From positions 11,592 to 75,591 of the forward strand of contig CAVVFV010000008.1 in NCBI GenBank assembly GCA_963747695.1: a stretch of DNA of 64,000 nt, written 5' to 3'. A model generated the notes under the pieces. The model worked only from the letters and a program-made list of their open reading frames with translations. It was not told the origin of the DNA and searched no databases. Within the stretch, counting starts at the first letter, position 1. Every line of letters begins with the position of its first letter. The translations under genes were made by a program, and so were the position numbers. Source of the DNA: Candidatus Falkowbacteria bacterium (GTDB lineage: Bacteria; Patescibacteriota; Patescibacteriia; Patescibacteriales; WJLG01). Positions 1 through 64,000 of this stretch are shown here, piece after piece.

Positions 1-1
1 A

Positions 2-208
2 CAGTACAAGTTCTTGGATTTGAAGCAGCTGGTGGAGAGATCTGAATCAATTATGGCCCAGGCTCAAGTCATCTGGACCGAGGTCACCTTGGCCTTCCAT
101 CCGGAAATGGCCGAGAAAATGACCAAAGCCAGAGGACACACCGGGCTGACCAGCGTAAGGTCAACGGACACCGATGTCATGATGGAAGACATCAAAGCTC
201 GCCGATAA
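2..208 (+). CDS. C-terminal fragment of a protein that starts upstream of the window (hypothetical)
   Basis: The frame is open from base 2, so the TTG at 14 in the track is probably internal. The stop TAA at 206-208 is followed by hairpins. Confidence 0.4.
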   Translation, partial: QYKFLDLKQLVERSESIMAQAQVIWTEVTLAFHPEMAEKMTKARGHTGLTSVRSTDTDVMMEDIKARR

Positions 209-228
209 ACGATTATCGGCATCACCAT

Positions 229-267
229 GCGGCTGTTTTGCAATGAAAGCAAAGCAGCCGTTTTTTT
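229..267 (+). terminator. Rho-independent terminator
   Basis: GCGGCTGTTTTGC...GCAAAGCAGCCG stem followed by T7. A smaller hairpin, GCCGATAA-ACGA-TTATCGGC (201-220), overlaps the stop codon. Confidence 0.7.
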
Positions 268-281
268 GTTGGCGGCGTTTG

Positions 282-292
282 TGTGCTATAAT
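282..292 (+). promoter_or_regulatory. Extended -10 promoter TGTGCTATAAT
   Basis: TGnTATAAT. The identical 11-mer recurs at 4024-4034 and 53285-53295, each upstream of a gene. Confidence 0.5.
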
Positions 293-303
293 TATATTGT
301 CTT

Positions 304-413
304 ATAATACGAATACAGCGAATTCTTCGCGAATACTACGAAATCCACGAATCGAATTATAATTCGTTAAAATGTTCGCGGTATTCGCGTAAAATTTGCA
401 GTATTCGCATTAT
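304..413. repeat. Intergenic palindromic element, CGAATAC-word family
   Basis: Left arm ATAATACGAATACAGCGAATTCTTCGCGAATACTACGAA is the imperfect reverse complement of TTCGCGGTATTCGCGTAAAATTTGCAGTATTCGCATTAT. It lies between the promoter at 282 and the kinase start. Confidence 0.8.
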
Positions 414-441
414 ATAACCAAGCTTGCTAAACAAAAAAACT

Positions 442-1425
442 ATGAAGTATGATTTTATCGCCGTCGGCGGCATAGTCGAAGATATCACTTTTTATACTGA
501 AGAAGGAGTGATGATTGATAATAAAGATGATGTCTTAAAACAAAAGCTGGTCGGTTTTGAATTGGGGGCGAAGATCCGCATCACCGATGTCAGCCGTTTT
601 CCCGGCGGCGGGGCCAACAACGCCGCGGTCTGTCTCTCTAAGCTGGGATTTAAAACCGCGCTCCTGGCGGCGGTGGGCGAAGACGAGCCGGCCAAAAAGA
701 TGATCAAGAATCTGGCCGAGAACGGCGTCGATACCCGGCTGGTCAGGATCTTGCGCGGACAAGAGACTGGATTTTCCTTCGTGGTAATCAATAAAGATCG
801 CGAGCACGTCGCCTTTGTTTATCGCGGCGCCAATTCGCTTCTGGCCGTTTCCAAGATCGAAGCGCAGATGATGCATTACGCCCGCTGGCTCTATGTCGCT
901 TCGCTTTCCGGAGAATGGGAAAAAGTTTTGGATAAAGTTTTCGGCGTCAAAGACGCGCTGGTCGCCTGGAACCCGGGCAATGTGCAGTTGGCCGCCGGCG
1001 CCGGACACCTGCATAAGTATATGAAAAAAACCGCCGTGTTTATGGTCAATAAGGATGAAGCCACTGAATTGGTTATTAGCGAAGGAAAAAATAAGAATAA
1101 AGATGAAAAGTTTTTTCAGGAGACCAAGAATCTGCTGGTCGCTTTGAAGGAATTGGGTCCGGCCGCGGTTTTGATCACTGCTGGCGGTCAAGGCGCGGAT
1201 TTTTACGACGGCGAATTTTTTCATCATGAGAAATCTTTGCAGGTGCCTGCCGCCAAGATCGCCGATACCACCGGCGTGGGCGATTCCTTCTGCGCCACCT
1301 TCGTCGCCGGTCTGGAAATGTATGAGGGCGATTATAAAAAAGCGATGAAGCTCGCGATGAAGAACGCCGCCGCCAATCTCAAGGAAGAAGGCGCGCAAAA
1401 CGGACTACTCTCAATTAAGAATTAA
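442..1425 (+). CDS. PfkB-family carbohydrate kinase (ribokinase-like)
   Basis: GGGANNAA near the N-terminus and DTTGVGDSF (PfkB signature 2) near the C-terminus. I prefer the ATG at 442 over the TTG at 424. Confidence 0.8.
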   Translation: MKYDFIAVGGIVEDITFYTEEGVMIDNKDDVLKQKLVGFELGAKIRITDVSRFPGGGANNAAVCLSKLGFKTALLAAVGEDEPAKKMIKNLAENGVDTRLVRILRGQETGFSFVVINKDREHVAFVYRGANSLLAVSKIEAQMMHYARWLYVASLSGEWEKVLDKVFGVKDALVAWNPGNVQLAAGAGHLHKYMKKTAVFMVNKDEATELVISEGKNKNKDEKFFQETKNLLVALKELGPAAVLITAGGQGADFYDGEFFHHEKSLQVPAAKIADTTGVGDSFCATFVAGLEMYEGDYKKAMKLAMKNAAANLKEEGAQNGLLSIKN

Positions 1426-1838
1426 GAGATAAGAGAGAAAAGATTAGAAATTATAATTTACTAATTAAATGGAGGGGATAACGCAAACAAAAAGTTTTAA
1501 ATTTGGCTTGAGAATAATTAATTTATATAAATATTTGACTGAACGAAAGAAGGAATATATTATTTCAAAGCAAGTTTTAAGAAGCGGGACTTCTATTGGC
1601 GCTAATATGGAAGAAGCCGTAGGCGGACAAAGTAGAGCCGATTTTTACGCAAAAATATGTATCGCCTACAAGGAGGCCAGAGAAACCGTTTATTGGCTAA
1701 AATTATTACGAGGTGGATGTTACATTGAAGAAAACGATTTTATATCTATTTATAAGGATTGCGAAGAACTTTGCAAACTTCTGGGAAAGACTAAAATAAC
1801 GATGACGAAGTAGCAATTTCTTCTCTCTTCTCTCTTAA
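1422..1838. repeat. Composite palindromic cassette (AGAGAGA-word arms) enclosing a four-helix-bundle ORF
   Basis: Arms are at 1422-1443 (TTAAGAGATAAGAGAGAAAAGA) and 1817-1838 (TTTCTTCTCTCTTCTCTCTTAA). They are reverse complements with 3 mismatches. Confidence 0.75.
1469..1813 (+). CDS. Four helix bundle protein (23S rRNA intervening-sequence protein / Avd-like family)
   Basis: RSGTSIGANMEEA and KEARETVYWLKLL motifs are typical of the family. Length is 114 aa. Confidence 0.8.
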   Translation: MEGITQTKSFKFGLRIINLYKYLTERKKEYIISKQVLRSGTSIGANMEEAVGGQSRADFYAKICIAYKEARETVYWLKLLRGGCYIEENDFISIYKDCEELCKLLGKTKITMTK

Positions 1839-2807
1839 ATGAATATCTTAATTACGGGCGGTGCCGGTTTCATCGGCTCGGATTTTATCAGGTTTTGGTT
1901 GGAAAAATATCCGGAAGATAAGATTATCAATCTGGATGTTTTGACGTACGCGGGAAATCTGGAAAATCTGCGGGCGGTGAAAAACAATCCCAACTATAAG
2001 TTCATCAAAGGCGATATCTGCGATGCCAATCTGGTCAATAAATTGGTGAAAGGCGTCGATTTGATCGTCAATTTTGCGGCGGAGTCGCATGTCGATCGTT
2101 CGATAATCGATAGCGCCGACTTTATCCGCACCAACGTCGAAGGCACCCGCGTTTTGCTGGACGCCGCAAGGAACAACGGTTCGCTCCGGTTTCATCATAT
2201 TTCCACTGACGAGGTTTTCGGCCACCTCGAGCCTAATGATCCGCCTTTCAACGAAAGAACGCCGTATAATCCGCGCAGTCCTTATGCCGCTTCCAAAGCC
2301 GCGGCCGATCATCTGGTCCGCGCCTATTTCAATACTTACGGCTTGCCGATCACCATTTCCAACTGTTCCAATAATTACGGCCCGTTCCAGCATCCGGAAA
2401 AATTCATTCCGTCGGCGATTACCAATATTTTACAAGGGAAAAAGATCGCGCTGTACGGTTCGGGAGAAAATATCCGCGACTGGATCAATGTCCGCGACCA
2501 TATCCGCGGCGTGGAAGCGGTCATCAAACAAGGCCAGAGCGGGGAGACTTATTGTCTGGGCGGCGGTGGAGAAATGACGAACTTGAATCTGGCGAAAAAG
2601 ATTCTGGCGCTGTTGGGAGAAGGCGAAGAAAAACTGGAATTTGTCGCCGACCGCCGGGGCCACGACCGCCGCTATGCGATCGATTCAAGCCGGGCACAGC
2701 GAGAATTGGGTTGGAAAAAAGAAATCGATTTCGACTTGGGTCTCGCCGAGACGGTCAGCTGGTATAAGAGCAATCGCTCTTGGTGGGAGAAATTAAAGAA
2801 TCGCTAA
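1839..2807 (+). CDS. rfbB: dTDP-glucose 4,6-dehydratase
   Basis: ITGGAGFIGS Rossmann motif, HISTDEVFG, and YAASKAAADHL (YxxxK). Confidence 0.9.
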   Translation: MNILITGGAGFIGSDFIRFWLEKYPEDKIINLDVLTYAGNLENLRAVKNNPNYKFIKGDICDANLVNKLVKGVDLIVNFAAESHVDRSIIDSADFIRTNVEGTRVLLDAARNNGSLRFHHISTDEVFGHLEPNDPPFNERTPYNPRSPYAASKAAADHLVRAYFNTYGLPITISNCSNNYGPFQHPEKFIPSAITNILQGKKIALYGSGENIRDWINVRDHIRGVEAVIKQGQSGETYCLGGGGEMTNLNLAKKILALLGEGEEKLEFVADRRGHDRRYAIDSSRAQRELGWKKEIDFDLGLAETVSWYKSNRSWWEKLKNR

Positions 2808-3436
2808 TGAACATCAGCCTTAATCAGCATAAGAAGATTTTTATCATTTGCGCCGCCGTTACGGTGCTCGGTTTATGCGCTTACACTTTTTTTGTGGCGC
2901 TAAGGGAGTCAGGTATTTCGGCGCTGGCTTCATCGACAATTAAGAACGTCAGCATCAAGCTGCCTGCCAACACCAGCTATCAGGTTGGCCAAAAATATTC
3001 GCTTTCCTGGAGTTCGGATTGCCGCGGCGGCACGGTGATGGTCTGGCTGTCGACCGCTTCCTCGAGCAAAGCGAACATCGGGATCCTGGTGCCGCTGGCG
3101 AGTTTTTCGGCGGCTGACTTTGGAACCAAAAGCCAAGATGACCGGATATTTTTCAATGATCCCTGGAAATTCATCCTGAGTCAAAACGCCAATAAGGGAA
3201 AAATAACCTGGACGGTTCCGCAAAAATTGAGCCTCGACAAGTCGCTTTTTGGCGGTTCCGTCGGAGTTTATTATATCTATTCTTTAGCCGACGGGCGGTA
3301 CGCCCTGCACAAGATCGTCGAGCAGCTGGTGGAAATGTCGGTAATGCCGGATAATTATTATCTGCGCGTCGACATCAAAGGGAAGAACGGCTGCGAAGCC
3401 ACGGGGTACAGTTCGGCGATAAAAATTATCAGATAG
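2807..3436 (+). CDS. Hypothetical membrane-anchored or secreted protein
   Basis: The ATG overlaps the rfbB stop (TAATG). It has an N-terminal hydrophobic helix and no recognisable motif. Confidence 0.55.
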   Translation: MNISLNQHKKIFIICAAVTVLGLCAYTFFVALRESGISALASSTIKNVSIKLPANTSYQVGQKYSLSWSSDCRGGTVMVWLSTASSSKANIGILVPLASFSAADFGTKSQDDRIFFNDPWKFILSQNANKGKITWTVPQKLSLDKSLFGGSVGVYYIYSLADGRYALHKIVEQLVEMSVMPDNYYLRVDIKGKNGCEATGYSSAIKIIR

Positions 3437-3437
3437 C

Positions 3438-3501
3438 AGATAAGAGAGAAGAGAGCAGAGATTTTTAAGCGTCTCTTATCTCTTCTCTCTTAATTCTTAT
3501 C
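3438..3501. repeat. Intergenic palindrome, AGAGAGA-word family, 'empty' (no ORF)
   Basis: AGATAAGAGAGAAGAGAG ... CTCTTATCTCTTCTCTCTTAATTCTTATC. It uses the same vocabulary as the arms flanking the 4HB gene at 1469. Confidence 0.7.
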
Positions 3502-3510
3502 TTTATTTTA

Positions 3511-3924
3511 ATGTCTTGCATTTTTTGTAAAATCATCGCCAAGGAAATTCCGGCTGCAGTTGTTTATGAGGATGAAAGATGCCTGGCTTTTTTGGATATC
3601 AATTACGTCAATCCCGGGCACACTTTATTGATCCCGAAGGATCATTATCCTTCCCTCGTTGACACGCCGGACGAGTTAGTGGCCTATTTGTTTATCAAAG
3701 CCAAGGATTTGCTGGTAAAAATAAAGCAGGCGATGGGCGCGGATTTCGTGGAAATTTGTGTCCTCGGCAATGATGTCCCGCATTTTCATATTCACTTTAT
3801 CCCTCGTTATTTCAATGATGGTTTGAGCAACGCTTGGCCGACCAAGGCTTACGCCGAAGGAGAGATGGCCAAGGTGGCTAAAAAGATCAGTCAGGAAACC
3901 GGCTATCATCCCCGCGGTAAGTAG
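3511..3924 (+). CDS. HIT-family (histidine triad) protein
   Basis: HFHIHFIP matches the HxHxHxx triad. Confidence 0.85.
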   Translation: MSCIFCKIIAKEIPAAVVYEDERCLAFLDINYVNPGHTLLIPKDHYPSLVDTPDELVAYLFIKAKDLLVKIKQAMGADFVEICVLGNDVPHFHIHFIPRYFNDGLSNAWPTKAYAEGEMAKVAKKISQETGYHPRGK

Positions 3925-3940
3925 CCGGCAATTCAGCTGA

Positions 3941-3966
3941 AAATAGCTTTAAAAGGCTATTTTTTG
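3941..3966 (+). terminator. Rho-independent terminator
   Basis: AAATAGC-loop-GCTATTT followed by a T run. Confidence 0.55.
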
Positions 3967-4023
3967 TTAGTATCAAGCGCGGAGAGGATGCCCAGACGAA
4001 AACGTTTTTGCTTATGATAAGTT

Positions 4024-4034
4024 TGTGCTATAAT
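4024..4034 (+). promoter_or_regulatory. Extended -10 promoter TGTGCTATAAT
   Basis: The identical 11-mer to 282-292, 39 nt upstream of the ATG at 4073. Confidence 0.5.
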
Positions 4035-4072
4035 ATTATCGTAAATTCAATAATTATCTAACCATTAAAGAT

Positions 4073-4495
4073 ATGAAAAACATCTTTATTATCGAGGATG
4101 ATATCACCTTGGCCGGGGCGATGCAGACCCAGTTCAATCTGAACGGCTTTAACACCGAGATCAACCGTGGCAACGAGGAAGATATCGAGGCCCTGATCAA
4201 CGAAATCAAGAAAGTCGATGCCGACATCGTGATCTTGGATTTGATCCTTCCCAAACTCGACGGATTCGAGATCATCAAGAAGATCAGGGAGGATGAAGAA
4301 ATTTCGGACATCTATATCTTCATCTTTACTGATGTTTCCGACGAGGACAGCAAAGCCCGCGGCTTGCGGATGGGCGCCAACCAGTATTTTATCAAGGAAG
4401 ATTTCAGCCCCGAGGAGTTCGCCGAAAAGGTGAAAAAGATCATGGTCAATCGCGAGGCGATGGAAAAAAGCGAAGGGAACACTTACCAAGTTTAA
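4073..4495 (+). CDS. Stand-alone response-regulator receiver domain (CheY-like)
   Basis: DIVILDLILPKLDG acceptor-Asp context. At 140 aa it has no output domain. Confidence 0.8.
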   Translation: MKNIFIIEDDITLAGAMQTQFNLNGFNTEINRGNEEDIEALINEIKKVDADIVILDLILPKLDGFEIIKKIREDEEISDIYIFIFTDVSDEDSKARGLRMGANQYFIKEDFSPEEFAEKVKKIMVNREAMEKSEGNTYQV

Positions 4496-4515
4496 AATTT
4501 TAGCCGGATAAAAGC

Positions 4516-6387
4516 ATGGTGTTAAAGAAAAATTTTTTTAGCCGAAGAAACATTATTATTTTCAGTATCATTATCGTGGTCGTCGGGGGCGCGGTAGTTT
4601 TTTTTGCGACCCGGAAAAACAATAACACGAGCTACGTGACCGATCTGGTCGTCAAGAAAGATCTGCTCGAGACGGTCAGCGAAGTCGGTACGGTGGAATC
4701 GCCCAGCCAGATCGATTTGAATTTTACCACCCCGGGAAAATTGGCGGCAAAGTTCGTCGGCGTCGGCGCCGAGATCAAGACCGGCGAAGTTCTGGCCCAG
4801 CTTGATTTTCAGACCTTGTCCATCCAGCGCGATCAAGCTCAGGCGAATTTGGCGAAATTATTACAAGGCGCGACTCCGGCGCAAATTGCCGTGGCTCAAG
4901 CGCAAGTCGACCAGGCCAACGCCGCCAATGCGGCCGCGGTCGATAATTTAAATAAGACCAATCTCTCGGTGGCCGAAGATATCAAACAGGCGCAGGCTAA
5001 TCTGAACGATCTGCAAGGTCTGACGGCGACGGTCACCACTTTTCAGCAAGCGGTCCTTTCGGGGCAAACAGCGCTGGCCAACGCGCAGACTGATTATCAG
5101 AAATCGATCGACAGCGCCACGCAAAATTTACTTAATGACCTTAACGGCAAATTGTCGTCGGCGGTTTCCGCCTTGGACGGTGTTAACGTAATAATCACCG
5201 ACGACAACGTCAAGAATTATTTAAGCTCGGAAAATACGACTTATTTATCGCTCACTAAGAATGATTATGACAGCGCCCAGACTTTATTGACGACCGCCAA
5301 CGGCAGCGTCGCGGCAGTGGACGGCGTGAAAAGCCAGGCCAATCTGGACCAGGCTGCCGGTGATACTTTAATTTGTTTGAAAAAAATTTCCGATTGTCTG
5401 GATAACTTGTATAATGCGCTGATCAACAGCGCGATTTCCAGCCAGACCGTTTTGGCTGCCGATAAATCCAATACCAGCGCCCAGATTACGGCCATCAATG
5501 CGGCGATCAGCGTTATTACCGTTGATCAGCAAAATATGGACAATGCCTATCTGTCGTATAGCACCAATGTTACGGCGGCGCAGAATGGTTTAAGTTCCGC
5601 GCAATCGGCTTGGGATCAGGCAATTACCAATGCGAAGAACGCGTTGGCGACGGCTCAGGTCGGCGGCAATCAGGAAATTTCCGCCGCGAGCAATGGCGTG
5701 AGCACGGCCAAACAAGCCTTGGATGTGGCGCAAAAACAGCTGGCGCAACTGAAAGCTCCGCCCCGAGTCGAGGATGTCAATTTGGCGCAGGCGGCGCTCG
5801 ATCTGGCCAACAAGCAGATCCAAGATGATATGATCACCTCGCCGATCGACGGGCAGGTGATCAAAGATAATTATGAAGTCGGCGAACAGACCAACCTGGC
5901 GACTCCGGTCTTTTCGGTCTTGGCAGAGAACGACCTGGAGGTCAGCGTGGAAATTTCCGAATCCGATATTGCCAAGCTCAAAGAAGGTGATGCGGTCGAA
6001 ATAACTTTGGATGCTTTTGGTCCTGATCAAAAATTCAACGGCAGCGTCTATTTCATCGATCCGGCTTCGACCGTCATCCAGGATGTGACTTACTATCGGG
6101 TAAAAATAAAGTTTACCGATCCGGCCGCGCAATTGGCGGCGATCAAGCCGGGAATGACCGCCAACGTGACGGTGATCGCCGACAAGCGGACCAATGTGCT
6201 CACCGTGCCGGAACGAGCCGTGATCGTCAATACCGACGGCAGCAAGATCGTCCGGATTTTAACCAAAGGAAAAATTACCGAAGTTCCGGTCAAAGTCGGT
6301 CTAAGAGGCGATGACGGTTCAGTGGAAATCACCGAAGGAAACTTGCAGACGGGCCAGACAGTCGTCGTGTTTATCAACGCTCAATAG
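4516..6387 (+). CDS. Efflux-type periplasmic adaptor (HlyD/MacA-like) with a very long coiled coil
   Basis: It has an N-terminal TM helix, lipoyl-like halves (GEVLAQLD ... ITSPIDGQVI) and a beta-barrel tail. About 340 aa of Ala/Gln-rich helix lies between the halves. Confidence 0.7.
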   Translation: MVLKKNFFSRRNIIIFSIIIVVVGGAVVFFATRKNNNTSYVTDLVVKKDLLETVSEVGTVESPSQIDLNFTTPGKLAAKFVGVGAEIKTGEVLAQLDFQTLSIQRDQAQANLAKLLQGATPAQIAVAQAQVDQANAANAAAVDNLNKTNLSVAEDIKQAQANLNDLQGLTATVTTFQQAVLSGQTALANAQTDYQKSIDSATQNLLNDLNGKLSSAVSALDGVNVIITDDNVKNYLSSENTTYLSLTKNDYDSAQTLLTTANGSVAAVDGVKSQANLDQAAGDTLICLKKISDCLDNLYNALINSAISSQTVLAADKSNTSAQITAINAAISVITVDQQNMDNAYLSYSTNVTAAQNGLSSAQSAWDQAITNAKNALATAQVGGNQEISAASNGVSTAKQALDVAQKQLAQLKAPPRVEDVNLAQAALDLANKQIQDDMITSPIDGQVIKDNYEVGEQTNLATPVFSVLAENDLEVSVEISESDIAKLKEGDAVEITLDAFGPDQKFNGSVYFIDPASTVIQDVTYYRVKIKFTDPAAQLAAIKPGMTANVTVIADKRTNVLTVPERAVIVNTDGSKIVRILTKGKITEVPVKVGLRGDDGSVEITEGNLQTGQTVVVFINAQ

Positions 6388-6396
6388 TTTCCGTGG

Positions 6397-6456
6397 GAAC
6401 GCAATACTTTGCGTTCAAATTTCGCGGGAGAAAAAAGCGCGCAAAATATTGCGCGC
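6397..6456 (+). other. Two 8-bp hairpins of similar design
   Basis: GAACGCAA-TACT-TTGCGTTC (6397-6416) and GCGCGCAA-AATA-TTGCGCGC (6437-6456). Neither has a T run. Confidence 0.5.
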
Positions 6457-6528
6457 CTACGATAAATAATTTTATTTGTTCAGGCGTTATGCTGTTTGGG
6501 AGGCAACATAGCCGATAATTCTGTTGAA

Positions 6529-7569
6529 ATGAAACTAGTGATTTTTGCCGGAGGCGTTGGCACCAGATTATGGCCGCTTTCCCGAGTCAATTCTCCCAAA
6601 CAATTTGATCGGATTTTTAATGGCGCTTCCACTTTGCAGCTGGCGTTCGACCGTACCGCTCCGGTTTTCGGCGCGAAAAATATTTTCATTCAGACGGTCG
6701 AACCGTATCGGGAAATCATTGCCAAACAATTGCCGAATTTGCCCCGGGAAAATATCCTGATCGAACCGTCCCGGCGCGATCTGGGTGCGGCAGTTTGCCT
6801 GGCGGCGGCCGAGTTGCGGCGGCGGGGATATCAGGGAGCCATGGCAATCCTCTGGTCGGATCATCTGATGAAACGGACGGAAGAATTTACCGGCGCGCTC
6901 GGCGAGGCGGAAAGATTGATCAACGCCGAGCCGGACCGTTTTATCTTTCTGGCCGAGCAGCCCAGATTTGCCAATAATAATTTAGGCTGGATAAAACTGG
7001 GAGAGAAGATCAATGCTTCCGGAACTTTCGCTCTGCACCGTTTTGCCGGCTGGAAATATCGGCCGCATCTGATTGAGTGCCAGGAAATGTTCGCCGACGG
7101 TCAGCATTTTTGGAATCCCGGCTATTTCGTCACTTCGATTGATTTTCTCCTGCAAAGCTACGAGCGGCTGGCTCCGGACATTTATCAGCCGGTCATGGCG
7201 GGAGATTATCGCGCGGCGGCAGTGAAACATTTTGATGAAGCAATCATCGAAAAATTGGATCTTTCGCGGGCGGCGGTGATCAAACTGAATATGGGTTGGT
7301 CGGATCCGGGAACTTTGTATGCCTTGAAAGAAGCTTTGCAAAAAAGTTGCGAAGAAAATGTCGCCCACGGCCAAGTGGCGGCTTATAATACCGATGATTG
7401 CCTGCTGTATAATCTGGAAAAAGGAAAGATTCTGACCGCGGTCGGCTTGTCGGGAATGGTGGTAATCAATACGCCCGACGCGTTACTGGTCGTCCCCAAA
7501 AGCGAAGTCGTCCACGTCACCAAACTGATTAAAAAAATGGAGGAATCAGGATTGCAGCAATTTTTATAA
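6529..7569 (+). CDS. Mannose-1-phosphate guanylyltransferase-like nucleotidyltransferase
   Basis: FAGGVGTRLWPLSR signature. I prefer the ATG at 6529 (MKLVIFAGG). Confidence 0.8.
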   Translation: MKLVIFAGGVGTRLWPLSRVNSPKQFDRIFNGASTLQLAFDRTAPVFGAKNIFIQTVEPYREIIAKQLPNLPRENILIEPSRRDLGAAVCLAAAELRRRGYQGAMAILWSDHLMKRTEEFTGALGEAERLINAEPDRFIFLAEQPRFANNNLGWIKLGEKINASGTFALHRFAGWKYRPHLIECQEMFADGQHFWNPGYFVTSIDFLLQSYERLAPDIYQPVMAGDYRAAAVKHFDEAIIEKLDLSRAAVIKLNMGWSDPGTLYALKEALQKSCEENVAHGQVAAYNTDDCLLYNLEKGKILTAVGLSGMVVINTPDALLVVPKSEVVHVTKLIKKMEESGLQQFL

Positions 7570-7689
7570 ATTGAGATGTTTACCAAATTTTATAATCATC
7601 TCTTTAATCAGCCTGTCTAAAATAATTTTCAGCCGTTGCCGATATTTTTTTAAAAACGGAGAAGATTATTTTAAAGAAGCGCCAGCGTA

Positions 7690-8745
7690 ATGTCTTTTAA
7701 AATCATCAAGTATTTATTTTCAGCCCTGGCTATCGCCGTCGTCATCGCCGCCGTTATAATTTTTTCTTACTACAGCGACATCAATACGCCCGCCAATGAA
7801 AACGGGACGGCGATTAAATTCACGGTGGCGAAAGGCGAAGGGGTCAAACAGATCAGCCAGGAGCTGTTTCAAGCCGGTTTGATCAGATCAAAATTTCATT
7901 TTACGACTTATGTGTCGCAGACCAAGACTGCGGCAAATATGCAAGCCGGCGTATACCAGCTTAGCCCGGCGATGACTATCAAACAAATCGTAGCGGAATT
8001 GGTGGCGGGAAAGGTTATCAATGAAGAAAAGGAGATCACTATTATTCCGGGCTGGAATTTGCGGGACATCGCCCAATATTTTCAAAGCGCGGGCATCGCT
8101 TCCTCCACCGCCTTTTATAAATTGGCTGGCGAGCCTTTGCATAAATATGCCAGCGGCAGCTTGCCTGATTATGCGGCTGAATTCTCGGTTCTGGCTGACA
8201 AACCCAAAAATTACAGTCTGGAAGGTTATCTTTTCCCGGATACCTATCGGGTTTATAACAACGCCAAGCCCGCAGACGTAATTTTGAAAATGATCGGCAA
8301 CCTGGACGCTAAATTTACCCCGCAAATGCGCTCCGACATCGCCCAGCAAGGCAAGACTATTTATCAGATCATCACCATGGCTTCGATTATTGAAAAAGAG
8401 GTGAGGAAGACCGAGGATATGAAAATAGTTTCGGGGATATTCTGGAATCGGCTTAAGATCGCCCAGCCCCTCGGTTCTGACGCGACGCTAAGCTATATCT
8501 ATAACGACAACAACGCCGCTCATTCGCTTGAGCAAATCAAAGTCGACTCGCCTTATAACACTTATCGCTTTGCCGGCTTGCCGCCCGGACCGATCTGCAA
8601 CCCGTCGCTCGACGCGATTATGGCGGCGATCTATCCCGCCGCGACTGATTATTATTATTTCTTGACCAATCCGGCCAACGGCGAAACTATCTTTGCCAAA
8701 ACTCTTGACGAACATAATCGGAATAAACAGAAATATTTGAGATAA
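7690..8745 (+). CDS. mltG: Endolytic murein transglycosylase MltG (YceG-like)
   Basis: N-terminal TM helix, GIFWNRL, LGSDATLSY and SPYNTYRFAGLPPGPICNP. Confidence 0.85.
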   Translation: MSFKIIKYLFSALAIAVVIAAVIIFSYYSDINTPANENGTAIKFTVAKGEGVKQISQELFQAGLIRSKFHFTTYVSQTKTAANMQAGVYQLSPAMTIKQIVAELVAGKVINEEKEITIIPGWNLRDIAQYFQSAGIASSTAFYKLAGEPLHKYASGSLPDYAAEFSVLADKPKNYSLEGYLFPDTYRVYNNAKPADVILKMIGNLDAKFTPQMRSDIAQQGKTIYQIITMASIIEKEVRKTEDMKIVSGIFWNRLKIAQPLGSDATLSYIYNDNNAAHSLEQIKVDSPYNTYRFAGLPPGPICNPSLDAIMAAIYPAATDYYYFLTNPANGETIFAKTLDEHNRNKQKYLR

Positions 8746-8759
8746 AAATATCGCTAAAC

Positions 8760-8876
8760 ATGATGCGAATACTACGAATTTTTCGCGAATACCGCGAACT
8801 ATTTATCGAATTAAGATGCGATAATTCGTTAAATCTATTTGTTGTATTCGCGAAGAATTCGTAGTATTCGCATCAT
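8760..8876. repeat. 117-nt palindromic element, CGAATAC-word family
   Basis: ATGATGCGAATACTACGAAT ... ATTCGTAGTATTCGCATCAT. It is near-identical in length and ends to 39030-39146. Confidence 0.9.
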
Positions 8877-8894
8877 GGCATAAAGATTATTTCT

Positions 8895-11252
8895 ATGGAC
8901 GACCAACAAAACGAATCATGGTTGGAAAAAAACAAAACTGTTTTTATCGTTTTGGGAATTTTTCTTATTTTGGCGATCGTCATCATCTTGATTTTTTTGG
9001 GCATGCGGCTGCTTAATGAATCAAAAACAAATATTTCCCAGCCGCCGGTTCCGGTTGCCACTTCTACCGTCACGGCGACGCCGGTTGTTTCCTCAACTGC
9101 GGCCTTGCCTACCTCCGGCGAAGCGGAACAGGCCGGCGCGGCCACCGGCACCGCCGCCTCCGAACAGCTGGCGGAGAAAGCCAGCTTCGGCGATTTTTAT
9201 CACCCGACGACTTCGACAATCATCTTAAAGCCGGCGAATTTCACCTTACCTTTCAATGTCAAAACCGCAGTCGCCAACTATTACGACGTTGATCGCAAAA
9301 TGAGCCTGGATAGCGGTTTGGACAGCTTGAATAACAATGGCTTTGCCGTGCTGGACAATCCTTTCAAGTCGGAAGCCGATGATTTTTTCCAGATGTATTC
9401 CTCGCTCGACGCCAAACAAGTGCCGACTTTGATCACCGGCGATTTCCTGATTTATTATTATCAGAATGTTTTGAAGCTGGCGTACCAGGAAGTGGAGAGT
9501 ACGATTTTTTACGATAATCTTTGGGCGGCGGATCAAAGATTGTATCAGATCGCCAAGCAAAGATACGAAGCTAACCTCAATCAAAAAGGAGCGGTGAACG
9601 AGGTGGCCTTGGAAGCATCACGGCTGGAAACGGCGTATTTCGCCACCGCCTTGAGTCTGTTGGCTCCGACCGATAATCAAATTTCTTCCGCTTCCGGATT
9701 GAGCGGCTCGAGTAATTTTACCACCGCCGAAGCTTCGCAATATTCTTTGCAGCTGCCGGCCTATCTCACCGACGATGTCGGAGCCGAGCTGGCGCTGATC
9801 CGCGCCGGCGCCGGCGTTGCCAAATCGCCGGTAATGCTGTACCAGCGCGATTATAAAAATTTCTCCGTGCCGACGGCTTTTCAGAGCAATGCCCGGCTAC
9901 GCAATTTTTATCTCGCTTCCCAGTGGCTCAATTCGGTTTTTCCGCTTGATTATCAGGGCGCGGCTTGTCCTAATTGTCTTCTCGACCGCGATGATTGGCG
10001 GATAAATTTTTCCGCGGCATTTCTCGTCTCCGCCGATCTGGCTTCGGATCAGAATTTGAAAAACGAATGGGCGAAGATTTATAAAATCCAATCATTTTTT
10101 TCCGGATTGCGCGGCGATTTGAATTATCTTGATTATGCTCAGGCTTTCAACGATGCTTTTCCCGGCCGTGCTGATATCACCGAGATTCTCCAAGGAGTAC
10201 CGGCCGATAATGACACAAACTTAGCGCTGTTGCAGAGTAAATTGGCGGCGATTGATTTTTCCGCTTTAACCGGCGGCTTAAGCAAGACTGCCACGACCAC
10301 TCAGCCGTTGCTGGGTTTCAAAATGCTGACGGATTCCTATTGGCCGGATGATTATATTTTCAGCCAGCTCGTTTACCCGGCGGTCGGAAAATTTTTGGGC
10401 ACGGATAAAGAGGCCCAGGCGGCAGTGACCGCTTGCTCATTACCCGGCCAGGTTGGGAACTATCGTTGCGTCGGTTCGGCGGATGACGTACTTAATCTGA
10501 TCTATCCGTTAAGTTCGAAAGGCGACGATTATTTCGCCAGTAACACCAACTATACTGACTATGGCCAGCAGGCGCTCAGTCTGCAAAAGATGCTCGGCGA
10601 TTTCAATGTCGATGCCTGGCACAGCAATTCTTATTGGACCAATTTGGACATCAGCAATAAATTTTTGCATGCTCCCGAATTGACCAAAGTCAACCTGATG
10701 AACAGCGTTGCCTGGCAGAATAAGAATCAGGCGGCGGCTCGAGCTGCCTGGGCGAACGAAGAATTGCCGGCCGATACTTTCGCGCCCTACAAAAGCCAGG
10801 ATGCGATCGGACTCAATCAAACCGGCGCGAGCAATCCGACCCCGCTGTATCAATATATCGAACCGGATCTGACTTTGTGCCGCGAGCTGGTTTTCGATTC
10901 ACAGATGGTTATCCAAATGCTCACCCTCCTCAATGTCGGCGACGGCGAAAATACCGTTCTGGCCGATTTGAAAACTATGGAAAAGAATTTGAGCGGCGCG
11001 GAAACGATTATGACCAAAGAATTGCAAGGCGAAGATTTAAGTGCGGCCGACAGCAGTTTCATCGACGACTTCAAACACGCTTTTTCCGTCACCAGCGAAG
11101 GGAGCAAAAGTTTCAGCTTAACGCCGGTCAGTAGCGGACACTCGCTTCAGGAAAACTTGTCCGGCGTCAAATTGCTGGTCTATTCATTCGTCCGCGGCGA
11201 TCAGAAATTCATGGCTGTCGGCCCTGTCTTCAATTTCACGGAAGAAAAATAA
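8895..11252 (+). CDS. Large membrane-anchored or secreted hypothetical protein (785 aa)
   Basis: N-terminal TM helix followed by a Pro/Ala/Thr linker. I recognise no motif with confidence; any DUF3160-like resemblance is only a guess. Confidence 0.6.
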   Translation: MDDQQNESWLEKNKTVFIVLGIFLILAIVIILIFLGMRLLNESKTNISQPPVPVATSTVTATPVVSSTAALPTSGEAEQAGAATGTAASEQLAEKASFGDFYHPTTSTIILKPANFTLPFNVKTAVANYYDVDRKMSLDSGLDSLNNNGFAVLDNPFKSEADDFFQMYSSLDAKQVPTLITGDFLIYYYQNVLKLAYQEVESTIFYDNLWAADQRLYQIAKQRYEANLNQKGAVNEVALEASRLETAYFATALSLLAPTDNQISSASGLSGSSNFTTAEASQYSLQLPAYLTDDVGAELALIRAGAGVAKSPVMLYQRDYKNFSVPTAFQSNARLRNFYLASQWLNSVFPLDYQGAACPNCLLDRDDWRINFSAAFLVSADLASDQNLKNEWAKIYKIQSFFSGLRGDLNYLDYAQAFNDAFPGRADITEILQGVPADNDTNLALLQSKLAAIDFSALTGGLSKTATTTQPLLGFKMLTDSYWPDDYIFSQLVYPAVGKFLGTDKEAQAAVTACSLPGQVGNYRCVGSADDVLNLIYPLSSKGDDYFASNTNYTDYGQQALSLQKMLGDFNVDAWHSNSYWTNLDISNKFLHAPELTKVNLMNSVAWQNKNQAAARAAWANEELPADTFAPYKSQDAIGLNQTGASNPTPLYQYIEPDLTLCRELVFDSQMVIQMLTLLNVGDGENTVLADLKTMEKNLSGAETIMTKELQGEDLSAADSSFIDDFKHAFSVTSEGSKSFSLTPVSSGHSLQENLSGVKLLVYSFVRGDQKFMAVGPVFNFTEEK

Positions 11253-11278
11253 GAAGTTTGGACGACAGTTATGAGCGA

Positions 11279-11307
11279 TTAAGAATTAGGATTTAAGAAT
11301 TATGAAT
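11279..11307. repeat. Left copy of a 29-nt inverted repeat (TAAGAATT words)
   Basis: TTAAGAATTAGGATTTAAGAATTATGAAT is the reverse complement of 12192-12220 with 1 mismatch. Confidence 0.85.
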
Positions 11308-11311
11308 ATCT

Positions 11312-11332
11312 GCCCCCTTCCAGGGGGTTTTT
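11312..11332 (+). terminator. Rho-independent terminator
   Basis: CCCCC-TTCCA-GGGGG followed by TTTTT. Confidence 0.7.
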
Positions 11333-11441
11333 GCTTATTTTAGATAAAATACTTGACTTAATTAAATAAGTGTGGCAATATTTAATAGAAATAATTATTT
11401 ATTTTGTCATTCCCGCCTTCGCGGGGATGACATATTGATTT

Positions 11442-11807
11442 ATGTATACTCCCAAAGTTCTCGAGCATTTTAAGAATCCGCGCAATCAGGGCGAAATGAA
11501 AGATTGCGACGCGGTCGGCCAGGAAGGCAACCCGGTCTGCGGCGACGTGATGAAAATATATCTGAAGATCGAAAATAATATCATTAAGGATGTTAAGTTC
11601 GAAACTTTGGGCTGCGCCGCGGCGATCGCCGTCTCTTCGGATCTGACCGAGATGGTCAAAGGCAAAACTTTGGACGAAGCGCTGGCGATCACTAAAGACG
11701 ATGTGGTCAAAGATCTGGGCGGCTTGCCGGAAGTTAAGGTTCATTGTTCGATGCTCGGCGTCGACGCGTTAAGAAAGGCGATTGAAAATTATAAAAATAA
11801 AAGCTAA
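11442..11807 (+). CDS. iscU: Fe-S cluster scaffold IscU/NifU N-terminal type
   Basis: Three conserved Cys contexts: PVCGD, LGCAAAIA and HCSMLG. Confidence 0.9.
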   Translation: MYTPKVLEHFKNPRNQGEMKDCDAVGQEGNPVCGDVMKIYLKIENNIIKDVKFETLGCAAAIAVSSDLTEMVKGKTLDEALAITKDDVVKDLGGLPEVKVHCSMLGVDALRKAIENYKNKS

Positions 11808-11876
11808 TGCTAATTTTGCGAATGATGCGAATCTACGAATATTCGCGCGATTCGCATCATTAGAAAATTAGCATTA
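11805..11876. repeat. Palindromic element, TAATGCTAATTTT...GATGCGAAT subtype
   Basis: Arm TAATGCTAATTTTGCGAATGATGCGAATC pairs with GATTCGCATCATTAGAAAATTAGCATTA. It starts in the iscU stop codon, and the same arms occur at 52585-52689. Confidence 0.85.
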
Positions 11877-11889
11877 AACTAATTGGCAT

Positions 11890-12138
11890 ATGTCGAAAAA
11901 TAAAATAAATAATATTGAAGAAAAGATAAGAAAATCGCTGGATACTGTCCGTCCTTCGCTGCAGGCCGACGGCGGCGACGTGGAGTTTAAGAGTTTTGAC
12001 GCTAAAAGCGGCACGGTGAAAGTCGCTCTGGTTGGTCATTGCGCCCATTGTCCAATGTCGCAGCTAACTTTGAAGGAAGGGGTGGAAGCGATCTTGAAGA
12101 AGGAAGTTCCGGAGGTAAAGAAAGTCATAAACGATTAA
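11890..12138 (+). CDS. NifU C-terminal-domain protein (Fe-S carrier)
   Basis: GGDVEF and GHCAHCPMS (CxxC) motifs. Confidence 0.85.
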   Translation: MSKNKINNIEEKIRKSLDTVRPSLQADGGDVEFKSFDAKSGTVKVALVGHCAHCPMSQLTLKEGVEAILKKEVPEVKKVIND

Positions 12139-12191
12139 TCAATTCGCCGCGCCGCCAGTCTCGCGAAGCGGACTGCGGCGGACCCAGATAT

Positions 12192-12220
12192 ATTCATAAA
12201 TCTTAAATCCTAATTCTTAA
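12192..12220. repeat. Right copy of the 29-nt inverted repeat
   Basis: ATTCATAAATCTTAAATCCTAATTCTTAA. It ends 10 nt before the ddl ATG. Confidence 0.85.
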
Positions 12221-12230
12221 ATCTTATTTA

Positions 12231-13214
12231 ATGAAAAAGGTAGCTTTATTTTTTGGCGGTTTGGGTAATGAAGCGGAAGTTTCGGTTAACTCGGCCGTCA
12301 ATGTTTTTAAGAATTTCGACTTGCGCCGATATAAATTGAGCTGCGTTTATTGGCATAAGAACGGCTTGTTTTACCGGGTGCCGGATCCGGCGCATTTGAA
12401 AACTTCGAACAAAAATATATTATTGATCGAAGATTTTAAGCGCAGTTTTGACGTTGCTTTGCCCATGACCCACGGCCGCTTCGGCGAAGACGGCGTGTTG
12501 CAGGGAATTTTTGAGGCGCAAATAATCAAATATTGCGGCTGCCGCCTCTTGGCATCGGCACTCTGCATGGATAAGGCGGTTTGCAAGGAATTGGCGGCGG
12601 GCGCCAAGATCAGACAGGTTAAATTTTTGGCTTTTGATGCCGCCTTGAGTCAAAAAAAAGATTTGGCCAAATTTCTGGCGGCCGTGAAGAAAACTTTGTG
12701 CTTTCCCGTTTACGTCAAGCCGTCTAATTCCGGATCTTCGGTCGGTATTACGCGCGTGGAAAGGGTGAGTGGTTTAGCTGGCGCCATCAGGGAAGCTTTT
12801 AAGCATGATCAAAAAATCTTGGTCGAGGAAGGCCTGATCAGTCCCAGAGAAATTGAAGTGGCGGTAATGGGTAACAAGGAATTGATCATTTCCCGGCCGG
12901 GGGAAATCAAACCCGGCAAAGATTTTTATGATTACGATGATAAATATAAATTGGGTCAGGCTCAAGCGATAATTCCGGCCCGGCTAAGTAACGCTCAGGC
13001 GCAAGCGATAAGGAATCTAGCGGAAAAAGTTTACCGGCTTTGCGGCTGCGCCGGATTCGCCCGCGTCGACTTTTTTATTCATCACGGCCAAGTTTATTTC
13101 AACGAGATCAACACCTTGCCCGGCTTTACGGATATCTCGATGTTCCCGATGTTGATGATTGACCAGGGAATGACCTATCGGCAGTTGATTAATAAAATTA
13201 TAGAATTGTCTTAA
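12231..13214 (+). CDS. ddl: D-alanine--D-alanine ligase
   Basis: ATP-grasp layout with FGEDGVLQG, SGSSVGI and NEINTLPGFT. Confidence 0.9.
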   Translation: MKKVALFFGGLGNEAEVSVNSAVNVFKNFDLRRYKLSCVYWHKNGLFYRVPDPAHLKTSNKNILLIEDFKRSFDVALPMTHGRFGEDGVLQGIFEAQIIKYCGCRLLASALCMDKAVCKELAAGAKIRQVKFLAFDAALSQKKDLAKFLAAVKKTLCFPVYVKPSNSGSSVGITRVERVSGLAGAIREAFKHDQKILVEEGLISPREIEVAVMGNKELIISRPGEIKPGKDFYDYDDKYKLGQAQAIIPARLSNAQAQAIRNLAEKVYRLCGCAGFARVDFFIHHGQVYFNEINTLPGFTDISMFPMLMIDQGMTYRQLINKIIELS

Positions 13215-13233
13215 TAAAAAAGTTTTTTTGTAT

Positions 13234-13283
13234 GTATTCGCGATATTCGCGGCATTCGCGCTCATTCGCGGATTAGCATCATG
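13234..13283. repeat. Solo arm (half element) of the CGAATAC/ATTCGC family
   Basis: GTATTCGCGATATTCGCGGCATTCGCGCTCATTCGCGGATTAGCATCAT resembles the right arms of full elements. No left arm is present. Confidence 0.65.
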
Positions 13284-14513
13284 TTTATGATATATTTCGA
13301 CCACAGCGCCACGACTCCGGCGGATAAGAAAGTCTTAAAAGCGATGGAGCCGTATTGGCGGGAAATTTTTGGCAATCCGTCTTCGATCCATGCATATGGG
13401 CAGCAGGCGGTTTTGGGCGTGGATCAGGCCCGGGCTAAAGCGGCCAAATTTTTCGGCTGCGAGAACGAGGAAATCATCTTCACTTCCGGCGCCACTGAGG
13501 CTAATAATCTGGCTTTGCGCGGGGTCATCAAGGCGTTAAAGGGCGAAGTTGCCAAGCCGCACATCATCACTTCCAAAGTCGAACATGACGCGATTATCGA
13601 ACCGTGCCGCGATCTCGAGCAGGAAGGGGTTGAAGTTACTTATTTGCCGGTTGATAAAACTGGAAGAATAAATCCGGAAGACGTGAAAAAGGCGATTAAG
13701 GAAAATACGGTCTTAGTTTCCATTATGGATGTGAATAGCGAGGTCGGCATCCGCGAGCCGATCCGCGAGATCGGCAAGCTGATCGAGAAAATCAATGAAG
13801 GAAGAATGAACGAGTGGCAGCGGACCGGGGCGGCCAAGAAATTGCCCAAGCCGCGGACGATTTATTTTCATACCGATGCCACGCAAGCGGTGAATTTTTT
13901 CGATTGCAACGTCGATAAGCTTCATGTTGACTTACTCTCAATGTCGGCGCATAAAATCTACGGACCCAAAGGCGTAGGACTTTTGTATATCAGAAAAGGC
14001 GTGTCAATCGCGCCGATTCAGCTGGGCGGTCATCATGAACGGAATATCCGTTCCGGAACCTTGAATGTCACCGGCATCGTCGGTCTGGGTGAAGCTTTGG
14101 CTTTAATCACTGAGACCGATCAGGAAAAAAATAATAAAAAAATAGCGGTCTTGCGCGATCGCCTGGTCGAGGGAGTAATAAAAAATATTCCCGATGTGGT
14201 TTTGAATACCGACCGCCCCAATGCGACTCCGGCCCATGCTCATTTTACGCTTCGTGGCGCGGAAGGTGAATCAGTCTTGATCTCACTTGATTTCGAAGGC
14301 ATAGCCGTGTCCACCGGTTCGGCTTGCGCTTCGAACAGTTTGAAATCATCGGAAGTTTTGGAGGCAATGGGCGTCTGTGAGGAAGATTCTCATTATTCGA
14401 TCCGCTTTACTCTGGGCAAGGATAATACCCGCGAAGAAGTTGATAAAGTCGTTAAAATTTTACCCGGGATAATTAAGAAGCTTAGAGAGATGAACCCGAT
14501 TTACGGAAAATAA
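13281..14513 (+). CDS. nifS: Cysteine desulfurase (NifS/IscS type)
   Basis: SAHKIYGPKG (PLP lysine) and TGSACAS (active-site Cys). The start may be the ATG at 13287. Confidence 0.9.
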   Translation: MFMIYFDHSATTPADKKVLKAMEPYWREIFGNPSSIHAYGQQAVLGVDQARAKAAKFFGCENEEIIFTSGATEANNLALRGVIKALKGEVAKPHIITSKVEHDAIIEPCRDLEQEGVEVTYLPVDKTGRINPEDVKKAIKENTVLVSIMDVNSEVGIREPIREIGKLIEKINEGRMNEWQRTGAAKKLPKPRTIYFHTDATQAVNFFDCNVDKLHVDLLSMSAHKIYGPKGVGLLYIRKGVSIAPIQLGGHHERNIRSGTLNVTGIVGLGEALALITETDQEKNNKKIAVLRDRLVEGVIKNIPDVVLNTDRPNATPAHAHFTLRGAEGESVLISLDFEGIAVSTGSACASNSLKSSEVLEAMGVCEEDSHYSIRFTLGKDNTREEVDKVVKILPGIIKKLREMNPIYGK

Positions 14514-14962
14514 CCAATATCAAATAACCAATATTTAAAAAAATAAAAAATATTAAAATAATTTAAAGCATGATTTATGATCTGGAGGGGAGAACTAAAT
14601 CATTTAGCAGTAATGTGCTGAATTTTTTGCAAGCCGTGCCGCGAAATGATTTTACCAGAAACATTATTTTACAATTGATCAGGTCGGCAACAAGTATTGG
14701 CGCAAATTATCATGAGGCGAATGGCGGCTGTTATAGGAAGGAATTTAAAAATAGAATTTCCATCTGCTTGAGAGAAACAAAAGAAACTAAATATTGGATA
14801 GAATTATTGGCTAAATGCAGGGGTGTTGAATTGGCGGCGTTAAGAAAATTGTGGAAAGAGGCTGCTGAATTTTCTCTAATTTTTGGCTAGATATATTCAA
14901 GTTTATAATATTAAAATATTTAGATATTTTTTTAAGTATTGGTTATTTGATATTGGATATTT
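14514..14962. repeat. Composite palindromic cassette (CCAATAT-word arms) enclosing a four-helix-bundle ORF
   Basis: Left arm CCAATATCAAATAACCAATATTTAAAAAAATA... (14514-14568) pairs with right arm ...TAAGTATTGGTTATTTGATATTGGATATTT (14901-14962). The cassette fills the nifS stop to GT4 start spacer exactly. Confidence 0.8.
14570..14890 (+). CDS. Four helix bundle protein (23S rRNA IVS protein / Avd-like family)
   Basis: RSATSIGANYHEANG and KETKYWIELL motifs. Length is 106 aa. Confidence 0.8.
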   Translation: MIYDLEGRTKSFSSNVLNFLQAVPRNDFTRNIILQLIRSATSIGANYHEANGGCYRKEFKNRISICLRETKETKYWIELLAKCRGVELAALRKLWKEAAEFSLIFG

Positions 14963-16093
14963 ATGAAGATCTTACTTGTAATAACGAAGGCCGTCGTGGG
15001 CGGGGCGCAGACTTCCGTATTGAATTTGGCGCGGGAAATGAAGCGGCGCGGTCATGAGGTCACGGTCGGGTTTGGCGATGGCGATTGGCTGCCGCTTGAA
15101 TTGGATAAAGCGAAAATCGCGTATTATCGTTTCCGTAATTTAAAGAGAACGCATAATCCCTTGGCCAATCTTTTTTTTATCGGCGAGATCGCCGGCTATT
15201 TGCGGCGCAAGGATTTTAGCGCGGTGCATTTCAATAGTTCCAATGCCTTGCCCGGCGCGATTGGCGCGAAATTGGCCGGTCGAAAAATTAGGACAATTTT
15301 CACTTTCCGGGGTATGTCGATGCTGGACGAGCATTACCGGACGAACCCGATCAAGAAGTTCGCTTATCGGTTATTTTTTAAATTCTGCCTGTTATTCGTG
15401 GACGCGCCGGTTTTCGTTTCCCGGGAAAATTGGGAAAAATTCGGCCAAGGCCAGCTAACCAAGCGAGGATTCTTGATTTACAATGGTTTGGATCCGGAAC
15501 AGGTGAATTTCGTTCCGCGGGCAGAGGCGATTAATTTTTTTTCGCAAAAGACCGGTCGTGATTTGGCGGGAAAATACCTCCTCGGCTCGATCGGCCGCCT
15601 GGATTATGCCAAGAATTACGAGTTCTTGATCAATATTTTCCCGAAAATTTTGAATATCCGGTCGGATGCCGCGCTAGCGATTATGGGCGAGGGAGCGGAG
15701 CGAGCGCAGTATGAAAATTTAATCCAGGCCAAAGGTTTGACGGAAAAAATATTTTTATTGGGCAACGTCGAGAATGGCGGCCGCTATCTTCGTGGGTTTG
15801 ATTTGTTCGTCCAGCCGTCGCGTTATGAAGGATTGTCAATCGCCTTGATCGAGGCCTTGTTTGCCGGCTCGCTTATTTTGACTAGCGACGTCGGCGGCAA
15901 TCGCGAGGTCGTCGGCGGCTCCAACGAAGAAATATACCGCCTGGACGATGAAGCGGAATTTCTCGCCAAATTCCAGGCTCTGCAGGATATCGATCTTTGG
16001 CCGAAGATAATCCACAATAACGCGGGTCAGGCGCTCAAATTCCGTCTCGCCGACACCGCCGACGGCTATGAGAAAATTTACCAAGAAAAATAA
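14963..16093 (+). CDS. Glycosyltransferase family 4 (GT-B)
   Basis: C-terminal EGLSIALIEALFAG (E-x7-E motif). Confidence 0.8.
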   Translation: MKILLVITKAVVGGAQTSVLNLAREMKRRGHEVTVGFGDGDWLPLELDKAKIAYYRFRNLKRTHNPLANLFFIGEIAGYLRRKDFSAVHFNSSNALPGAIGAKLAGRKIRTIFTFRGMSMLDEHYRTNPIKKFAYRLFFKFCLLFVDAPVFVSRENWEKFGQGQLTKRGFLIYNGLDPEQVNFVPRAEAINFFSQKTGRDLAGKYLLGSIGRLDYAKNYEFLINIFPKILNIRSDAALAIMGEGAERAQYENLIQAKGLTEKIFLLGNVENGGRYLRGFDLFVQPSRYEGLSIALIEALFAGSLILTSDVGGNREVVGGSNEEIYRLDDEAEFLAKFQALQDIDLWPKIIHNNAGQALKFRLADTADGYEKIYQEK

Positions 16094-16099
16094 TTTTAT

Positions 16100-16999
16100 A
16101 TGGCTAAACAATTCAGCGTCGTCATCCCGACCTATAATCGGCAAAAAGAGCTGGAGAATTGTCTGACTTCTATTTTGCGCCAGAATCTGCCGCCGGCGGA
16201 AATTATAATCGTCGATGACGCCGGATTAGGCGATGAATTTTTGGCCTATTGGAAACAGGAGTCAACCGTATTGAAGATCGATTTCGTTTATCGGCGCAAA
16301 GATCCGGTGAAAGAAATCCGCGGCAGTTCGGCATCGCGTAATATCGGTTTGGAGCTGGCAAAGGAAAAAATCTGTTTCATTCTGGATGATGATCTGGTCT
16401 TGGAAAATTATTTTTTCCAGGAAATAATGGCTGATTGGAGCGACGATCCCCGTTTGATCGGGGTCGGCGGAGTAATCAGCAATAACCGGATCCGAACCGA
16501 TTGGGAAAAAAAATATAATAAATTTTTTGGTTTTCGCACGGGGATTGCCTGGGATATCAATGGCAGCGGCTTTCAAATCTGGGATGACCATCTGGCCGAC
16601 CGGCAGGTTGCTTTTTACGTCCATGGCGGAGTCTGCGCTTATGATAAAGAGCTGGTCAAAAAACTTGGCGGGTTCACCATTTTCGGCGGCGGCCGCGAAT
16701 CTTTGGAAGACGTGGATTTTTGCTGGCGCGCGAAGCGGGCTGATTATCATTTTTTGATCGAGCCGAAAGCCCGCGTTTTCCATGCCCACAGTCCGGCGGG
16801 CCGCGAAGATGATTTTACCGCCGGTTATAAGGAAAGTTTCAATCGCCGGACAATCTTCAAAACCTTGGGCGGCAAGGAGAGAGACGATTTGATCCGTTTT
16901 TATTGGGCTAATGCCGGCTGGATCCTGCGTCAAATTCTAAGAGGAAAATTTAGAAAAGCCTGGGGGATGATCAGCGGTTTAAGAAAAAAATTTTTATGA
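16100..16999 (+). CDS. Glycosyltransferase family 2
   Basis: VVIPTYNR, IIIVDDAG and ILDDD motifs. Confidence 0.8.
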   Translation: MAKQFSVVIPTYNRQKELENCLTSILRQNLPPAEIIIVDDAGLGDEFLAYWKQESTVLKIDFVYRRKDPVKEIRGSSASRNIGLELAKEKICFILDDDLVLENYFFQEIMADWSDDPRLIGVGGVISNNRIRTDWEKKYNKFFGFRTGIAWDINGSGFQIWDDHLADRQVAFYVHGGVCAYDKELVKKLGGFTIFGGGRESLEDVDFCWRAKRADYHFLIEPKARVFHAHSPAGREDDFTAGYKESFNRRTIFKTLGGKERDDLIRFYWANAGWILRQILRGKFRKAWGMISGLRKKFL

Positions 17000-17775
17000 A
17001 ATTTTCCATCATCACCTGCACGAAAAATAGCGCCAAATATCTGGCGGACAATATCGCTTCGGTCAAAGCGCAGAGTTTTATCGACTATGAGCATATTTTT
17101 ATTGACGCCTTTTCAGCCGACGGCACGGTCGAGCTGATTAAAAAATATCAGCTGGAATTTCCTTCTCAGGTGAAGTTTTTTCAGTTGCCGCCGGCGGGAA
17201 TTTCCGCGGCGATGAATGCCGGCACCGAGCGGGCGGCGGGCGAGTTTTTGATCCACCTTCATTCCGATGACAGTTTTTATGATGAAAAAGTTTTGGCGGA
17301 CGTCGCTGCGTTTCTGGCAAAAAATCCGGCCTTGGATTGGATCTACGGCCGCGCCAATACAGTCAGGGACGACGGGTCGCCGGTATTGGTCTATCCGGAT
17401 AAACCGTTATTGCATTGGCATAATTCGCATAGTTTTATCGGCCGGTATTTGCTCAAGATCATGCGCTTTGTCCCGCACCAGGCGGTTTTCATCAGAAAAT
17501 CGGTATTGGAAAAATTCGGCGGCTTTGATGAAAGTCTGACCTCGGAGATGGACCCGGACCTTTGGTTTAGGCTGAGAAATAAAACCAATTGGAGTTTTTT
17601 TAACCGCATTATTTGCAATTACCGGATGGGCGAGGGGGCGCAATCATCCAGTGTTGACAAACGGCGGGAAAACTTGGAAAATATCAGAATAGTCCAGCAA
17701 AGGCATCTTAATCCGGTCGAATTTTTTTTAGTCGGTTTTCTCAATAAAATCAGGGCCAAGCGGGCAAAAAGATAG
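16996..17775 (+). CDS. Glycosyltransferase family 2
   Basis: FSIITCTKN, FIDAFSADGT and HSDD motifs. Its start overlaps the upstream stop (ATGA). Confidence 0.75.
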   Translation: MKFSIITCTKNSAKYLADNIASVKAQSFIDYEHIFIDAFSADGTVELIKKYQLEFPSQVKFFQLPPAGISAAMNAGTERAAGEFLIHLHSDDSFYDEKVLADVAAFLAKNPALDWIYGRANTVRDDGSPVLVYPDKPLLHWHNSHSFIGRYLLKIMRFVPHQAVFIRKSVLEKFGGFDESLTSEMDPDLWFRLRNKTNWSFFNRIICNYRMGEGAQSSSVDKRRENLENIRIVQQRHLNPVEFFLVGFLNKIRAKRAKR

Positions 17776-17778
17776 TCT

Positions 17779-18606
17779 ATGAATAAACGAATAAAAAAAA
17801 TCATCAAGTCAGTGGTGCCGCCGGTGATTTTGGCATTGGTCAAAGACCAGAGCGGCAAATGCAAATATGAGGGGATTTATCACGACTGGCAAGAGGCAAG
17901 AGCGCTGACGACCGGCTATGATGACCGGCAGATCTTGGAAAAAGCCCTGGCGGCAGCCCGGAAAGTGGAAAATGGCGAAGCGGTTTTTGAACGGGATACG
18001 GTTTTATTCGATCAGATCGAATATTCCTGGCCGTTGCTCGCCGCCTTGATGCTGGCCGCCGCCCAAGCTCGTGGCAGATTGAATGTGCTCGATTTCGGCG
18101 GATCGTTCGGGACGACCTTTCGACAGAATAAAAAGTTTTTGGATCGGCTTGAATCGGTAAGTTGGAATATCGTCGAGCAGGCCGAACTGGTCGAGGAAGG
18201 AAGAAAAAAAAACAAAGAGCAGAGGATTAAATTTTGGTCGAATATCGCCGAGTGTTTTGCCGCGCAGCCGATTGATCTGGCGGTTTTATCCGCCTCGCTG
18301 CAATATTTGACCGATCCATACGCTTTACTCAAGGAAATTTTATCACGCCGAGTTGGAATAATCGTGGTTGACCGATTGATCACCAGCGAGCAAGATGATT
18401 TCATAACTATTCAAAAAGTCCCGCCGACGATTTATCCGGCCAGCTATCCGGTTTGGATATTTAATCCGGCCAAGTTAAAGAATTTTTTCCAGGCCGCAGG
18501 CTATGAATTGCTGGAAGAATTCGCCGACCCCGTCAGTGGCGTCATCAGTGCAGGCTGTCAGACGGCCGAGCATCGGGGCTACATTTTTACTTTAGCCAAG
18601 AAATAA
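17779..18606 (+). CDS. Putative SAM-dependent methyltransferase (TIGR04325-like)
   Basis: VLDFGGSFG glycine-rich motif and a GYDD..ILEK N-terminus. The family assignment is from memory only. Confidence 0.5.
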   Translation: MNKRIKKIIKSVVPPVILALVKDQSGKCKYEGIYHDWQEARALTTGYDDRQILEKALAAARKVENGEAVFERDTVLFDQIEYSWPLLAALMLAAAQARGRLNVLDFGGSFGTTFRQNKKFLDRLESVSWNIVEQAELVEEGRKKNKEQRIKFWSNIAECFAAQPIDLAVLSASLQYLTDPYALLKEILSRRVGIIVVDRLITSEQDDFITIQKVPPTIYPASYPVWIFNPAKLKNFFQAAGYELLEEFADPVSGVISAGCQTAEHRGYIFTLAKK

Positions 18607-18608
18607 CT

Positions 18609-19583
18609 ATGAATAATTTTTGTACGCTATTTGATTCATTTTATCTCCTTAAGGGGTTGGCTTTATATAATTCCTTGGCCAAACAGCCGGAACCTTTCCA
18701 TCTCTATATTTTCGCCTTTGACGACCGCTGTCATGATATTTTGACCAAGTTAAAATTGACGTATGCCACCGTCATTCCGTTAAGCGACCTGGAAGACGAG
18801 CGCCTGAAAGCGGTGAAATCCGGCCGCAGCAAAGGCGAGTACTGTTGGACGGCCACGACTTCCGCGATCTTGTATTGCCTGGATAAATTTAATTTGGAAA
18901 GATGCACTTATATTGACGCCGATCTTTTTTTCTTTAATTCGCCGCAAATCGCTCTGCGCGAAATCGGCGATAAATCGGTTTTGATGACAGAACATCATTA
19001 TTCCCCCGAGTATGATCAATCGGCTTTGAGCGGGAAATATTGCGTCCAGTTCATGACGTTAAAGAACGATGCGGCCGGATTGAAAATTTTGAATTGGTGG
19101 AAGGATCGGGTGATCGAATGGTGTTTCAGCCGCCGAGAAGGCGATAAGTTCGGCGATCAGAAATATTTGGATGATTGGACAACCAGGTTTGCCGGCCTGG
19201 TAGCTGAGTCTAAATATTGGGGCGCGGGCGTCGCCCCTTGGAACACGCAGCGGTTTGAATTTTTCAAGCAGGACGGTATCATCAAGGTGCGGGAAAACGG
19301 AATAGCGTATAATCTGGTTTTTTTTCACTTTCACGATTCACAATTATATTTTTTTCTGAATAAATTAAGAATATTCCCGGGCAGTTATATTTTTAATCCT
19401 AATCCGCTGGTTAAAGAAATTTACGCCGCCTATGAAAAAGCGATTAACGAATCGTGGCAGATGGTAAAGTCGGCCGATCCGGATTTTCGCGTCGGGACTT
19501 TTTCCTGGAATCATATTTTAGAGGTGAAAGTCAGAAAGATTATTTTTCGGTTAAAACGAAAAATAAAGAATTTAAGTAAATAA
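18609..19583 (+). CDS. Putative GT-A fold glycosyltransferase
   Basis: YIDADLFFF (DxD) in a nucleotide-diphospho-sugar transferase-like context. Confidence 0.5.
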   Translation: MNNFCTLFDSFYLLKGLALYNSLAKQPEPFHLYIFAFDDRCHDILTKLKLTYATVIPLSDLEDERLKAVKSGRSKGEYCWTATTSAILYCLDKFNLERCTYIDADLFFFNSPQIALREIGDKSVLMTEHHYSPEYDQSALSGKYCVQFMTLKNDAAGLKILNWWKDRVIEWCFSRREGDKFGDQKYLDDWTTRFAGLVAESKYWGAGVAPWNTQRFEFFKQDGIIKVRENGIAYNLVFFHFHDSQLYFFLNKLRIFPGSYIFNPNPLVKEIYAAYEKAINESWQMVKSADPDFRVGTFSWNHILEVKVRKIIFRLKRKIKNLSK

Positions 19584-19592
19584 TTTAAAAAT

Positions 19593-20024
19593 ATGAATAA
19601 GAAAAAAATCAGGGTTAAAAATTCCGGATTCGTAAAATTGCAGAATTTTAACGATTTTCCCGACGGATCGCTGGGAATCGCCGAAGCCAAGAGAAATATT
19701 CCGATCGACATCAAAAGAGTCTATTTCATCAATAAGCTGTTTAATCAAAAATCGAAGCGCGGCCACCATGCCCACAAAAAATTGGAACAGATAATTTTTT
19801 GCGTCAACGGCAGCTTCAAAATAAAATTGGACGATGGCGCCGAACAACAGACGATTTTGCTGAATGATCCGACGGTCGGTATAATTTTGGGTAATAAACT
19901 ATGGCACGAAATGTCCAGCTTCACGTCAGATTGCGTGATTCTGGTCTTAGCTAATGATTATTTTGATGAAAAGGACTATCTGCGCAGTTACGACGAATTC
20001 TTAAAATACATTAGGAGAAAATAA
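19593..20024 (+). CDS. WxcM/FdtA-like sugar 3,4-ketoisomerase (cupin)
   Basis: WHEMSSFTSDCVILVLANDYFDEKDY is typical of the WxcM-like domain. Size is 143 aa. Confidence 0.7.
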   Translation: MNKKKIRVKNSGFVKLQNFNDFPDGSLGIAEAKRNIPIDIKRVYFINKLFNQKSKRGHHAHKKLEQIIFCVNGSFKIKLDDGAEQQTILLNDPTVGIILGNKLWHEMSSFTSDCVILVLANDYFDEKDYLRSYDEFLKYIRRK

Positions 20025-20027
20025 TTT

Positions 20028-21113
20028 ATGGAAGTTCCATTTTTTGACTATCGGCGTGAATTAAAAAAAATTAAACCAACGATCCTGAAAGCGGTGGACA
20101 AGGTTTTGTTGTCTGGAAATTTAATCATTGGCGACGAGGTCAGTAAATTTGAAACAGCCTTCGCGGGTACAGCCGGGGTTAAATTCGGGATCGGGGTGAA
20201 TTCCGGAACTGATGCTTTGAAAATCTCCTTAAGAGCCGTGGGTATCGCGGAAGGAGACGAAGTTATTACGGCAGCTAATACGGCCAGTCCGACAGTCAGC
20301 GCCATCAAGGAATTAATGGCCAAACCGGTCTTGGCTGATGTCGGCGAGGATTTCCTCGTAGACGTCGAAGAGATTGAGAAGAAGATCACGCCGAGAACCA
20401 AAGCGATCGTGCCAGTCCATCTTTACGGCCAGGTTTGCGCCATGGAAGCGATAATGGCGATCGCCCGGAAACATGGATTGAAGGTGGTGGAGGATTGCGC
20501 TCAGGCCCATGGGGCGTCTCGCCAAGGCAAGCCGGCCGGTAGTTTTGGCGATGCGGCCTGTTTCAGCTTTTATCCGACAAAAAATTTGGGCGCTTACGGC
20601 GATGCCGGACTGATCGTTACCGATGATCCGCAAATTGCCCAAGCCTGCAAGAGCTTAAGGAAGTATGGCATGGAAGATCAATATCTCTCGCTGCGCGACG
20701 GCTATAACAGCCGGTTGGACGAGATTCAAGCCGGAATTTTGAACGTTAAAATCAAATATCTGGCGGAAAATAATAAAAAGCGCGCGGCGACCGCCCAAAG
20801 ATATCTGGCTGAAATAACCAATCAGAAAATAATTTTGCCCAAGGTCAACGAGCAAGCCGTCCCGGTGTGGCATCAATTCGTGGTCAGAGTCGGGAAACGG
20901 GCGGAGTTTTTGGGATATCTTCGTAAAAATAAAATTGGTTTTGGCATTCATTATCCTTATCCGATCCATTTGCAGCCGGCTTTTTCCCAATTGGCTGCGG
21001 GTGATTTGCTCCGCGCGGAAAAATTCGCGCTCGAGATCGTTTCCTTGCCGATTTTCCCCGATTTGGAAAAAAAGGAAATTGATTATATAATTGAAACAAT
21101 CAATCGCTTCTAA
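20028..21113 (+). CDS. DegT/DnrJ/EryC1-family sugar aminotransferase
   Basis: [16 protein letters not shown] (PLP lysine) and HLYG motifs. Confidence 0.85.
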
Positions 21114-21120
21114 CGAAAAA

Positions 21121-21151
21121 AATCAGCCGGAATTATCCGGCTGATTTTTTT
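21121..21151. terminator. Bidirectional terminator between convergent genes
   Basis: AATCAGCCGGA-ATTA-TCCGGCTGATT is flanked by an A run and a T run. Confidence 0.75.
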
Positions 21152-21215
21152 GTTTGTAAGTTTAAACTAAATATTGGCTATTCAACCGGCAGTTTAGAAA
21201 AGAATATTATCGGCG

Positions 21216-22139
21216 CTAGGAAAAAATTTTCTTGAGACGCTTTGACCACTTCGATTGCCAGCAAGTTTGTGCTTTGAGGAAATCAATGATCGTCCGGCGG
21301 GCCGCCTGATTTTCTGTCACGGCAATTTTTTTAACTTCGATTTTGATATTTTCCACTGAACCGGTCTGGTCGAAATTATTTTCCTCGCCGCAGTGCGTGC
21401 CGCTGCCGCTGAAACCGATGTTTTTAATTAATGATTTTCCAGGATAGAGGGTGAATTTATTTTTTAAAAAAGCCGAGGCATACCAACGGATCGCCCAGGA
21501 ATCATTCTTTTTTTCGATCTGGTCGAGGAGCATCTGCGTGTAAGGGTAAGAACCGGAGAAGTCGAATTCGCCGGTCAGTTTTTTATCTTTCAACTCTTGC
21601 AATAATTTCCGGCCGTCGGCTTGAAACAGATTCCAGCCGCGCTTCCAAGTTGCCCAGCCCCAGCAATCGGCACCCCGAAGAAAAAAAGTTTCCGGCAAAG
21701 GTTTTTTGGTCGGATAGACGTAGCCGTGGATGCTCACGATTTGATCCTCGTTTTCATAGAGGTTCAAGCCGTCGTTCATGTACTGTAAAAAAAAGGGCGA
21801 GGTGACCATATCATCTTCCAAAACGATTATCCGGCCGGATTGATCGATTACTTCGCTGACACCGGCAATGATCGAATGAGCTAAGCCGTAATTCTTTTCG
21901 CGCGCCACGATCCTGATGCTTTGGAAACCAGTTACGGTTTTTAAAAATTCTCTGACCGCGTCAACGCCCGCTTTGCTTGAGGCAGAATCCTTGGCGCCAT
22001 CAGAAAAAATGATCAAATCGCTTTGAGCGGCTAGAGTATTCTTTTGCAATGCGGCCATTGTTTCCTTGGTTTCTCCGGGGCGATTATAAACAAAGAGGGC
22101 GATAGGAGCCGGCGGTTTAATTATTTCCATATTTTTCAA
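21216..22139 (-). CDS. Putative GT-A fold glycosyltransferase
   Basis: IALFVYNRP and IIVLEDDM motifs. Confidence 0.55.
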   Translation of the reverse strand: MKNMEIIKPPAPIALFVYNRPGETKETMAALQKNTLAAQSDLIIFSDGAKDSASSKAGVDAVREFLKTVTGFQSIRIVAREKNYGLAHSIIAGVSEVIDQSGRIIVLEDDMVTSPFFLQYMNDGLNLYENEDQIVSIHGYVYPTKKPLPETFFLRGADCWGWATWKRGWNLFQADGRKLLQELKDKKLTGEFDFSGSYPYTQMLLDQIEKKNDSWAIRWYASAFLKNKFTLYPGKSLIKNIGFSGSGTHCGEENNFDQTGSVENIKIEVKKIAVTENQAARRTIIDFLKAQTCWQSKWSKRLKKIFS

Positions 22140-23095
22140 CGATTAAAAGTGATTAACATCTTTTTAAATAGTTCCTTTAACTTCGTATAGGATTCGAACA
22201 AACCGATTTTTTTCAAGAGGCCGATCATTTTTTCTTTACTAAATGTTTGCCAGGCATAAATATTTTTTCCTTCAAAAGCCTCGCGCAAATACCTTTTTTT
22301 CTTGCCTTGCAAGTGTAGTGTGTTGAATTTGATTAAATTGCCCGAAGCATCCTTGCCGAAAGGCTGGTCAAAGCGCCAGAAGATCTTTTTTATCCCCCAG
22401 ATTGACATTTGATAGCTGACGCCGCCTTGGGCTCCCGATGAGATATTATCATCATAGGTTGAACCGTCGATTATGCCGGCCGTTTCGCCGACTTTTGCCG
22501 GGTATTTTTCCCGGTAAAAGCGCAGCAGCGTCATATCGCAAACGCCGCCGGGTTTATTCCGTAACTGATAATTTTTCCAAAATTCGGCCACCTTGGCATA
22601 GCCGGTTTCATCCTTCCGGCTGTAAACGTCCGTCAGAAAATCGCAAAAGTCATCCAAAGCTTCTTGGCTATTCCAGAAAGAATTATGGCCCGCCGAGCCT
22701 TCCGACAAAGTAAAAGAATAATTGGAGAATTTCGGCCACTCCTTAGCCAGGTCGGTAAAGATCAAGACGTCGGAATCGGCATGGAAAAAATCGGCTATAT
22801 CATTTTTTTTTACAAATTCGTTGATGATCAGCCACCGCTGCAGGCAAAAAATTTCAAAGGCCAAAGGATTAGAAGAGAAATGCTGATAGACCAAAGAGAA
22901 TTTTTCAGCCGCAGCGGAATAATCGCTGATTTTATACTGTTTGATCGAATCAAAAGGTCCGTTGCTGCCGTCATCGAGCAAAAATATATTTGCCGCCGGA
23001 TTCGAACGGCGCGCGGCAGCCAAGGCCAAGCGCAAATAATCGGCTTGACCTTGATGGATGAAGATGATGTTGATCGGCTGATCGGACACCGGCAT
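22136..23095 (-). CDS. Hypothetical protein, possible glycosyltransferase
   Basis: It overlaps its neighbour by 4 nt. FHADSDVLIF is DxD-like. I recognise no family. Confidence 0.4.
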   Translation of the reverse strand: MPVSDQPINIIFIHQGQADYLRLALAAARRSNPAANIFLLDDGSNGPFDSIKQYKISDYSAAAEKFSLVYQHFSSNPLAFEIFCLQRWLIINEFVKKNDIADFFHADSDVLIFTDLAKEWPKFSNYSFTLSEGSAGHNSFWNSQEALDDFCDFLTDVYSRKDETGYAKVAEFWKNYQLRNKPGGVCDMTLLRFYREKYPAKVGETAGIIDGSTYDDNISSGAQGGVSYQMSIWGIKKIFWRFDQPFGKDASGNLIKFNTLHLQGKKKRYLREAFEGKNIYAWQTFSKEKMIGLLKKIGLFESYTKLKELFKKMLITFNR

Positions 23096-23145
23096 AATTT
23101 TTTACTATGGAAATTAATCGAGGATATGCCAAAATTAATAAAATA

Positions 23146-24072
23146 TTAAACAAAGGTAAAATTTTTCTGGTTAAGATAATAATTCCAATCGATCGATTCC
23201 TTGGAAAAGATTATCAGCGGGACATCGGCATAATAGGCGGCAAAAGCTCCGAAGGTGCTGTTGGTTCCGATGATTAAGTCGGTTTGGGCTAAAGTGAATA
23301 AATCATCCAAGATTTTTCCCGAACTAAAAAAGAAATTCAGGCCGGCAAATATCTCCGGTGCGATCTTTTCATCCGAAGCGATAATAAAGCAGGCATCAGA
23401 CAGGCCGGTTTGAGCACTGAAATCCTTAAGGATCATGGCGACGCTTTCGGGGGTGAAATAATATGCGCCATTCTGAAAAGTTCGATAATCATTTTGGCGG
23501 ATATGGACGCCGACGATCTTGCCATATTTTTTTCGAGCTTCGTTCACCAATTTTTGACCCGCCACCCGTATATTCGGCCGGGGTGAAAAAAATCTTCTGA
23601 CCTGCTCGTGATAACGAATCAGGCCGTCCGGATTGCGAAAGGCATATCCGGAAAAAATGATATCGTCCGGGGCGGCTTCCGCGACCCGCAGTCTTTCTTT
23701 TTGCTGCTGATCAGTATTTTTTGACGGCGGTAAAAAGAAAGTCTCGGTAAAACTGCCGCCGTTGTCGCTCGGTTGTATTGCACGAGCCAATTTTTTGCGG
23801 CCGAATCTGAGCCGTAAATACAAATTATAAAGCCGGCTGATCGAAAAGCGTTTTTTGGGGAAATGCTGGAATAGTCGGCCGAAGAATAATCGGGGCAGTA
23901 AGCCGGTCCGGCAAGCCGGGAAATATCGCACATATTGGTAAAAAGCCGGATTGGCGCAGCCATAACCTTTTTCCAGACAATAGGCGTAAACGGCGGCGTA
24001 ATTCCATAATTGGTTGCCTAATTGGCCGTTATGATTGATGATGATTACTTTTTTGTCAGCCATTTTTTGCAA
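23146..24072 (-). CDS. Putative GT11-like (fucosyltransferase-like) glycosyltransferase
   Basis: The N-terminal GQLGNQLWNYAAVYAYC resembles the GT11 GGLGNQMFQYA motif. gmd and fcl lie in the same locus. Confidence 0.5.
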   Translation of the reverse strand: MQKMADKKVIIINHNGQLGNQLWNYAAVYAYCLEKGYGCANPAFYQYVRYFPACRTGLLPRLFFGRLFQHFPKKRFSISRLYNLYLRLRFGRKKLARAIQPSDNGGSFTETFFLPPSKNTDQQQKERLRVAEAAPDDIIFSGYAFRNPDGLIRYHEQVRRFFSPRPNIRVAGQKLVNEARKKYGKIVGVHIRQNDYRTFQNGAYYFTPESVAMILKDFSAQTGLSDACFIIASDEKIAPEIFAGLNFFFSSGKILDDLFTLAQTDLIIGTNSTFGAFAAYYADVPLIIFSKESIDWNYYLNQKNFTFV

Positions 24073-24800
24073 AAGTAAATTTTTTGTTTGATTCCACTTT
24101 TACGCCAGACAAATTCTAAAAAATTTTCCGCCTTCCTTTTATCAAGTTCAAGTTTTACCCCTTCTTTCCGGCAGAAGCGGAGCGCATCAAAGACGTATTT
24201 TCCTTTGACGATGGCTGTGCAAAAATAATCGATTATCGGCGCGCGGAAAGAAAGGAATGGCCGGTCAATCCGACGCGACCGCTCCAGTCCGCCGCCGGTT
24301 TCAAAATCCCAGCCGGTCTCTCCGTCTTTAAGGAGCGCTAATAATATCAGCCGATCCCAAATCGCAGTCTGGGTGCAATTGCGATAAGCCGCGTCCCGGC
24401 TGATCGTCCCGATTTCCTGATTGTTATCAAGAGGCTGATCCGGGCCGGGGCAAGGGTAGAGCCGCAGATAAGCCGCCTTAGTTTCGGCCATCACGCGGAG
24501 AGCCGCTTCGAGCTGACTATTGTCGACTTTTTTCCTTAAAAAATAATCTTCCTGAAAATAAATAATATAATCGCCGCTGATATTCTTTAAAGCGACCATC
24601 AAATTGCTGGCCCAGCCGCGATCAGGACTGGCCTTAAAAGTCGTCACTCGCGGATCGTTAAAGGTTTTGTCGTTGCCGATTAGAATTATTCGGAAAGGAC
24701 AATCCGGCCAGTAGCGGAAAAAAAAAGTAAAAAAAGGGCCCCAGGAATCGGCATAGGCATCGCAGGAGGAAATGACAACGGCGCAATTATTTTTTTCCAT
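24045..24800 (-). CDS. Hypothetical polysaccharide-locus protein
   Basis: I prefer the ATG at 24800 (MEKNNCAVVISSCDAY) because it removes the overlap with the upstream gene. Confidence 0.45.
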   Translation of the reverse strand: MEKNNCAVVISSCDAYADSWGPFFTFFFRYWPDCPFRIILIGNDKTFNDPRVTTFKASPDRGWASNLMVALKNISGDYIIYFQEDYFLRKKVDNSQLEAALRVMAETKAAYLRLYPCPGPDQPLDNNQEIGTISRDAAYRNCTQTAIWDRLILLALLKDGETGWDFETGGGLERSRRIDRPFLSFRAPIIDYFCTAIVKGKYVFDALRFCRKEGVKLELDKRKAENFLEFVWRKSGIKQKIYFCKKWLTKK

Positions 24801-24819
24801 ATTGGCGCGGATGATATTA

Positions 24820-25572
24820 TTATTTTTTTGCCTGGATAAAAGCGATGGCATACCAGAGATCCTTGATCATGTCGGTCTGGGCGGCTTCCGCCTCGTTGGT
24901 GGCGAGCCATAATTGGAATTGAGGAAAATACTTCTTATATTCGATCTTGACTGACGAAAAATTTTTGAACAGCCCGCTGATCCGCTCTTTATTATAAAGT
25001 TTGTTGATCGGCAAAACGTCTCTGACTCCATACGGAACAGTAACCAGTAAAGTGCCAGACGGTTTGAGAATTCTGGTCATTTCGTTGACTGCTTTTACGT
25101 CGCCTTGCGGATCGTCATCGCTGCCGTAACGGCCGGCCACGCCGATATGTTCCAAAGTTGAGACGCAGGAAACGACGTCGAAATAGTTATCGGCATAAGC
25201 GGTTTTTCTAATATCGCCGACGGTAAATTTTACAGCTTCGCTTTTAATCGACTTGCTATTCAGATCAAGGCTATGAATCTCGATCGTTTTGGGCAGGAAG
25301 TCATAAAGCAGATTGCTGGCCGTCGAGCCGACATCCAAAAGCTTGCCGCTCGAAATCTTGATGTTCTCCAGGAGCCAGGGATATTCCAAAGTCCGGTCGG
25401 AATTCGGCGGTTGCTGAAACAGGACTTTGGCCAATAAGCGGCAGTCCGAGAATTTTTGACATTCGTCTTGCTCTAAATAAAATAACGGCGCGTTGATAAA
25501 GTAGATCGCTTTTCTGAAAAATTTAATGGTTAAATTAAATAATCTTTTAAGTTTTCGTAAAATTAATTTCAT
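24820..25572 (-). CDS. Class I SAM-dependent methyltransferase
   Basis: LLDVGS motif. LEHIGVAGRYGSDDDPQGD...LKPSGTLLVTVP is paralogous to the gene at 30676-31449. Confidence 0.7.
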   Translation of the reverse strand: MKLILRKLKRLFNLTIKFFRKAIYFINAPLFYLEQDECQKFSDCRLLAKVLFQQPPNSDRTLEYPWLLENIKISSGKLLDVGSTASNLLYDFLPKTIEIHSLDLNSKSIKSEAVKFTVGDIRKTAYADNYFDVVSCVSTLEHIGVAGRYGSDDDPQGDVKAVNEMTRILKPSGTLLVTVPYGVRDVLPINKLYNKERISGLFKNFSSVKIEYKKYFPQFQLWLATNEAEAAQTDMIKDLWYAIAFIQAKK

Positions 25573-25603
25573 AGAATGATTGATCTTCCTAATTAAGAAA
25601 TAG

Positions 25604-26461
25604 TTATTTAATTAAGCGTGTCCGGGGGTTGGCGATAATATTTAACAGAGAAAAAAACGGCCGAGTGATTGATTTATTAAACAAATTTTTAAATTTTATC
25701 AACAGCACTATTTTCTTTTTTAAGCCGGCGGCAGAGAGGTAATAATCGGCGCTGCCCGTATTTTGCAGGTCGCGGCTGCCGCGCAAGAATGACAAGTTTT
25801 TTTTATCCTCAAGGCTAAAACCGAATTTTTCCTTATGCCGATAGTCATGGTTTTGATGGATAACCTGATATGATCGGCTGATATCGATTACCGGCAGATG
25901 TTCGGCCAGGCTGTGGGCGATCAGCCAGTTATCCCAACCGATCCGGCCGACGGCAAAGGCCGGAAGATCAAAAAAAGAATTTTTTCTAAAAATAAAAAAG
26001 TCACTGCCGGCCATCGGGTGCAAAACTCCGCGAATTTTCACGTCGTTATTTATTTTTGTTTCCCATTGCTGATCGGAAAAATCGAGCAAACCCTCAACCT
26101 CCAGATCCCGGCGCCGGCCGACAGCCAAAAATTCTTTGCTTGGCAAGAATTTTAATATTTTTAGCAATTCACCGGTTAAAATAATATCCGCATTGAGATA
26201 CATTAAAATATCGTTCTTGGCCTTTTGCCTGACCAGGCTGAAAGCGGAACTGATCAAAGGCGTGCCATATTCATTGCATTCTACCTGGGCAAGCTGGATA
26301 ATATTGTGTTTTTGGCAAAATTCAGCCACGCCGAAATCATTACCGACCAAAATAACCTCTACTCCATCGCCCAACTTGAGCCAACTTAAAATGGCATTGG
26401 TTTGGATGTCGATGATATGAGAATCTTCAAACGGTTTGGGGATAGAAAAGATAGTGATCAT
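25604..26461 (-). CDS. Hypothetical protein, possible glycosyltransferase
   Basis: It starts MITIFSIPKPF and contains YLNADIILT. It sits in an operon with GT2 and wzt. Confidence 0.4.
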   Translation of the reverse strand: MITIFSIPKPFEDSHIIDIQTNAILSWLKLGDGVEVILVGNDFGVAEFCQKHNIIQLAQVECNEYGTPLISSAFSLVRQKAKNDILMYLNADIILTGELLKILKFLPSKEFLAVGRRRDLEVEGLLDFSDQQWETKINNDVKIRGVLHPMAGSDFFIFRKNSFFDLPAFAVGRIGWDNWLIAHSLAEHLPVIDISRSYQVIHQNHDYRHKEKFGFSLEDKKNLSFLRGSRDLQNTGSADYYLSAAGLKKKIVLLIKFKNLFNKSITRPFFSLLNIIANPRTRLIK

Positions 26462-27231
26462 GTTTTTTTAATATTTTTTTGGTATTCCTTCAGACTCAGC
26501 CATGATTTTTTTTCATAGTCGAGGGAAAGCATAGTCAGCTCCCAGCCATGTTTAAAATCCAAAAAACCGAGTTTGCAGATATAGCAATCGATAAACATAT
26601 CTATCATCGCTAGACGCATTTCTAACGTGGAGAATCTTTTTCCGTCCAGATAGTAGGCCTCCCCCTGATATTTCAGATACCTCTCGTGCTTTTTCTCAAG
26701 TTGCTCTGTCGAATTGGCCCAATAGTGCTTGATGATGAAATTTTTCAGCTTAAGGGCTTTGAAGCCCGGCTTTAAACTTGTACCCTGATGGATGACATCG
26801 GCAAAATTCATCCTGTGGCGGTTAAAAATGCAGGTGCTGCCGGTCGTGCCCCAGCGGCCGAAAATTACCGGGTCGTTAAGATAATAATTCCGCATGGCAA
26901 CGACCACCTCGCCCAAATTATTATTCCGGCTGATCGCTTCCGTGATGGTCGGTAAAGCATCGTTGGGGAAGATCATATCCGGATCGACAAAAACTATCCA
27001 ATCATTTTTGGCTTGAGACGAAGCCCAGGCTCTGATTTTTTCGACATAGGGAACATGGGCATGATAAATTATCCTCGCCCCGTTTGCCTCGGCGATCCGG
27101 ATCGTTTCATCGCTCGAGCCAAGATCTACGATAACGTTTTCGTCGCAGAATTTTAAAGATTTTAAACATTCGTCGAGATGAATGGCTTCATTATAGGTCA
27201 CGGTGACCGATGAAAATTTTACCTTATCCAT
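26458..27231 (-). CDS. Glycosyltransferase family 2
   Basis: SVTVTYNE, VDLGSSD and FVDPD motifs. Confidence 0.75.
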   Translation of the reverse strand: MDKVKFSSVTVTYNEAIHLDECLKSLKFCDENVIVDLGSSDETIRIAEANGARIIYHAHVPYVEKIRAWASSQAKNDWIVFVDPDMIFPNDALPTITEAISRNNNLGEVVVAMRNYYLNDPVIFGRWGTTGSTCIFNRHRMNFADVIHQGTSLKPGFKALKLKNFIIKHYWANSTEQLEKKHERYLKYQGEAYYLDGKRFSTLEMRLAMIDMFIDCYICKLGFLDFKHGWELTMLSLDYEKKSWLSLKEYQKNIKKT

Positions 27232-27235
27232 AAAT

Positions 27236-28504
27236 TTAAATTTTCCATTTTGACGGCAAAAATATCTTCACGTGGCTGGGAAATGGCGTCAGCCTTTTTA
27301 TCCTGTCCCCCTGGATTATTTTTAAATAATGGCAATTTGAGAGATTATCATAAATTTCCGTCGCATTCCCGGCCCAGAGCGACAAGCTGTAATCCCCGGG
27401 GGAGAGATAGAAATTGGGAATGGAAACGGTAACGAAATATCGCCCTTCTTTAATTCCGGAAATTAAGAAACCATCATCTTCGTTGGTGAGATGAGAAATT
27501 GAAGATTGATAAATGTCCAAGATTTCCAGGCTCATTTGAATATTTTTCAGATCCTGATGAAAGGCGATTTCAATCTGAACATTTACCGTATCACCCATAT
27601 AAAAAGAATCATTTTCTTTTTTTCCGTCATTGAGAAGCTTGACGCCTTTAAATTCCATTTTGCCGTTGCCGTTGCGCCTTTTTTCGGAATCTTTGAAAAT
27701 AGTCAATTCATCCTTTTTATTATTTTCATCCAAATAATACTCGATGACATCGTCGGTATTCCCGATCATTTTTATACTGCCGCTGTCCAGCAGGATAGTT
27801 TTTTTGCAGAGCTGTTTTATCGCTCCCAGGTTATGGCTGACGAACAAAATAGTTCTGCCGTCTTGATTCGTGATCTCGCCCATCTTGCCCAAGCATTTTT
27901 TTTGAAAATCCGCATCGCCGACCGCGAGCACTTCGTCAACGATCAGAATATCCGGTTCCATGTGGGCGGCGACGGAAAAAGCCAAGCGGACGTACATACC
28001 GGAAGAAAAATATTTTACCGGTGTATCCAAAAATTTTTTCACGCCGGAGAATTCGACGATTTGATCGAATTTTTGGGCGATTTCCTGGCGTGACATTCCC
28101 AAGATTGCGCCGTTTAAAAAGATATTTTCCCGGCCGGTGAGTTCAGGATGAAAACCGGTGCCGACTTCCAATAAACTGCCGACCCGGCCGTTCAAGATTA
28201 TTTCGCCTTCGGTCGGCGGGGTGATTTGGGAGAGGATTTTCAAGAGGGTGGATTTGCCGGCGCCGTTATGGCCGATGATGCCGATCACCTCGCCCTTTTC
28301 CACGGTGAAATTAATATTTTTCAACGCCCAAAATTCTTCCTTAGTTTCCAACCCGGCCATTGCCTTGGTTTTTTTAATCAAAAATCTCCAAGGAGACCTC
28401 AGGATGTTCGCCAGGACGTCGCGCAAGGCGATATATTTGCCCTTTTGATGGGTAATATTATATTTTTTGCCTATATTTTTTACTTCGATTATCGGCGTAG
28501 ACAT
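27236..28504 (-). CDS. wzt: Polysaccharide ABC exporter ATP-binding protein with a C-terminal glycan-binding-type domain
   Basis: Walker A GHNGAGKST, signature FSSGMYVRLAF and Walker B ILIVDEVLAVGD. A beta-rich tail of about 170 aa follows. Confidence 0.85.
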   Translation of the reverse strand: MSTPIIEVKNIGKKYNITHQKGKYIALRDVLANILRSPWRFLIKKTKAMAGLETKEEFWALKNINFTVEKGEVIGIIGHNGAGKSTLLKILSQITPPTEGEIILNGRVGSLLEVGTGFHPELTGRENIFLNGAILGMSRQEIAQKFDQIVEFSGVKKFLDTPVKYFSSGMYVRLAFSVAAHMEPDILIVDEVLAVGDADFQKKCLGKMGEITNQDGRTILFVSHNLGAIKQLCKKTILLDSGSIKMIGNTDDVIEYYLDENNKKDELTIFKDSEKRRNGNGKMEFKGVKLLNDGKKENDSFYMGDTVNVQIEIAFHQDLKNIQMSLEILDIYQSSISHLTNEDDGFLISGIKEGRYFVTVSIPNFYLSPGDYSLSLWAGNATEIYDNLSNCHYLKIIQGDRIKRLTPFPSHVKIFLPSKWKI

Positions 28505-28508
28505 AAAA

Positions 28509-29327
28509 TTAAATTATATCGGCGAAGAACCTTTCGGTCTTTTTAAAGATATAGATGCCGGCAATAAGAATGACGGTGCAGGAGGTGAAAGAGATCGCGA
28601 CGAGCAGCCAGTTGATCGGGGCATTGCCTAAAATAGCCGCCTGCGCCGCCTTAATAACGCCAGTCATCGGATTAATCGAAAGAAGCCAGGCTTTTTTCCC
28701 CGCGATGCTGGCTGGATAGATGACCGGCGTGACGTAAAGCAGAATTTGGATGAAGAAAGGCAGGGCGTAGCGGACATCGCGATATTTTACGTTGATAGCC
28801 GCCAAGATCAGCCCGCCGCCTAAGGCAGCCATAAAAGAGATCAGGATTAAAAGCGGCAAGATCAACAGGCCGATCAAGTGCGGAGTAAAATGATAATAGA
28901 ACATCATGCCGACTAAGATTACGGCCGAGACGGCAAAATCGACGAACTTAGTGATGATCGTCGAAATCGGCAGGATCAGACGCGGGAAATAAACCTTAGT
29001 GATAATCGCCTGATTGCCAACCATTGAAACGCTGGCATCGGATAAGGCCGTGGAAAAAAATTGCCAGATCAGGAGACCGACGTAGACGAAGATCGGATAG
29101 GGGACATTATCGGACGGAACTTTAATCAGAGCGCCGAAAAAGACACTGAAAACGACCATAGTAATGAAAGGCTGGAAAATCGCCCAGCCCACGCCGATGG
29201 CTGTCTGTTTATAGCGGACTTTTAAATCGCGCCAGGCCAAAAAATAAATCAGCTCGCGATATTGCCAGAGCTCTTTCAAATCGTTCCAACTAATAATTTT
29301 TTTTGGTCTGATGATCGTTTGTGCCAT
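28509..29327 (-). CDS. wzm: ABC-2 type polysaccharide exporter permease
   Basis: Six predicted TM helices. It lies directly upstream of wzt. Confidence 0.8.
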   Translation of the reverse strand: MAQTIIRPKKIISWNDLKELWQYRELIYFLAWRDLKVRYKQTAIGVGWAIFQPFITMVVFSVFFGALIKVPSDNVPYPIFVYVGLLIWQFFSTALSDASVSMVGNQAIITKVYFPRLILPISTIITKFVDFAVSAVILVGMMFYYHFTPHLIGLLILPLLILISFMAALGGGLILAAINVKYRDVRYALPFFIQILLYVTPVIYPASIAGKKAWLLSINPMTGVIKAAQAAILGNAPINWLLVAISFTSCTVILIAGIYIFKKTERFFADII

Positions 29328-29328
29328 A

Positions 29329-29577
29329 TTACCAAGTCTTAATTTTTTCCTTAGTGGTTTTTTTAAGCTGTTGATACGACTCGACAGCCTGCCGTTCGAT
29401 CTCCGGAGAAATGAGTCTGAGGATTTCTTTGCCCATAATCCGGTATTGCCGGCCGATTTTATTAGCTCGAATCAGGCCCTTTTTCAAAAGCCTTTTCATG
29501 GTGCTGCCGCTGATTTTTAGGAGTTGCTGGGTCTCAGCAGTGGTATAAACCTCATTTTCATTTATCTCGTTGTTCAT
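29329..29577 (-). CDS. Excisionase-family helix-turn-helix DNA-binding protein
   Basis: YTTAETQQLLKISGSTMKRLLKKGLIRANKIGRQYRI. I prefer the ATG at 29577. Its stop lies 1 nt from the wzm start. Confidence 0.65.
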   Translation of the reverse strand: MNNEINENEVYTTAETQQLLKISGSTMKRLLKKGLIRANKIGRQYRIMGKEILRLISPEIERQAVESYQQLKKTTKEKIKTW

Positions 29578-29583
29578 GTTTTT

Positions 29584-29589
29584 ATTATA
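29584..29589 (-). promoter_or_regulatory. Candidate -10 box (TATAAT) giving a near-leaderless HTH transcript
   Basis: The minus strand reads AGATATAAT-AAAAAC-ATG. Confidence 0.35.
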
Positions 29590-29687
29590 TCTTAAGGGGT
29601 TATTAGGTGTCAATAAGTAGTAAGAAAGTTGAAAAAAGGCGATGTCCGGTGTATGATTATATTTGATAATCATGTGACTTAGCCGGC

Positions 29688-30659
29688 ATGTTCAAGATTA
29701 ACTTGCCCACTAAAGCTAATTTGATGAGTAGAGTTTTAGCAAAAATTAAAGCGAGTCTTAAATTTGCCCGTCACGAGGTCCGAATAGTTTTGGCGCGGAT
29801 AAAAGGCCGCTACGGGAAAAAAATTTTTTCCGGATCGAAAGGAAATGAGCTGATCGCCATAGCTTTGACCGGTCAGGCGCCTTTTATGGCCGCCAGAATC
29901 GGCAGCGGGGAACTCGAATGTATAAGTTTTTATTTTAAAAATAGAAAGACGGCCAAAGTTCCCTATCCCGAGGAAATAAAAAAGAAGATGCATGATAATG
30001 CCGGATTTTTTCCGGCTGATGATGAGAGTCTTGATAAGTTTAGTGAAATTTTTCTTGAAAGTTTAAAAAAAACCGACTTGTTGGCGGTTTGGTTTAATCA
30101 AAACGAGGATCTTATTTGCCGCGAGTTTTGTCCAGGCGCCCAATTTTCGGAACTGAAAAGTTTAGAGCCGTATTACTGGCCCAAGCCTTGGAGTGCGGCA
30201 TTGGCCGGGAAGAAAGTCCTGGTGGTCCATCCGTTTGTCCAAACCATCTCCAGTCAATATCAGAATAAGCGCAAATTGATTTTTGCCAACCCCGCGGTTT
30301 TACCAAAATTTACGCTAAAGACGGTGCGGACTGTCCTATCGCTGGGAGATGAAAAAACTCAATTTACAGATTGGTTCGCGGCCTTGGCGAGCATGGAAAA
30401 AGCGATTGCCGCCGAGGATTTTGACGTCGCGATCATCGGCGCCGGCGCTTATGGCTTGCCGCTCGCGGCTTATGTCAAAAGTTTGGGCAAGCAAGCCGTC
30501 CATATGGGCGGCGCAACCCAGATCCTTTTCGGAATCAAGGGCAAGAGATGGGATAAAGCGCCGTTTATTTCCCGTTTATATAATGAAAATTGGGTCAGGC
30601 CGACGGCTGAGGAAACGCCGCGGGGAGCGGAAAAAGTCGAAGGCGCTACTTATTGGTGA
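29688..30659 (+). CDS. Hypothetical protein, possible GT-D-like glycosyltransferase
   Basis: ARIGSGELECISFY loosely resembles the DUF1792 R-x-GDGE motif. This call is weak. Confidence 0.35.
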   Translation: MFKINLPTKANLMSRVLAKIKASLKFARHEVRIVLARIKGRYGKKIFSGSKGNELIAIALTGQAPFMAARIGSGELECISFYFKNRKTAKVPYPEEIKKKMHDNAGFFPADDESLDKFSEIFLESLKKTDLLAVWFNQNEDLICREFCPGAQFSELKSLEPYYWPKPWSAALAGKKVLVVHPFVQTISSQYQNKRKLIFANPAVLPKFTLKTVRTVLSLGDEKTQFTDWFAALASMEKAIAAEDFDVAIIGAGAYGLPLAAYVKSLGKQAVHMGGATQILFGIKGKRWDKAPFISRLYNENWVRPTAEETPRGAEKVEGATYW

Positions 30660-30675
30660 ACGATATCTTAGAGAG

Positions 30676-31449
30676 TTATTTAGTGAACCAAAAACAGCCG
30701 CAGCCGAAAATTAGATTTTTTACCAATGCCGGATCGGCATTTTTTATTAGGCCGACTTCTTTCCAGTTGTCAGCGACGAGAGAAAATTCTTTAAGTTTCA
30801 GATCTTGAAAATATTCCCTGATCTGTTCGTAACTATAAATACGATGGGCGTTGAATTGCAAGCGCGGCTGGCCGACCGGTACGACGAAAAGTAAATTACC
30901 ACCGGGTTTTAGCACGCGGATCAATTCTTTCATCGCCGCCAGATCGCCGTCCGGATTGAGCGGATCGCCGTAACGGCCCAAACCGACATGTTCTACCACA
31001 TGCATGCATGACAAGGATTCCATGCTATTGTCGGCGAACGGCAAGGCGAGCAAATCGGCCTGACCGCTGGTTAAATTGGAAAGCTTCAGGTCGGCAGGAC
31101 GGTAATCGTAAAATTTTACCGGCACAAAAGCGGATACCAGGGTGGAAAAATGAAGAACCGAAGATATATCGATGTGCAGTGCCGGTTTGGTTTGGGCGAT
31201 AATTCTGGCGGCCCAGGCCGGATGATAGGTGTAATGCGGCTCAAAATCGGAAGTGGCGGTTTTTTCATCCAACAACGGCCGGACATTGCTGGAGTAAAAA
31301 GCAAAACGCTTATTTTTGTCCAAAGCGCGAAAAGCCCGGATCTCGCCGATAAAGAGAAAATACTTCGGGAGATGAGAAATTTTTTTGATTATTTCTTTAA
31401 CTTCCTTTTTAATGATTACCTTCGATTCCTCGAGGAGTAAAGTGAGCAT
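30676..31449 (-). CDS. SAM-dependent methyltransferase (DUF268-like)
   Basis: VEHVGLGRYGDPLNPDGD...LKPGGNLLFVVP. Confidence 0.65.
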   Translation of the reverse strand: MLTLLLEESKVIIKKEVKEIIKKISHLPKYFLFIGEIRAFRALDKNKRFAFYSSNVRPLLDEKTATSDFEPHYTYHPAWAARIIAQTKPALHIDISSVLHFSTLVSAFVPVKFYDYRPADLKLSNLTSGQADLLALPFADNSMESLSCMHVVEHVGLGRYGDPLNPDGDLAAMKELIRVLKPGGNLLFVVPVGQPRLQFNAHRIYSYEQIREYFQDLKLKEFSLVADNWKEVGLIKNADPALVKNLIFGCGCFWFTK

Positions 31450-31536
31450 ATTTAGTGGTTGATCGCCGCAAGCGAATTAATAATTGATAAACGTGGCTGA
31501 TTGTTAGCTGACCAGGGAATAATTAATCGGCACTAA

Positions 31537-32334
31537 CTATTTTTCCAATTCGGCAGTAAGCTCGGCAAGCAGCTCATCGTAAATTTTTTGTCCGTAGTGG
31601 TAAGGGAATTTATCGACCGGATTATATTCCGCCGGACTTCCGCAGATGATATTTTTGACAAAAGTTTTCTGCGCCGCTAACTTAAGCATCACTTCCCTGA
31701 TCTTCCGCGACCGCTCAAGATATTTTTCCCGTTTTTCCAATTCATCCGGATAATGGATAAAGAAAATCATTATGCCGGGATATTTTTTACTCGCCCAATC
31801 AAAAAAGGCTGTGTAATATTTTTCCAGGTCCAGTAGTGGCAGCATGCCCGAAGCAGAGAAGGTATGGTTGAAATTTTCGTCGTGGACGAGATCGTTCCAG
31901 AAGCAAGTGAACGACCAGCCTTCGTTTTTGTGAGTGAATTTCTTATCAGTCAGTTCGGCGAAGGAATCCATCACCAAATATTTCACCGGACGTTTATTGG
32001 CGAGCCAAGGCAATTTTTCCTGTTGCTTGATGATTTCGTTAAGATCGCTTCGGCGGAGCCGGAAATATTTGATGATCTCCGCGGTTTTCGGCCGCGGCGC
32101 GCCGTTGACGCAATCCAGAAAAGTATCAACGCGGGTTTTCTGCTGGTTGATCACCAGGAAATTATGATGTTTATTCAGCCATGACCGCAGCAACTTATTG
32201 CCCAGGCAGGCATTTCGGCCGAGAATAACCGTTTTTTTATCAAAAGGATTATGATAAACGAACGCATTCCGAAGGTTCGCCAGCTTGATGGCCAGCCCAA
32301 GAGAAAAATATTTCTTTAGTTTATTTTTCATCAT
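31537..32334 (-). CDS. Hypothetical protein
   Basis: A long ORF in a coding-dense locus with no recognised motif. Confidence 0.45.
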   Translation of the reverse strand: MMKNKLKKYFSLGLAIKLANLRNAFVYHNPFDKKTVILGRNACLGNKLLRSWLNKHHNFLVINQQKTRVDTFLDCVNGAPRPKTAEIIKYFRLRRSDLNEIIKQQEKLPWLANKRPVKYLVMDSFAELTDKKFTHKNEGWSFTCFWNDLVHDENFNHTFSASGMLPLLDLEKYYTAFFDWASKKYPGIMIFFIHYPDELEKREKYLERSRKIREVMLKLAAQKTFVKNIICGSPAEYNPVDKFPYHYGQKIYDELLAELTAELEK

Positions 32335-32482
32335 CGTTTTATTATCAAGCGAAGCGAGCGAAATGATCTCGCGCCTCGCCGGGATCGTTTCCGAGCGAGC
32401 GCAGAGAAAATACTCCGTCCGCTTGCGGCGGAGACACCTGCCAGAAAGATGGGGCGAGTGCTCGCCCTGCGGTTGATACCAT

Positions 32483-32941
32483 TCATTCTGTTAGAGCCGC
32501 TTGTTCACTGACTGTTTCCGGCGCTGGTTCCTGCCGGCGCGGGGTGTATACATAATATTTATATAAGAAGAAATTCCAGGAAACCGCCAGGATGATCGAG
32601 CTAAGGCGAACCAGGCGATAATCGTATTTTAACAGATGATTGAAGAGGTACATCGCGCCGACAGCGAAACAGTAATTATAAGCGACGACGATGCCGAAGC
32701 GGATGAGCTGATGATGGGTCAGGGGGTTACCTTTGAATGACCAATATTTATTCAAAAGAAAGACGTAAACCAAAATAAAAATCTGATTGGCGACGACCGC
32801 GACAAAAGCCGGCCAATGCCAGACTTCTTTGAGGAAGATCAGACTGCCCATATCCAAAACGACGGCGCTCGTGCCGACGATGAAGTATTTGACGAATTGC
32901 CGGCGCATCGACCAGAAGAAATTGAAAGTTTTTTTGAGCAT
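32483..32941 (-). CDS. GtrA-family membrane protein
   Basis: 152 aa with four TM helices. The FVKYFIVGTSAVVLD start is typical of GtrA-like proteins. Confidence 0.7.
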   Translation of the reverse strand: MLKKTFNFFWSMRRQFVKYFIVGTSAVVLDMGSLIFLKEVWHWPAFVAVVANQIFILVYVFLLNKYWSFKGNPLTHHQLIRFGIVVAYNYCFAVGAMYLFNHLLKYDYRLVRLSSIILAVSWNFFLYKYYVYTPRRQEPAPETVSEQAALTE

Positions 32942-32988
32942 TTCAGGAATTAATTTAATTAATATAGTCGGGAATAGACCCTCCCCGT

Positions 32989-33025
32989 CAGGCCGAGGCG
33001 GCCTGCCACCCCTCCCGAGGAGGGG
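32989..33025. repeat. Stand-alone GC-rich twin hairpin
   Basis: CAGGCCG-AGG-CGGCCTG followed by CCCCTCC-CGA-GGAGGGG. The same design forms the cores inside the elements at 36531, 48799, 53133 and 54294. Confidence 0.8.
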
Positions 33026-33032
33026 ACGAAAA

Positions 33033-33962
33033 TTATTCCAGGTTATCTAAATACCATCGGTAATAAGATTTTAATCCGTCGGCTAAATTTATTTTATGTT
33101 GCCAGCCGAGCTGATGCAAGCGGGAAACATCCAGCAGTTTGCGGGGCGTTCCATCGGGCTTGGTTTTGTCCCAAGAGATATCACCCGAGAAGCCGGTGAT
33201 CTTTTTGATCAGTTCGACGATTTCTTTGATGGAAAGATCTTCGCCCGTGCCGATATTGACGATTTCGCTGTTGTCATAATTATTCATTAAAAAAACGCAG
33301 GCGTCGGCCAGATCATCGACGTGGAGAAATTCCCGTTTGGCCTTTCCCGTTCCCCACACCACGACTTTTTTATCTCCGCGGATCTTAGCTTCATGAAATT
33401 TGCGCAATAATGCCGGCAGGACGTGAGAGTTCTGCAAATCGAAGTTATCGTTAGGGCCGTAAAGATTAGTGGGCATCACGGAAATGAAATTGGTGCCGTA
33501 TTGTCGGTTATAGGATTGGCAAGTGATGATGCCGGCGATTTTGGCGATCGCATAAGGCTTGTTGGTTTCTTCCAATGGTCCGGATAAAAGATATTCTTCT
33601 TTGATCGGCTGTTTGGCGTCGCGCGGATAAATACAGGAACTGCCGAGAAATAATAATTTTTTCACGCTGTTTAGTTGAGACTCGCGGATGACATTGTTCT
33701 GGACGGTTAAATTTTCATAAATGAAATCGGCCGGATAAGTCTGATTGGCGACGATGCCGCCGACTTTGGCGGCGGCGAGAAAGACGTATTCCGGCTTTTC
33801 GGTTTGGAAAAATTCCGCTACGGCATGCTGGTCGAGCAAATCAAGTTCTTGCCTGGTTTTCAAAACCAAATTGCCAAATCCTTCCGTTTGTATTTTTCGG
33901 ACAATAGCTGAACCGACCAAGCCGTTGTGACCAGCGACATAAATAGATGAGTTTTTATTCAT
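33033..33962 (-). CDS. fcl: GDP-L-fucose synthase
   Basis: [21 protein letters not shown] (YxxxK) and NLYGPNDNF motifs. Confidence 0.9.
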
Positions 33963-33977
33963 ATAAATTTAGCGGCA

Positions 33978-34065
33978 AATATCCAATATCAAATAACTAA
34001 TATCAAAAAAATATTAAAATATTTAATTATTTTTTAAAATATTGGTTATTTGATCTTGGATATTT
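33978..34065. repeat. Intercistronic palindrome, CCAATAT-word family, 'empty'
   Basis: AAATATCCAATATCAAATAACTAATATC... pairs with ...ATATTGGTTATTTGATCTTGGATATTT. It lies between the gmd stop and the fcl start. Confidence 0.85.
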
Positions 34066-35103
34066 TTAACCGCCGGCACTTTCTTGCTTTAAATCCTTGA
34101 CACACATCTCCTTGATCAACTCGGTGAAAGATACTTGCGGTGCCCAGCCTAATTTGGTTTTGGCTTTGGTCGGGTCGCCGAGGAGGATGTCGACTTCGGT
34201 CGGGCGGAAATATTTAGGATCAATTTCGATAATTATTTTACCGGTTTTTTTATCCAGGCCTTTTTCGTTGACGCCTTGGCCTTGCCAGACAAGCTGGATG
34301 TCGAAGTGAGCGGCGGCTTTCTCGGCGAATTCGCGGACCGTGTGGGTTTCGCCGGTCGCCAAAAGATAATCATCCGGCGCTTCGGCTTGGAGCATTAGCC
34401 ACATACCGCGGACATAATCTTGGGCATGGCCCCAGTCGCGCTGGGCGTCGAGATTGCCCAAAAATAATTTTTGTTCTTTGCCTAATTTGATCCGGGCGAG
34501 TCCCCGAGTGATTTTGCGGGTGACGAAAGTTTCGCCGCGGCGGGGAGATTCATGATTGAATAAGATCCCGTTGACGGCAAACATATTGTAAGCCTCACGG
34601 TAATTTCTGGTGATCCAGTAAGCGAAAACTTTGGCTACTCCGTAAGGCGAGCGGGGATAGAAAGGCGAGGTTTCTTTGAGGGGAATTTCCGCGGCCTTGC
34701 CGAACATCTCGCTGGAAGAAGCTTGATAAAATTTGGTCTTAATCCTGGACTCGCGGATGGCATCAAGCAAGCGCAAGGCGCCGAGGCCGGTGACATCGGC
34801 GGTGTATTCCGGCATATCGAAAGAAACGCGGACATGGCTTTGCGCGCCCAGGTTATAAATTTCATCCGGCTGGATTTTCTCCAGCAGGCGGCTCAAGTTG
34901 CTCGAATCGGAAAGATCGCCGAAATGCAAGAATAATTTGACGCCATTGATGTGCGGATCAGTATAAAGATGGTCGATGCGGCCGGTATTGAAAGTGCTGG
35001 CGCGGCGGATCAAACCGTGGACTTCATACCCCTTTTCCAATAATAACTCCGCCAAATAGGAGCCGTCTTGTCCGGTAATGCCGGTGATCAGTGCCTTTTT
35101 CAT
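34066..35103 (-). CDS. gmd: GDP-mannose 4,6-dehydratase
   Basis: [23 protein letters not shown] and [10 protein letters not shown] motifs. Confidence 0.92.
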
Positions 35104-35107
35104 AATT

Positions 35108-35157
35108 TGATGCGAATGCCGCGAATTAGTCGCGAATGCCGCGAAAATCGCGAATAA
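35108..35157. repeat. Solo arm (half element) of the CGAATGC/ATTCGC family
   Basis: TGATGCGAATGCCGCGAATTAGTCGCGAATGCCGCGAAAATCGCGAATAA lies 4 nt upstream of the gmd start in gene orientation. Confidence 0.65.
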
Positions 35158-35165
35158 TATTTATT

Positions 35166-36524
35166 TTATCTGCCGGCTCGAGATAAAACCGTGGAAATCG
35201 TTTTTAAGATGATTGATAAGTCCAGATAGATCGAGCGGTTTTTTACATAATACAGATCGTACTGTAATTTTTTCATCGTATCGGCAAAAGAAGGCGAATG
35301 GTATTCCCCGGAAATTTGGTCGCAACCGGTGACGCCCGGTTTGACCAGCATCCGCTCGCGGTAAAAAGGGATTTGTTTTTCCAGCTCAGTGATCAATTCC
35401 GGCCGTTCGGGGCGCGGGCCGACAAAACTCATTTCGCCTCTGATAATATTGAGCACCTGGGGAATTTCGTCCAGGCGGGTTTTGCGCAAGAACGAACCGA
35501 AGCGGGTAATGCGGCTGTCATTGACCGCGGTCGGGGAGTGGTCGTTATTTTCGGTTTTCATCGTGCGGAATTTGATGATCCGGAAATTTTTTCCCCGTTC
35601 GCCGGTCCGCGTTTCCAGAAAAAATACCGGGCCGCGGCTTTCCAATTTGACGATCAAGCCGATGATCAGCCAGAAAATTAAGCTGACCAGGAAGATCAGG
35701 AGCGACAAGATAAGATCAGACGTCCGTTTGAACAGATCGAAGTCTCTCTTGTTGCCTTCGTTCAGATTTTCCAAAAACCACATCTTGTTGATTTCCTCCA
35801 GAGGGATTTTGCCGGCGATGTTTTCATAAAAATCAACCAAGTTGATAAAAGTGATTTTTAACGGCAGGCATTCGAAAAGCAAAGCGCGCAATTCCTGCGA
35901 ATCGGGCGCCGTGGCAAGTATGACATTATTGATTTTTCTTTTTTCGATCAAAGCCGGCAGGTCATTGAGATTGGAAAAGATCGGCGTGCCGTTCAATTCT
36001 TTGCTGTTTGTTTTTTCGTCCAGGATGAAAGACAAAGAAAAACCCAGCTGCGGCTTTTGTTTCAACTCGGCCGAGATTTCTTCAACCAAGTGATTTTGGC
36101 CGATGATCGCCAGATTGACGCGGGGCAGATATGATTTGAGCAGGGAATTCAGAGAGCGGCGCCAAATGATGAACAGGGCGGCGAAGACAACGATGAAAAT
36201 CGCCAAATTGGTTTTGGGAGTCAGTTTGTCGTGAGGGAAAAGATAAAAATAAACGATCGATAAAAGCGCCGCAATAATAAAACTTTGGCCGACTCGCTGA
36301 AAGAATTGAGCGTTGTTGACCGCTTGGCGCAGATCGTAAAGATTGGAAATGTAAAAAGCGATCAGCCAAAAAACAAAAACCACCAGGAATGATTCCCAGA
36401 GCTTTTGATAGGTTTCGGCGCCCGGCAAAGTCAGATAGCGGAGCCAGAGTGTCAGAAACAGGGCCAGCTGCATGACGATCAGATCGCCCAACAGGATAAG
36501 GAAATTTTTAAATCGATTGCTCAT
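35166..36524 (-). CDS. Polyprenyl-phosphate glycosyl-1-phosphate transferase (WbaP/exopolysaccharide initiating enzyme type)
   Basis: N-terminal TM block, then a bacterial sugar-transferase domain with KFRTM, DEIPQ and GEMSFVGPRP. Confidence 0.85.
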   Translation of the reverse strand: MSNRFKNFLILLGDLIVMQLALFLTLWLRYLTLPGAETYQKLWESFLVVFVFWLIAFYISNLYDLRQAVNNAQFFQRVGQSFIIAALLSIVYFYLFPHDKLTPKTNLAIFIVVFAALFIIWRRSLNSLLKSYLPRVNLAIIGQNHLVEEISAELKQKPQLGFSLSFILDEKTNSKELNGTPIFSNLNDLPALIEKRKINNVILATAPDSQELRALLFECLPLKITFINLVDFYENIAGKIPLEEINKMWFLENLNEGNKRDFDLFKRTSDLILSLLIFLVSLIFWLIIGLIVKLESRGPVFFLETRTGERGKNFRIIKFRTMKTENNDHSPTAVNDSRITRFGSFLRKTRLDEIPQVLNIIRGEMSFVGPRPERPELITELEKQIPFYRERMLVKPGVTGCDQISGEYHSPSFADTMKKLQYDLYYVKNRSIYLDLSIILKTISTVLSRAGR

Positions 36525-36530
36525 AAAAAA

Positions 36531-36678
36531 ATAATACGAATACTACGAATTTTATGCGAATACTACGAACACTGCGAACCGAATAACACACCCTGTCCGC
36601 GAGGCGCGGACACCCCTCTCGAGAGGGGAATAAAAATAGTTCGCGGTATTCGCGAAGAATTCGCGGTATTCGTATCAT
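36531..36678. repeat. Nested palindromic element: CGAATAC arms plus a GC-rich twin-hairpin core
   Basis: Arms ATAATACGAATACTACGAA... and ...TTCGCGGTATTCGTATCAT. The core at 36595-36628 is GTCCGCG-AGG-CGCGGAC plus CCCCTCTCGAGAGGGG. Confidence 0.85.
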
Positions 36679-36758
36679 GTCATGTAATACTTAAATTAGC
36701 AGAAAAAATCGCGAAAAGCAAGCTTGCCTAAACAAGGCGGGAATGATAAGATTTAGGC

Positions 36759-37814
36759 ATGGAAAAACGAAGTTTGGAAGAAAAAAAAGGCTGGCCGTTG
36801 GCGGGAAACGTCAAGATTACCGATTTTTTGGAAAAAAGCATCACCAACGGTAAAATAGTCAATACTTATATTTTTTTGGGCTTAAAGGACCTGGGCAAGA
36901 CCGCGGCGGCCGTTTATTTTGCCAAGAGTCTGCTCTGCCAGAAGCAGAAGCCGGGAATTTTTTCGTTGCCTTGCGGCAGCTGTTCGTCTTGCCGCCAAAT
37001 GCAGAATTCCGGCAAGGAAGAAAAGGGTTTTGAAACATTGCACGGCGATTTTCATTTAGTCAGAAAAGAAGAGGGTAAGAAAAATATTTCCATCGAGCAA
37101 ATCCGGGAATTCATCAGGATTTTAGAAATGAGTTCTTTTTCGAATTCCTATAAAGTCGGCATTATCAAGGACGCTGATGATCTTTCCGAGGGAGCGGCCA
37201 ATGCATTGCTAAAAACCCTGGAAGAACCGCGGCCGAAAGTCGTCGTGATTTTGACCGCTGCCCGCCTGGAAAAAATTCCCGCGACGATCGTTTCGCGCAG
37301 CCAGGTGCTGCATTTCTTGCCGGTGCCGGTTGCGACGATCTATGATTATCTGGTCAAGGATCTTGGTTGTCCGCGCGGGGAAGCCAAAAATATTTCGCGC
37401 TTGAGCCTGGGCCGGCCGGCGCTGGCGGCGAAATTTTTCGAAGACCGGGATTTTTATCAGAGTTATTTGGAAAAAACCGAAACCTTTTTGCAATTTTTTA
37501 AAAATAATTTGAACGATCGCCTGACCGCGGTCGGTGCGATCAGCGCCGCCGGGGATGAGGAAAGCAAAGCGGAGACCGCCCTGGGAATTTTAAACGTCTG
37601 GCAGGGGATCTTGAGAGATTTGATTTTGCTTAACTCCAATAATGGCGATTTGATCCAGCATGAGCCGTGGCGGGAAAAATTGGAAAAAATCTCCGGCGGA
37701 TTGAATGGCGGCAGTCTAAAAAAGATCAGCGAGTCGCTCGCGCTGGGCGAAAAATATGTCCGTGCCAATGTCAATCCGCGGCTGGTGCTGGAGAATATAG
37801 CCATTAATATATAA
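36759..37814 (+). CDS. holB: DNA polymerase III subunit delta'
   Basis: FLGLKDLGKT P-loop-like motif, CGSCSSC zinc module and LLKTLEEP. Confidence 0.8.
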   Translation: MEKRSLEEKKGWPLAGNVKITDFLEKSITNGKIVNTYIFLGLKDLGKTAAAVYFAKSLLCQKQKPGIFSLPCGSCSSCRQMQNSGKEEKGFETLHGDFHLVRKEEGKKNISIEQIREFIRILEMSSFSNSYKVGIIKDADDLSEGAANALLKTLEEPRPKVVVILTAARLEKIPATIVSRSQVLHFLPVPVATIYDYLVKDLGCPRGEAKNISRLSLGRPALAAKFFEDRDFYQSYLEKTETFLQFFKNNLNDRLTAVGAISAAGDEESKAETALGILNVWQGILRDLILLNSNNGDLIQHEPWREKLEKISGGLNGGSLKKISESLALGEKYVRANVNPRLVLENIAINI

Positions 37815-37899
37815 TTTTTAATTTTTGTAATTTTTAAATTTTTAAAGAATTTTTAATATTTAATTTTTAAAAATTATAAAATTAAAAATTAAAAATTAT
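37811..37899. repeat. Palindromic element, AATTTTTA-word family
   Basis: ATAATTTTTAATTTTTGTAATTTTTAAATTTTT... pairs with ...AAATTAAAAATTAAAAATTAT. Confidence 0.75.
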
Positions 37900-37906
37900 C
37901 AGCCAT

Positions 37907-38998
37907 ATGTTCAATCAAAAAATCATCATTGCTTTTTCGCTTTGTTTGGCGGCGGTGCTGTTAATGGGCGCCGGGTGTTCCATTTCTTTCAAAGGCGGCG
38001 ACACCTCGGCGGTTGACGGCGGATTTTGGGTCAGTCTGGATCAAGGCGTATCCTGGCGGCAGGTCAATGCCGTGCCGACTGCCGGAGGCGTAAGCAATAT
38101 CAATGCGCTCGACGATTCGAGCCTGGCGCTGGATCCGGAGGACACGAACGCGATTTATTTCGGCAGCGCCACTGACGGATTATATTATACTTATGGTCTA
38201 AGCAACGGCTGGACCAAGGCGACGGGTTTGAATGAAAAGAAAATCAATGCCGTGGCCGTCAGCCCTGATGATAAATGCATCATTTATGCGGCCGCCGGCA
38301 ATAAAGTCTACCGCTCGAGCGACTGCAGCCGCACCTGGACGCAAATTTATTTTGATAATGATCCCACCACGCAGATCAATGCGCTGGCAGTAGATTTTTA
38401 TAACGCCCAGCGCCTTTATTTCGGAAATTCGAGAGGCGATGTGGGGCGCAGCGTCGATCGCGGCGATCATTGGGTAACGGTTTTACGCTCCGGCTCCGGA
38501 ATCAATCAGATCGTGCTGAGCCCGGCGGACAGCCGCAAGGTTTTCGTCACTACCGTCGGCGAAGGCATTTATCGGACTGCCGATGCCGGTGATAATTGGG
38601 TCTCGCTCAAGGGCGAGATGGCAGAATTCAAAAATAGTTTTAATATCGTTTCGCTGGTAGTCACGCCGGGTAATGACGGCCTGATTTTTGCGGCCACGGC
38701 TTACGGACTTTTAAAATCAGCCGATTCCGGCGACACTTGGACAAGGATCAATCTGATCACCTCGGAACAAAACGCTTCGATTAATTCTTTGGCCGTCAAC
38801 CCGCAGAATTCTAAAGAAATTTATTATGTCACTAATACTACTTTTTACAGTTCGGGAGACGGCGGCGCCAGCTGGCGGACCAAAAAACTTCCTTCCACCC
38901 GCGCCGGCTGGCAATTGCTGGTCAAGCCGGACGAACCCAAGGTGATCTTTATGGGAGTGAAGAAAACTCAACAAAGTTCCGGAGCCTTCGGATTATAA
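37907..38998 (+). CDS. Lipoprotein with six BNR/Asp-box repeats (beta-propeller, Ycf48/sialidase-like fold)
   Basis: LLMGAGCS lipobox. SxDxGxxW occurs six times: SLDQGVSW, SSDCSRTW, SVDRGDHW, TADAGDNW, SADSGDTW and SGDGGASW. Confidence 0.75.
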   Translation: MFNQKIIIAFSLCLAAVLLMGAGCSISFKGGDTSAVDGGFWVSLDQGVSWRQVNAVPTAGGVSNINALDDSSLALDPEDTNAIYFGSATDGLYYTYGLSNGWTKATGLNEKKINAVAVSPDDKCIIYAAAGNKVYRSSDCSRTWTQIYFDNDPTTQINALAVDFYNAQRLYFGNSRGDVGRSVDRGDHWVTVLRSGSGINQIVLSPADSRKVFVTTVGEGIYRTADAGDNWVSLKGEMAEFKNSFNIVSLVVTPGNDGLIFAATAYGLLKSADSGDTWTRINLITSEQNASINSLAVNPQNSKEIYYVTNTTFYSSGDGGASWRTKKLPSTRAGWQLLVKPDEPKVIFMGVKKTQQSSGAFGL

Positions 38999-39029
38999 TG
39001 GAGGAATAAGAAAATTAATAAGTTCGCAC

Positions 39030-39146
39030 ATGATGCGAATACTACAAATTTTACGCGAATACTACAAACAGATTTCACGAATTTACTTTTAATAATTCGA
39101 TAAATAGTTCGCGGTATTCGCGAAGAATTCGTAGTATTCGCATCAT
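39030..39146. repeat. 117-nt palindromic element, CGAATAC-word family
   Basis: ATGATGCGAATACTACAAAT ... ATTCGTAGTATTCGCATCAT. It is a close copy of 8760-8876. Confidence 0.9.
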
Positions 39147-39182
39147 GATTTCAACTTTAGATTAAATTAAAATAACAATATT

Positions 39183-39737
39183 ATGAATCAATACTTAGTC
39201 GCAAAAAAAGGCGAATTTCAGAAGGCCGTGGAGTTCTTCAAGAAAGACATTTCATCTTTGCGCACCGGACGGGCCAATACCGCTATTTTGGAGGGGGTGC
39301 AAGTCGAAGCTTACGGCGCCAAGACGCCCTTGGTCGGTTTGGCCAATGTGGTGGCGGCCGATGCGCGCAGCCTGATCGTGTCTCCTTGGGATAAAAATGT
39401 CGTTAAAGATGTAGAGAAGGCGATCATCGAAGCCGGTCTGGGCGTCGGAGTGGTCAACGAAGGCGACAAGATCCGTCTGACGATTCCGGCGATGACCGAA
39501 GAAAACCGCCAGGATTTAGTGAAAAGGCTGAATGAAAAAACCGAGCAGGCCAAAGTTTCCGTCCGGCAGAATCGTGAAGTGATCAAAACCGCCATCGAAA
39601 AAGCCGAGAAAGGCAAGGCAATCTCCGAAGATGACCGCTTCCGCTTTATGGAAGAATTGGAAGAAGAAGTGAAAAAAGTTAACGAAGAACTTAAAGCCAT
39701 CCGCGATAAGAAAGAGAAAGAGGTAATGACTATATAA
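39183..39737 (+). CDS. frr: Ribosome recycling factor
   Basis: Full-length RRF-like sequence of 184 aa, with RTGRAN and ISEDD motifs. Confidence 0.9.
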   Translation: MNQYLVAKKGEFQKAVEFFKKDISSLRTGRANTAILEGVQVEAYGAKTPLVGLANVVAADARSLIVSPWDKNVVKDVEKAIIEAGLGVGVVNEGDKIRLTIPAMTEENRQDLVKRLNEKTEQAKVSVRQNREVIKTAIEKAEKGKAISEDDRFRFMEELEEEVKKVNEELKAIRDKKEKEVMTI

Positions 39738-39738
39738 T

Positions 39739-39834
39739 GGCGCTTAGGCACTTAGGTAATTAGGGCTTAGGATTGTTTTTATGTTCAGAAATTAATATCG
39801 TTGCGCCTAAGCACCTAATTAACTAAGTACCTAA
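39739..39834. repeat. Paired word blocks: four TTAGG-core words (CTTAGG x3 plus ATTAGG), then four CTAA-core words (CCTAAG, ACTAAG, CCTAA x2)
   Basis: GGCGCTTAGGCACTTAGGTAATTAGGGCTTAGG (39739-39771) and GCGCCTAAGCACCTAATTAACTAAGTACCTAA (39803-39834). Confidence 0.7.
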
Positions 39835-39855
39835 TAATTTTTTAAAATATTTTTT

Positions 39856-41136
39856 ATGCTTTTAACGATAGTCGTCTTTGTAATAGTTCTATCCGTCCTC
39901 GTCTTCGTCCATGAGGCCGGGCATTTTTGGGCGGCGAGAAAAATGGGGGTGAAGGTCGAGGAATTCGGTTTTGGCTTGCCGCCGCGAGCCATTGGCGCGT
40001 TGAAATTTACCGCTGACCGGGCGGTGCCTTTGGCGGAAGAAGAAACTGTCGAGGTGGAGGAAAATATGTTCGGCGACCAAAAAATTCATGAAGAAATTAC
40101 CGAAGTCGGAGTAATAAAAAAAATAAAGCGGTGGAAATTTTTTTGGGGCGAACGATTGCCCGACCCGGAAAAAGATTTTGTCGCCGCTGATACGGTTTAC
40201 TCGATCAACTGGCTGCCCTTGGGAGGATTTTGCAAGATCAAAGGAGAAAACGGCGAAGGCGAAACTGATTCCGATAGCTTTGTTAACAAGGCGATCTGGA
40301 AAAGGATCGCCATAATTTCCGCCGGCGTGATTATGAACGTCATCCTGGCGATGGTGCTTTTTGCCGCCGGCTATATGATCGGTTTGCCGCAGAGCGTCGA
40401 TGACAACACCGGCCAGAATTATATTACCGATCAAAAAATTCAGATTGTCGAGGTTTTGCCGAACACGCCCGCGGCGAGCGCCGGAATAAAGGCGGGAGAC
40501 GTGATCATCTCGATCGACGGGAATAAGTTCACCCGCGACACGCTCTTGCAGGATTATGTCAACGCCCATGCCGGAAAAGTTTTGGACTATCAGATTTTAC
40601 GCGATAATCAAACCATCGATTACCAGATTACGCCGACCGTCAATAACGGCAAAGGGCAGATCGGCATCGCCATCGTCGATACCGGCCTGGTGCGCTATCC
40701 TTGGTATCTGGCGATCTGGAAAGGCATTACCACGGCGATAATCCTGCTTTGGGTGATCATTGTCGCCTTTTACGAATTGATCAAGAATCTGATCCTGGGC
40801 CATGGCGTTTCGGCGGAAATTTCCGGACCGGTCGGCATTGCCACGATGACCGGCCAATACGCGCGGATGGGTTTTGTCTATCTTCTGCAATTCGTCGGCC
40901 TGCTTTCGCTTAACTTGGCCGTCGTAAATTTTCTGCCCTTGCCGGCGTTGGATGGCGGAAGAATTATTTTTTTGCTGATTGAAAAGATCAAAGGCAGCCC
41001 GGTCAAGCGGGAAGTGGAAGCGACGGTTCATAATGTCGGTTTCATCGCTCTGATCATTTTAGTCTTGGCGATCACGGTTAAAGACATCGCGCCGTACACC
41101 AGCCCGTTGGTTAATTTGTGGAAGAAGATATTTTAA
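39856..41136 (+). CDS. rseP: RIP metalloprotease RseP (site-2 protease)
   Basis: HEAGHF (HExxH), a PDZ segment and NFLPLPALDGG. Confidence 0.9.
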   Translation: MLLTIVVFVIVLSVLVFVHEAGHFWAARKMGVKVEEFGFGLPPRAIGALKFTADRAVPLAEEETVEVEENMFGDQKIHEEITEVGVIKKIKRWKFFWGERLPDPEKDFVAADTVYSINWLPLGGFCKIKGENGEGETDSDSFVNKAIWKRIAIISAGVIMNVILAMVLFAAGYMIGLPQSVDDNTGQNYITDQKIQIVEVLPNTPAASAGIKAGDVIISIDGNKFTRDTLLQDYVNAHAGKVLDYQILRDNQTIDYQITPTVNNGKGQIGIAIVDTGLVRYPWYLAIWKGITTAIILLWVIIVAFYELIKNLILGHGVSAEISGPVGIATMTGQYARMGFVYLLQFVGLLSLNLAVVNFLPLPALDGGRIIFLLIEKIKGSPVKREVEATVHNVGFIALIILVLAITVKDIAPYTSPLVNLWKKIF

Positions 41137-41141
41137 ACTCC

Positions 41142-41158
41142 CCTCCTTTCGAAGGAGG
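41142..41158. other. GC hairpin CCTCCTTT-CG-AAGGAGG just after the rseP stop
   Basis: Stem of 7 matched pairs (an 8-nt left arm, CCTCCTTT, against a 7-nt right arm, AAGGAGG), related in flavour to the CCCCTC/GAGGGG hairpins. Confidence 0.5.
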
Positions 41159-41207
41159 TGTCTGGCGGTGGTTTGGCAGGAGAAAATCGCCGACCCCATT
41201 AAATTTT

Positions 41208-41450
41208 ATGTGGGATAATATTTCTCAAGTTATAATATTCGTTTTCGGCGTCTTGTCGATCTTTTTGGTCGCCAAGAAAAACAAGTGGGGTTTTGTCTGC
41301 GGCCTAGCCACCCAGCCTTTCTGGTTCATCACCACTTATATCAATCACCAATGGCCGATTTTCTTTTTGAATTTTTTCTACACTGCTGTCTGGATTTTTG
41401 GAGTTTATGAATGGTTTTATAAAGATAAAAAAATAATCAATAAGCCATGA
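41208..41450 (+). CDS. Small membrane protein (80 aa, hypothetical)
   Basis: I prefer the ATG at 41208 because the track's N-terminal extension runs through the hairpin. It has two or three hydrophobic helices. Confidence 0.5.
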   Translation: MWDNISQVIIFVFGVLSIFLVAKKNKWGFVCGLATQPFWFITTYINHQWPIFFLNFFYTAVWIFGVYEWFYKDKKIINKP

Positions 41451-42163
41451 AGCTAAAAATTTTTTTCATCATCATCGTCGGCGCGCTGGCCTTGAGCGGT
41501 TGCGCCTCAAGCAACGCGATCAACGTCCCGCTGCAGCCGCAGGCAGTAAGCCCGACGGCCGAACAGGCGGCTAATCCAACGAGTCAAACTAATAATCAAT
41601 CTAATCAAAATCAAATGAGCATTGGTAAAACCACCACGGTCACCCCGGGAACCGCCGATTCTAAATTATTGGCACAATACGATGGAGCAATCTTGCACAC
41701 CAATTTCGGCGACATCGAAGTGCAATTTTACAACGACGAAGCGCCGATTACCGTCACTAATTTTTTGCGTCTCGCCCAGTCCGGTTTTTACGACGGCACC
41801 AAGTTTCACCGCGTCATCCCCAATTTTATGATCCAGGGCGGCGATCCGAATTCCAAAGATAATGACTGGTCCAACGACGGCATGGGCGGTCCGGGCTATC
41901 AATTCAATGATGAACCGAATAACGAGAAGTTAGTTTACGGTTCGCTGGCGATGGCCAATTCCGGCCCGAATACCAACGGATCGCAATTCTTTATCGTCAC
42001 CAAGACCGACGGTACTCCTTGGCTCGACGGCAGCTATAACAATTTCGGCCACGTCGTCAAAGGCATGGATGTCGCCTTGAAGATAGTCAATCTGCCCCGC
42101 AACGAGAATGACCATCCGACAACCGACGCGACGATTAAAAATATAACGCTAGTAAAGAAATAA
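41447..42163 (+). CDS. Cyclophilin-type peptidyl-prolyl isomerase, lipoprotein
   Basis: LALSGCAS lipobox, FHRVIPNFMIQGGDP and MANSGPNTNGSQFFI. Confidence 0.9.
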   Translation: MKLKIFFIIIVGALALSGCASSNAINVPLQPQAVSPTAEQAANPTSQTNNQSNQNQMSIGKTTTVTPGTADSKLLAQYDGAILHTNFGDIEVQFYNDEAPITVTNFLRLAQSGFYDGTKFHRVIPNFMIQGGDPNSKDNDWSNDGMGGPGYQFNDEPNNEKLVYGSLAMANSGPNTNGSQFFIVTKTDGTPWLDGSYNNFGHVVKGMDVALKIVNLPRNENDHPTTDATIKNITLVKK

Positions 42164-42181
42164 AAAGTAAGAAGTAAAAAA

Positions 42182-42664
42182 ATGGAGGGGACCAAACTTG
42201 AAGAAATTAATCGATTAAAAGAAGAAACAGAAGAAAAATATAAGAAAATAGTCAAACTTTTTTGTCCGGCTTTAAAATCCGAAATTTATTTCAATTCCGA
42301 AGGCTTTCATCATTTGCGATATGATGGCCATCGGAGCGAAAGAGACAAAGTAGTTCAAAGAAATAAATTTTTGTGTTTTGATGCCGCAGTAGAAATATTG
42401 AAAACCTCAACAACTATTCAAGAATATCGCCGATCAATTTGTCCGATTGGAAAAATTGACCAAAGCGGTTTTCGTAAAACTAAAACAGTCGAATGGTTTT
42501 GTTTTTTCGCCATCATCAGTTTTTCCAAATGCCGCCGCATCAAGGTAATTGTTAGGCGCATCGGCGAAGAAACTAGAAAATTTAATTTCTGGAGCATTAT
42601 GCCATATTGGAATTTGACCAGCGGACGAAGAGTTATCGGCTTGAAAGAAATCGAAGATGGCTAA
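42182..42664 (+). CDS. Hypothetical protein (160 aa)
   Basis: A clear ORF followed by a terminator. I recognise no family. Confidence 0.5.
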   Translation: MEGTKLEEINRLKEETEEKYKKIVKLFCPALKSEIYFNSEGFHHLRYDGHRSERDKVVQRNKFLCFDAAVEILKTSTTIQEYRRSICPIGKIDQSGFRKTKTVEWFCFFAIISFSKCRRIKVIVRRIGEETRKFNFWSIMPYWNLTSGRRVIGLKEIEDG

Positions 42665-42666
42665 TC

Positions 42667-42695
42667 AAAAACACCCTCGATCGAGAGTGTTTTTA
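42667..42695 (+). terminator. Rho-independent terminator
   Basis: ACACCCTCGA/TCGAGAGTGT stem followed by TTTT. Confidence 0.7.
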
Positions 42696-42765
42696 TTGTG
42701 CCTGCTTTTCGGTTTATACTCCCTTTTGGGGACTAACCGAACAGGGCTTGCGCCCACAAGCACAT

Positions 42766-42774
42766 TGTTATAAT
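42766..42774 (+). promoter_or_regulatory. Extended -10 promoter TGTTATAAT
   Basis: TGnTATAAT, 25 nt upstream of the rlmN ATG. Confidence 0.45.
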
Positions 42775-42799
42775 ATAGTATTTTATAAGATTTGTCAAA

Positions 42800-43855
42800 A
42801 TGGATATTAAGAAAATACAAGAAATATTGAAGGATGAGCCGAAATTCAGGATCAAGCAGGTCTATGAGGCGGTTTTTGCCAAATTCATCGATAATTGGGA
42901 TGAGGCGACCAATCTGCCTTTCAGCTTGCGGGAGAAGTTGAAAGCCGAAGCGCCGCTCGAAATCAAAGCGGATATTTTGGTGGCGTCCGATAAAAGTACT
43001 GTTAAAGCGGCGCTTGACTTCGGCGACGGCAAGATTGAAACAGTCTTGATCCGCCATGGCGAAGGCCGGAATACGGTTTGCGTTTCTTCGCAGATCGGTT
43101 GCCTGTTAGGCTGCGAATTCTGTCTGACCGGAGCTTGCGGCTTCACTCGCAGCCTGAATTTTTATGAAATCGTCGAACAGGTTTTGTTTTTTTCCCGCTA
43201 TCTTCGCTCCCCCTTCGCTAAGGCTACGGGGGACAAGCAAGAGGGGAATGAGAGGGTTTCCAATGTTGTTTTTATGGGCATGGGCGAGCCATTATTGAAC
43301 TATGATGAAGTGATGAAGGCCGTCAGATTTTTTAATGACGAAGAGACTTTCAACATCGGGGCGCGGAAGATTTCCATCTCCACGGTGGGGATCATCGATG
43401 GCATCAAGAAATTAGCCAATGAGCCGTTGCAAATAAATTTAGCTTTATCGCTGCACGCGCCGGACGATGAATTACGCCAGCAAATAATGCCGGTCGCCAA
43501 AAATAATCCGTTGAAAAGCTTGCTTAAGGCCGTGAAAAGTTACATTACTAAAACCAACCGCAAAGTGATGATCGAATATTTAATGCTCGATAAAGTCAAT
43601 GATTCTTCGGCTCAAGCGCAGAAATTAGCCGATTTGCTCAAAGTTCATCTGGGCCGATTGTTCATGGTTAATTTGATCTCTTATAATGAAACGCAAAAAT
43701 ACCGAACTTCGCCGCCCGCGGTGATCAATAATTTTAGAAAAATTCTGGAGCGGGAGGGCATCGAGACTTCGCAGCGTTTTAAGTTCGGCCGCGACGTGCA
43801 GGCCGCTTGCGGACAACTGGCCGGCGGCAAAGAAAAAAGAAAAGATAAAAGATAA
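42800..43855 (+). CDS. rlmN: 23S rRNA/tRNA adenine-C2 methyltransferase RlmN (radical SAM)
   Basis: GCLLGCEFC (CxxxCxxC), VVFMGMGEPL and a C-terminal Cys. Confidence 0.9.
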   Translation: MDIKKIQEILKDEPKFRIKQVYEAVFAKFIDNWDEATNLPFSLREKLKAEAPLEIKADILVASDKSTVKAALDFGDGKIETVLIRHGEGRNTVCVSSQIGCLLGCEFCLTGACGFTRSLNFYEIVEQVLFFSRYLRSPFAKATGDKQEGNERVSNVVFMGMGEPLLNYDEVMKAVRFFNDEETFNIGARKISISTVGIIDGIKKLANEPLQINLALSLHAPDDELRQQIMPVAKNNPLKSLLKAVKSYITKTNRKVMIEYLMLDKVNDSSAQAQKLADLLKVHLGRLFMVNLISYNETQKYRTSPPAVINNFRKILEREGIETSQRFKFGRDVQAACGQLAGGKEKRKDKR

Positions 43856-43884
43856 AAAATTGATTCATTCGTAGTAAATAAAAG

Positions 43885-43916
43885 ACCGCGGTCGCTGGAA
43901 GCTGGCCGCGGTTTTT
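43885..43916. terminator. Terminator between convergent rlmN and the 43930 operon
   Basis: ACCGCGG...CCGCGGT stem followed by TTTTT, with an A-rich 5' flank. Confidence 0.65.
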
Positions 43917-43929
43917 GAGTTGATTATTC

Positions 43930-44589
43930 CTAATCGCTGAGGTTAGTAACAGTGATCCGGTTTGGCTCCAGAACCACGATTTTACCGACAATCGAGTTCT
44001 TCTTGCCACTAATGCTTGACGGCGCGATGGAGTTGCCATCCACGATTAGCGTCGTTTCCTGGCGAACCTTCTGTCCTTTGTCTTCTCTGTCTTCAACCAG
44101 GCGGATGAAATAGTAGCCTTCCTTGAAGAGTTTAGAGGTGGGATCGGAAGGGGGCCGGTTTTGTTTGGTAATGACTCTGGTGACCAGACCCAGGATTTCG
44201 GTAAATTGCCGCAGCACAAGGAACCTGCCCCTGAAAAGTTGATGTCCTGGTTTTCCCGGAATACGGTTTTCTGATTTTTCGAAGACGATCAGCCGGGACG
44301 ATTCAATGAAAATATTTTTCCCGATAACGCTGTTGTTTCCAGTAATACTGGTTGCGGGAATTTCATTGTTATCGACCAACACCGCGGTCACTCTGTCGCG
44401 CGGTGGTTTTTCTTTGTTTTCGGGCTCGATAATTTTCAACAAAGAGAAATTCTGGGGGAAGAGCAGGGGAAAAGAAGGGTCGGGAGAGATTTCTGATTCT
44501 TGAGTGAAGACTTCGTATACCTCTCCGCAAATCTCCAGTACCGGTCGGAGCACATTGATTATTCCCGGGATAATTATCTGGCTGGGCAT
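43930..44589 (-). CDS. Hypothetical protein with an internal duplication (219 aa)
   Basis: Strong SD (AAGGAGG-cgagt-ATG). Two similar segments: VLVDNNEIPATSITGNNSVIGKNIFIESSRLIVFE and LIVDGNSIAPSSISGKKNSIVGKIVVLEPNRITVTN. Confidence 0.65.
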   Translation of the reverse strand: MPSQIIIPGIINVLRPVLEICGEVYEVFTQESEISPDPSFPLLFPQNFSLLKIIEPENKEKPPRDRVTAVLVDNNEIPATSITGNNSVIGKNIFIESSRLIVFEKSENRIPGKPGHQLFRGRFLVLRQFTEILGLVTRVITKQNRPPSDPTSKLFKEGYYFIRLVEDREDKGQKVRQETTLIVDGNSIAPSSISGKKNSIVGKIVVLEPNRITVTNLSD

Positions 44590-44963
44590 ACTCGCCTCCT
44601 TTTTGGCTTACAGTTTTCTTCAAAATCGATTCCATTGCTGTTGAGACAATATTTTCGCCTGCCGAATTTCCAGCGCAGAACGTATTCGGACATCGTGACT
44701 TTTTTACCGACTAATTTTTCCGGGTCGTATCCCTGGAGAGCCGACTTTTTGCAGATGAAATACTCGTCAGTTCCGATTTTGCCGGAGGATTGATCCGGCA
44801 GATCAGTCTTGACGGTAAATTCCAGCATTTTAATGGTATAAAGGCCGTAGCGCCGGGAAAATTCTTTCTGTTCGGTGAGGGTTCCGGCAATCCAGGAAAA
44901 GGGCAGAACATTGAAATAATCTCCGGGTTTCGCGATTTTTTGAAAAAGAACACCTAATCTCAT
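44574..44963 (-). CDS. Hypothetical protein (129 aa)
   Basis: Strong SD (TAGGAGG-ttatt-ATG). It overlaps the downstream gene by 16 nt. Confidence 0.65.
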   Translation of the reverse strand: MRLGVLFQKIAKPGDYFNVLPFSWIAGTLTEQKEFSRRYGLYTIKMLEFTVKTDLPDQSSGKIGTDEYFICKKSALQGYDPEKLVGKKVTMSEYVLRWKFGRRKYCLNSNGIDFEENCKPKRRRVCPAR

Positions 44964-45072
44964 AATAACCTCCTAATCGTAGGGTATGTCAAAGGAAAAA
45001 TATTTTTTTCGTATCTTGATATTCTGGCGTAAAGCTGGGCGCTTGTCAAGCATCTTGTGTCGGACGGAGATA

Positions 45073-45081
45073 TGATATAAT
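45073..45081 (+). promoter_or_regulatory. Extended -10 promoter TGATATAAT
   Basis: TGnTATAAT, 19 nt upstream of the ATG at 45101. Confidence 0.45.
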
Positions 45082-45100
45082 CTAATTAAATGGATAAAAT

Positions 45101-45367
45101 ATGTTAGCCAAACAGCAAAAAATATTAACCGAAAAGCAGGAGCTTTATTTGCGGGTCAAGGCGATCCCCGGAGCCGCGCGCACGGAAATCAAAACTGAAA
45201 TGGCCGACGGAACGATCAAGATTGCCGTCGCCGCGCCGCCGGAAAAAGGCAAGGCCAACCAGGCGCTGATTGAATTTTTAGCCGAAGAGTTCGGCGTCCC
45301 GAAGAACGCCATTAAAATAATTAGCGGCGCAGGAGTAAGATTGAAACTAATAAAAATCACCAAGTAG
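45101..45367 (+). CDS. DUF167 (YggU-like) protein
   Basis: LRVKAIPGA...IKIAVAAPPEKGKANQALIEFLAEEF... is typical of the YggU family. Confidence 0.75.
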   Translation: MLAKQQKILTEKQELYLRVKAIPGAARTEIKTEMADGTIKIAVAAPPEKGKANQALIEFLAEEFGVPKNAIKIISGAGVRLKLIKITK

Positions 45368-45370
45368 AAA

Positions 45371-45541
45371 ATAATATCCAATAAAAAATAACCAATATCA
45401 TAAAAAATAATCAATAACCAATAACCAATATTTTTAAAAAATATTATAATAATTAAATATCTAAAATCTTGGCTGGTTATTTTAATTATTAAAATATTAA
45501 ATTATTTTTTAAAATATTTGTTATTTGATATTGGATATTAA
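45371..45541. repeat. Palindromic element, CCAATAT-word family (long)
   Basis: AATAATATCCAATAAAAAATAACCAATATC... pairs with ...TTGTTATTTGATATTGGATATTAAT. Confidence 0.8.
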
Positions 45542-45547
45542 TGATTT

Positions 45548-46438
45548 ATGGATCTTTCGGTCATCATCGTTTCCTGGAATGTCAAAGAGAAACTGAATAA
45601 ATGCCTGACGCATCTTGGTTTGAGCCAGACGAATTTTTCTTTTGAAGTTATCGTCGTTGATAACGGATCGCATGACGGTTCGGCCGAGATGGTGCGGGAT
45701 GAATTCGCTCAAGTCAAATTGATCGCCAACCATGGCAATCTGGGCTTCGCGCGCGCGGTCAATCAGGCTTTCCGGGAAAGCACGGGCGATTTCATTTTTT
45801 TACTCAACCCGGATAATTTTGTTTTTCCTTTGACGCTTGATAATCTGCTGCATTGGCTCCTCGCCAATCGTAAAGCCGCGATCGCCGGCTGCCGCTTGGT
45901 CGACCGGGAGAACAAAGATCTCAAGGGTCAGGTGCGAAGATTCCCCGGGATATTCAATCAGCTGGTGGTGGTCTTGAAGTGGCCTTATCTGTTTCCTAGA
46001 ATTTTGGATCGCTATCTTTGCGTCGGATTTGATTACGACCGGCCGGCCATCGTCGACAGCGTTCGCGGCAGCGCGATGATCATCCGCCGGGCGAAACTGG
46101 AGCAGGCTTTGTCTTATGAGCGGTGGCAGCGAGGAGAAATGCTTGATGAAAGATTTTTTGTTTGGTTTGAAGATGTCGATCTTTGCCGCACTTTCAAAGC
46201 GGCGGAGCTGGAAGTATGGTATACGCCGGCCGCCCGCTGTTTCGACCTGGTTGGGCAAAGCTTCTCGCAAATTCCCCGCCTCACGGCGCAAAAATATTTC
46301 CGCGATTCAATGTTGAAATATTTCAAGAAATGGAAACCCGCCTGGCAATATTGGATTTTGTGGCTGGTCTGGCCGGCGGGGATTACTTTGACGTTTATTT
46401 TCACGGCGCTAGGTTTTGAGAAGAAAGACAATAGCTGA
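45548..46438 (+). CDS. Glycosyltransferase family 2
   Basis: SVIIVSWN, VVDNGSHDGS, NLGFARA and FEDVDLC motifs. Confidence 0.8.
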   Translation: MDLSVIIVSWNVKEKLNKCLTHLGLSQTNFSFEVIVVDNGSHDGSAEMVRDEFAQVKLIANHGNLGFARAVNQAFRESTGDFIFLLNPDNFVFPLTLDNLLHWLLANRKAAIAGCRLVDRENKDLKGQVRRFPGIFNQLVVVLKWPYLFPRILDRYLCVGFDYDRPAIVDSVRGSAMIIRRAKLEQALSYERWQRGEMLDERFFVWFEDVDLCRTFKAAELEVWYTPAARCFDLVGQSFSQIPRLTAQKYFRDSMLKYFKKWKPAWQYWILWLVWPAGITLTFIFTALGFEKKDNS

Positions 46439-46443
46439 TTTTT

Positions 46444-46541
46444 AATATTAAATATCAAATAATTAATATCCAAAAAATAATATAATATTTTAATATTAAA
46501 ATATTTTTTTGAATATTGGATATTTGATATTGGATATTTTT
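46444..46541. repeat. Palindromic element, CCAATAT-word family
   Basis: AATATTAAATATCAAATAATTAATATCC... pairs with ...GAATATTGGATATTTGATATTGGATATTTT. Confidence 0.8.
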
Positions 46542-46552
46542 AAATTAATTAA

Positions 46553-47617
46553 ATGTCCAAAAAGGTCGGAATTATTTTAGTAAATTATAAAGATTACGCG
46601 CAGCGTTTCCTCGCCGATTGCCGCGATTCTTTGCGCGCGCAAAATTATTCGCGAGAAGAGTTTACGGTTTATCTCGTCGATAATGCTTCGAGCGATGAAT
46701 CGGAAAAATATCTCAAAGAAAATTATCCGGAAGCGACAATCGTTTCCCGGCCAGATGGGAATTATTCCGCGGCCAATAATGCCGGCATAAAGGCGGCAAC
46801 GTCCGACGGCGCGGAAGTTTTCGTCATTGCCAATATGGATATGGCCTTTGAAAAAAATTGGCTGACTGAGCTGATCAACGCGCTAGAGAGTGATGATAAA
46901 ATCGGCATCGCTCAGTCGAAAATTTTGCTTTACTCTCAAGGCAACGAAACTAAAAAAATAAATACTCTCGGCAATGCGATTAATTTTTTAGGTTTTGGTT
47001 TTACCACCGGCTACCAAGAAGCTGATCGGGAAATCGTCGGCCTGCCAGAGATCAGAGGCTATGCTTCGGGCAGCTCGTTCGCTGTCAAAAAAGCAGTATT
47101 GGACAAGATCGGCGGCTACAACGAAGAGTATTATATGTATCATGATGATCTGGAAATGGGCTGGAAAGCCAAGCTGGCGGGATATAAAATAGTCTTAGCT
47201 CCGAAATCCGTCTGTTATCACAAATATGAATTTTCCCGCAGCATCAAGATGGTTTATTATATGGAGCGCAACCGCCTGATCACCATTTTTTCTTTCTATG
47301 AATTGACTTCAATACTCGCGATACTTCCCGCCTTGATTATTATGGAATTGGGCCAATTGTTTTTTGCTTTAATCAAAGGCTGGTTGCCGGAAAAATTGCG
47401 GGCCGACGAATATTTTTTGCACGCCGAAAATTGGGACAAAATTATGGCCGCAAGAAAGCAGGTTAAGAATTTCCGCGCCAAAAAAGATCGCGAGATCGTC
47501 GATGATTTTTCCGGAGAAATCTTGTTCCAGGAAATCGACAACCCAATTCTTAAATATCTTGCCAACCCTTTCTTCAAGTGGTATTGGAATTTGGCCAAGA
47601 GAGCGATTAAGGGATAA
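46553..47617 (+). CDS. Glycosyltransferase family 2
   Basis: GIILVNY, LVDNASSD, NNAG and HDDLEMG motifs. Confidence 0.8.
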   Translation: MSKKVGIILVNYKDYAQRFLADCRDSLRAQNYSREEFTVYLVDNASSDESEKYLKENYPEATIVSRPDGNYSAANNAGIKAATSDGAEVFVIANMDMAFEKNWLTELINALESDDKIGIAQSKILLYSQGNETKKINTLGNAINFLGFGFTTGYQEADREIVGLPEIRGYASGSSFAVKKAVLDKIGGYNEEYYMYHDDLEMGWKAKLAGYKIVLAPKSVCYHKYEFSRSIKMVYYMERNRLITIFSFYELTSILAILPALIIMELGQLFFALIKGWLPEKLRADEYFLHAENWDKIMAARKQVKNFRAKKDREIVDDFSGEILFQEIDNPILKYLANPFFKWYWNLAKRAIKG

Positions 47618-47674
47618 CAAATATATTTCTAAGATTCTTTGAGCGCGAGTTCTTGGAATTCAGGATTTTTTTAT

Positions 47675-47846
47675 TTTTGTCATCCTGAGCGCCGCGCGAA
47701 GGATATATTTTGCAGGCCGCGGATTTATTTCGATCATTATTTTTAACGCCGGATAAATAAAATTTTTGATAATCAGTAAAAAAGTTTCTGGGTTAATATA
47801 TCCTTCGTCGTTCGCCGAGGCGGCTCCCTCCTATGGATGACAAAAA
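47675..47846. repeat. Long-range inverted repeat (GTCATCC...GGATGAC type) enclosing about 85 nt with no ORF
   Basis: TTTTTGTCATCC pairs with GGATGACAAAAA, and CGAAGGATATATT pairs with AATATATCCTTCG. The right arm carries a CGCCGAGGCGGC mini-hairpin. Confidence 0.7.
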
Positions 47847-47891
47847 AGGTTTGACTAAAATAAACCCAGGAAGTATGCTTGAAACATCATT

Positions 47892-47984
47892 ATTAATATC
47901 CAATATCAAATAACCAATAATTTAAAAAATAATAAAATATTTAAATATTGAATTATTTTTTTGATATTGGTTATTGGATATTCA
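47892..47984. repeat. Palindromic element, CCAATAT-word family
   Basis: ATTAATATCCAATATCAAATAACCAATAAT... pairs with ...TTGATATTGGTTATTGGATATTCAG. Confidence 0.8.
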
Positions 47985-47990
47985 GATAAC

Positions 47991-48770
47991 ATGGACGTCT
48001 CCGTCATCATCGTCAATTATCAAAGCCAGGATAAAGTCCTAAAATGCCTCGACGCTCTGTTGGACGCGGATTGGGGAGATTTGCAGTACGAAATAATCGT
48101 CGTCGATAATAATTCCGGCGATGACCTGACGCGTGTTAAGGAGATTTTTCCGGAAGTGAAAATCATCCAGAGCGAGAAAAATCTGGGCATGGGCGGCGGC
48201 AACAATCTGGGCGCCAAGAATTCCACGGGAAAATATATTTTGATTTTAAATCCTGATACCGCGGTTAAAGCTGATGCGATCCTTAAGCTTTATCAACACT
48301 TGCGGGAAAATCAAACGGCCGGAATCGTCGGGCCGAAACTTTTAAATCCGGACGGCAGCTTGCAATATTCCTGTCTGCGCTTTCCGAAAATCTATACGCC
48401 GATTTTGCGCCGGACATTTTTCGGCGAATTGGCGCCGCAACACCTGAATGATTTTTTAATGAAAGATTTTGATCACTCGGCGATCAAGAGCGTCGACTGG
48501 CTGATGGGTTCCTGCTTCCTGATCCGCCGCGAAATCATGGAAAAAGACGGCCATATTTTCGATGAGAAATATTTTATGTATTTTGAGGATACCGATCTTT
48601 GTCGGCGGATGAAGGAAAAACATAATTATGAAGTTGTTTATCATCCGGAAGCGGTCGTAATTCATGATCATGCTCGGGCGAGTGCGGATCAGCCCTGGTT
48701 TGTCGCGCCGTTCGTCGATCCGCTCGCGAGAGAACATATCAAATCATGGCTGAGATATTTCATCGGTTAA
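47991..48770 (+). CDS. Glycosyltransferase family 2
   Basis: I prefer the ATG at 47991 (MDVSVIIVNY) because the track's TTG lies inside the repeat. Motifs are VVDNNSGD, NLGMGGG and FEDTDLC. Confidence 0.8.
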   Translation: MDVSVIIVNYQSQDKVLKCLDALLDADWGDLQYEIIVVDNNSGDDLTRVKEIFPEVKIIQSEKNLGMGGGNNLGAKNSTGKYILILNPDTAVKADAILKLYQHLRENQTAGIVGPKLLNPDGSLQYSCLRFPKIYTPILRRTFFGELAPQHLNDFLMKDFDHSAIKSVDWLMGSCFLIRREIMEKDGHIFDEKYFMYFEDTDLCRRMKEKHNYEVVYHPEAVVIHDHARASADQPWFVAPFVDPLAREHIKSWLRYFIG

Positions 48771-48798
48771 ATTATTCAAAGATAAAAGGCGTGCGTAT

Positions 48799-48931
48799 AT
48801 CATACGAATACTACGAATAACCCACCCCGCCACCGCGGCGGTGGCACCCCTCCCAAGAGGGGAATCGCGAATACCGCAAACTCCGCGAACCAAATTAAAA
48901 TTTGTTAAATTATTCGTTGTATTCGCATCAT
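48799..48931. repeat. Rearranged CGAATAC-family element with a GC twin-hairpin core
   Basis: ATCATACGAATACTACGAATAA, then the core at 48829-48862 (GCCACCG-CGG-CGGTGGC plus CCCCTC-CCAA-GAGGGG), then ...GTTGTATTCGCATCAT. Confidence 0.8.
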
Positions 48932-48939
48932 GTAATTTT

Positions 48940-49818
48940 ATGCAAAAAATCACCAAAGCTATTCTGCCGATCGCCGGCGCCGGGACGCGTTTCTTGCCGG
49001 CTACCAAAGCCCAGCCCAAGGAAATGCTGCCGGTGGTCGATAAGCCCGCCGTGCAATACTTGGTGGAAGACGCGGCTAAAGCCGGGATCAAAGAAATAAT
49101 TTTCGTCACCGGCCGCGGTAAACGGGCGATCGAGGATCATTTTGATTATTCGTTCGAATTGGAACAGCTGCTGTTGAAAAAAAATAAACCGGAACTTTTG
49201 GAAAAAGTCCGGCAGATGGAAAACCTGGCCAAATTCTCTTATGTCCGCCAACCGATGCCGTTAGGCGATGGCCACGCCATTTCCTGCGCCGCTCATCTCT
49301 TAGGTAATGAGGCGGCGGTGGTAATGTTCGGCGATACGCTTTATGATTCTCTCGTGCCGGTCAGCCGGCAGGTGATGGATGTTTACGAAAAGTACGGCGT
49401 TCCCGTAGTTGGTTTGGCCGAAGTGGCGCCGGAAGAATTCAATAAATTCGGCATGTACGGCGGGCAAGACTTGGGCGACGGAGTGATCAAGATTGAAAAA
49501 GTGATTGAAAAACCGGCTCGGCCGGCGGATTCGCCTTCAAATTTGGCGGCGCCGGGAGTTTACGTCATCACGCCGGACATTATGAAAATTTTGCAGGAAA
49601 TGAAGACGGGTAAAAGCGGGGAAATCAGATTGTTAGACGCGTTCGAAATAATGCTGGAAAGAAAGATGCCGATCTATGGAAAAAAGCTGGAGGGTGAATG
49701 GCTGGACACGGGGAATAAGTTCAATTTTTTGAAAGCTTCGATAAAGTTCGGTCTGAAGGACGGGGAGATCAAGGGGCAGTTAAAAAAATTCCTCAAAGAT
49801 CTTGCTGATACTTTATAA
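48940..49818 (+). CDS. galU: UTP--glucose-1-phosphate uridylyltransferase
   Basis: I prefer the ATG at 48940. The motif is AILPIAGAGTRFLPATKAQPKEMLPVVDKP. Confidence 0.9.
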   Translation: MQKITKAILPIAGAGTRFLPATKAQPKEMLPVVDKPAVQYLVEDAAKAGIKEIIFVTGRGKRAIEDHFDYSFELEQLLLKKNKPELLEKVRQMENLAKFSYVRQPMPLGDGHAISCAAHLLGNEAAVVMFGDTLYDSLVPVSRQVMDVYEKYGVPVVGLAEVAPEEFNKFGMYGGQDLGDGVIKIEKVIEKPARPADSPSNLAAPGVYVITPDIMKILQEMKTGKSGEIRLLDAFEIMLERKMPIYGKKLEGEWLDTGNKFNFLKASIKFGLKDGEIKGQLKKFLKDLADTL

Positions 49819-49834
49819 AATTTTCTTTTAAAAA

Positions 49835-49888
49835 AACCGCCCCGCACCATCTTTTGAAAAATTCAAAAGATGGTGCGGGGCGGTTTTA
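49835..49888. terminator. Bidirectional terminator with a 24-bp perfect stem
   Basis: AACCGCCCCGCACCATCTTTTGAA-AAAT-TTCAAAAGATGGTGCGGGGCGGTT is flanked by A and T runs between convergent genes. Confidence 0.8.
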
Positions 49889-49894
49889 ATTTAT

Positions 49895-51268
49895 CTATTG
49901 GATATTCAAGCGATACAGCCCTTCGTCATTGCCATTCTTGGCCGTGAAATAAAGATTCTTTTCCGCGTCATCGAAGACCGGCGAGGTGATCGAATCAAAG
50001 GAGGCCAGTTCCGTCACTTGGATCTCGTCGGTGCTGGTCCAGGTGATGACGTTGATATTTTTTTCCGTAGTGTAAAGGATATAATTGGCCGCTTTGGTTT
50101 TGATGATGCTGGTGATCGGCTGCGACCAGCGGGTGATCAGTTTATTCTCGTTTTTGTCCAGGTCAAGCACCCAGATTTCGTAATCATTGGCCCAGACCAG
50201 CTCATTGTCGTTGATCCATTCGGTTTTTTTGACCGAATCGATGGTCTCGACGATGGGGGAAGCGGCCGAAACATTCGGATCAATCAGGTAAAGAGTTTGG
50301 TATTTTTGATCATAAAGATTGATCAATTTGGCGGTCGGGTTGATGAGCTGGTAGCCGGAAGAAGCGGGCAGATCGATTACCTTCAGCTCTTTTTTATCAT
50401 TGAGAGAATAGAATTTCAGCTGGGCGTTGATCCCATTCTGCACCACGTAGTATAAATTTTTATTTTTTAATTCATAATCCAGGACATTGTTTTCTTTGAT
50501 GATCGTCTGATTTGATTGGTCGGTCAGATCGAAAATATTGATCGAATTTTTGTATTGATAATAGATTTTATCCATTTCATCGTTCCACTTCAGATTGGTG
50601 ATGGTCGAGCCGACGATTTTATCCAGTTGCAGGTTTTTGTCCGGATTTTTCAGATTGAGCAAGGTTTTTTCCACGGCTAGGCGATTGCTGTCGGTCGACC
50701 AAGATGCGGCGGTTGAAGTCGGTAAACTGGCATTCGAAATCTTATCCAGAGCCTGCGATTTCAAGTCAAACAGCAGTCCGCTGGAAGGCAAGAAGATCTT
50801 TTTATTATTCGGGGCGAGAAAAATTTGCTGGCTCTTCAGTTTGGCTAAAAGCTGCGGCGCGGTATTCTTGAACAGATTGATATCGAGGACGTGCGTGATC
50901 TTGCCGGGGAAGATTTCGATCCGGCGCTGCCAGGGCCAATAGCCGGGCAGTTCGACCCGCAGGTCATAAGAGCCGGGCAGTAAATCTTTGATCCGGGCCG
51001 GAGTTTTAATGGCGTTTTCCGGAGCGGGGATGATCTGCTTCAGGAAAAGATTGGAAAAATGTTCGGCCGGCTGATTATTCAGGAAAACTTCGGCGCCGCT
51101 CGGAGCCGAGTAGATTATGGTCATACCGGTCTTCTGCACGCCTAAAGGCGTGAGCAGATGCCGCCAATCGATCTCATAGCCGGAAGCATAAAGAATGATC
51201 ATCGGCGTGATGATCAAAAAGAGGAAACAGAAAGAATAAAAGATTATTCGGCGTAAAGTCAGGGTCAT
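49895..51268 (-). CDS. Membrane-anchored PEGA-domain protein with a beta-propeller-like C-terminal region
   Basis: N-terminal TM helix. GAEVFLNNQP...PGSYDLRVELPGYWPW is PEGA-like. Confidence 0.6.
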   Translation of the reverse strand: MTLTLRRIIFYSFCFLFLIITPMIILYASGYEIDWRHLLTPLGVQKTGMTIIYSAPSGAEVFLNNQPAEHFSNLFLKQIIPAPENAIKTPARIKDLLPGSYDLRVELPGYWPWQRRIEIFPGKITHVLDINLFKNTAPQLLAKLKSQQIFLAPNNKKIFLPSSGLLFDLKSQALDKISNASLPTSTAASWSTDSNRLAVEKTLLNLKNPDKNLQLDKIVGSTITNLKWNDEMDKIYYQYKNSINIFDLTDQSNQTIIKENNVLDYELKNKNLYYVVQNGINAQLKFYSLNDKKELKVIDLPASSGYQLINPTAKLINLYDQKYQTLYLIDPNVSAASPIVETIDSVKKTEWINDNELVWANDYEIWVLDLDKNENKLITRWSQPITSIIKTKAANYILYTTEKNINVITWTSTDEIQVTELASFDSITSPVFDDAEKNLYFTAKNGNDEGLYRLNIQ

Positions 51269-51304
51269 AGGCGCATAAATTTTATATTCGAACCGAGCGG
51301 GGGT

Positions 51305-52576
51305 TCAGCTGATTTTTTTAATATCCGCGCCCAACGTATTTAATCGCTCGGCGATATTTTCGTAGCCGCGTTCAATTTGATAGATGTTATCGATTTCGGT
51401 GCGGCCGTCGGCGACCAGAGCCGCGACGATCAGGGCGATGCCGGCGCGCAAATCCGAACTGGTAAGTTGATGGCCGTAAAGTCTGGTCGGGCCGTTGACC
51501 ACGATGCGATGCGGATCGCACATAATGATGTCGGCGCCCATCTGGGAAAGCAGGTCGGCGTAGAGCAGCCGGCGGTCAAAAATAGTTTCATGGATCAAAG
51601 ACGAGCCCTCGGCTTGAGTCATTAAGACGGCGTAAGGCTGCTGCAGATCGGTGGGGAATCCCGGATATTCATGGGTTTTGATGCCGTAGGATTTGATTTT
51701 TTTGGCCGGCTTGATCTTTAACCAGTCGGCGCCTTCTTCAAAAGGAATGCCCAGCCGATTTTTGAAAATTTCCAAAAGGACCCGGATATGTTCGGGTACG
51801 CATTTTTTGATCAGCAATTCCGAATGAGTGGCCGCCGCCATGATGGCGAATGAGCCGGTTTCCAGCCGATCGGGCATCACGGCAAAATTTCCGGCCGAAA
51901 TTTTGGCCACGCCCTCGATTACGACGGTCGGGGTGCCGGCGCCCGAAATTTTCGCGCCTTGCGAGTTGAGATAATCAGCCAGCGCTTTAATTTCCGGCTC
52001 CATCGCGCAGTTTTTTAAAATCGTTTGGCCGCGCGCCAAAGTCGCGGCCATAATCATCGCTTCGGTGGCCGTGACGGCAATCAATTTATAAAAAAAGAAT
52101 TCGCCGCCCTTCAATCCGCCCTTGGCTTTGAGATGATAGTGACCGTCTTTGACGTCCACCTCCGCGCCCAGCGCGGCGAACCCGTCCAAGAAAACATCAA
52201 TATCCCGTTTGCCGGCGCCGATGATGCAGCCGCCCGGATGGGGGAATTTCGCTTCGCCGAAGCGCGCCAAAAGCGGCGCGACGAACATTATCGAAGCGCG
52301 AAATTTATTGGCAATTTTGGGATTCAATTCGGTTTTATTGACGGTCGATGGATCGATGATCACTGTCCCTTTCACCGGGTAGTCGATCTGGGCGCCCAGA
52401 TCTTCCAATAAAGCAAGCGATTGTTTGACGTCCTCGATCTCGGGGAGATTAGTGATGGTAATTTTTTCAGTCGACAAAATCGCGGCGGGGATGATCTTCA
52501 GCGCCGCGTTCTTGGCTCCTTTAACTTCGATTTCGCCTTTTAATTTCGCCGGACCGTTAATGATGAATTTAGACAT
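51305..52576 (-). CDS. murA: UDP-N-acetylglucosamine 1-carboxyvinyltransferase
   Basis: KGAKNAALKI and HPGGCIIGAGKRDID (active-site Cys). Confidence 0.92.
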   Translation of the reverse strand: MSKFIINGPAKLKGEIEVKGAKNAALKIIPAAILSTEKITITNLPEIEDVKQSLALLEDLGAQIDYPVKGTVIIDPSTVNKTELNPKIANKFRASIMFVAPLLARFGEAKFPHPGGCIIGAGKRDIDVFLDGFAALGAEVDVKDGHYHLKAKGGLKGGEFFFYKLIAVTATEAMIMAATLARGQTILKNCAMEPEIKALADYLNSQGAKISGAGTPTVVIEGVAKISAGNFAVMPDRLETGSFAIMAAATHSELLIKKCVPEHIRVLLEIFKNRLGIPFEEGADWLKIKPAKKIKSYGIKTHEYPGFPTDLQQPYAVLMTQAEGSSLIHETIFDRRLLYADLLSQMGADIIMCDPHRIVVNGPTRLYGHQLTSSDLRAGIALIVAALVADGRTEIDNIYQIERGYENIAERLNTLGADIKKIS

Positions 52577-52584
52577 AAAGAATA

Positions 52585-52689
52585 TAATGCTAATTTTCGA
52601 ATGATGCGAATCTGCGAATATTCGTAAAATTGCATTACTATTTATAAGTTACAATTCGTAAATTCGCATCATTCGCGAAATTAGCATTA
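52585..52689. repeat. Palindromic element, TAATGCTAATTTT...GATGCGAAT subtype
   Basis: TAATGCTAATTTTCGAATGATGCGAAT pairs with ATTCGCATCATTCGCGAAATTAGCATTA. The arms match those at 11805-11876. Confidence 0.85.
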
Positions 52690-52876
52690 GAATTATATTA
52701 TAGCATAGCCTAAGCAAGGCATTATTTCAACTTCGATATGTTTACAGTCAGTTTTGCTTATAGTGTCAAGATTGCTTTTTATTTTGCTAAGTGGTAGGCT
52801 AAAAACAGCTAAGCTAATAATAGCTATACTTTATCGAAGGGGTTATCAATCTATTGATAAAAACTTCACTAAATCT

Positions 52877-53044
52877 ATGGAATGGTTAAAGAAACTTTTC
52901 GGAGGAAAAAAACAGGACATGCCGAAAGAGGCGCCGATGAACGCGCCGAAAGCTCCCGAGATGCCGATGGGCGGAATGCCGGAGAACAAGCCGATGAACA
53001 ATGCAGGAATGGCCGATCAGCCGGGTAGCGAAGACATGAAATAA
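52877..53044 (+). CDS. Small Met/Pro-rich hypothetical protein (55 aa)
   Basis: ATG at 52877 (MEWLKKLFGG...), followed by a terminator. It is low-complexity, so the call is uncertain. Confidence 0.35.
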   Translation: MEWLKKLFGGKKQDMPKEAPMNAPKAPEMPMGGMPENKPMNNAGMADQPGSEDMK

Positions 53045-53057
53045 AATACGGTTTAAA

Positions 53058-53098
53058 AATAATCAGCTTAATCAAAAAAGAGCTGGTTATTTTTTTTG
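53058..53098 (+). terminator. Rho-independent terminator
   Basis: ATAATCAGCT...AGCTGGTTAT stem followed by T8. Confidence 0.65.
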
Positions 53099-53132
53099 GA
53101 AACAGCGTTTCGGAACTAACCAACTTGAGTGT

Positions 53133-53280
53133 ATAATGCGAATACAACGAATTGTACGCGAATACTACGAACCCGCTAACCGAATAACACACCCCGTCCG
53201 CGAGGCGCGGCCACCCCTCTCGAGAGGGGAATTAAAAATGGTTCGCGGTATTCGCGCATAATTCGTAGTATTCGCATCAT
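53133..53280. repeat. Nested palindromic element: CGAATAC arms plus a GC twin-hairpin core
   Basis: It is collinear with 36531-36678. The core at 53196-53229 is GTCCGCG-AGG-CGCGGCC plus CCCCTCTCGAGAGGGG. Confidence 0.85.
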
Positions 53281-53284
53281 ATTA

Positions 53285-53295
53285 TGTGCTATAAT
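53285..53295 (+). promoter_or_regulatory. Extended -10 promoter TGTGCTATAAT, probable leaderless tatD transcript
   Basis: The -10 box ends 7 nt before the tatD ATG at 53303. Confidence 0.5.
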
Positions 53296-53302
53296 AAAAT
53301 GC

Positions 53303-54154
53303 ATGAAGCTAATCGACACTCACTCCCACGTCAATTTTAAGAAATTCTCCGCCGACGCCGATCAAGTTATTCTCAATGCCTTGAATAACGAGACCGGGAT
53401 GATTATTGTCGGCGCTGATTACAAAACTTCCAAGCGGGCGCTGGATCTGGCTAATAAATATGAAAAGGGCGTTTATGCCTCGGTCGGTTTGCATCCGGTG
53501 CATCTGGAAGATATCACCGAAGCCGGCGAGGACGGCCGGGAAGTGGTCCGCGTGCGCGCCGAAGAATTCATTTATGATAATTATGAGAAGCTGGCCGAGT
53601 TCGAGAAGACCGTGGCCATCGGCGAGATCGGCCTGGATTATTATCATCTGAAACTTTCGCCGGACCTGGAAAATTCTAAAAAAAAGCAGAGAGAAGTTTT
53701 CGTCAAACAGCTTTTGCTCGCCCGCAATTTTGATCTGCCGGCGATCATCCATTGCCGCGTGGCGCACGACGATCTGCTGGCCACTTTGAAAAAATTCCGC
53801 GAAGACTATAAAGAAAAAATTCCTTTGGACAAACCTTGGGGGGTGATTCATTGTTTTTCCGGCGACGAAAATCTGGCCTGGGAATATTTCCGTCTCGGTT
53901 TTATGATCTCCTTTACCGGCATCATCACTTTCAGCCAGCAATGGGACAGCCTGATCCGCAAGATGCCGCTCGATAAATTCATGGTGGAAACCGATTGTCC
54001 GTTTATGACGCCGGAACCTTTTCGGGGGAAGAGGAATGAGCCGGCCTTGGTCGCTTACGTGGCCGAACGGATCGCTGCCATCCGCGGCGTCGAACCGGAC
54101 CGCATTGCCGAAGTCTCCACCGAAAATGCCAGAAGGTTTTTTAACATCTCATAG
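53303..54154 (+). CDS. tatD: TatD-family metal-dependent hydrolase/DNase
   Basis: LIDTHSH, GEIGLDY, IIHCR, IHCFSG and ETDCPF motifs. Confidence 0.88.
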   Translation: MKLIDTHSHVNFKKFSADADQVILNALNNETGMIIVGADYKTSKRALDLANKYEKGVYASVGLHPVHLEDITEAGEDGREVVRVRAEEFIYDNYEKLAEFEKTVAIGEIGLDYYHLKLSPDLENSKKKQREVFVKQLLLARNFDLPAIIHCRVAHDDLLATLKKFREDYKEKIPLDKPWGVIHCFSGDENLAWEYFRLGFMISFTGIITFSQQWDSLIRKMPLDKFMVETDCPFMTPEPFRGKRNEPALVAYVAERIAAIRGVEPDRIAEVSTENARRFFNIS

Positions 54155-54213
54155 CAGGTGACATATATCAGGTAGCAGGTAGCATGCTATTTTTTTTGTG
54201 GCAAAATCTAATC

Positions 54214-54241
54214 TTGACAACACTGGAAGAAGTGATAAAAT
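54214..54241 (+). promoter_or_regulatory. groESL promoter (TTGACA-16 nt-TGaTAAAAT)
   Basis: -35 TTGACA at 54214-54219, TG at 54233-54234 and -10 TAAAAT at 54236-54241. Confidence 0.65.
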
Positions 54242-54252
54242 AAGGTATGCTT

Positions 54253-54279
54253 TTAGCACTTCAAGCGTTGGAGTGCTAA
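54253..54279 (+). promoter_or_regulatory. CIRCE operator (HrcA binding site)
   Basis: TTAGCACTT-N9-GAGTGCTAA against the consensus TTAGCACTC-N9-GAGTGCTAA. Confidence 0.9.
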
Positions 54280-54293
54280 CCAATTATTTAATA

Positions 54294-54477
54294 TGATGCT
54301 AATCCGCAAATGAGCGCGAATGCCGCGAAAACCGCGAATAACACACCCCGTCAAGCCGAGGCGGCTTGCCACCCCTCTCCCACGCATCGCTTCGCTTTGC
54401 GGGGCAAGCGAGAAGGGAATTATTTAATTATTCGCATTTTTCGCGGCATTCGCGACTTTTTCGCAGCATTCGCATCA
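54294..54477. repeat. Nested palindromic element in the groES 5' leader (CGAATGC arms, GC core, extra insert)
   Basis: Arms TGATGCTAATCCGCAAATGAGCGCGAATGCCGCGAAAACCGCGAATAA and TTATTCGCATTTTTCGCGGCATTCGCGACTTTTTCGCAGCATTCGCATCA. Core is CAAGCCG-AGG-CGGCTTG (54352-54368) plus CCCCTCTC-[30 nt]-GAGAAGGG (54372-54417). Confidence 0.85.
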
Positions 54478-54485
54478 GAATTTTT

Positions 54486-54773
54486 ATGACAATTAAACCT
54501 CTTCACGACAATGTGGTCATTAAACCGGTGGTCGCGGAAAAGACCACCAAAGCCGGAATCGTTTTACCGGACACGGTCGATAAAGGCAAACCCGAGCAGG
54601 GCACGGTAATGGCGGTCGGTACGGGAAAAATTTTGGACAACGGCCAGCTGGCCAGGATGTCGGTCAAGGTCGGGGATAAAGTGATGTTCAAAAAATACGC
54701 CGCGGACGAGATCGAAATCGGCGGCGAGAAAATGATTTTAATTTCCGAGTCGGATATTTTAGCAATATTATAA
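54486..54773 (+). CDS. groES: Co-chaperonin GroES
   Basis: I prefer the ATG at 54486 (MTIKPLHDNVVIKPV...). The track's extension reads through the repeat. Confidence 0.92.
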   Translation: MTIKPLHDNVVIKPVVAEKTTKAGIVLPDTVDKGKPEQGTVMAVGTGKILDNGQLARMSVKVGDKVMFKKYAADEIEIGGEKMILISESDILAIL

Positions 54774-56543
<1,770 letters not shown>

Positions 56544-56629
56544 GCGGAAATTTTCAATTTTCAATTATCAATTTTCAAACAATTTTGAATAAAAAAGATG
56601 GGGTTGAGGCCCTGTCTTTTTTTAGAACT

Positions 56630-56658
56630 TTGACAAATATATTAAATAATGATAGCAT
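56630..56658 (+). promoter_or_regulatory. Promoter TTGACA-14 nt-TGaTAGCAT
   Basis: TTGACAAATATATTAAATAATGATAGCAT is paralogous to the sequence at 57717-57745. Confidence 0.5.
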
Positions 56659-56732
56659 AATTTAATATTTATTTTGGACTTTGAAAATTAGTAGAGTTAG
56701 CTAAATAAACCATTAAGCGAAGGGAGCCAGCA

Positions 56733-57650
56733 ATGGCAGAAAAAATTTATTTCAATGGGTTGGGTGGAGTTGTGGTCGGAAGCATTACCGGTATTGTGCT
56801 GGTACACCGGTTCGGGTGGAATCAGTGGTGGCAGATTGTCGGGGCGATAATCGTCGGCGGGCTAATCGGTCTTACGGCGGCAGATCCGAAATGGGTACTC
56901 GGCAAACTGGCGCAAAGTTATAAGAATTTTTTCCCAAAGGAGGAAGACGCACCCGCTCCGGAAAAGAAAAAAATAAGCGCGGCGCAGTTTTTTTTCAACG
57001 CCAGCGTGACTGCGAGATGGATACTGACCTTTGCCAGCGTCTTCATTCTTATGTTGGCACCAGCGGCTGCTAAGATTATGTTTCACGTGAATGTATCAGA
57101 TGTCGGCTTCGCCCCCAACGATTTGGCTATCCTTCCTTTCGTTCTTTTGATCGGACTACTGTTGGCATTCTTTTTAACGCCGCTTTTCGATCAGGAGAAT
57201 TTTCTCAACCAAAAATATTGGAATAAATCAAAACTGCATTGCAACGGCAGGAGTCATGTTGACACGCAAGATCTTGCTGAATATTATGGCTTCTGGGGAG
57301 CAGAAAAACAGATGCTACTGATCGGCGTATATTCGACTTTCAGAGTGCTTTTGCTGTACGTGCAAATCGCGCTGTTTATTCCGGCCAATATTTTTTTTCT
57401 CTTGGTCGCCGCGGTTTATCTTCTGCGCGAAATCGCGAAAAGCGCCCGGCACCTGTTGATTTTTTTGAGCATCAACTTGAGCATTATCGTGGCGACCTGC
57501 TGTTCGTCCTTGATTCCGGCATTGATCTGGGGATTGCTAAGCGGCGTGTTGTTCTATCACGTTTCCTTCAAACTATCGCGGCTGCCTTTTGTCAAATTCA
57601 CTAAAGCCTACCGCGGCTATAGTATAATTTGGTGCTGGAAATTAAGTTAA
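56733..57650 (+). CDS. Multi-pass membrane protein (hypothetical, 305 aa)
   Basis: About seven hydrophobic helices and a weak SD (GGGAG). I recognise no family. Confidence 0.55.
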   Translation: MAEKIYFNGLGGVVVGSITGIVLVHRFGWNQWWQIVGAIIVGGLIGLTAADPKWVLGKLAQSYKNFFPKEEDAPAPEKKKISAAQFFFNASVTARWILTFASVFILMLAPAAAKIMFHVNVSDVGFAPNDLAILPFVLLIGLLLAFFLTPLFDQENFLNQKYWNKSKLHCNGRSHVDTQDLAEYYGFWGAEKQMLLIGVYSTFRVLLLYVQIALFIPANIFFLLVAAVYLLREIAKSARHLLIFLSINLSIIVATCCSSLIPALIWGLLSGVLFYHVSFKLSRLPFVKFTKAYRGYSIIWCWKLS

Positions 57651-57683
57651 GGGTTTTCAAACGCAATTTTTCGTCTGTCCTTT

Positions 57684-57713
57684 TAGGGATCGGTATTAAA
57701 CCGGTCCCTATTT
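57684..57713 (+). terminator. Hairpin, possible terminator
   Basis: TAGGGATCGG-TATTAAA-CCGGTCCCTA followed by TTT. Confidence 0.5.
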
Positions 57714-57716
57714 ATA

Positions 57717-57745
57717 TTGACAAATAGATTAGAAAATGATATCGT
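57717..57745 (+). promoter_or_regulatory. Promoter TTGACA-14 nt-TGaTATCGT
   Basis: TTGACAAATAGATTAGAAAATGATATCGT is paralogous to the sequence at 56630-56658. Confidence 0.5.
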
Positions 57746-57815
57746 GACAAAGTAAAAATTGATGGGTCGAAAGTTATTTTTCTAACAAAAAAAATGAGGA
57801 CAAAGGAGGTTAAAC

Positions 57816-58052
57816 ATGGGGATTGGTAATGAACTCGAAAAATTGGCCGGAAAAGTTATTGTGATTTCTAAAGATAGATATTCAGGCGTAATCACAATAT
57901 TTTATGACGAAGAAGATCAACGTCCGATTGGGTCGCTGAGTTCTAAAATCATAAAGATTGATCGAGATTCTTTTACTACTGATTCGGGGGATGTTTATGC
58001 ATTAAGTTTTGTAAGTAAAATTGTATATCATTCGCCATTTAAATCAGGATGA
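57816..58052 (+). CDS. Small hypothetical protein (78 aa)
   Basis: Strong SD (AAAGGAGG-ttaaac-ATG). A terminator follows. Confidence 0.55.
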   Translation: MGIGNELEKLAGKVIVISKDRYSGVITIFYDEEDQRPIGSLSSKIIKIDRDSFTTDSGDVYALSFVSKIVYHSPFKSG

Positions 58053-58087
58053 AAAAAATAATTCAGAGTCCTTCTGAGATCATAATG

Positions 58088-58117
58088 AAGGGGCAGGTAT
58101 TAAGCCGCCCCTTTTTT
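58088..58117 (+). terminator. Rho-independent terminator
   Basis: AAGGGGC...GCCCCTT stem followed by TTTTTT. Confidence 0.7.
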
Positions 58118-58381
58118 ATTTCAAGGAATTAGTTCTAATTCGTCCCTTTGGGGGAGGAATTTTTTTGTATGCAAAAAAAATTAATTTAGTCAAACTGTAC
58201 AAAAAATGTGCACACAAGTTATCCACAACAATCAATTAAAAATTAAAAAATAAAAATTAAAAATTTGCTTTATTTTCCTGCCCTTTTTGAGAAGAAAAAC
58301 ATCCCTGATATTTTTAGTAATAATAGAGAAAAAAAATTAACAAAAAATGCTCAATTTTCCAGCAAAAGGGACTCAGGAAGT

Positions 58382-58390
58382 GATATAATT
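58382..58390 (+). promoter_or_regulatory. Extended -10 promoter TGATATAAT upstream of the giant gene
   Basis: TGnTATAAT in an AT-rich region. The palindrome TTGTATATACAA lies just downstream. Confidence 0.4.
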
Positions 58391-58537
58391 ATATTGTATA
58401 TACAATATATGCGAAGGGGACTTTCAGCGCGACAAAAAGCGGGAAAAATAAGGCCTCGGTCTTTTGGTATTCGGGCGGGGCGGCAGCGGACAAAAAAAAT
58501 CCGCGGCTTTGGTTTTTCCATCAACTGTTCAAAAATT

Positions 58538-61500
58538 TTGATCATCGCTTTTTATCTATTGGCGATCGGCGGTTTTGTCGTCGTCTTGGATAAGTCCTTG
58601 CACGCGACCGCCAACGACAATCTGGCGACGGTTAATTTTTACGCCAATGCGGCGCGAGTCGAGGGTGCGGACAATTCCTGGACGGGGATCGACCAGGTTC
58701 TGGGCGCGCCGCAAGTAGCGGATTCGGGCGAGGCAAGCGATTTCAACTCTGAAAATTCCGCAATCTATTCCGGCGGCCGGCAAGCTTTGATTCTTGATAA
58801 TTTTACCACCGAAGATTTCATTAAAAGTTCCGCTCCGGTCGAGGTGACCTCGTCCCCGCAAGCCGCGGCGAAAAATAATCAGCTGCCAAATATTTTAGCG
58901 ACTTCGAGCGCCGCAGGCACCAGCGGAGCAGAAACTTCTTCCAGCGCGTCGATTATTTCTTTGCCGCTTGAAAGCGCTTCTTCTTCCGCGGATAATTCCA
59001 GCGGCTCCGTTAGTCCGGCTCCGGCTGATTCCGGCAATGAAGTTCCAGCTCCGCCGCCCGCGGATAATTCTTCGGCTGTCGAACCGGCAACGCCGGCGAT
59101 GCCGTCCGACAATTTTTCGCCCGCCGATCCGGCCGCACCCGCGCCAACGGCGCCGGCTGATAATTCCACGGTAAGCGAACCGGCGGCGACGACGGTACCT
59201 GAGACTGATAATAATTCTTCGCCGGCGGCGGCTGATCAAGCTCCGGCACCGGACGTGCAGAATCATTTACCTGATGCGGGCAGCGTTGCTCCGGATAACG
59301 GCGATTCGAGCGGACCGGTGTCGTGGCTCAAGGAAATTGGAAATATTTTAGCGGTTAGCAAAAATCAGTTCGGCGAGACTTTGCTCGGCAAGTTGGCGTT
59401 AGCCGATTCGCAATGGGGTTCGGACGCCGATGACCGTAACATCCTTTTTGGGCCGTTCAAGAGCGCTAAGATCAAAGTTTCCATCGCCGCAATCGAACAA
59501 GCCGCGGCGGAAAATACTTTCCCGGCTTCATCGGGCGCGATAGCTTCTTCGACCGATTCAATCCCGGCTCAAGCGGCCACGGGAACCAGTCCGGATAAGC
59601 AGCCGGCCGCCGCGGCAGTGGAAACGACAACCAATAACGATAGTTCGGCTTCTTCCTCGGTAAATTCGGGCACTACCGGCGGTGTTATCCAAAAGATCTT
59701 GGATTTCTTCGCGCCGGGCAAAGCCGGCGCTGCGGAAATCGATCCGGCGACCAACGGCGCGCCGATCGTTATCTGGTATTCGTTTGCCGACGAAGGCGAC
59801 GGCAATGTCTGGCGGCAGCTCGGTGTGATCGACTCGGGAGCGCTGGCTAATGGCGATCGCGGCGGCTATCTTACTTTTGACGCGCCGTTCCTGAACGACT
59901 GGCGCGATCTCGATAATCTGCGTTTGAAATTCGCCGGTACCGACGGCACGGGAAATTTTAAAGCCTACTTGGACAGCGCTTGGGTGGAAATTTCTTATCA
60001 GAACGGACCGGACAAAGTCGAGACTCCCCCGGCGAATACCGACAAGGACAAATTGGAGATTGACGGCAAGGAAATCAATTTTACCTGGACTGATAATAAC
60101 AGCAATGAGAATCTGATCATCAAATCGGATGCGAAAAAATATTTCGGGCTGACCGACGCCGAAATGTATTTCAGCGTGGAGAATACCGGCGTCCGCGACG
60201 AAGCCGTCAATTTCCAGTTTTATTTTCCGGCGACCAGTTCGCAGGTAATCAAATTGAATGAACTCGTGCCCCACAGTCCATACTTAACCGAAGTGCCGCA
60301 GTATCAGGCGCAGATTTACGATTGCGCCAACGGCTGGGACAAGCGGGGAAATATTTGGAGTTGCTATCCGACGGGAGAAGATAGAGCTTGCGGCGAGGTC
60401 AGCCCCAACCGCCGCTATTGCCGGATCAACGGCGTGATGACCGGCACGGTCGAGAAGATCCAGTACGCCGACCGCTGGCAGGAACTCGGTTTGGACGGGA
60501 AAGCGATCGCGACCCAGGAAGGGTTGCTGCAGAAATTATTCGGCCTGGGTCCGCAGACCAAGGAAGTGCCGGAAAATTTTGTTAATAAGAAAACTACGGC
60601 CGACACGGTGACGATCGCGCCGGGCGAGGTAAAATATTTTAAAGCGAGCCTGAATTTTCCCGCCAACACGGAAGGAGAATTTTATGTCGAAGCGATCGGC
60701 GGCGGCGACGGTTACGGGTTGCTTGATCCCTGGTGGAATTCGGGCTGGAATTATCGCTTGCCGATCACCATCGATAACTCGGGCAATACCAACGCGCTCA
60801 CCGATTACCAGGTTTATCTGGAAATTTCTTCTTCGACCAGCCGCGATTTCTGGCGCAACATCAAACCGGACGGCAGCGATATCCGTTTTACCGATTCCGC
60901 TCAAACCACCGAATTGCCGTATTGGGTGCAGTCTTTCGATTCAACCGCTTCTTCGGCAAAAATCTGGGTCAAAGTCGATTCGATCCCGGCGGCGACAACC
61001 AGCAAGATTTATTTGTATTACGGCAACGGCGGCGCGTCCAGCGCTTCCGACCAGTTCGCGCCGTTCACTTTTTCAACTTTGCAGAATATTTTTTATACGG
61101 CGAGTTCCTCGGCAGCCAAAACCATCAACGTCGTCAGTTTGATCGATAACAATCAGGTGCAATTGGATAACGGCACGGCGATCAATCTGAGCCGGCAGCA
61201 GACTGCCGTCTTTACCGGTTTTTCCGCGACGTCGGTAGTCAAAGCCAAAGGGCCGATCATGGCCAAACTGTCCGGCGGCGCCGGTTTGGAATCGGCCATC
61301 CCGATTTCTTTTGCCGGCAGCGATTTTGTGATTCCTTCCAACCGCGGGCAAGAAAGTTTTAATTTTTACGCGCCGTTCGCGGCCGCCAACATTACGCTTG
61401 CCGATGGCCAAACTTTGAAGCAAAGCCAAGCGGTAAATCAAGGAAGCGCCTGGACCACCGAGCAGGATATCGCCACCGACAGCATCGCGATCGTAGGAAG

Positions 61501-64000
61501 CGACCAGCCGGTCTTATTTTCTTTCGCCGATGATCTGCCGGGTGACAGTCTGATCGGCTATCCGGCCACTGATCGCGATCTTTACGGCGTGAAGTCGCGA
61601 TACAATCTGATCGGCGCAAGCACCGTTTCTTCTTTCACCATATTTTGTTCGAATGATTCTTCGACGACGATTTCAGCTCTGCCGGCCGGAGCGCTGCAGC
61701 CGAATCAAACCTGTTCCGGCGGCAGCAAAGGCGCCGGCGATGCCGTCCGCTTAGCCGGAATCAGTGGCGCGATCAACGCCATCCAGCAAGACGAAGGAAC
61801 GTCGAGTGAATCGACGATGTTCTTGCCGTTCAAGGAATTTTCCAGCGAGTATATGCTGCCGACCAATGCGGCGCACATTGCCGTGGTTTGCGCTCCCGAA
61901 TCAGGCGAGGTCGATTTATCTGTTTATGATCAAAATAATAATTTCGTCTCCAGCTCGACTTGTTCGGGAGTCGGAAATTATCCCGGCAAAGCATATTTTG
62001 GCGCGGCTGATGACACTACTTATTTAGCCGGATCGCGGATCGTTTCCACCAACGGCCGGCCGTTTTACGCTTATTACGAAGATACCTCGGCGACGGCAGG
62101 AGGCGCGGAGACGAATTTATTCGGCGCGGTGCAAACAAGAAATTATTCTTCGCCTGACCCGACCTATACTGTCGGCGCGCAGCAGATCGAAGGTCCGCCG
62201 ACCGGTTTGATCAACTCGGCCGCGGAAAAAACCGATCGCTCCGGCAGAGTCGCAGTTTCGATCGCGGTAAATGATCTTTCCCGCGATGATTGCCGCGCTA
62301 AGATCGAATACTCCGCCCAAGTCGGCGGCCATTGCGATTTCGGCTCACCGCTTAAGCCGACGCTGGACGAAAATTTTGTCACGGCGGATTTCGGTACGCC
62401 GGCCATCAGCAATTTGGATATTTATCAGATCGGCACGTCGACCAATCCGATCAGCACGGCGAGCGGCACGAATAACATCTTGTTCGCGTGGCAATCCAAG
62501 ACCGATCTGCCGGCCGCCGACGGAATTTATTGTTTGCGTTTGACCGCTAACGATAACATCAGCGATCAGACGATACCGGCGACGACCACGGTCGAAATCG
62601 ATAACGCAGCGCCGACGGTTCCGGGCGATTTGACGCTAGCAGCCAAGGACGGCACCAGCGCGACTTTGAAATTTTCCGCTACCTCGACTGACTCCCATTT
62701 TAAAGAATATCGGATTTATTATAAGCAGTATGACGGTTCGCCGGTCAACATAACGGACATTTTGTTCGGTTCGTCTTCGGACGTCAATTTGGCTGACGCG
62801 AATTTCAACCACTCCACTTCGACGAAGGTCGGCGGCCTGGTCACGGGAATGAAATATACTTTCAATCTTTTCGCTTACGATACTTTTGGCAACATTTCCA
62901 GTTCCACGGACAGCCTTAACGTGGTGGCTAATGATCCGCCGACCGCCACGCTGAATTCGGCTGCGGAAAAAACCGACGGCTCCGGCAAAGTGGATATTTC
63001 TTTCACCGCCGACGATCTTGATCACGACAACACCTTGCGCGCCAAGCTCGAGTATCAACCCGGCTCAAAATGCGATTTCACTTCTTCCAGCCTGGCGACG
63101 ATCGACGCCGACAGTCTGGCTGCTTTGCACGGCTCGGTGCAGGCCGATAATAATCAGACTTATCGGATCGGCACGACTTCGTACTACATTTTGACTTCGC
63201 TCGGACCGAACACGGTCAATCTCGATTGGCTTTCCGACTTGGATGCGCCGACGGCGAGCGGAACTTATTGCCTGCGTCTCACCGCCAATGATGGCGTCGA
63301 CGATCAGCTTACGCCTTCAAATATGGTCGTTGTTTTGGATAACATCAAACCGACCGCGCCGGGGGATTTGTCGATCGGCAGTTCCACTGAAACTTCACTG
63401 CAGTTGATCTTGCCGACGAAGCATCTCGCTCAAGACAACAACGAGCCGACCTCTGGAGCTTATAAGATTTTCTACAAAGAAGGTACTGCCGGTGTTTCCA
63501 CCGCGGATACGCCGTTTACCAGTCCGGCTTTGGATGCTTACGATTTCAACGGTTCAAGCTCAGTGCTCATTTCCGGCTTGACTGCCAATACTCATTACGT
63601 TTTTAATCTCTGGGCTTATGATTCTTTCGGCAACAATGTCAGTTCGACGGAAATTACAGCGCGGACCGATGCGGACCTGACTAATAAGTCCTTGCTGTTC
63701 GCCAATCCGGAAAGCACCGGCACCACGACCGATATCGCCGTGGCGGATAACCAGAGCGCTTGGGATTTCCGCGCTCGGGTAAGCGATGTCGACGGTTATG
63801 CGGCAATCAACGATGTGACTTTGAGTTTAGCCGATGACTATAATATCTCGCCGCCGCTCGATGATCTTAAATTCATTTGGACTAAATCGACCGGAGCTTT
63901 CGCCGAAACCGGCATTGATTCCAACTCGGCTGCCGCGCTTTCGCCGGAGAGCACTTCTTCCTGCGCCGGACTTTTCTGTACGGTTGATTTTAAAATTATT
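58538..64000 (+). CDS. Giant cell-surface protein, 3'-truncated by the window (over 1820 aa): N-terminal TM anchor, Pro/Ala/Ser linker, DUF2341-like lectin-fold domain, tandem FN3-like modules
   Basis: One frame is open from 58385 to the window end, and all listed ORFs across this span are short shadows. WWNSGWNYRLPITIDN...DIRFTD...LPYWV...KIWVKV...IYLYYGN (about 60728-61055) matches the DUF2341 pattern. The start is uncertain: TTG at 58538 is the first canonical in-frame start. Confidence 0.8.
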   Translation, partial: MIIAFYLLAIGGFVVVLDKSLHATANDNLATVNFYANAARVEGADNSWTGIDQVLGAPQVADSGEASDFNSENSAIYSGGRQALILDNFTTEDFIKSSAPVEVTSSPQAAAKNNQLPNILATSSAAGTSGAETSSSASIISLPLESASSSADNSSGSVSPAPADSGNEVPAPPPADNSSAVEPATPAMPSDNFSPADPAAPAPTAPADNSTVSEPAATTVPETDNNSSPAAADQAPAPDVQNHLPDAGSVAPDNGDSSGPVSWLKEIGNILAVSKNQFGETLLGKLALADSQWGSDADDRNILFGPFKSAKIKVSIAAIEQAAAENTFPASSGAIASSTDSIPAQAATGTSPDKQPAAAAVETTTNNDSSASSSVNSGTTGGVIQKILDFFAPGKAGAAEIDPATNGAPIVIWYSFADEGDGNVWRQLGVIDSGALANGDRGGYLTFDAPFLNDWRDLDNLRLKFAGTDGTGNFKAYLDSAWVEISYQNGPDKVETPPANTDKDKLEIDGKEINFTWTDNNSNENLIIKSDAKKYFGLTDAEMYFSVENTGVRDEAVNFQFYFPATSSQVIKLNELVPHSPYLTEVPQYQAQIYDCANGWDKRGNIWSCYPTGEDRACGEVSPNRRYCRINGVMTGTVEKIQYADRWQELGLDGKAIATQEGLLQKLFGLGPQTKEVPENFVNKKTTADTVTIAPGEVKYFKASLNFPANTEGEFYVEAIGGGDGYGLLDPWWNSGWNYRLPITIDNSGNTNALTDYQVYLEISSSTSRDFWRNIKPDGSDIRFTDSAQTTELPYWVQSFDSTASSAKIWVKVDSIPAATTSKIYLYYGNGGASSASDQFAPFTFSTLQNIFYTASSSAAKTINVVSLIDNNQVQLDNGTAINLSRQQTAVFTGFSATSVVKAKGPIMAKLSGGAGLESAIPISFAGSDFVIPSNRGQESFNFYAPFAAANITLADGQTLKQSQAVNQGSAWTTEQDIATDSIAIVGSDQPVLFSFADDLPGDSLIGYPATDRDLYGVKSRYNLIGASTVSSFTIFCSNDSSTTISALPAGALQPNQTCSGGSKGAGDAVRLAGISGAINAIQQDEGTSSESTMFLPFKEFSSEYMLPTNAAHIAVVCAPESGEVDLSVYDQNNNFVSSSTCSGVGNYPGKAYFGAADDTTYLAGSRIVSTNGRPFYAYYEDTSATAGGAETNLFGAVQTRNYSSPDPTYTVGAQQIEGPPTGLINSAAEKTDRSGRVAVSIAVNDLSRDDCRAKIEYSAQVGGHCDFGSPLKPTLDENFVTADFGTPAISNLDIYQIGTSTNPISTASGTNNILFAWQSKTDLPAADGIYCLRLTANDNISDQTIPATTTVEIDNAAPTVPGDLTLAAKDGTSATLKFSATSTDSHFKEYRIYYKQYDGSPVNITDILFGSSSDVNLADANFNHSTSTKVGGLVTGMKYTFNLFAYDTFGNISSSTDSLNVVANDPPTATLNSAAEKTDGSGKVDISFTADDLDHDNTLRAKLEYQPGSKCDFTSSSLATIDADSLAALHGSVQADNNQTYRIGTTSYYILTSLGPNTVNLDWLSDLDAPTASGTYCLRLTANDGVDDQLTPSNMVVVLDNIKPTAPGDLSIGSSTETSLQLILPTKHLAQDNNEPTSGAYKIFYKEGTAGVSTADTPFTSPALDAYDFNGSSSVLISGLTANTHYVFNLWAYDSFGNNVSSTEITARTDADLTNKSLLFANPESTGTTTDIAVADNQSAWDFRARVSDVDGYAAINDVTLSLADDYNISPPLDDLKFIWTKSTGAFAETGIDSNSAAALSPESTSSCAGLFCTVDFKII

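What the first reader, a model, noticed from the sequence alone, without database searches (positions are those of the whole stretch)
43207..43249. Possible in-frame insertion of a mini hairpin element inside the rlmN coding sequence
The rlmN segment CTCCCCCTTCGCTAAGGCTACGGGGGACAAGCAAGAGGGGAAT encodes ...SPFAKATGDKQEGN... It lies in the variable linker between EIVEQV and the conserved NVVFMGMGEPL.

This segment shares CTTCGCT...GGGG(A)CAAGC(A/G)AGA(G/A)GGGAAT with the extra insert in the groES-leader element (54387-54420, TCGCTTCGCTTTGCGGGGCAAGCGAGAAGGGAAT). It also shares AAGAGGGGAAT with the core at 48853-48865. It can form a TCCCCC/GGGGGA hairpin.

From my recollection of E. coli and Bacillus RlmN, this linker is about 6-10 residues longer here. 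A repeat-derived insertion kept in frame in an essential radical-SAM enzyme would show that the elements invade coding DNA as well.
Basis: partly seen in the sequence, partly recalled or inferred. Interest (0 to 1): 0.6.

Follow-up and report, generated by a model that had tools for sequence, protein, structure and literature searches.

The report
Hairpin repeat inserted inside rlmN gene
A short GC-rich, hairpin-forming stretch adds 11 amino acids to a floppy surface loop of the rRNA/tRNA methyltransferase RlmN in this Patescibacteria (CPR) genome. Related genomes carry whole copies of an intergenic repeat at the same codon, so this is a small REP/RPE-like repeat that entered a gene without breaking it, a known kind of event not previously reported for this phylum in the papers I searched.

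Summary
The sequence, its translation (SPFAKATGDKQEGN), its place in the RlmN linker and the TCCCCC/GGGGGA hairpin are all as described. The segment is a lineage-specific in-frame indel. Of 56 close RlmN relatives, 37 have a 24-residue baseline linker (…YLKKYNERVSN…), including the nearest ones (87-88% protein identity; 80-82% DNA identity for the two whose DNA was read). The window is net +11 codons.

The window alone gives only moderate evidence of repeat origin. The 3' end CAAGAGGGGAAT matches a core terminus 12/12. The 22-nt 3' half matches only the groES-leader copy across 1.9 Mb of held sequence. P is about 0.003 against the five cores, but the whole-window test is not significant. The hairpin is no more stable than shuffles, and a covariance model of canonical hairpin 2 does not hit it.

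Relatives settle the question. Complete two-hairpin cores sit in frame at the same codon of rlmN in three relatives, and other hairpin types occupy the site in five more. Cores also sit in frame in GT2, UvrC-like and UvrD-like genes. Inserted DNA is more conserved than flanking synonymous sites, while the peptides change frame.

Verdict: a diverged, tolerated copy of a clade-specific REP/RPE-like hairpin repeat in the α1-β2 surface loop. New member of a known kind.

The parts
42800..43855 (+). rlmN coding sequence (351 aa), the host gene. The radical-SAM Cys motif and both catalytic Cys residues are intact.
   Evidence: ORF. Top homologues are named RlmN. PDB RlmN/Cfr hits at E 1e-61 to 1e-68. 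Invariant C94, C101, C105, C108 and nearly invariant (>=90%) C337. Model matches 6fz6, 5hr7 and 3rfa with TM 0.81-0.84.
43205..43249 (+). Inserted GC-rich segment, CGC + S137-N150. It replaces AAA AAA TAT of the empty site, for a net +33 nt / +11 codons.
   Evidence: Empty sites in the nearest relatives L161 and L162. 37/56 relatives have the short linker. Pairwise indels at 43208-43240. GC 0.61-0.67, against 0.465 for the window.
43238..43249 (+). 3' terminus CAAGAGGGGAAT, identical to the 3' end of the intergenic core (hairpin-2 3' arm + AAT). Read as Q-E-G-N.
   Evidence: 12/12 with 48854-48865. Same sequence, frame and junction as the L080 and L090 rlmN inserts.
43228..43249 (+). 22-nt 3' half GGGGGACAAGCAAGAGGGGAAT, shared with the loop-expanded core of the groES leader.
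   Evidence: 18/22 with 54399-54420. This is the only match at 4 or fewer mismatches in 1.9 Mb, and it is reciprocal.
43208..43233 (+). Hairpin: arms TCCCCC (43208-43213) and GGGGGA (43228-43233), 14-nt interior.
   Evidence: MFE fold -16.7 kcal/mol, z = -0.69 versus shuffles. The hairpin is present but not exceptional.
43205..43213 (+). Possible 5' box remnant, CGCTCCCCC. Compare CCCTCCCCG in core 32977 and in the L080 rlmN insert.
   Evidence: 7/9 by eye. Weak evidence, not tested statistically.
54340..54420 (+). Intergenic core upstream of groES, with a 30-nt extra segment nested in the hairpin-2 loop. Closest relative of the rlmN insert.
   Evidence: groES starts at 54487.
48819..48865 (+). 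Canonical intergenic two-hairpin core.
   Evidence: family D10; z = -3.4; 35.3 bits.
53186..53232 (+). Canonical intergenic two-hairpin core.
   Evidence: 42 bits.
36585..36631 (+). Canonical intergenic two-hairpin core.
   Evidence: 37.3 bits.
32977..33028 (+). Intergenic two-hairpin core, lying between two minus-strand genes.
   Evidence: 31.7 bits.

Best explanation
The segment is a diverged copy of a clade-specific family of about 45-nt GC-rich two-hairpin repeats. The family's layout is:
- a 5' box, CACCCC(G);
- a sequence-variable hairpin 1, often with a CGTC foot;
- hairpin 2, CCCCTC/GAGGGG;
- a 3' AAT.

In this genome and its relatives the family normally lies in A/T-rich intergenic spacers.

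Proposed history (inferred): in the recent ancestry of this genome a copy, probably of the loop-expanded subtype seen upstream of groES, entered the A-rich codons AAA AAA TAT|AAT of rlmN. Its length kept the reading frame.

Consequence for the protein (shown by alignment and model): the segment is translated as 11 extra residues of a disordered loop between helix α1 and strand β2 of the radical-SAM barrel. By the standard geometry of TIM-like barrels, this loop is on the face opposite the Fe-S/SAM site (inferred). The enzyme therefore tolerates it.

The insert most likely has no function of its own. It persists as selfish or neutral DNA, and any constraint acts on the nucleotide hairpin rather than the peptide.

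How copies are made is not shown. Candidates are a trans-acting hairpin-recognising transposase as for REPs, gene conversion from other copies, or an RNA-mediated route.
For: Derived indel:
- 37/56 relatives are short, including the sister P0007.
- empty sites in L161 and L162 at 80-82% DNA identity.

Same site filled by complete cores in relatives:
- L090: ACC CAC CCC GTC CGG TCA GGG ACC GTC CAC CCC TCC CGA GAG GGG AAT.
- L080 and L001/L087 likewise.
- Other hairpin types fill the site in L159, L095, L158, L157 and L160.

The family is real and clade-restricted:
- The covariance model R1 hits only the window and in-group loci (L001, L002, L011, L080, L083, L084, L086, L087, L090, L157) among 160 loci totalling 1.86 Mb.
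- Hairpin 1 has 16 different sequences in 19 copies, and all fold. Mean MFE is -6.8, against -4.4 +/- 0.46 for shuffles, with 0/500 shuffles as good.

Copies in other genes, in frame, in both orientations and in two frames.

Nucleotide conservation rather than peptide conservation:
- L001 versus L090 cores: 45/49 identical, while flanking third positions are 42% identical. A -1/+1 indel pair changes the peptide completely.
- Type C hairpin in L159 versus L095: 32/33 identical, against 60% at flanking third positions.
- L158 versus L159 differ by two compensatory double changes in the stem.

Window-specific link.

Surface loop.
Against: - Within the window only about 20 nt at the 3' end match the family convincingly.
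- The middle 25 nt have no counterpart except a loose resemblance to the groES-leader extra segment.
- Model R1 finds no hit at E <= 10. It also misses the groES-leader copy, so this test cannot see loop-expanded variants.
- The whole-window similarity score is not significant.
- The hairpin is not more stable than shuffles.
- No clean target-site duplication could be defined.
- No transposase was found in the window or loci.
- Mobility is inferred from distribution, not observed.
Confidence: 0.75

Rival explanations
1. The loop grew locally and is unrelated to the dispersed repeat. The α1-β2 loop is unconstrained, and it lengthened through slippage, small duplications or template-switch events that create GC-rich hairpins de novo. 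The GAGGGGAAT end resembles the cores by chance or by shared mutational bias.
For: - The whole-window similarity is not significant.
- Only the ends match, and model R1 gives no hit.
- The hairpin is no better than shuffles.
- The same loop carries many unrelated-looking inserts of 2-31 residues in relatives, as expected of a permissive loop.
Against: - The 12/12 terminal identity falls exactly at the junction, and in the same frame, where relatives carry complete cores.
- P = 0.0035 against the cores, and 0/1420 natural GC-matched 45-mers score as high.
- The 22-mer match is unique and reciprocal in 1.9 Mb.
- Complete cores at this site in L090, L080 and L001 cannot have arisen locally, because near-identical cores lie in intergenic spacers and in other genes.
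Confidence: 0.15
2. The insert is kept because it does something. It could act as a peptide, for example a new interaction surface on RlmN. It could act as an mRNA or DNA hairpin inside the gene, for example a translational pause, an RNase site or a protein-binding site.
For: - Hairpin stems are maintained by compensatory changes inside coding DNA (L158 versus L159).
- Inserted DNA is more conserved than neighbouring synonymous sites.
- The same site is used repeatedly.
Against: - The nearest relatives do without the insert.
- Peptides differ completely between copies and are read in different frames, so there is no peptide constraint.
- The window's own hairpin is weak (z = -0.69).
- The loop is predicted to be disordered.
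- High conservation is equally explained by recent insertion from a conserved source.
Confidence: 0.08
3. The segment is an assembly or binning artefact: a chimeric join or misassembled repeat within the metagenome-assembled genome.
For: The source is a MAG, and repeats are places where assemblers make errors.
Against: - The identical protein is on record from three sources on a 331,635-bp contig (P0001).
- The frame is intact, and both flanks are collinear with orthologues.
- Independent samples show analogous in-frame inserts at the same codon.
Confidence: 0.02

Closest known systems
CGTC-tagged REPs and intragenic REPs (Di Nocera et al. 2013, PMC3733652)
   Same: - Short GC-rich stem-loop repeats, mostly intergenic, with some copies in frame inside known genes.
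- That paper reports many intragenic copies in repair genes (uvrA/B/C/D, recB) and REPs at about the same site of recB in two Xanthomonas species.
- Here 11 of 19 cores carry CGTC at the 5' foot of hairpin 1. In-frame copies occur in UvrC-like and UvrD-like genes, and a site in rlmN is reused.
- As for CGTC REPs, no dedicated transposase is evident.
   Different: - The host is a different phylum. Patescibacteria is not among the phyla that paper lists in the part I read.
- The unit is a fixed pair of hairpins with conserved CACCCC boxes and a GAGGGGAAT end.
- Hairpin 1 is hypervariable between copies.
- Copies nest inside each other's loops.
- The window's rlmN copy itself has no CGTC.
Rickettsia palindromic elements (RPE; summarised in PMC10969869, and in PMC3733652 for RPE-4/6)
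   Same: - Palindromic repeats that insert in frame into unrelated housekeeping genes.
- They add peptides compatible with the protein fold.
- They occur in small, reduced genomes.
   Different: - RPEs are described as about 150 bp (PMC10969869). The unit here is about 45 nt.
- No sequence relationship was tested or is expected.
- RPE peptides are conserved within a family. Here the same core is read in two frames and in both orientations.
Mobile GC clusters of yeast mitochondria (GC42, PMC4478555), double-hairpin elements of Allomyces mitochondrial DNA (cited in that paper) and sponge mitochondrial hairpin elements (PMC2800124)
   Same: - Hairpin-forming GC-rich units about 40-60 nt long, dispersed in A/T-rich spacers.
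- Stems are more conserved than loops.
- Clusters merge and nest.
- No encoded transposase, and the mobilisation mechanism is unresolved.
   Different: - Those elements are organellar, not bacterial.
- GC42 has a defined AG target. No target duplication could be defined here.
- The host genome here is only moderately A/T-rich (46.5% GC).
Bacterial MITEs that fuse with ORFs (for example Coxiella QMITEs, PMC5896051; review PMC10969869)
   Same: Non-autonomous small repeats that occasionally create in-frame fusions or insertions in genes.
   Different: MITEs have terminal inverted repeats and target-site duplications derived from a parent IS. Neither feature was found here.

Membership tests
Two-hairpin GC-rich core family of this clade (defined here) | 3' terminus: hairpin-2 3' arm GAGGGG followed by AAT | tested here: met
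   43238-43249 CAAGAGGGGAAT is 12/12 identical to 48854-48865. The same end occurs in the L090, L001 and L080 inserts.
Two-hairpin GC-rich core family of this clade (defined here) | Canonical hairpin 2 (CCACCCCTC - 4-6 nt loop - GAGGGG), as captured by covariance model R1 | tested here: not met
   No R1 hit at 43200-43250 at E <= 10 with filters off. The groES-leader copy (54340-54420), which has a 30-nt loop insert, is also missed, so the model cannot see loop-expanded variants.
Two-hairpin GC-rich core family of this clade (defined here) | 5' box C[A/T]CCCC(G) followed by a variable hairpin 1 | tested here: inconclusive
   CGCTCCCCC (43205-43213) is 7/9 to the CCCTCCCCG variant. A hairpin follows, but not in the canonical register.
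Two-hairpin GC-rich core family of this clade (defined here) | Overall sequence similarity to family members above a composition-matched background | tested here: met
   Best score 25 versus 15.5 +/- 2.4 (P = 0.0035); 0/1420 natural GC-matched 45-mers reach it. The whole-window best-hit test is not significant.
Two-hairpin GC-rich core family of this clade (defined here) | Occupies a site where undoubted family members insert | tested here: met
   Complete cores sit at the same rlmN codon, junction and frame in L090, L080 and L001/L087.
CGTC-tagged REP superfamily (PMC3733652) | CGTC tetranucleotide at one end of a short palindrome | tested here: not met
   There is no CGTC or GACG in 43205-43249. 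The family at large has CGTC in 11/19 copies, so the family may belong to this superfamily even though this copy does not show the tag.
CGTC-tagged REP superfamily (PMC3733652) | Multi-copy, mostly intergenic stem-loop of 20-40 nt | tested here: met
   Five intergenic cores lie in 64 kb, and more in relatives. Hairpin 1 is 11-21 nt and the whole unit about 45 nt.
GTAG REPs / REPtrons | GTAG head and an associated RAYT (IS200-like Y1 transposase) gene | tested here: inconclusive
   No GTAG head is present. Only 64 kb of this genome was available.
Rickettsia palindromic elements (RPE) | Sequence membership in RPE families 1-10 and a length of about 150 bp | not tested
   No RPE consensus was available in the tools. 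Length (45 nt) and host differ, so the claim is 'works like an RPE', not 'is an RPE'.
Rickettsia palindromic elements (RPE) | In-frame insertion at a position compatible with the protein fold (surface) | tested here: met
   The insert lies in a loop between helix 121-134 and strand 155-158, with pLDDT 55 in a model of mean 88.8. Catalytic Cys residues are conserved.
MITE | Terminal inverted repeats plus target-site duplication | tested here: inconclusive
   Filled and empty sites were compared for rlmN and GT2. Flanks are A/T-rich (…AAAA| and |AAT…), but no consistent duplication or terminal inverted repeat could be defined.
Rfam RNA families | Match to any curated RNA family at the gathering score | tested here: not met
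   0 matches in the whole window.

The most novel reading that the evidence does not exclude
These about 45-nt two-hairpin units may be an active, clade-specific mobile element of Patescibacteria with several unusual habits:
- It repeatedly targets the same A/T-rich codons in permissive loops of housekeeping genes (rlmN, GT2, uvrC, a uvrD-like gene).
- It nests in the loops of its own hairpins.
- It is conserved as a nucleic-acid structure while its peptide is free to change frame.
- It has no recognisable transposase.

Together these would point to an undescribed mobilisation route, such as hairpin-directed insertion, gene conversion 'homing' between alleles, or an RNA intermediate. They would also point to an unrecognised source of protein-loop variation in CPR bacteria.
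Probability: 0.3. Interest if true: 0.7.

Novelty: new member of a known kind. Interest (0 to 1): 0.5.

Why it matters
If correct, small hairpin repeats of the REP/RPE kind also colonise protein-coding genes in the tiny genomes of CPR/Patescibacteria. This bears on three practical points:
- It explains odd GC-rich, Pro/Gly/Ser-rich peptide islands (HPSQEGN, PPLSRGEL, SPQGETGG…) that interrupt otherwise conserved CPR proteins and can confuse alignments, domain calls and phylogenies.
- The reuse of one codon position in rlmN by at least three different hairpin types, with filled and empty alleles interleaved to the tips of the tree, gives a tractable natural system for asking how transposase-less hairpin repeats move.
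- The contrast between conserved nucleotides and free peptides gives a clean case of selection, or recent copying, acting on DNA/RNA structure inside a reading frame.

For RlmN itself the finding is probably of no functional consequence.

Tried and rejected
1. Rfam scan of the whole window at gathering thresholds: no family. The cores are not a curated RNA.

2. Whole-window Smith-Waterman search with the 45-nt insert: best score 25, against a null best of 23.5 +/- 1.8. Not significant on its own, so I changed to a family-restricted test and a 22-mer uniqueness test.

3. Hairpin stability: z = -0.69. I do not use the hairpin as evidence.

4. Covariance model of hairpin 2 (R1): it recovers canonical cores but misses both the rlmN segment and the groES-leader copy. 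It is therefore uninformative for loop-expanded variants. A full-core model was abandoned because MAFFT put the variable hairpin 1 out of register.

5. Target-site duplication: filled and empty comparisons for rlmN and GT2 gave A/T-rich flanks but no consistent duplication.

6. Transposase: a tblastn with an IS200 TnpA sequence recalled from memory gave no hit. This is a weak negative, because only 64 kb of the genome was seen and the query was from memory.

7. 'Separate mini element' reading: rejected in favour of a copy of a loop-expanded core, because the shared GAGRGGGAAT is the core's own terminus.

8. Ancestral long linker, suggested by E. coli AAKVTGQ aligning with FAKATGD: rejected because the 37 short-linker relatives and the outgroups lack these residues.

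9. Scan of other window genes for window-specific inserts against syntenic loci: only rlmN gave a GC-rich hairpin insert. The PPIase differences are in a low-complexity N-terminal linker.

10. Literature searches for such elements in CPR/Patescibacteria found nothing in the library that was searched.
Full report
OBSERVATION

Window 43207-43249 reads CTCCCCCTTCGCTAAGGCTACGGGGGACAAGCAAGAGGGGAAT. It lies in a 351-codon ORF, 42800-43855 on the + strand, and encodes S137-N150 (SPFAKATGDKQEGN) between EIVEQV and NVVFMGMGEPL.

The ORF is RlmN:
- Its best database relatives are named 23S rRNA (adenine2503-C2)-methyltransferase, from Patescibacteria/CPR metagenome-assembled genomes.
- It matches solved RlmN and Cfr chains at E 1e-61 to 1e-68.
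- The radical-SAM cysteines and both catalytic cysteines are conserved: C94, C101, C105 and C108 are invariant, and C337 is nearly invariant.

- CAAGAGGGGAAT equals 48854-48865 (12/12).
- GGGACAAGCAAGAGGGGAAT matches 54401-54420 at 17/20.
- TCCCCC (43208-43213) pairs with GGGGGA (43228-43233) in the minimum-free-energy fold.

IS THE SIMILARITY MORE THAN CHANCE?

The answer is mixed.

Against:
- A local alignment of the 45-nt insert against the whole window gives a best score of 25. Dinucleotide shuffles give a best of 23.5 +/- 1.8, although the top-ranked windows are the repeat cores.
- The hairpin is not more stable than shuffles (z = -0.69).

For:
- Restricted to the five intergenic cores, the score of 25 stands against 15.5 +/- 2.4 (P = 0.0035).
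- None of 1420 natural GC-matched 45-mers of the window reaches it.
- The 22-nt 3' half has a single match at 4 or fewer mismatches in 1.9 Mb of window plus fetched loci. That match is the groES-leader copy, and it is reciprocal.

So the window alone gives a moderate, 3'-end-limited link to the repeat.

THE REPEAT FAMILY

The window holds five intergenic GC-rich 'cores', all on the + strand: 32977-33028, 36585-36631, 48819-48865, 53186-53232 and 54340-54420.

Each core has four parts:
- a 5' box, [A/C]C[A/C]CACCCCG;
- hairpin 1;
- hairpin 2, (C)CACCCTC…GAGGGG in outline (CCCCTC/GAGGGG arms);
- a 3' AAT.

Hairpin 1 is structurally conserved but variable in sequence. There are 16 different sequences in 19 copies from the window and its relatives, and all fold. 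Mean MFE is -6.8 kcal/mol, against -4.4 +/- 0.46 for shuffles, with 0/500 shuffles as good. Examples of compensatory differences are GTCAGGCC…GGCCTGC versus GTCAAGCC…GGCTTGC.

Eleven of the 19 copies carry CGTC at the 5' foot of hairpin 1.

The groES-leader copy has 30 extra nucleotides nested in the loop of hairpin 2. A copy in relative L002 has both loops expanded.

A covariance model of hairpin 2 (R1) finds the family only in the window and in ten loci: L001, L002, L011, L080, L083, L084, L086, L087, L090 and L157. Their RlmN is at least 65% identical to the window's. The search covered 160 loci totalling 1.86 Mb. Rfam has no match.

THE ORTHOLOGUE TEST

In an alignment of 56 close RlmN relatives, 37 have a 24-residue stretch, EQVLFFARYLKKYNERVSNIVFMG. 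These include P0007, P0008 and P0010 at 87-88% protein identity.

The two nearest relatives whose DNA I read are L161 (P0007, 82% DNA identity) and L162 (P0010, 80%). Both have the empty site CTT AAA AAA TAT AAC GAA. The window instead has CTT CGC TCC CCC … GAG GGG AAT GAG. The net difference is 33 nt, or 11 codons.

More distant CPR lineages are also short, and a neighbour-joining tree puts long and short forms side by side down to the tips. The window's segment is therefore a derived, recent, in-frame insertion.

Compared with solved structures, the linker is 7 residues longer than in E. coli RlmN and 11 longer than in 6fz6. E. coli's AAKVTGQ aligns with FAKATGD. Given the distribution just described, I take this to be a chance match.

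WHAT FILLS THE SITE IN RELATIVES

Nineteen of the 56 relatives carry 2-31 extra residues at this exact position. The DNA of the ones I could read shows what they are.

Complete cores in frame:
- L090: AAA ACC CAC CCC GTC CGG TCA GGG ACC GTC CAC CCC TCC CGA GAG GGG AAT.
- L080: …ACC CTC CCC GGC CGC GGC GGC CAC CCC TCC CAA GAG GGG ACG.
- L001/L087: the L090-type core shifted by a -1/+1 indel pair, so it is read as KPTPSGQGPSTPPGEGN instead of THPVRSGTVHPSREGN.

Other hairpin types:
- L159, L095, L158 and L157 carry another hairpin, CGCCGCAGTCCGCAGGGCGAGACTGGCGGCG. L158 differs from it by two compensatory double substitutions in the stem.
- L157 additionally carries a third type, AACCACCCCTAACCCCTCCTTCGAAAGGAGGGGAAAT, nested beside it.

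All share the right-hand junction immediately before the GAR codon of ERVSN. The window, L001, L090, L157 and L158 end in GGGGAAT in the same frame.

THE INSERTED DNA IS MORE CONSERVED THAN ITS SURROUNDINGS
- L001 versus L090 cores are 45/49 identical, where flanking third codon positions are 42% identical.
- L159 versus L095 hairpins are 32/33 identical, against 60% at flanking third positions.

Together with the frame change, this shows that the nucleotide sequence or structure is conserved, or was recently copied. The peptide is not.

OTHER GENES

In relatives, cores lie in frame in several other genes:
- A GT2 glycosyltransferase, at one recurrent site. L157, L083 and L086 are filled. The window (46985-47074), L100 and L160 are empty.
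- A UvrC-like ORF of L002, twice and in two different frames.
- A UvrD-like ORF of L002, in antisense orientation.

RlmN itself has further sites:
- After 'DF' in L085, L086 and L161, a TCCGCC…GGCGGA hairpin.
- After RHGD in P0015.

In the window, a comparison with syntenic loci found no other gene with such an insert.

WHERE THE INSERT SITS IN THE PROTEIN

An AlphaFold2 model built from the 56-sequence alignment has mean pLDDT 88.8 and pTM 0.88. It matches 6fz6, 5hr7 and 3rfa at TM 0.81-0.84.

The insert lies between helix 121-134 (α1, directly after the CX3CX2C loop) and strand 155-158 (β2). Residues 141-150 are the least confident internal block (pLDDT 55).

By the standard geometry of radical-SAM partial TIM barrels, an α-to-β loop lies at the N-terminal end of the strands, opposite the cluster/SAM face. 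This is my inference from established knowledge. I could not measure distances.

MOST LIKELY EXPLANATION (about 0.75)

The segment is a diverged copy of this clade-specific hairpin repeat. It is most like the loop-expanded subtype upstream of groES. It entered the A-rich codons AAA AAA TAT|AAT of rlmN recently, kept the frame, and is tolerated as a disordered surface loop.

Shown:
- the indel and its recency;
- identity of the 3' terminus;
- occupation of the same site by complete cores in relatives;
- the loop location.

Inferred:
- that the window's copy derives from the family, since its middle part is unmatched and model R1 does not hit it;
- that it is neutral;
- that copies arise by some form of mobility.

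Not established: the mechanism of spread. No target duplication could be defined, and no IS200/RAYT-like gene was seen in the little sequence available.

RIVALS
- De novo local growth of a permissive loop (about 0.15). The weak whole-window statistics favour it. The terminal identity at the shared junction and the uniqueness of the 22-mer argue against it.
- A functional peptide or RNA/DNA hairpin (about 0.08). Compensatory stem changes and high nucleotide conservation favour it. Insert-free nearest relatives and frame-shifting peptides argue against it.
- An assembly artefact (about 0.02). The identical protein on record from three sources, and analogous inserts in independent samples, argue against it.

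COMPARISON WITH WHAT IS KNOWN

In-frame colonisation of genes by small palindromic repeats is known.
- Rickettsia RPEs: about 150 bp, with dozens of in-frame insertions (review PMC10969869).
- Di Nocera et al. 2013 (PMC3733652) described GTAG- and CGTC-tagged REPs in many bacteria. They noted that R. conorii RPEs end in CGTC. They found intragenic REPs, many in replication and repair genes (uvrA/B/C/D, recB), sometimes at about the same site in two species. They found no dedicated transposase for CGTC repeats.
- The family here fits that picture: the CGTC foot in 11/19 copies, UvrC/UvrD-like hosts and site reuse. It lies in a phylum not covered there, and my searches found nothing on it for CPR.
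- In form it is also close to the 42-nt mobile GC clusters of yeast mitochondria and to other organellar hairpin elements (PMC4478555, PMC2800124). Those likewise merge and nest, and they lack a known mobilisation mechanism.

I therefore file it as working like an intragenic REP/RPE, and as a new member of that kind, not as a member of any named family. The window's own copy fails the CGTC test and the canonical hairpin-2 test.

VERDICT
- Observation: partly confirmed. Everything described is present, but the statistical support is moderate and limited to the 3' end.
- Corrections: the net insert is 11 codons, the copy is atypical, RlmN is not known to be essential, and the event is not unprecedented.
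- Interest: 0.5. The event is ordinary in kind, but it is a clear and apparently undescribed case in CPR, with a reusable insertion hot spot worth following up.

Noticed in passing
window about 304-432, 8750-8895, 35107-35160, 36531-36697, 39022-39165, 48791-48949, 53133-53299, 54300-54497: Long CGAAT-rich palindromic elements (ATGATGCGAATACTACGAATT … TTCGTAGTATTCGCATCAT) lie in spacers just upstream of genes. The GC-rich cores sit at the centre of only some copies, so the cores appear to be secondary occupants of these palindromes. What the palindromes do (promoter or operator arrays?) was not examined.
   Followed up: partly
window 14504-14564, 33973-34095, 45368-45570, 46438-46569, 47889-48013: A second, AT-rich palindromic repeat family (AATATCCAATATCAAATAACCAATA… and its complement) lies in other intergenic spacers.
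   Followed up: no
window 32977-33028, 36585-36631, 43205-43249, 48819-48865, 53186-53232, 54340-54420: All five cores and the rlmN insert are on the + strand, whatever the direction of the neighbouring genes. GC skew is positive over almost the whole window. This may reflect a replication-strand bias. In relative L157 the core in the orthologous Bac_transf/holB spacer is on the opposite strand (L157 2825-2850, minus).
   Followed up: partly
L085:10199-10324, L086:358-483, L161:1410-2465 (P0007), L084:9121-10182, P0015: RlmN of relatives has further in-frame GC-rich hairpin inserts at other sites. After 'DF' in the N-terminal domain there is a TCCGCC…GGCGGA hairpin, giving SSAEVSREGGAMS, AASAEATGEGGMG or SSSAVARGEGGGD. 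P0015 has an insert after RHGD. L084 has a 20-residue insert. The window's sister P0007 lacks the linker insert but carries the 'DF' one.
   Followed up: partly
L157:14320-14463, L083:5540-5707, L086:3500-3622; empty in window 46985-47074, L100:13872-13961, L160:15985-16074: A second insertion hot spot lies in a GT2 glycosyltransferase. One, two to three tandem, or type-B cores sit in frame at the same loop (THPGLRPPLSRGEL; THPVRQPTPSARRGHPSQEGKRPPLPRGE; TTTPKPLLGKKGG).
   Followed up: yes
L002:14801-16291 (-) and L002:17426-20497 (+): A UvrC-like ORF carries two cores read in two different frames (THPVPSTGHPSQEGN and HTPRPEYGPPLSRGEL). A UvrD-like helicase ORF carries a core in antisense orientation (ITPLLGGVPEGRGGLLEV). 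This echoes the published enrichment of intragenic REPs in repair genes (PMC3733652). The gene identities were judged by eye from motifs and were not searched.
   Followed up: partly
L002:6284-6332 (-): A core with extra sequence in the loops of both hairpins. Like window 54340-54420 and the L157 rlmN insert, it shows that the units accumulate nested insertions in their own loops.
   Followed up: partly
L158:440-496 versus L159:1567-1611: Inside the coding sequence, the stem CGCCGC/GCGGCG of one relative is CGTCAC/GTGACG in another. These are two compensatory double substitutions that change RR…GG to RH…GD while keeping a perfect stem.
   Followed up: yes
window 43217-43237 versus E. coli RlmN residues about 152-158: E. 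coli's loop AAKVTGQ aligns with the window's FAKATGD (4 of 7 identical).
   Followed up: partly
P0097 (RlmN relative at 53% identity, outgroup): An outgroup RlmN also has an 8-residue insert at this site (NNETLRQAQGEN). Its DNA was not fetched, so the loop may be a target for unrelated hairpin repeats in other CPR lineages too.
   Followed up: no

What the first reader, a model, noticed from the sequence alone, without database searches (positions are those of the whole stretch)
43930..44963. Unknown two-gene operon with strong Shine-Dalgarno sites in an otherwise SD-poor window; the second protein is internally duplicated
Both genes have textbook ribosome-binding sites: TAGGAGG-ttatt-ATG at 44963 and AAGGAGG-cgagt-ATG at 44589. 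The genes overlap by 16 nt. In contrast, almost all of the roughly 50 other start codons I inspected have A/T-rich upstream regions without a GGAGG-like sequence.

The operon lies on the opposite strand between rlmN and a DUF167 gene, and it is bounded by a terminator.

The 219-aa product contains two similar beta-rich segments of about 35 aa (VLVDNNEIPATSITGNNSVIGKNIFIESSRLIVFE and LIVDGNSIAPSSISGKKNSIVGKIVVLEPNRITVTN). The 129-aa product has a basic Cys-containing tail.

I recognise neither family. The different translation signals suggest foreign (phage or plasmid) origin or a special expression regime. It could be a small toxin/immunity or defence-type pair, but that is speculation.
Basis: partly seen in the sequence, partly recalled or inferred. 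Interest (0 to 1): 0.6.

Follow-up and report, generated by a model that had tools for sequence, protein, structure and literature searches.

The report
Orphan SD-led two-gene cassette, Patescibacteria
Two small overlapping genes of unknown family sit in a swappable slot between two housekeeping genes of an uncultured Patescibacteria bacterium, and they are almost the only genes in the window with a classical ribosome-binding site, but their function could not be determined.

Summary
Gene A (44574..44963, 129 aa) and gene B (43930..44589, 219 aa) overlap by 16 nt. They have TAGGAGGT and AAGGAGG sites, a sigma-70-like promoter and an intrinsic terminator. Of 59 genes in the window, only three pair strongly with an anti-SD: A, B and a 78-aa orphan at 57816.

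B is a tandem duplication of a whole ~105-aa all-beta domain, not just a 35-aa segment. Both proteins are orphans: nothing in Pfam, NCBIfam, PHROGs, PADLOC, PDB, phages or plasmids. An exhaustive search of 1.84 billion proteins found five B clusters. All lie between rlmN and yggU (DUF167) in close Patescibacteria relatives.

The site is empty in two more distant relatives. One relative carries an unrelated 93-aa gene there. Flanking proteins are 80-91% identical across relatives, but B is 25-40% identical except in one relative, and A is 31-41%.

The pair is therefore an accessory, fast-diversifying cassette with ordinary base composition, not a core operon and not demonstrably phage- or plasmid-derived. 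A is basic (pI 9.6-11.1); B is acidic to mildly basic. A conflict-type pair, with B neutralising A, is my best guess at low confidence. The families are new, but no function has been shown.

The parts
45021..45049 (-). Promoter-like site for the cassette: TTGACA, 17 nt, CAGAAT
   Evidence: 10 of 12 matches. The -35 element and surrounding block are conserved in L001, L006, L012 and L004 (alignment A9).
44964..45014 (-). Short, unstructured 5' leader of gene A. Poorly conserved apart from the SD.
   Evidence: Fold z = +1.3. Nucleotide identity to L001 is 45-47% here, against 90-97% just upstream.
44968..44975 (-). Shine-Dalgarno site of gene A (TAGGAGGT), 4-5 nt before the ATG
   Evidence: -10.9 kcal/mol. 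GGAGGTT or GGGGGTT sits at the same place in L004, L010 and L001.
44574..44963 (-). Gene A: 129-aa basic (pI 9.6) all-beta orphan protein with a disordered KRRR tail
   Evidence: Four family members with a conserved LPF..G and YV(L/F)RW(E/K)F motif. dN/dS about 0.3 against L001.
44595..44601 (-). Shine-Dalgarno site of gene B (AAGGAGG). It lies inside gene A's last codons and encodes A's K-R-R.
   Evidence: -11.6 kcal/mol. Identical in L001.
44574..44589 (-). 16-nt overlap of A and B, implying translational coupling
   Evidence: L001 has the same 16-nt overlap; L010 has a 4-nt overlap.
43930..44589 (-). Gene B: 219-aa protein made of two copies of a ~105-aa all-beta domain
   Evidence: dN/dS 0.19 and dS 0.56 against L001.
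44266..44589 (-). B domain 1 (residues 1-108)
   Evidence: AlphaFold2 model from a 9-sequence alignment: pLDDT 77, pTM 0.69, seven strands.
43933..44253 (-). B domain 2 (residues 113-219)
   Evidence: 30% identical to domain 1 over 102 aa, E = 5e-14.
43876..43912 (-). Intrinsic terminator (ACCGCGG...CCGCGGU stem plus U-run), shared with convergent rlmN
   Evidence: -15.3 kcal/mol, z = -2.8. (inverted repeat I7). Conserved in L001 and L012.
45072..45100 (+). Divergent promoter-like site for DUF167 (yggU)
   Evidence: A TATAAT-containing block is conserved in relatives.

Best explanation
Shown: this is a self-contained accessory cassette with its own sigma-70-like promoter, SD-led and translationally coupled genes, and its own terminator. 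It sits in inverted orientation in a variable slot between rlmN and yggU (DUF167) in a narrow clade of Patescibacteria. It encodes two orphan, cytoplasmic, all-beta proteins. A is about 125 aa and strongly basic. B is built from one or two copies of a ~105-aa domain and ranges from acidic to mildly basic. The cassette diversifies far faster than its flanks, apparently by allele or cassette replacement. It is present, absent or replaced among genomes whose core proteins are 80-90% identical.

Inferred: A and B are made in fixed proportion and form a complex. The basic A is probably a nucleic-acid-binding effector. B binds or neutralises it; the tandem form in this genome would act as a covalent pseudo-dimer. 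On this reading the pair is a conflict-type module, like a toxin-antitoxin or immunity pair, rather than housekeeping.

The conserved SD sites give these genes an initiation route that the host's core genes do not use.
For: Cassette anatomy.

Restricted distribution. An exhaustive HMMER search of 1.84e9 proteins found 5 B clusters. All lie at the same junction.

Presence, absence and replacement. The site is empty in L013 and L014. L012 has an unrelated 93-aa ORF between the same promoter and terminator.

Hypervariability against the flanks. rlmN is 85-91% and GT2 80-81% identical among all relatives. B is 82% identical only between the window and L001, and 25-40% elsewhere. A is 31-41% identical to its three homologues.

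Mosaic pattern against L001. The promoter and DUF167 5' end are 90-97% identical at nucleotide level. The leader and gene A are 23-65%. Gene B is about 85%. Gene B's dS (0.56) is lower than the neighbours' (0.8-1.5), while gene A's dS is saturated.

Both genes are under purifying selection: omega 0.19 for B and about 0.3 for A.

Charge and fold. A has pI 9.6-11.1 and B has pI 5.3-8.6. Both are predicted all-beta.

Architectures seen: A+B (four), B alone (L006-9), A alone never.

Start-codon overlaps of 16 and 4 nt. SD-like motifs before every cassette gene in every relative, -5.6 to -12.3 kcal/mol, against a background median of -0.7.
Against: - No toxin, antitoxin, immunity or defence family matches in Pfam, NCBIfam or PADLOC.
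- No significant structural neighbour. The best Foldseek E-values are 0.2-0.8.
- No conserved catalytic-looking motif in A. Its invariant residues are mostly aromatic or hydrophobic.
- A and B do not co-vary between the window and L001 (A 37-41%, B 82%). That is not expected of a tight cognate lock-and-key pair.
- B has no recognisable DNA-binding antitoxin domain.
- Physical interaction, nucleic-acid binding and toxicity are all untested.
- Only about 6 independent loci exist, so counts of architectures are weak evidence.
- Both AlphaFold models have only moderate confidence (pLDDT 77 and 67).
Confidence: 0.3

Rival explanations
1. A non-conflict accessory nucleic-acid-binding pair. A and B would be OB-like small beta-barrel proteins, such as ssDNA- or RNA-binding or chaperone-type proteins. 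They would serve a lineage-specific physiological role and evolve fast under relaxed constraint.
For: All the weak Foldseek neighbours of the B domain are OB-fold nucleic-acid binders: Rim1 SSB, PriB, ribosomal uS17, KREPA and CST, with TM 0.3-0.45. One A homologue touches the phage G5P ssDNA-binding family at E = 0.069. A is very basic with an aromatic YVxRWxF strand. Tandem or dimeric OB arrangements are common; this last point is from my own knowledge.
Against: None of these matches is significant: E >= 0.8, probability <= 0.63, and no Pfam OB family hit. B is acidic to mildly basic, which suits nucleic-acid binding poorly. Presence/absence polymorphism and replacement by an unrelated ORF argue against a needed physiological function.
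Confidence: 0.2
2. A remnant of a mobile element or prophage, for example a pair of small structural or accessory phage proteins. It would retain the SD-type signals of its former genome and have little present function for the cell.
For: SD signals differ from the host's core genes. The cassette is an insertion relative to L013 and L014. The weak Foldseek neighbours of A are phage neck or tail-tube proteins, TM <= 0.31. Two other orphan genes also carry an SD: the low-GC 78-aa ORF at 57816 and L001's strain-specific 283-aa ORF.
Against: There are no homologues in 50,697 phage records, 72,556 plasmids or IMG/VR, and no PHROG hit. GC and GC3 are host-like. No integrase, target-site duplication or terminal repeat was found. 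Both genes are under purifying selection. The SD and promoter are conserved across diverged relatives.
Confidence: 0.1
3. The SD sites are the main point. The cassette would be translated by a specialised route, and A or B would act on the translation apparatus. The model is Bacteroidia, where ribosomes are blind to SD and the one SD-bearing gene, rpsU, is read by bS21-lacking ribosomes.
For: Core genes avoid SD (median -0.7 against -1.9 at random positions), while cassette SDs are conserved across relatives. Precedent: PMC9976891, PMC7797042, PMC13000453. Part of Parcubacteria even lack the anti-SD motif (PMC9297842). A is a small, basic beta protein with a disordered basic tail, which is ribosomal-protein-like in composition. 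The cassette abuts rlmN.
Against: A dispensable, hypervariable, swappable cassette is unlike a component of the translation apparatus. No similarity to any ribosomal protein family was found. The host's 16S 3' end could not be examined because the window contains no rRNA.
Confidence: 0.08
4. Ordinary conserved core genes of this lineage that merely lack annotation.
For: Same position and orientation in close relatives, ordinary GC and GC3, and B 82% identical to its L001 orthologue, like neighbouring core genes.
Against: The site is empty in L013 and L014. L012 carries a different gene there. A is absent from L006-9. Identity is 25-40% in genomes whose flanks are 80-90% identical.
Confidence: 0.05

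Closest known systems
Type II toxin-antitoxin modules with the toxin gene first (for example higBA, hicAB, mqsRA)
   Same: Two small cytoplasmic proteins from one promoter with overlapping or coupled genes. One is basic, and its partner is acidic in three of the four B proteins measured (the window's own B has pI 8.6). Accessory, patchy and fast-evolving. The putative neutraliser (B) can occur alone, but the basic partner never does.
   Different: No sequence or fold match to any toxin or antitoxin family. B has no RHH, HTH, AbrB or Phd DNA-binding domain and is a duplicated beta domain. A and B do not co-vary. Toxicity and neutralisation are untested.
SD-bearing rpsU in SD-blind Bacteroidia (PMC9976891, PMC7797042, PMC13000453)
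   Same: A genome whose core genes lack SD but in which a very few genes keep a strong, conserved SD. This implies a separate initiation regime.
   Different: Different phylum. The SD-led genes here are dispensable orphans, not a ribosomal protein. Nothing is known about anti-SD sequestration in this organism, and its 16S was not available.
OB-fold single-strand nucleic-acid-binding proteins (SSB/Rim1, PriB, uS17)
   Same: Small all-beta domains of about 100 aa, single or tandem. These are the only recurring theme among the weak structural neighbours of B.
   Different: TM 0.3-0.45 and E >= 0.8, with no profile match. Seven predicted strands rather than five. B is not basic.
Variable-gene slots or hot spots at conserved chromosomal junctions (defence or accessory islands)
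   Same: Conserved flanks, promoter and terminator with interchangeable contents, and empty sites in relatives.
   Different: Only about 1.1 kb, with one or two tiny genes. No recombinase. No known defence gene (PADLOC negative).

Membership tests
Type II toxin-antitoxin module | Two small adjacent co-transcribed genes, usually overlapping | tested here: met
   16-nt overlap, a single promoter and a single terminator.
Type II toxin-antitoxin module | Toxin belongs to a recognised toxin fold or family (RelE/ParE, MazF/CcdB, PIN, HicA, Doc, GNAT and others) | tested here: not met
   No Pfam, NCBIfam or PADLOC hit for A or B. No significant Foldseek match against PDB.
Type II toxin-antitoxin module | Antitoxin carries a DNA-binding domain (RHH, HTH, AbrB, Phd/YefM) | tested here: not met
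   No such domain in either protein. Both are predicted all-beta.
Type II toxin-antitoxin module | One product is toxic and the other neutralises it by binding | not testable with these tools
   Needs expression and pull-down experiments.
Known anti-phage defence systems (PADLOC-DB) | Match to a defence-system protein model | tested here: not met
   0 families at E <= 1 for both proteins.
Prophage, plasmid or mobile-element cargo | Homologues in phage, plasmid or viral collections; recombinase or terminal repeats; atypical composition | tested here: not met
   No tblastn hits. No IMG/VR loci. No PHROG hit. No flanking repeats. GC 0.446 and 0.479 against a background of 0.472; GC3 0.504 and 0.566 against 0.565.
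OB-fold nucleic-acid-binding proteins | Five-stranded closed beta-barrel of OB topology with a significant structural or profile match | tested here: inconclusive
Shine-Dalgarno-led initiation | At least 6 nt complementary to the 16S 3' tail, 4-9 nt before the start, and conserved in orthologues | tested here: met
   The motif is kept in relatives although the surrounding leader is not.
Shine-Dalgarno-led initiation | The host 16S rRNA carries an accessible anti-SD (CCUCC) | not testable with these tools
   No rRNA in the window or in the fetched loci. The anti-SD motif was detected in only 48% of Parcubacteria (PMC9297842).
PilZ c-di-GMP receptor domain (considered because of the (D/N)xSxxG-like motif ITG(D/E/N)NSIEG) | RxxxR plus (D/N)xSxxG motifs about 20-30 residues apart, and a Pfam PF07238 match | tested here: not met
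   No conserved RxxxR in alignment A3. No PilZ hit even at E <= 10.

The most novel reading that the evidence does not exclude
In a Patescibacteria lineage whose core genes avoid SD sequences, conserved strong SDs mark a handful of swappable orphan cassettes: A/B, the 78-aa ORF at 57816, and L001's 283-aa ORF. These cassettes would be translated by a separate initiation route. That route could be specialised or anti-SD-unmasked ribosomes, as for Bacteroidia rpsU. Alternatively, if the lineage lacks the anti-SD as about half of Parcubacteria do, the GGAGG motif would have a non-canonical role. On this reading A/B is a previously undescribed conflict module built from two new beta-folds.
Probability: 0.12. 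Interest if true: 0.75.

Novelty: categorically new. Interest (0 to 1): 0.42.

Why it matters
The finding defines two new protein families confined to one small Patescibacteria clade. It also defines a roughly 1.1-kb swappable slot with a fixed promoter and terminator, which is a compact example of accessory-gene turnover in a reduced genome.

More generally, it gives a concrete test case for how SD-led genes are read in a genome whose core genes do not use SD. That question is open for Patescibacteria and has only recently been resolved for Bacteroidia.

The novelty label needs a caveat. 'Categorically new' here means only that no known family or system could be matched. Orphan genes are common in these genomes, and no new mechanism has been demonstrated.

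Tried and rejected
Searches that found nothing:
- Pfam, NCBIfam, PHROGs and PADLOC, on the window proteins and on every family member. Nothing was better than E = 0.03.
- PDB sequence-profile search.
- Foldseek of both AlphaFold models against PDB, and of the B-domain model against BFVD. No hit at E < 0.2.
- tblastn against phages and plasmids.
- IMG/VR scans.
- GTDB genome scans and a first metagenome scan. These probably failed because the short-pattern method or the collection misses these samples.

Ideas tested and dropped:
- A and B are homologous to each other: hhalign probability 1%.
- L012's 93-aa ORF, or the window's 78-aa ORF, is a diverged B domain: hhalign probability < 2%, hmmsearch E >= 3.
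- PilZ: see the membership test.
- Mobile-element boundaries: only the terminator hairpin was found.
- Regulatory RNA: no Rfam family or tRNA in the window, and the leader is unstructured.
- The apparent SD-led ORF at 60684..61142 is spurious. It lies out of frame inside a giant ORF.

The codon-usage deviation of B (z = -3.6) was not pursued, because short genes have inflated variance against the long-gene background.

Full report
**1. What is in the sequence**

On the minus strand, gene A (44574..44963, 129 aa) and gene B (43930..44589, 219 aa) overlap by 16 nt. A is preceded by TAGGAGGttattATG and B by AAGGAGGcgagtATG.

A promoter-like site (TTGACA, 17 nt, CAGAAT) lies at 45049..45021. The leader after it is short and unstructured. 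Downstream of B, a hairpin at 43885..43912 followed by a U-run folds at -15.3 kcal/mol, z = -2.8. It serves both the cassette and the convergent rlmN.

The neighbours are rlmN (radical SAM plus RlmN_N domains) and a DUF167/YggU gene.

A's basic tail (KPKRRRVCPAR) is largely a by-product of overlap. K-R-R-R is encoded by AAAAGGAGGCGA, which is gene B's SD.

**2. Is the SD contrast real?**

Yes. I scored duplex energy between the -20..-3 region and a canonical 16S tail for 59 genes.

| Measure | Value |
|---|---|
| Median over the 59 genes | -0.7 kcal/mol |
| Median at random positions | -1.9 kcal/mol |
| Gene B | -11.6 |
| Gene A | -10.9 |
| 78-aa ORF at 57816..58052 | -12.3 |

Core genes therefore pair with an anti-SD less well than random sequence does. 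Only the three genes listed reach -10 or below.

AGGAGG is not over-represented in the window, with 16 sites against 16.9 expected. Yet three of the 16 sit 4-6 nt before these three ATGs.

A fourth apparent case, at 60684, is spurious. It lies out of frame inside a giant ORF of at least 1,918 aa.

In relatives L001 and L010 the same pattern holds. Only the cassette genes, plus one strain-specific 283-aa ORF in L001, have SD-like sequences.

**3. The proteins**

B is a tandem duplication of a complete ~105-aa unit. Its two halves are 30% identical over 102 aa, E = 5e-14.

AlphaFold2 on a 9-sequence domain alignment gives an all-beta, seven-strand model with pLDDT 77 and pTM 0.69. A, modelled with 4 sequences, is also all-beta with a disordered tail, at pLDDT 67 and pTM 0.57.

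A proteins have pI 9.6-11.1. B proteins have pI 5.3-8.6; the window's own B is the mildly basic one, at 8.6. A and B are not detectably homologous.

Neither protein matches any of the following:
- Pfam, NCBIfam, PHROGs or PADLOC.
- PDB by sequence profile.
- PDB or BFVD by Foldseek.

The only recurring theme is weak. B's best structural neighbours are all OB-fold nucleic-acid binders, at TM 0.25-0.45 and E >= 0.8. A's are phage neck or tail-tube proteins, at TM <= 0.31. I treat both as leads, not evidence.

**4. Distribution**

The word-indexed search of 5.8 billion clusters found only the window's own B protein and one 82%-identical B orthologue, and nothing but itself for A.

A full HMMER pass over 1.84 billion representatives, using a profile of the half-domain, found five clusters in all:
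- The window's own protein.
- P0004, with two domains.
- P0005 and P0006, with one domain each.
- P0007, a fragment.

Every one lies at the same place, next to DUF167 and/or rlmN, in syntenic Patescibacteria contigs.

A-like genes precede B in L001, L004 and L010. They form a real family with conserved LPF..G and YV(L/F)RW(E/K)F motifs. A is absent from L006-L009, where B directly follows the promoter.

**5. Core or accessory?**

I fetched further relatives through rlmN. The states at the rlmN-DUF167 junction are:

| Locus | rlmN identity to window | Content of the junction |
|---|---|---|
| L013 | 79% | Empty; 108-nt AT-rich spacer |
| L014 | 70% | Empty; rlmN and DUF167 overlap |
| L012 | 82% | Same promoter block and terminator, but a 93-aa ORF unrelated to A or B |

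The cassette is therefore an insertion into an ancestral rlmN-yggU pair, and its contents are interchangeable.

The rate contrast is strong:

| Protein | Identity |
|---|---|
| rlmN, among all relatives | 85-91% |
| Adjacent glycosyltransferase, among all relatives | 80-81% |
| B, window vs L001 | 82% |
| B domains, window vs P0004, P0005, P0006, P0007 | 25-40% |
| A, window vs its three homologues | 31-41% |

**6. Mosaic structure against L001**

The nucleotide identity profile changes sharply along the locus:

| Segment | Nucleotide identity |
|---|---|
| DUF167 5' end and promoter block | 90-97% |
| Leader and gene A | 23-65% |
| Gene B, rising sharply from about 44600 | About 85% |

Gene B's dS (0.56) is below that of neighbouring core genes (0.8-1.5). 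Gene A's dS is saturated, with dN = 0.58. Omega is 0.19 for B and about 0.3 for A, so both are under purifying selection as coding sequences.

The simplest reading is recombinational allele replacement, with breakpoints in the leader and at the A/B junction. This is inference from a single genome pair.

**7. Foreign origin?**

Not shown. The evidence against it:
- GC and GC3 are 0.446/0.504 for A and 0.479/0.566 for B. Both are within the window's range of 0.472 ± 0.031 and 0.565 ± 0.053.
- There are no homologues in phage, plasmid or IMG/VR collections.
- There is no recombinase gene and there are no flanking repeats.

The cassette is old enough to have diversified within the clade.

**8. How it most likely works**

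Shown:
- It is an independent transcription unit with SD-led, coupled translation.
- It is accessory and rapidly diversifying.
- It encodes two cytoplasmic beta proteins, one strongly basic and the other acidic to mildly basic.

Inferred, at about 0.3 confidence: A and B form a complex in which B neutralises a basic, probably nucleic-acid-binding A. B would act as a covalent pseudo-dimer here and as a presumed homodimer where it has a single domain. That makes the pair a conflict-type module, like a toxin-antitoxin or immunity pair. The architectures seen fit this: A+B and B alone occur, but A alone never does.

Against this reading:
- No known toxin or antitoxin fold is present.
- PADLOC is negative.
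- A and B do not co-vary.
- No interaction or toxicity data exist.

The rivals are listed in the Rival explanations section with their tests. They are an OB-like nucleic-acid-binding accessory pair, a mobile-element remnant, a module linked to specialised translation, and unannotated core genes.

**9. The SD question**

SD motifs are conserved before cassette genes in all relatives, while the surrounding leader is not. Selection therefore maintains them.

Whether they pair with the host 16S cannot be checked here, because the window contains no rRNA. This matters for two reasons:
- The anti-SD motif was detected in only 48% of Parcubacteria (PMC9297842).
- In Bacteroidia the anti-SD is present but masked, and the rare SD-bearing gene is read by specialised ribosomes (PMC7797042, PMC9976891, PMC13000453).

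Checking the 16S 3' end of this genome is the cheapest decisive step.

**10. Verdict**

The pair is accessory and uses unusual initiation signals. Foreign origin and a defence role remain unproven.
- The two families match nothing known, so I label them 'categorically new' in that limited sense.
- Function is unresolved and orphan genes are common in these genomes, so interest is moderate.

Noticed in passing
window 57816..58052 (+), with flanks 57700..58120: A 78-aa orphan ORF has the strongest SD in the window (AAAGGAGGTtaaacATG, -12.3 kcal/mol). It has its own TTGACA-type promoter and a GC-rich terminator. Its GC (0.34) and GC3 (0.23) are far below the background. It has no Pfam hit and is a singleton cluster. 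It looks like a second, probably more recent, SD-led accessory mini-cassette.
   Followed up: partly
window ~58300..64000 (+), running off the window end: A giant ORF of at least 1,918 aa contains DUF2341 and fibronectin type III domains and has higher GC (0.52-0.58). It is probably a large surface protein typical of Patescibacteria. The many short ORFs listed in this region are out-of-frame artefacts.
   Followed up: partly
window 42182..42664 (+); L001 12131..12982; L005 1491..1724: There is a second variable slot, between the PPIase gene and rlmN. The window and L010 carry a 160/157-aa orphan (79% identical). L001 instead has a 283-aa orphan on the opposite strand with an AAAGGAG SD. L005 has a 77-aa ORF.
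   Followed up: partly
window 46553..47617 (+): This GT2 glycosyltransferase is only 42-47% identical to its L001 counterpart, with saturated dS. The GT2 genes on either side are 81-83% identical. It is another allele-replaced gene, probably involved in the cell envelope.
   Followed up: no
window 43930..44589 and 45031..45210, compared with L001: Gene B has lower synonymous divergence (dS 0.56) than neighbouring core genes (0.8-1.5). The DUF167 5' end and promoter are 90-97% identical at nucleotide level. This suggests recent recombinational exchange of the cassette's flanks, or an extra nucleotide-level constraint.
   Followed up: partly
L012 1557..1838 (-): A relative carries an unrelated 93-aa ORF between the same conserved promoter block and CCGCGG-stem terminator. 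The regulatory frame of the slot is therefore more conserved than its cargo.
   Followed up: yes
L004 1253..2422 and L010 7330..8502: In two relatives a NAGPA-family gene is inserted between DUF167 and the cassette promoter. It is apparently driven by the divergent promoter.
   Followed up: no
window, all start regions: Upstream regions of core genes pair with an anti-SD less well than random positions do (median -0.7 against -1.9 kcal/mol). They are A/T-rich, which is consistent with SD avoidance and a Bacteroidia-like, A-rich initiation context.
   Followed up: partly
window 1469..1813 (+) and 14570..14890 (+): Two genes encode '23S rRNA intervening sequence protein' (PF05635) four-helix-bundle proteins. 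There is no rRNA or tRNA anywhere in the 64-kb window.
   Followed up: no
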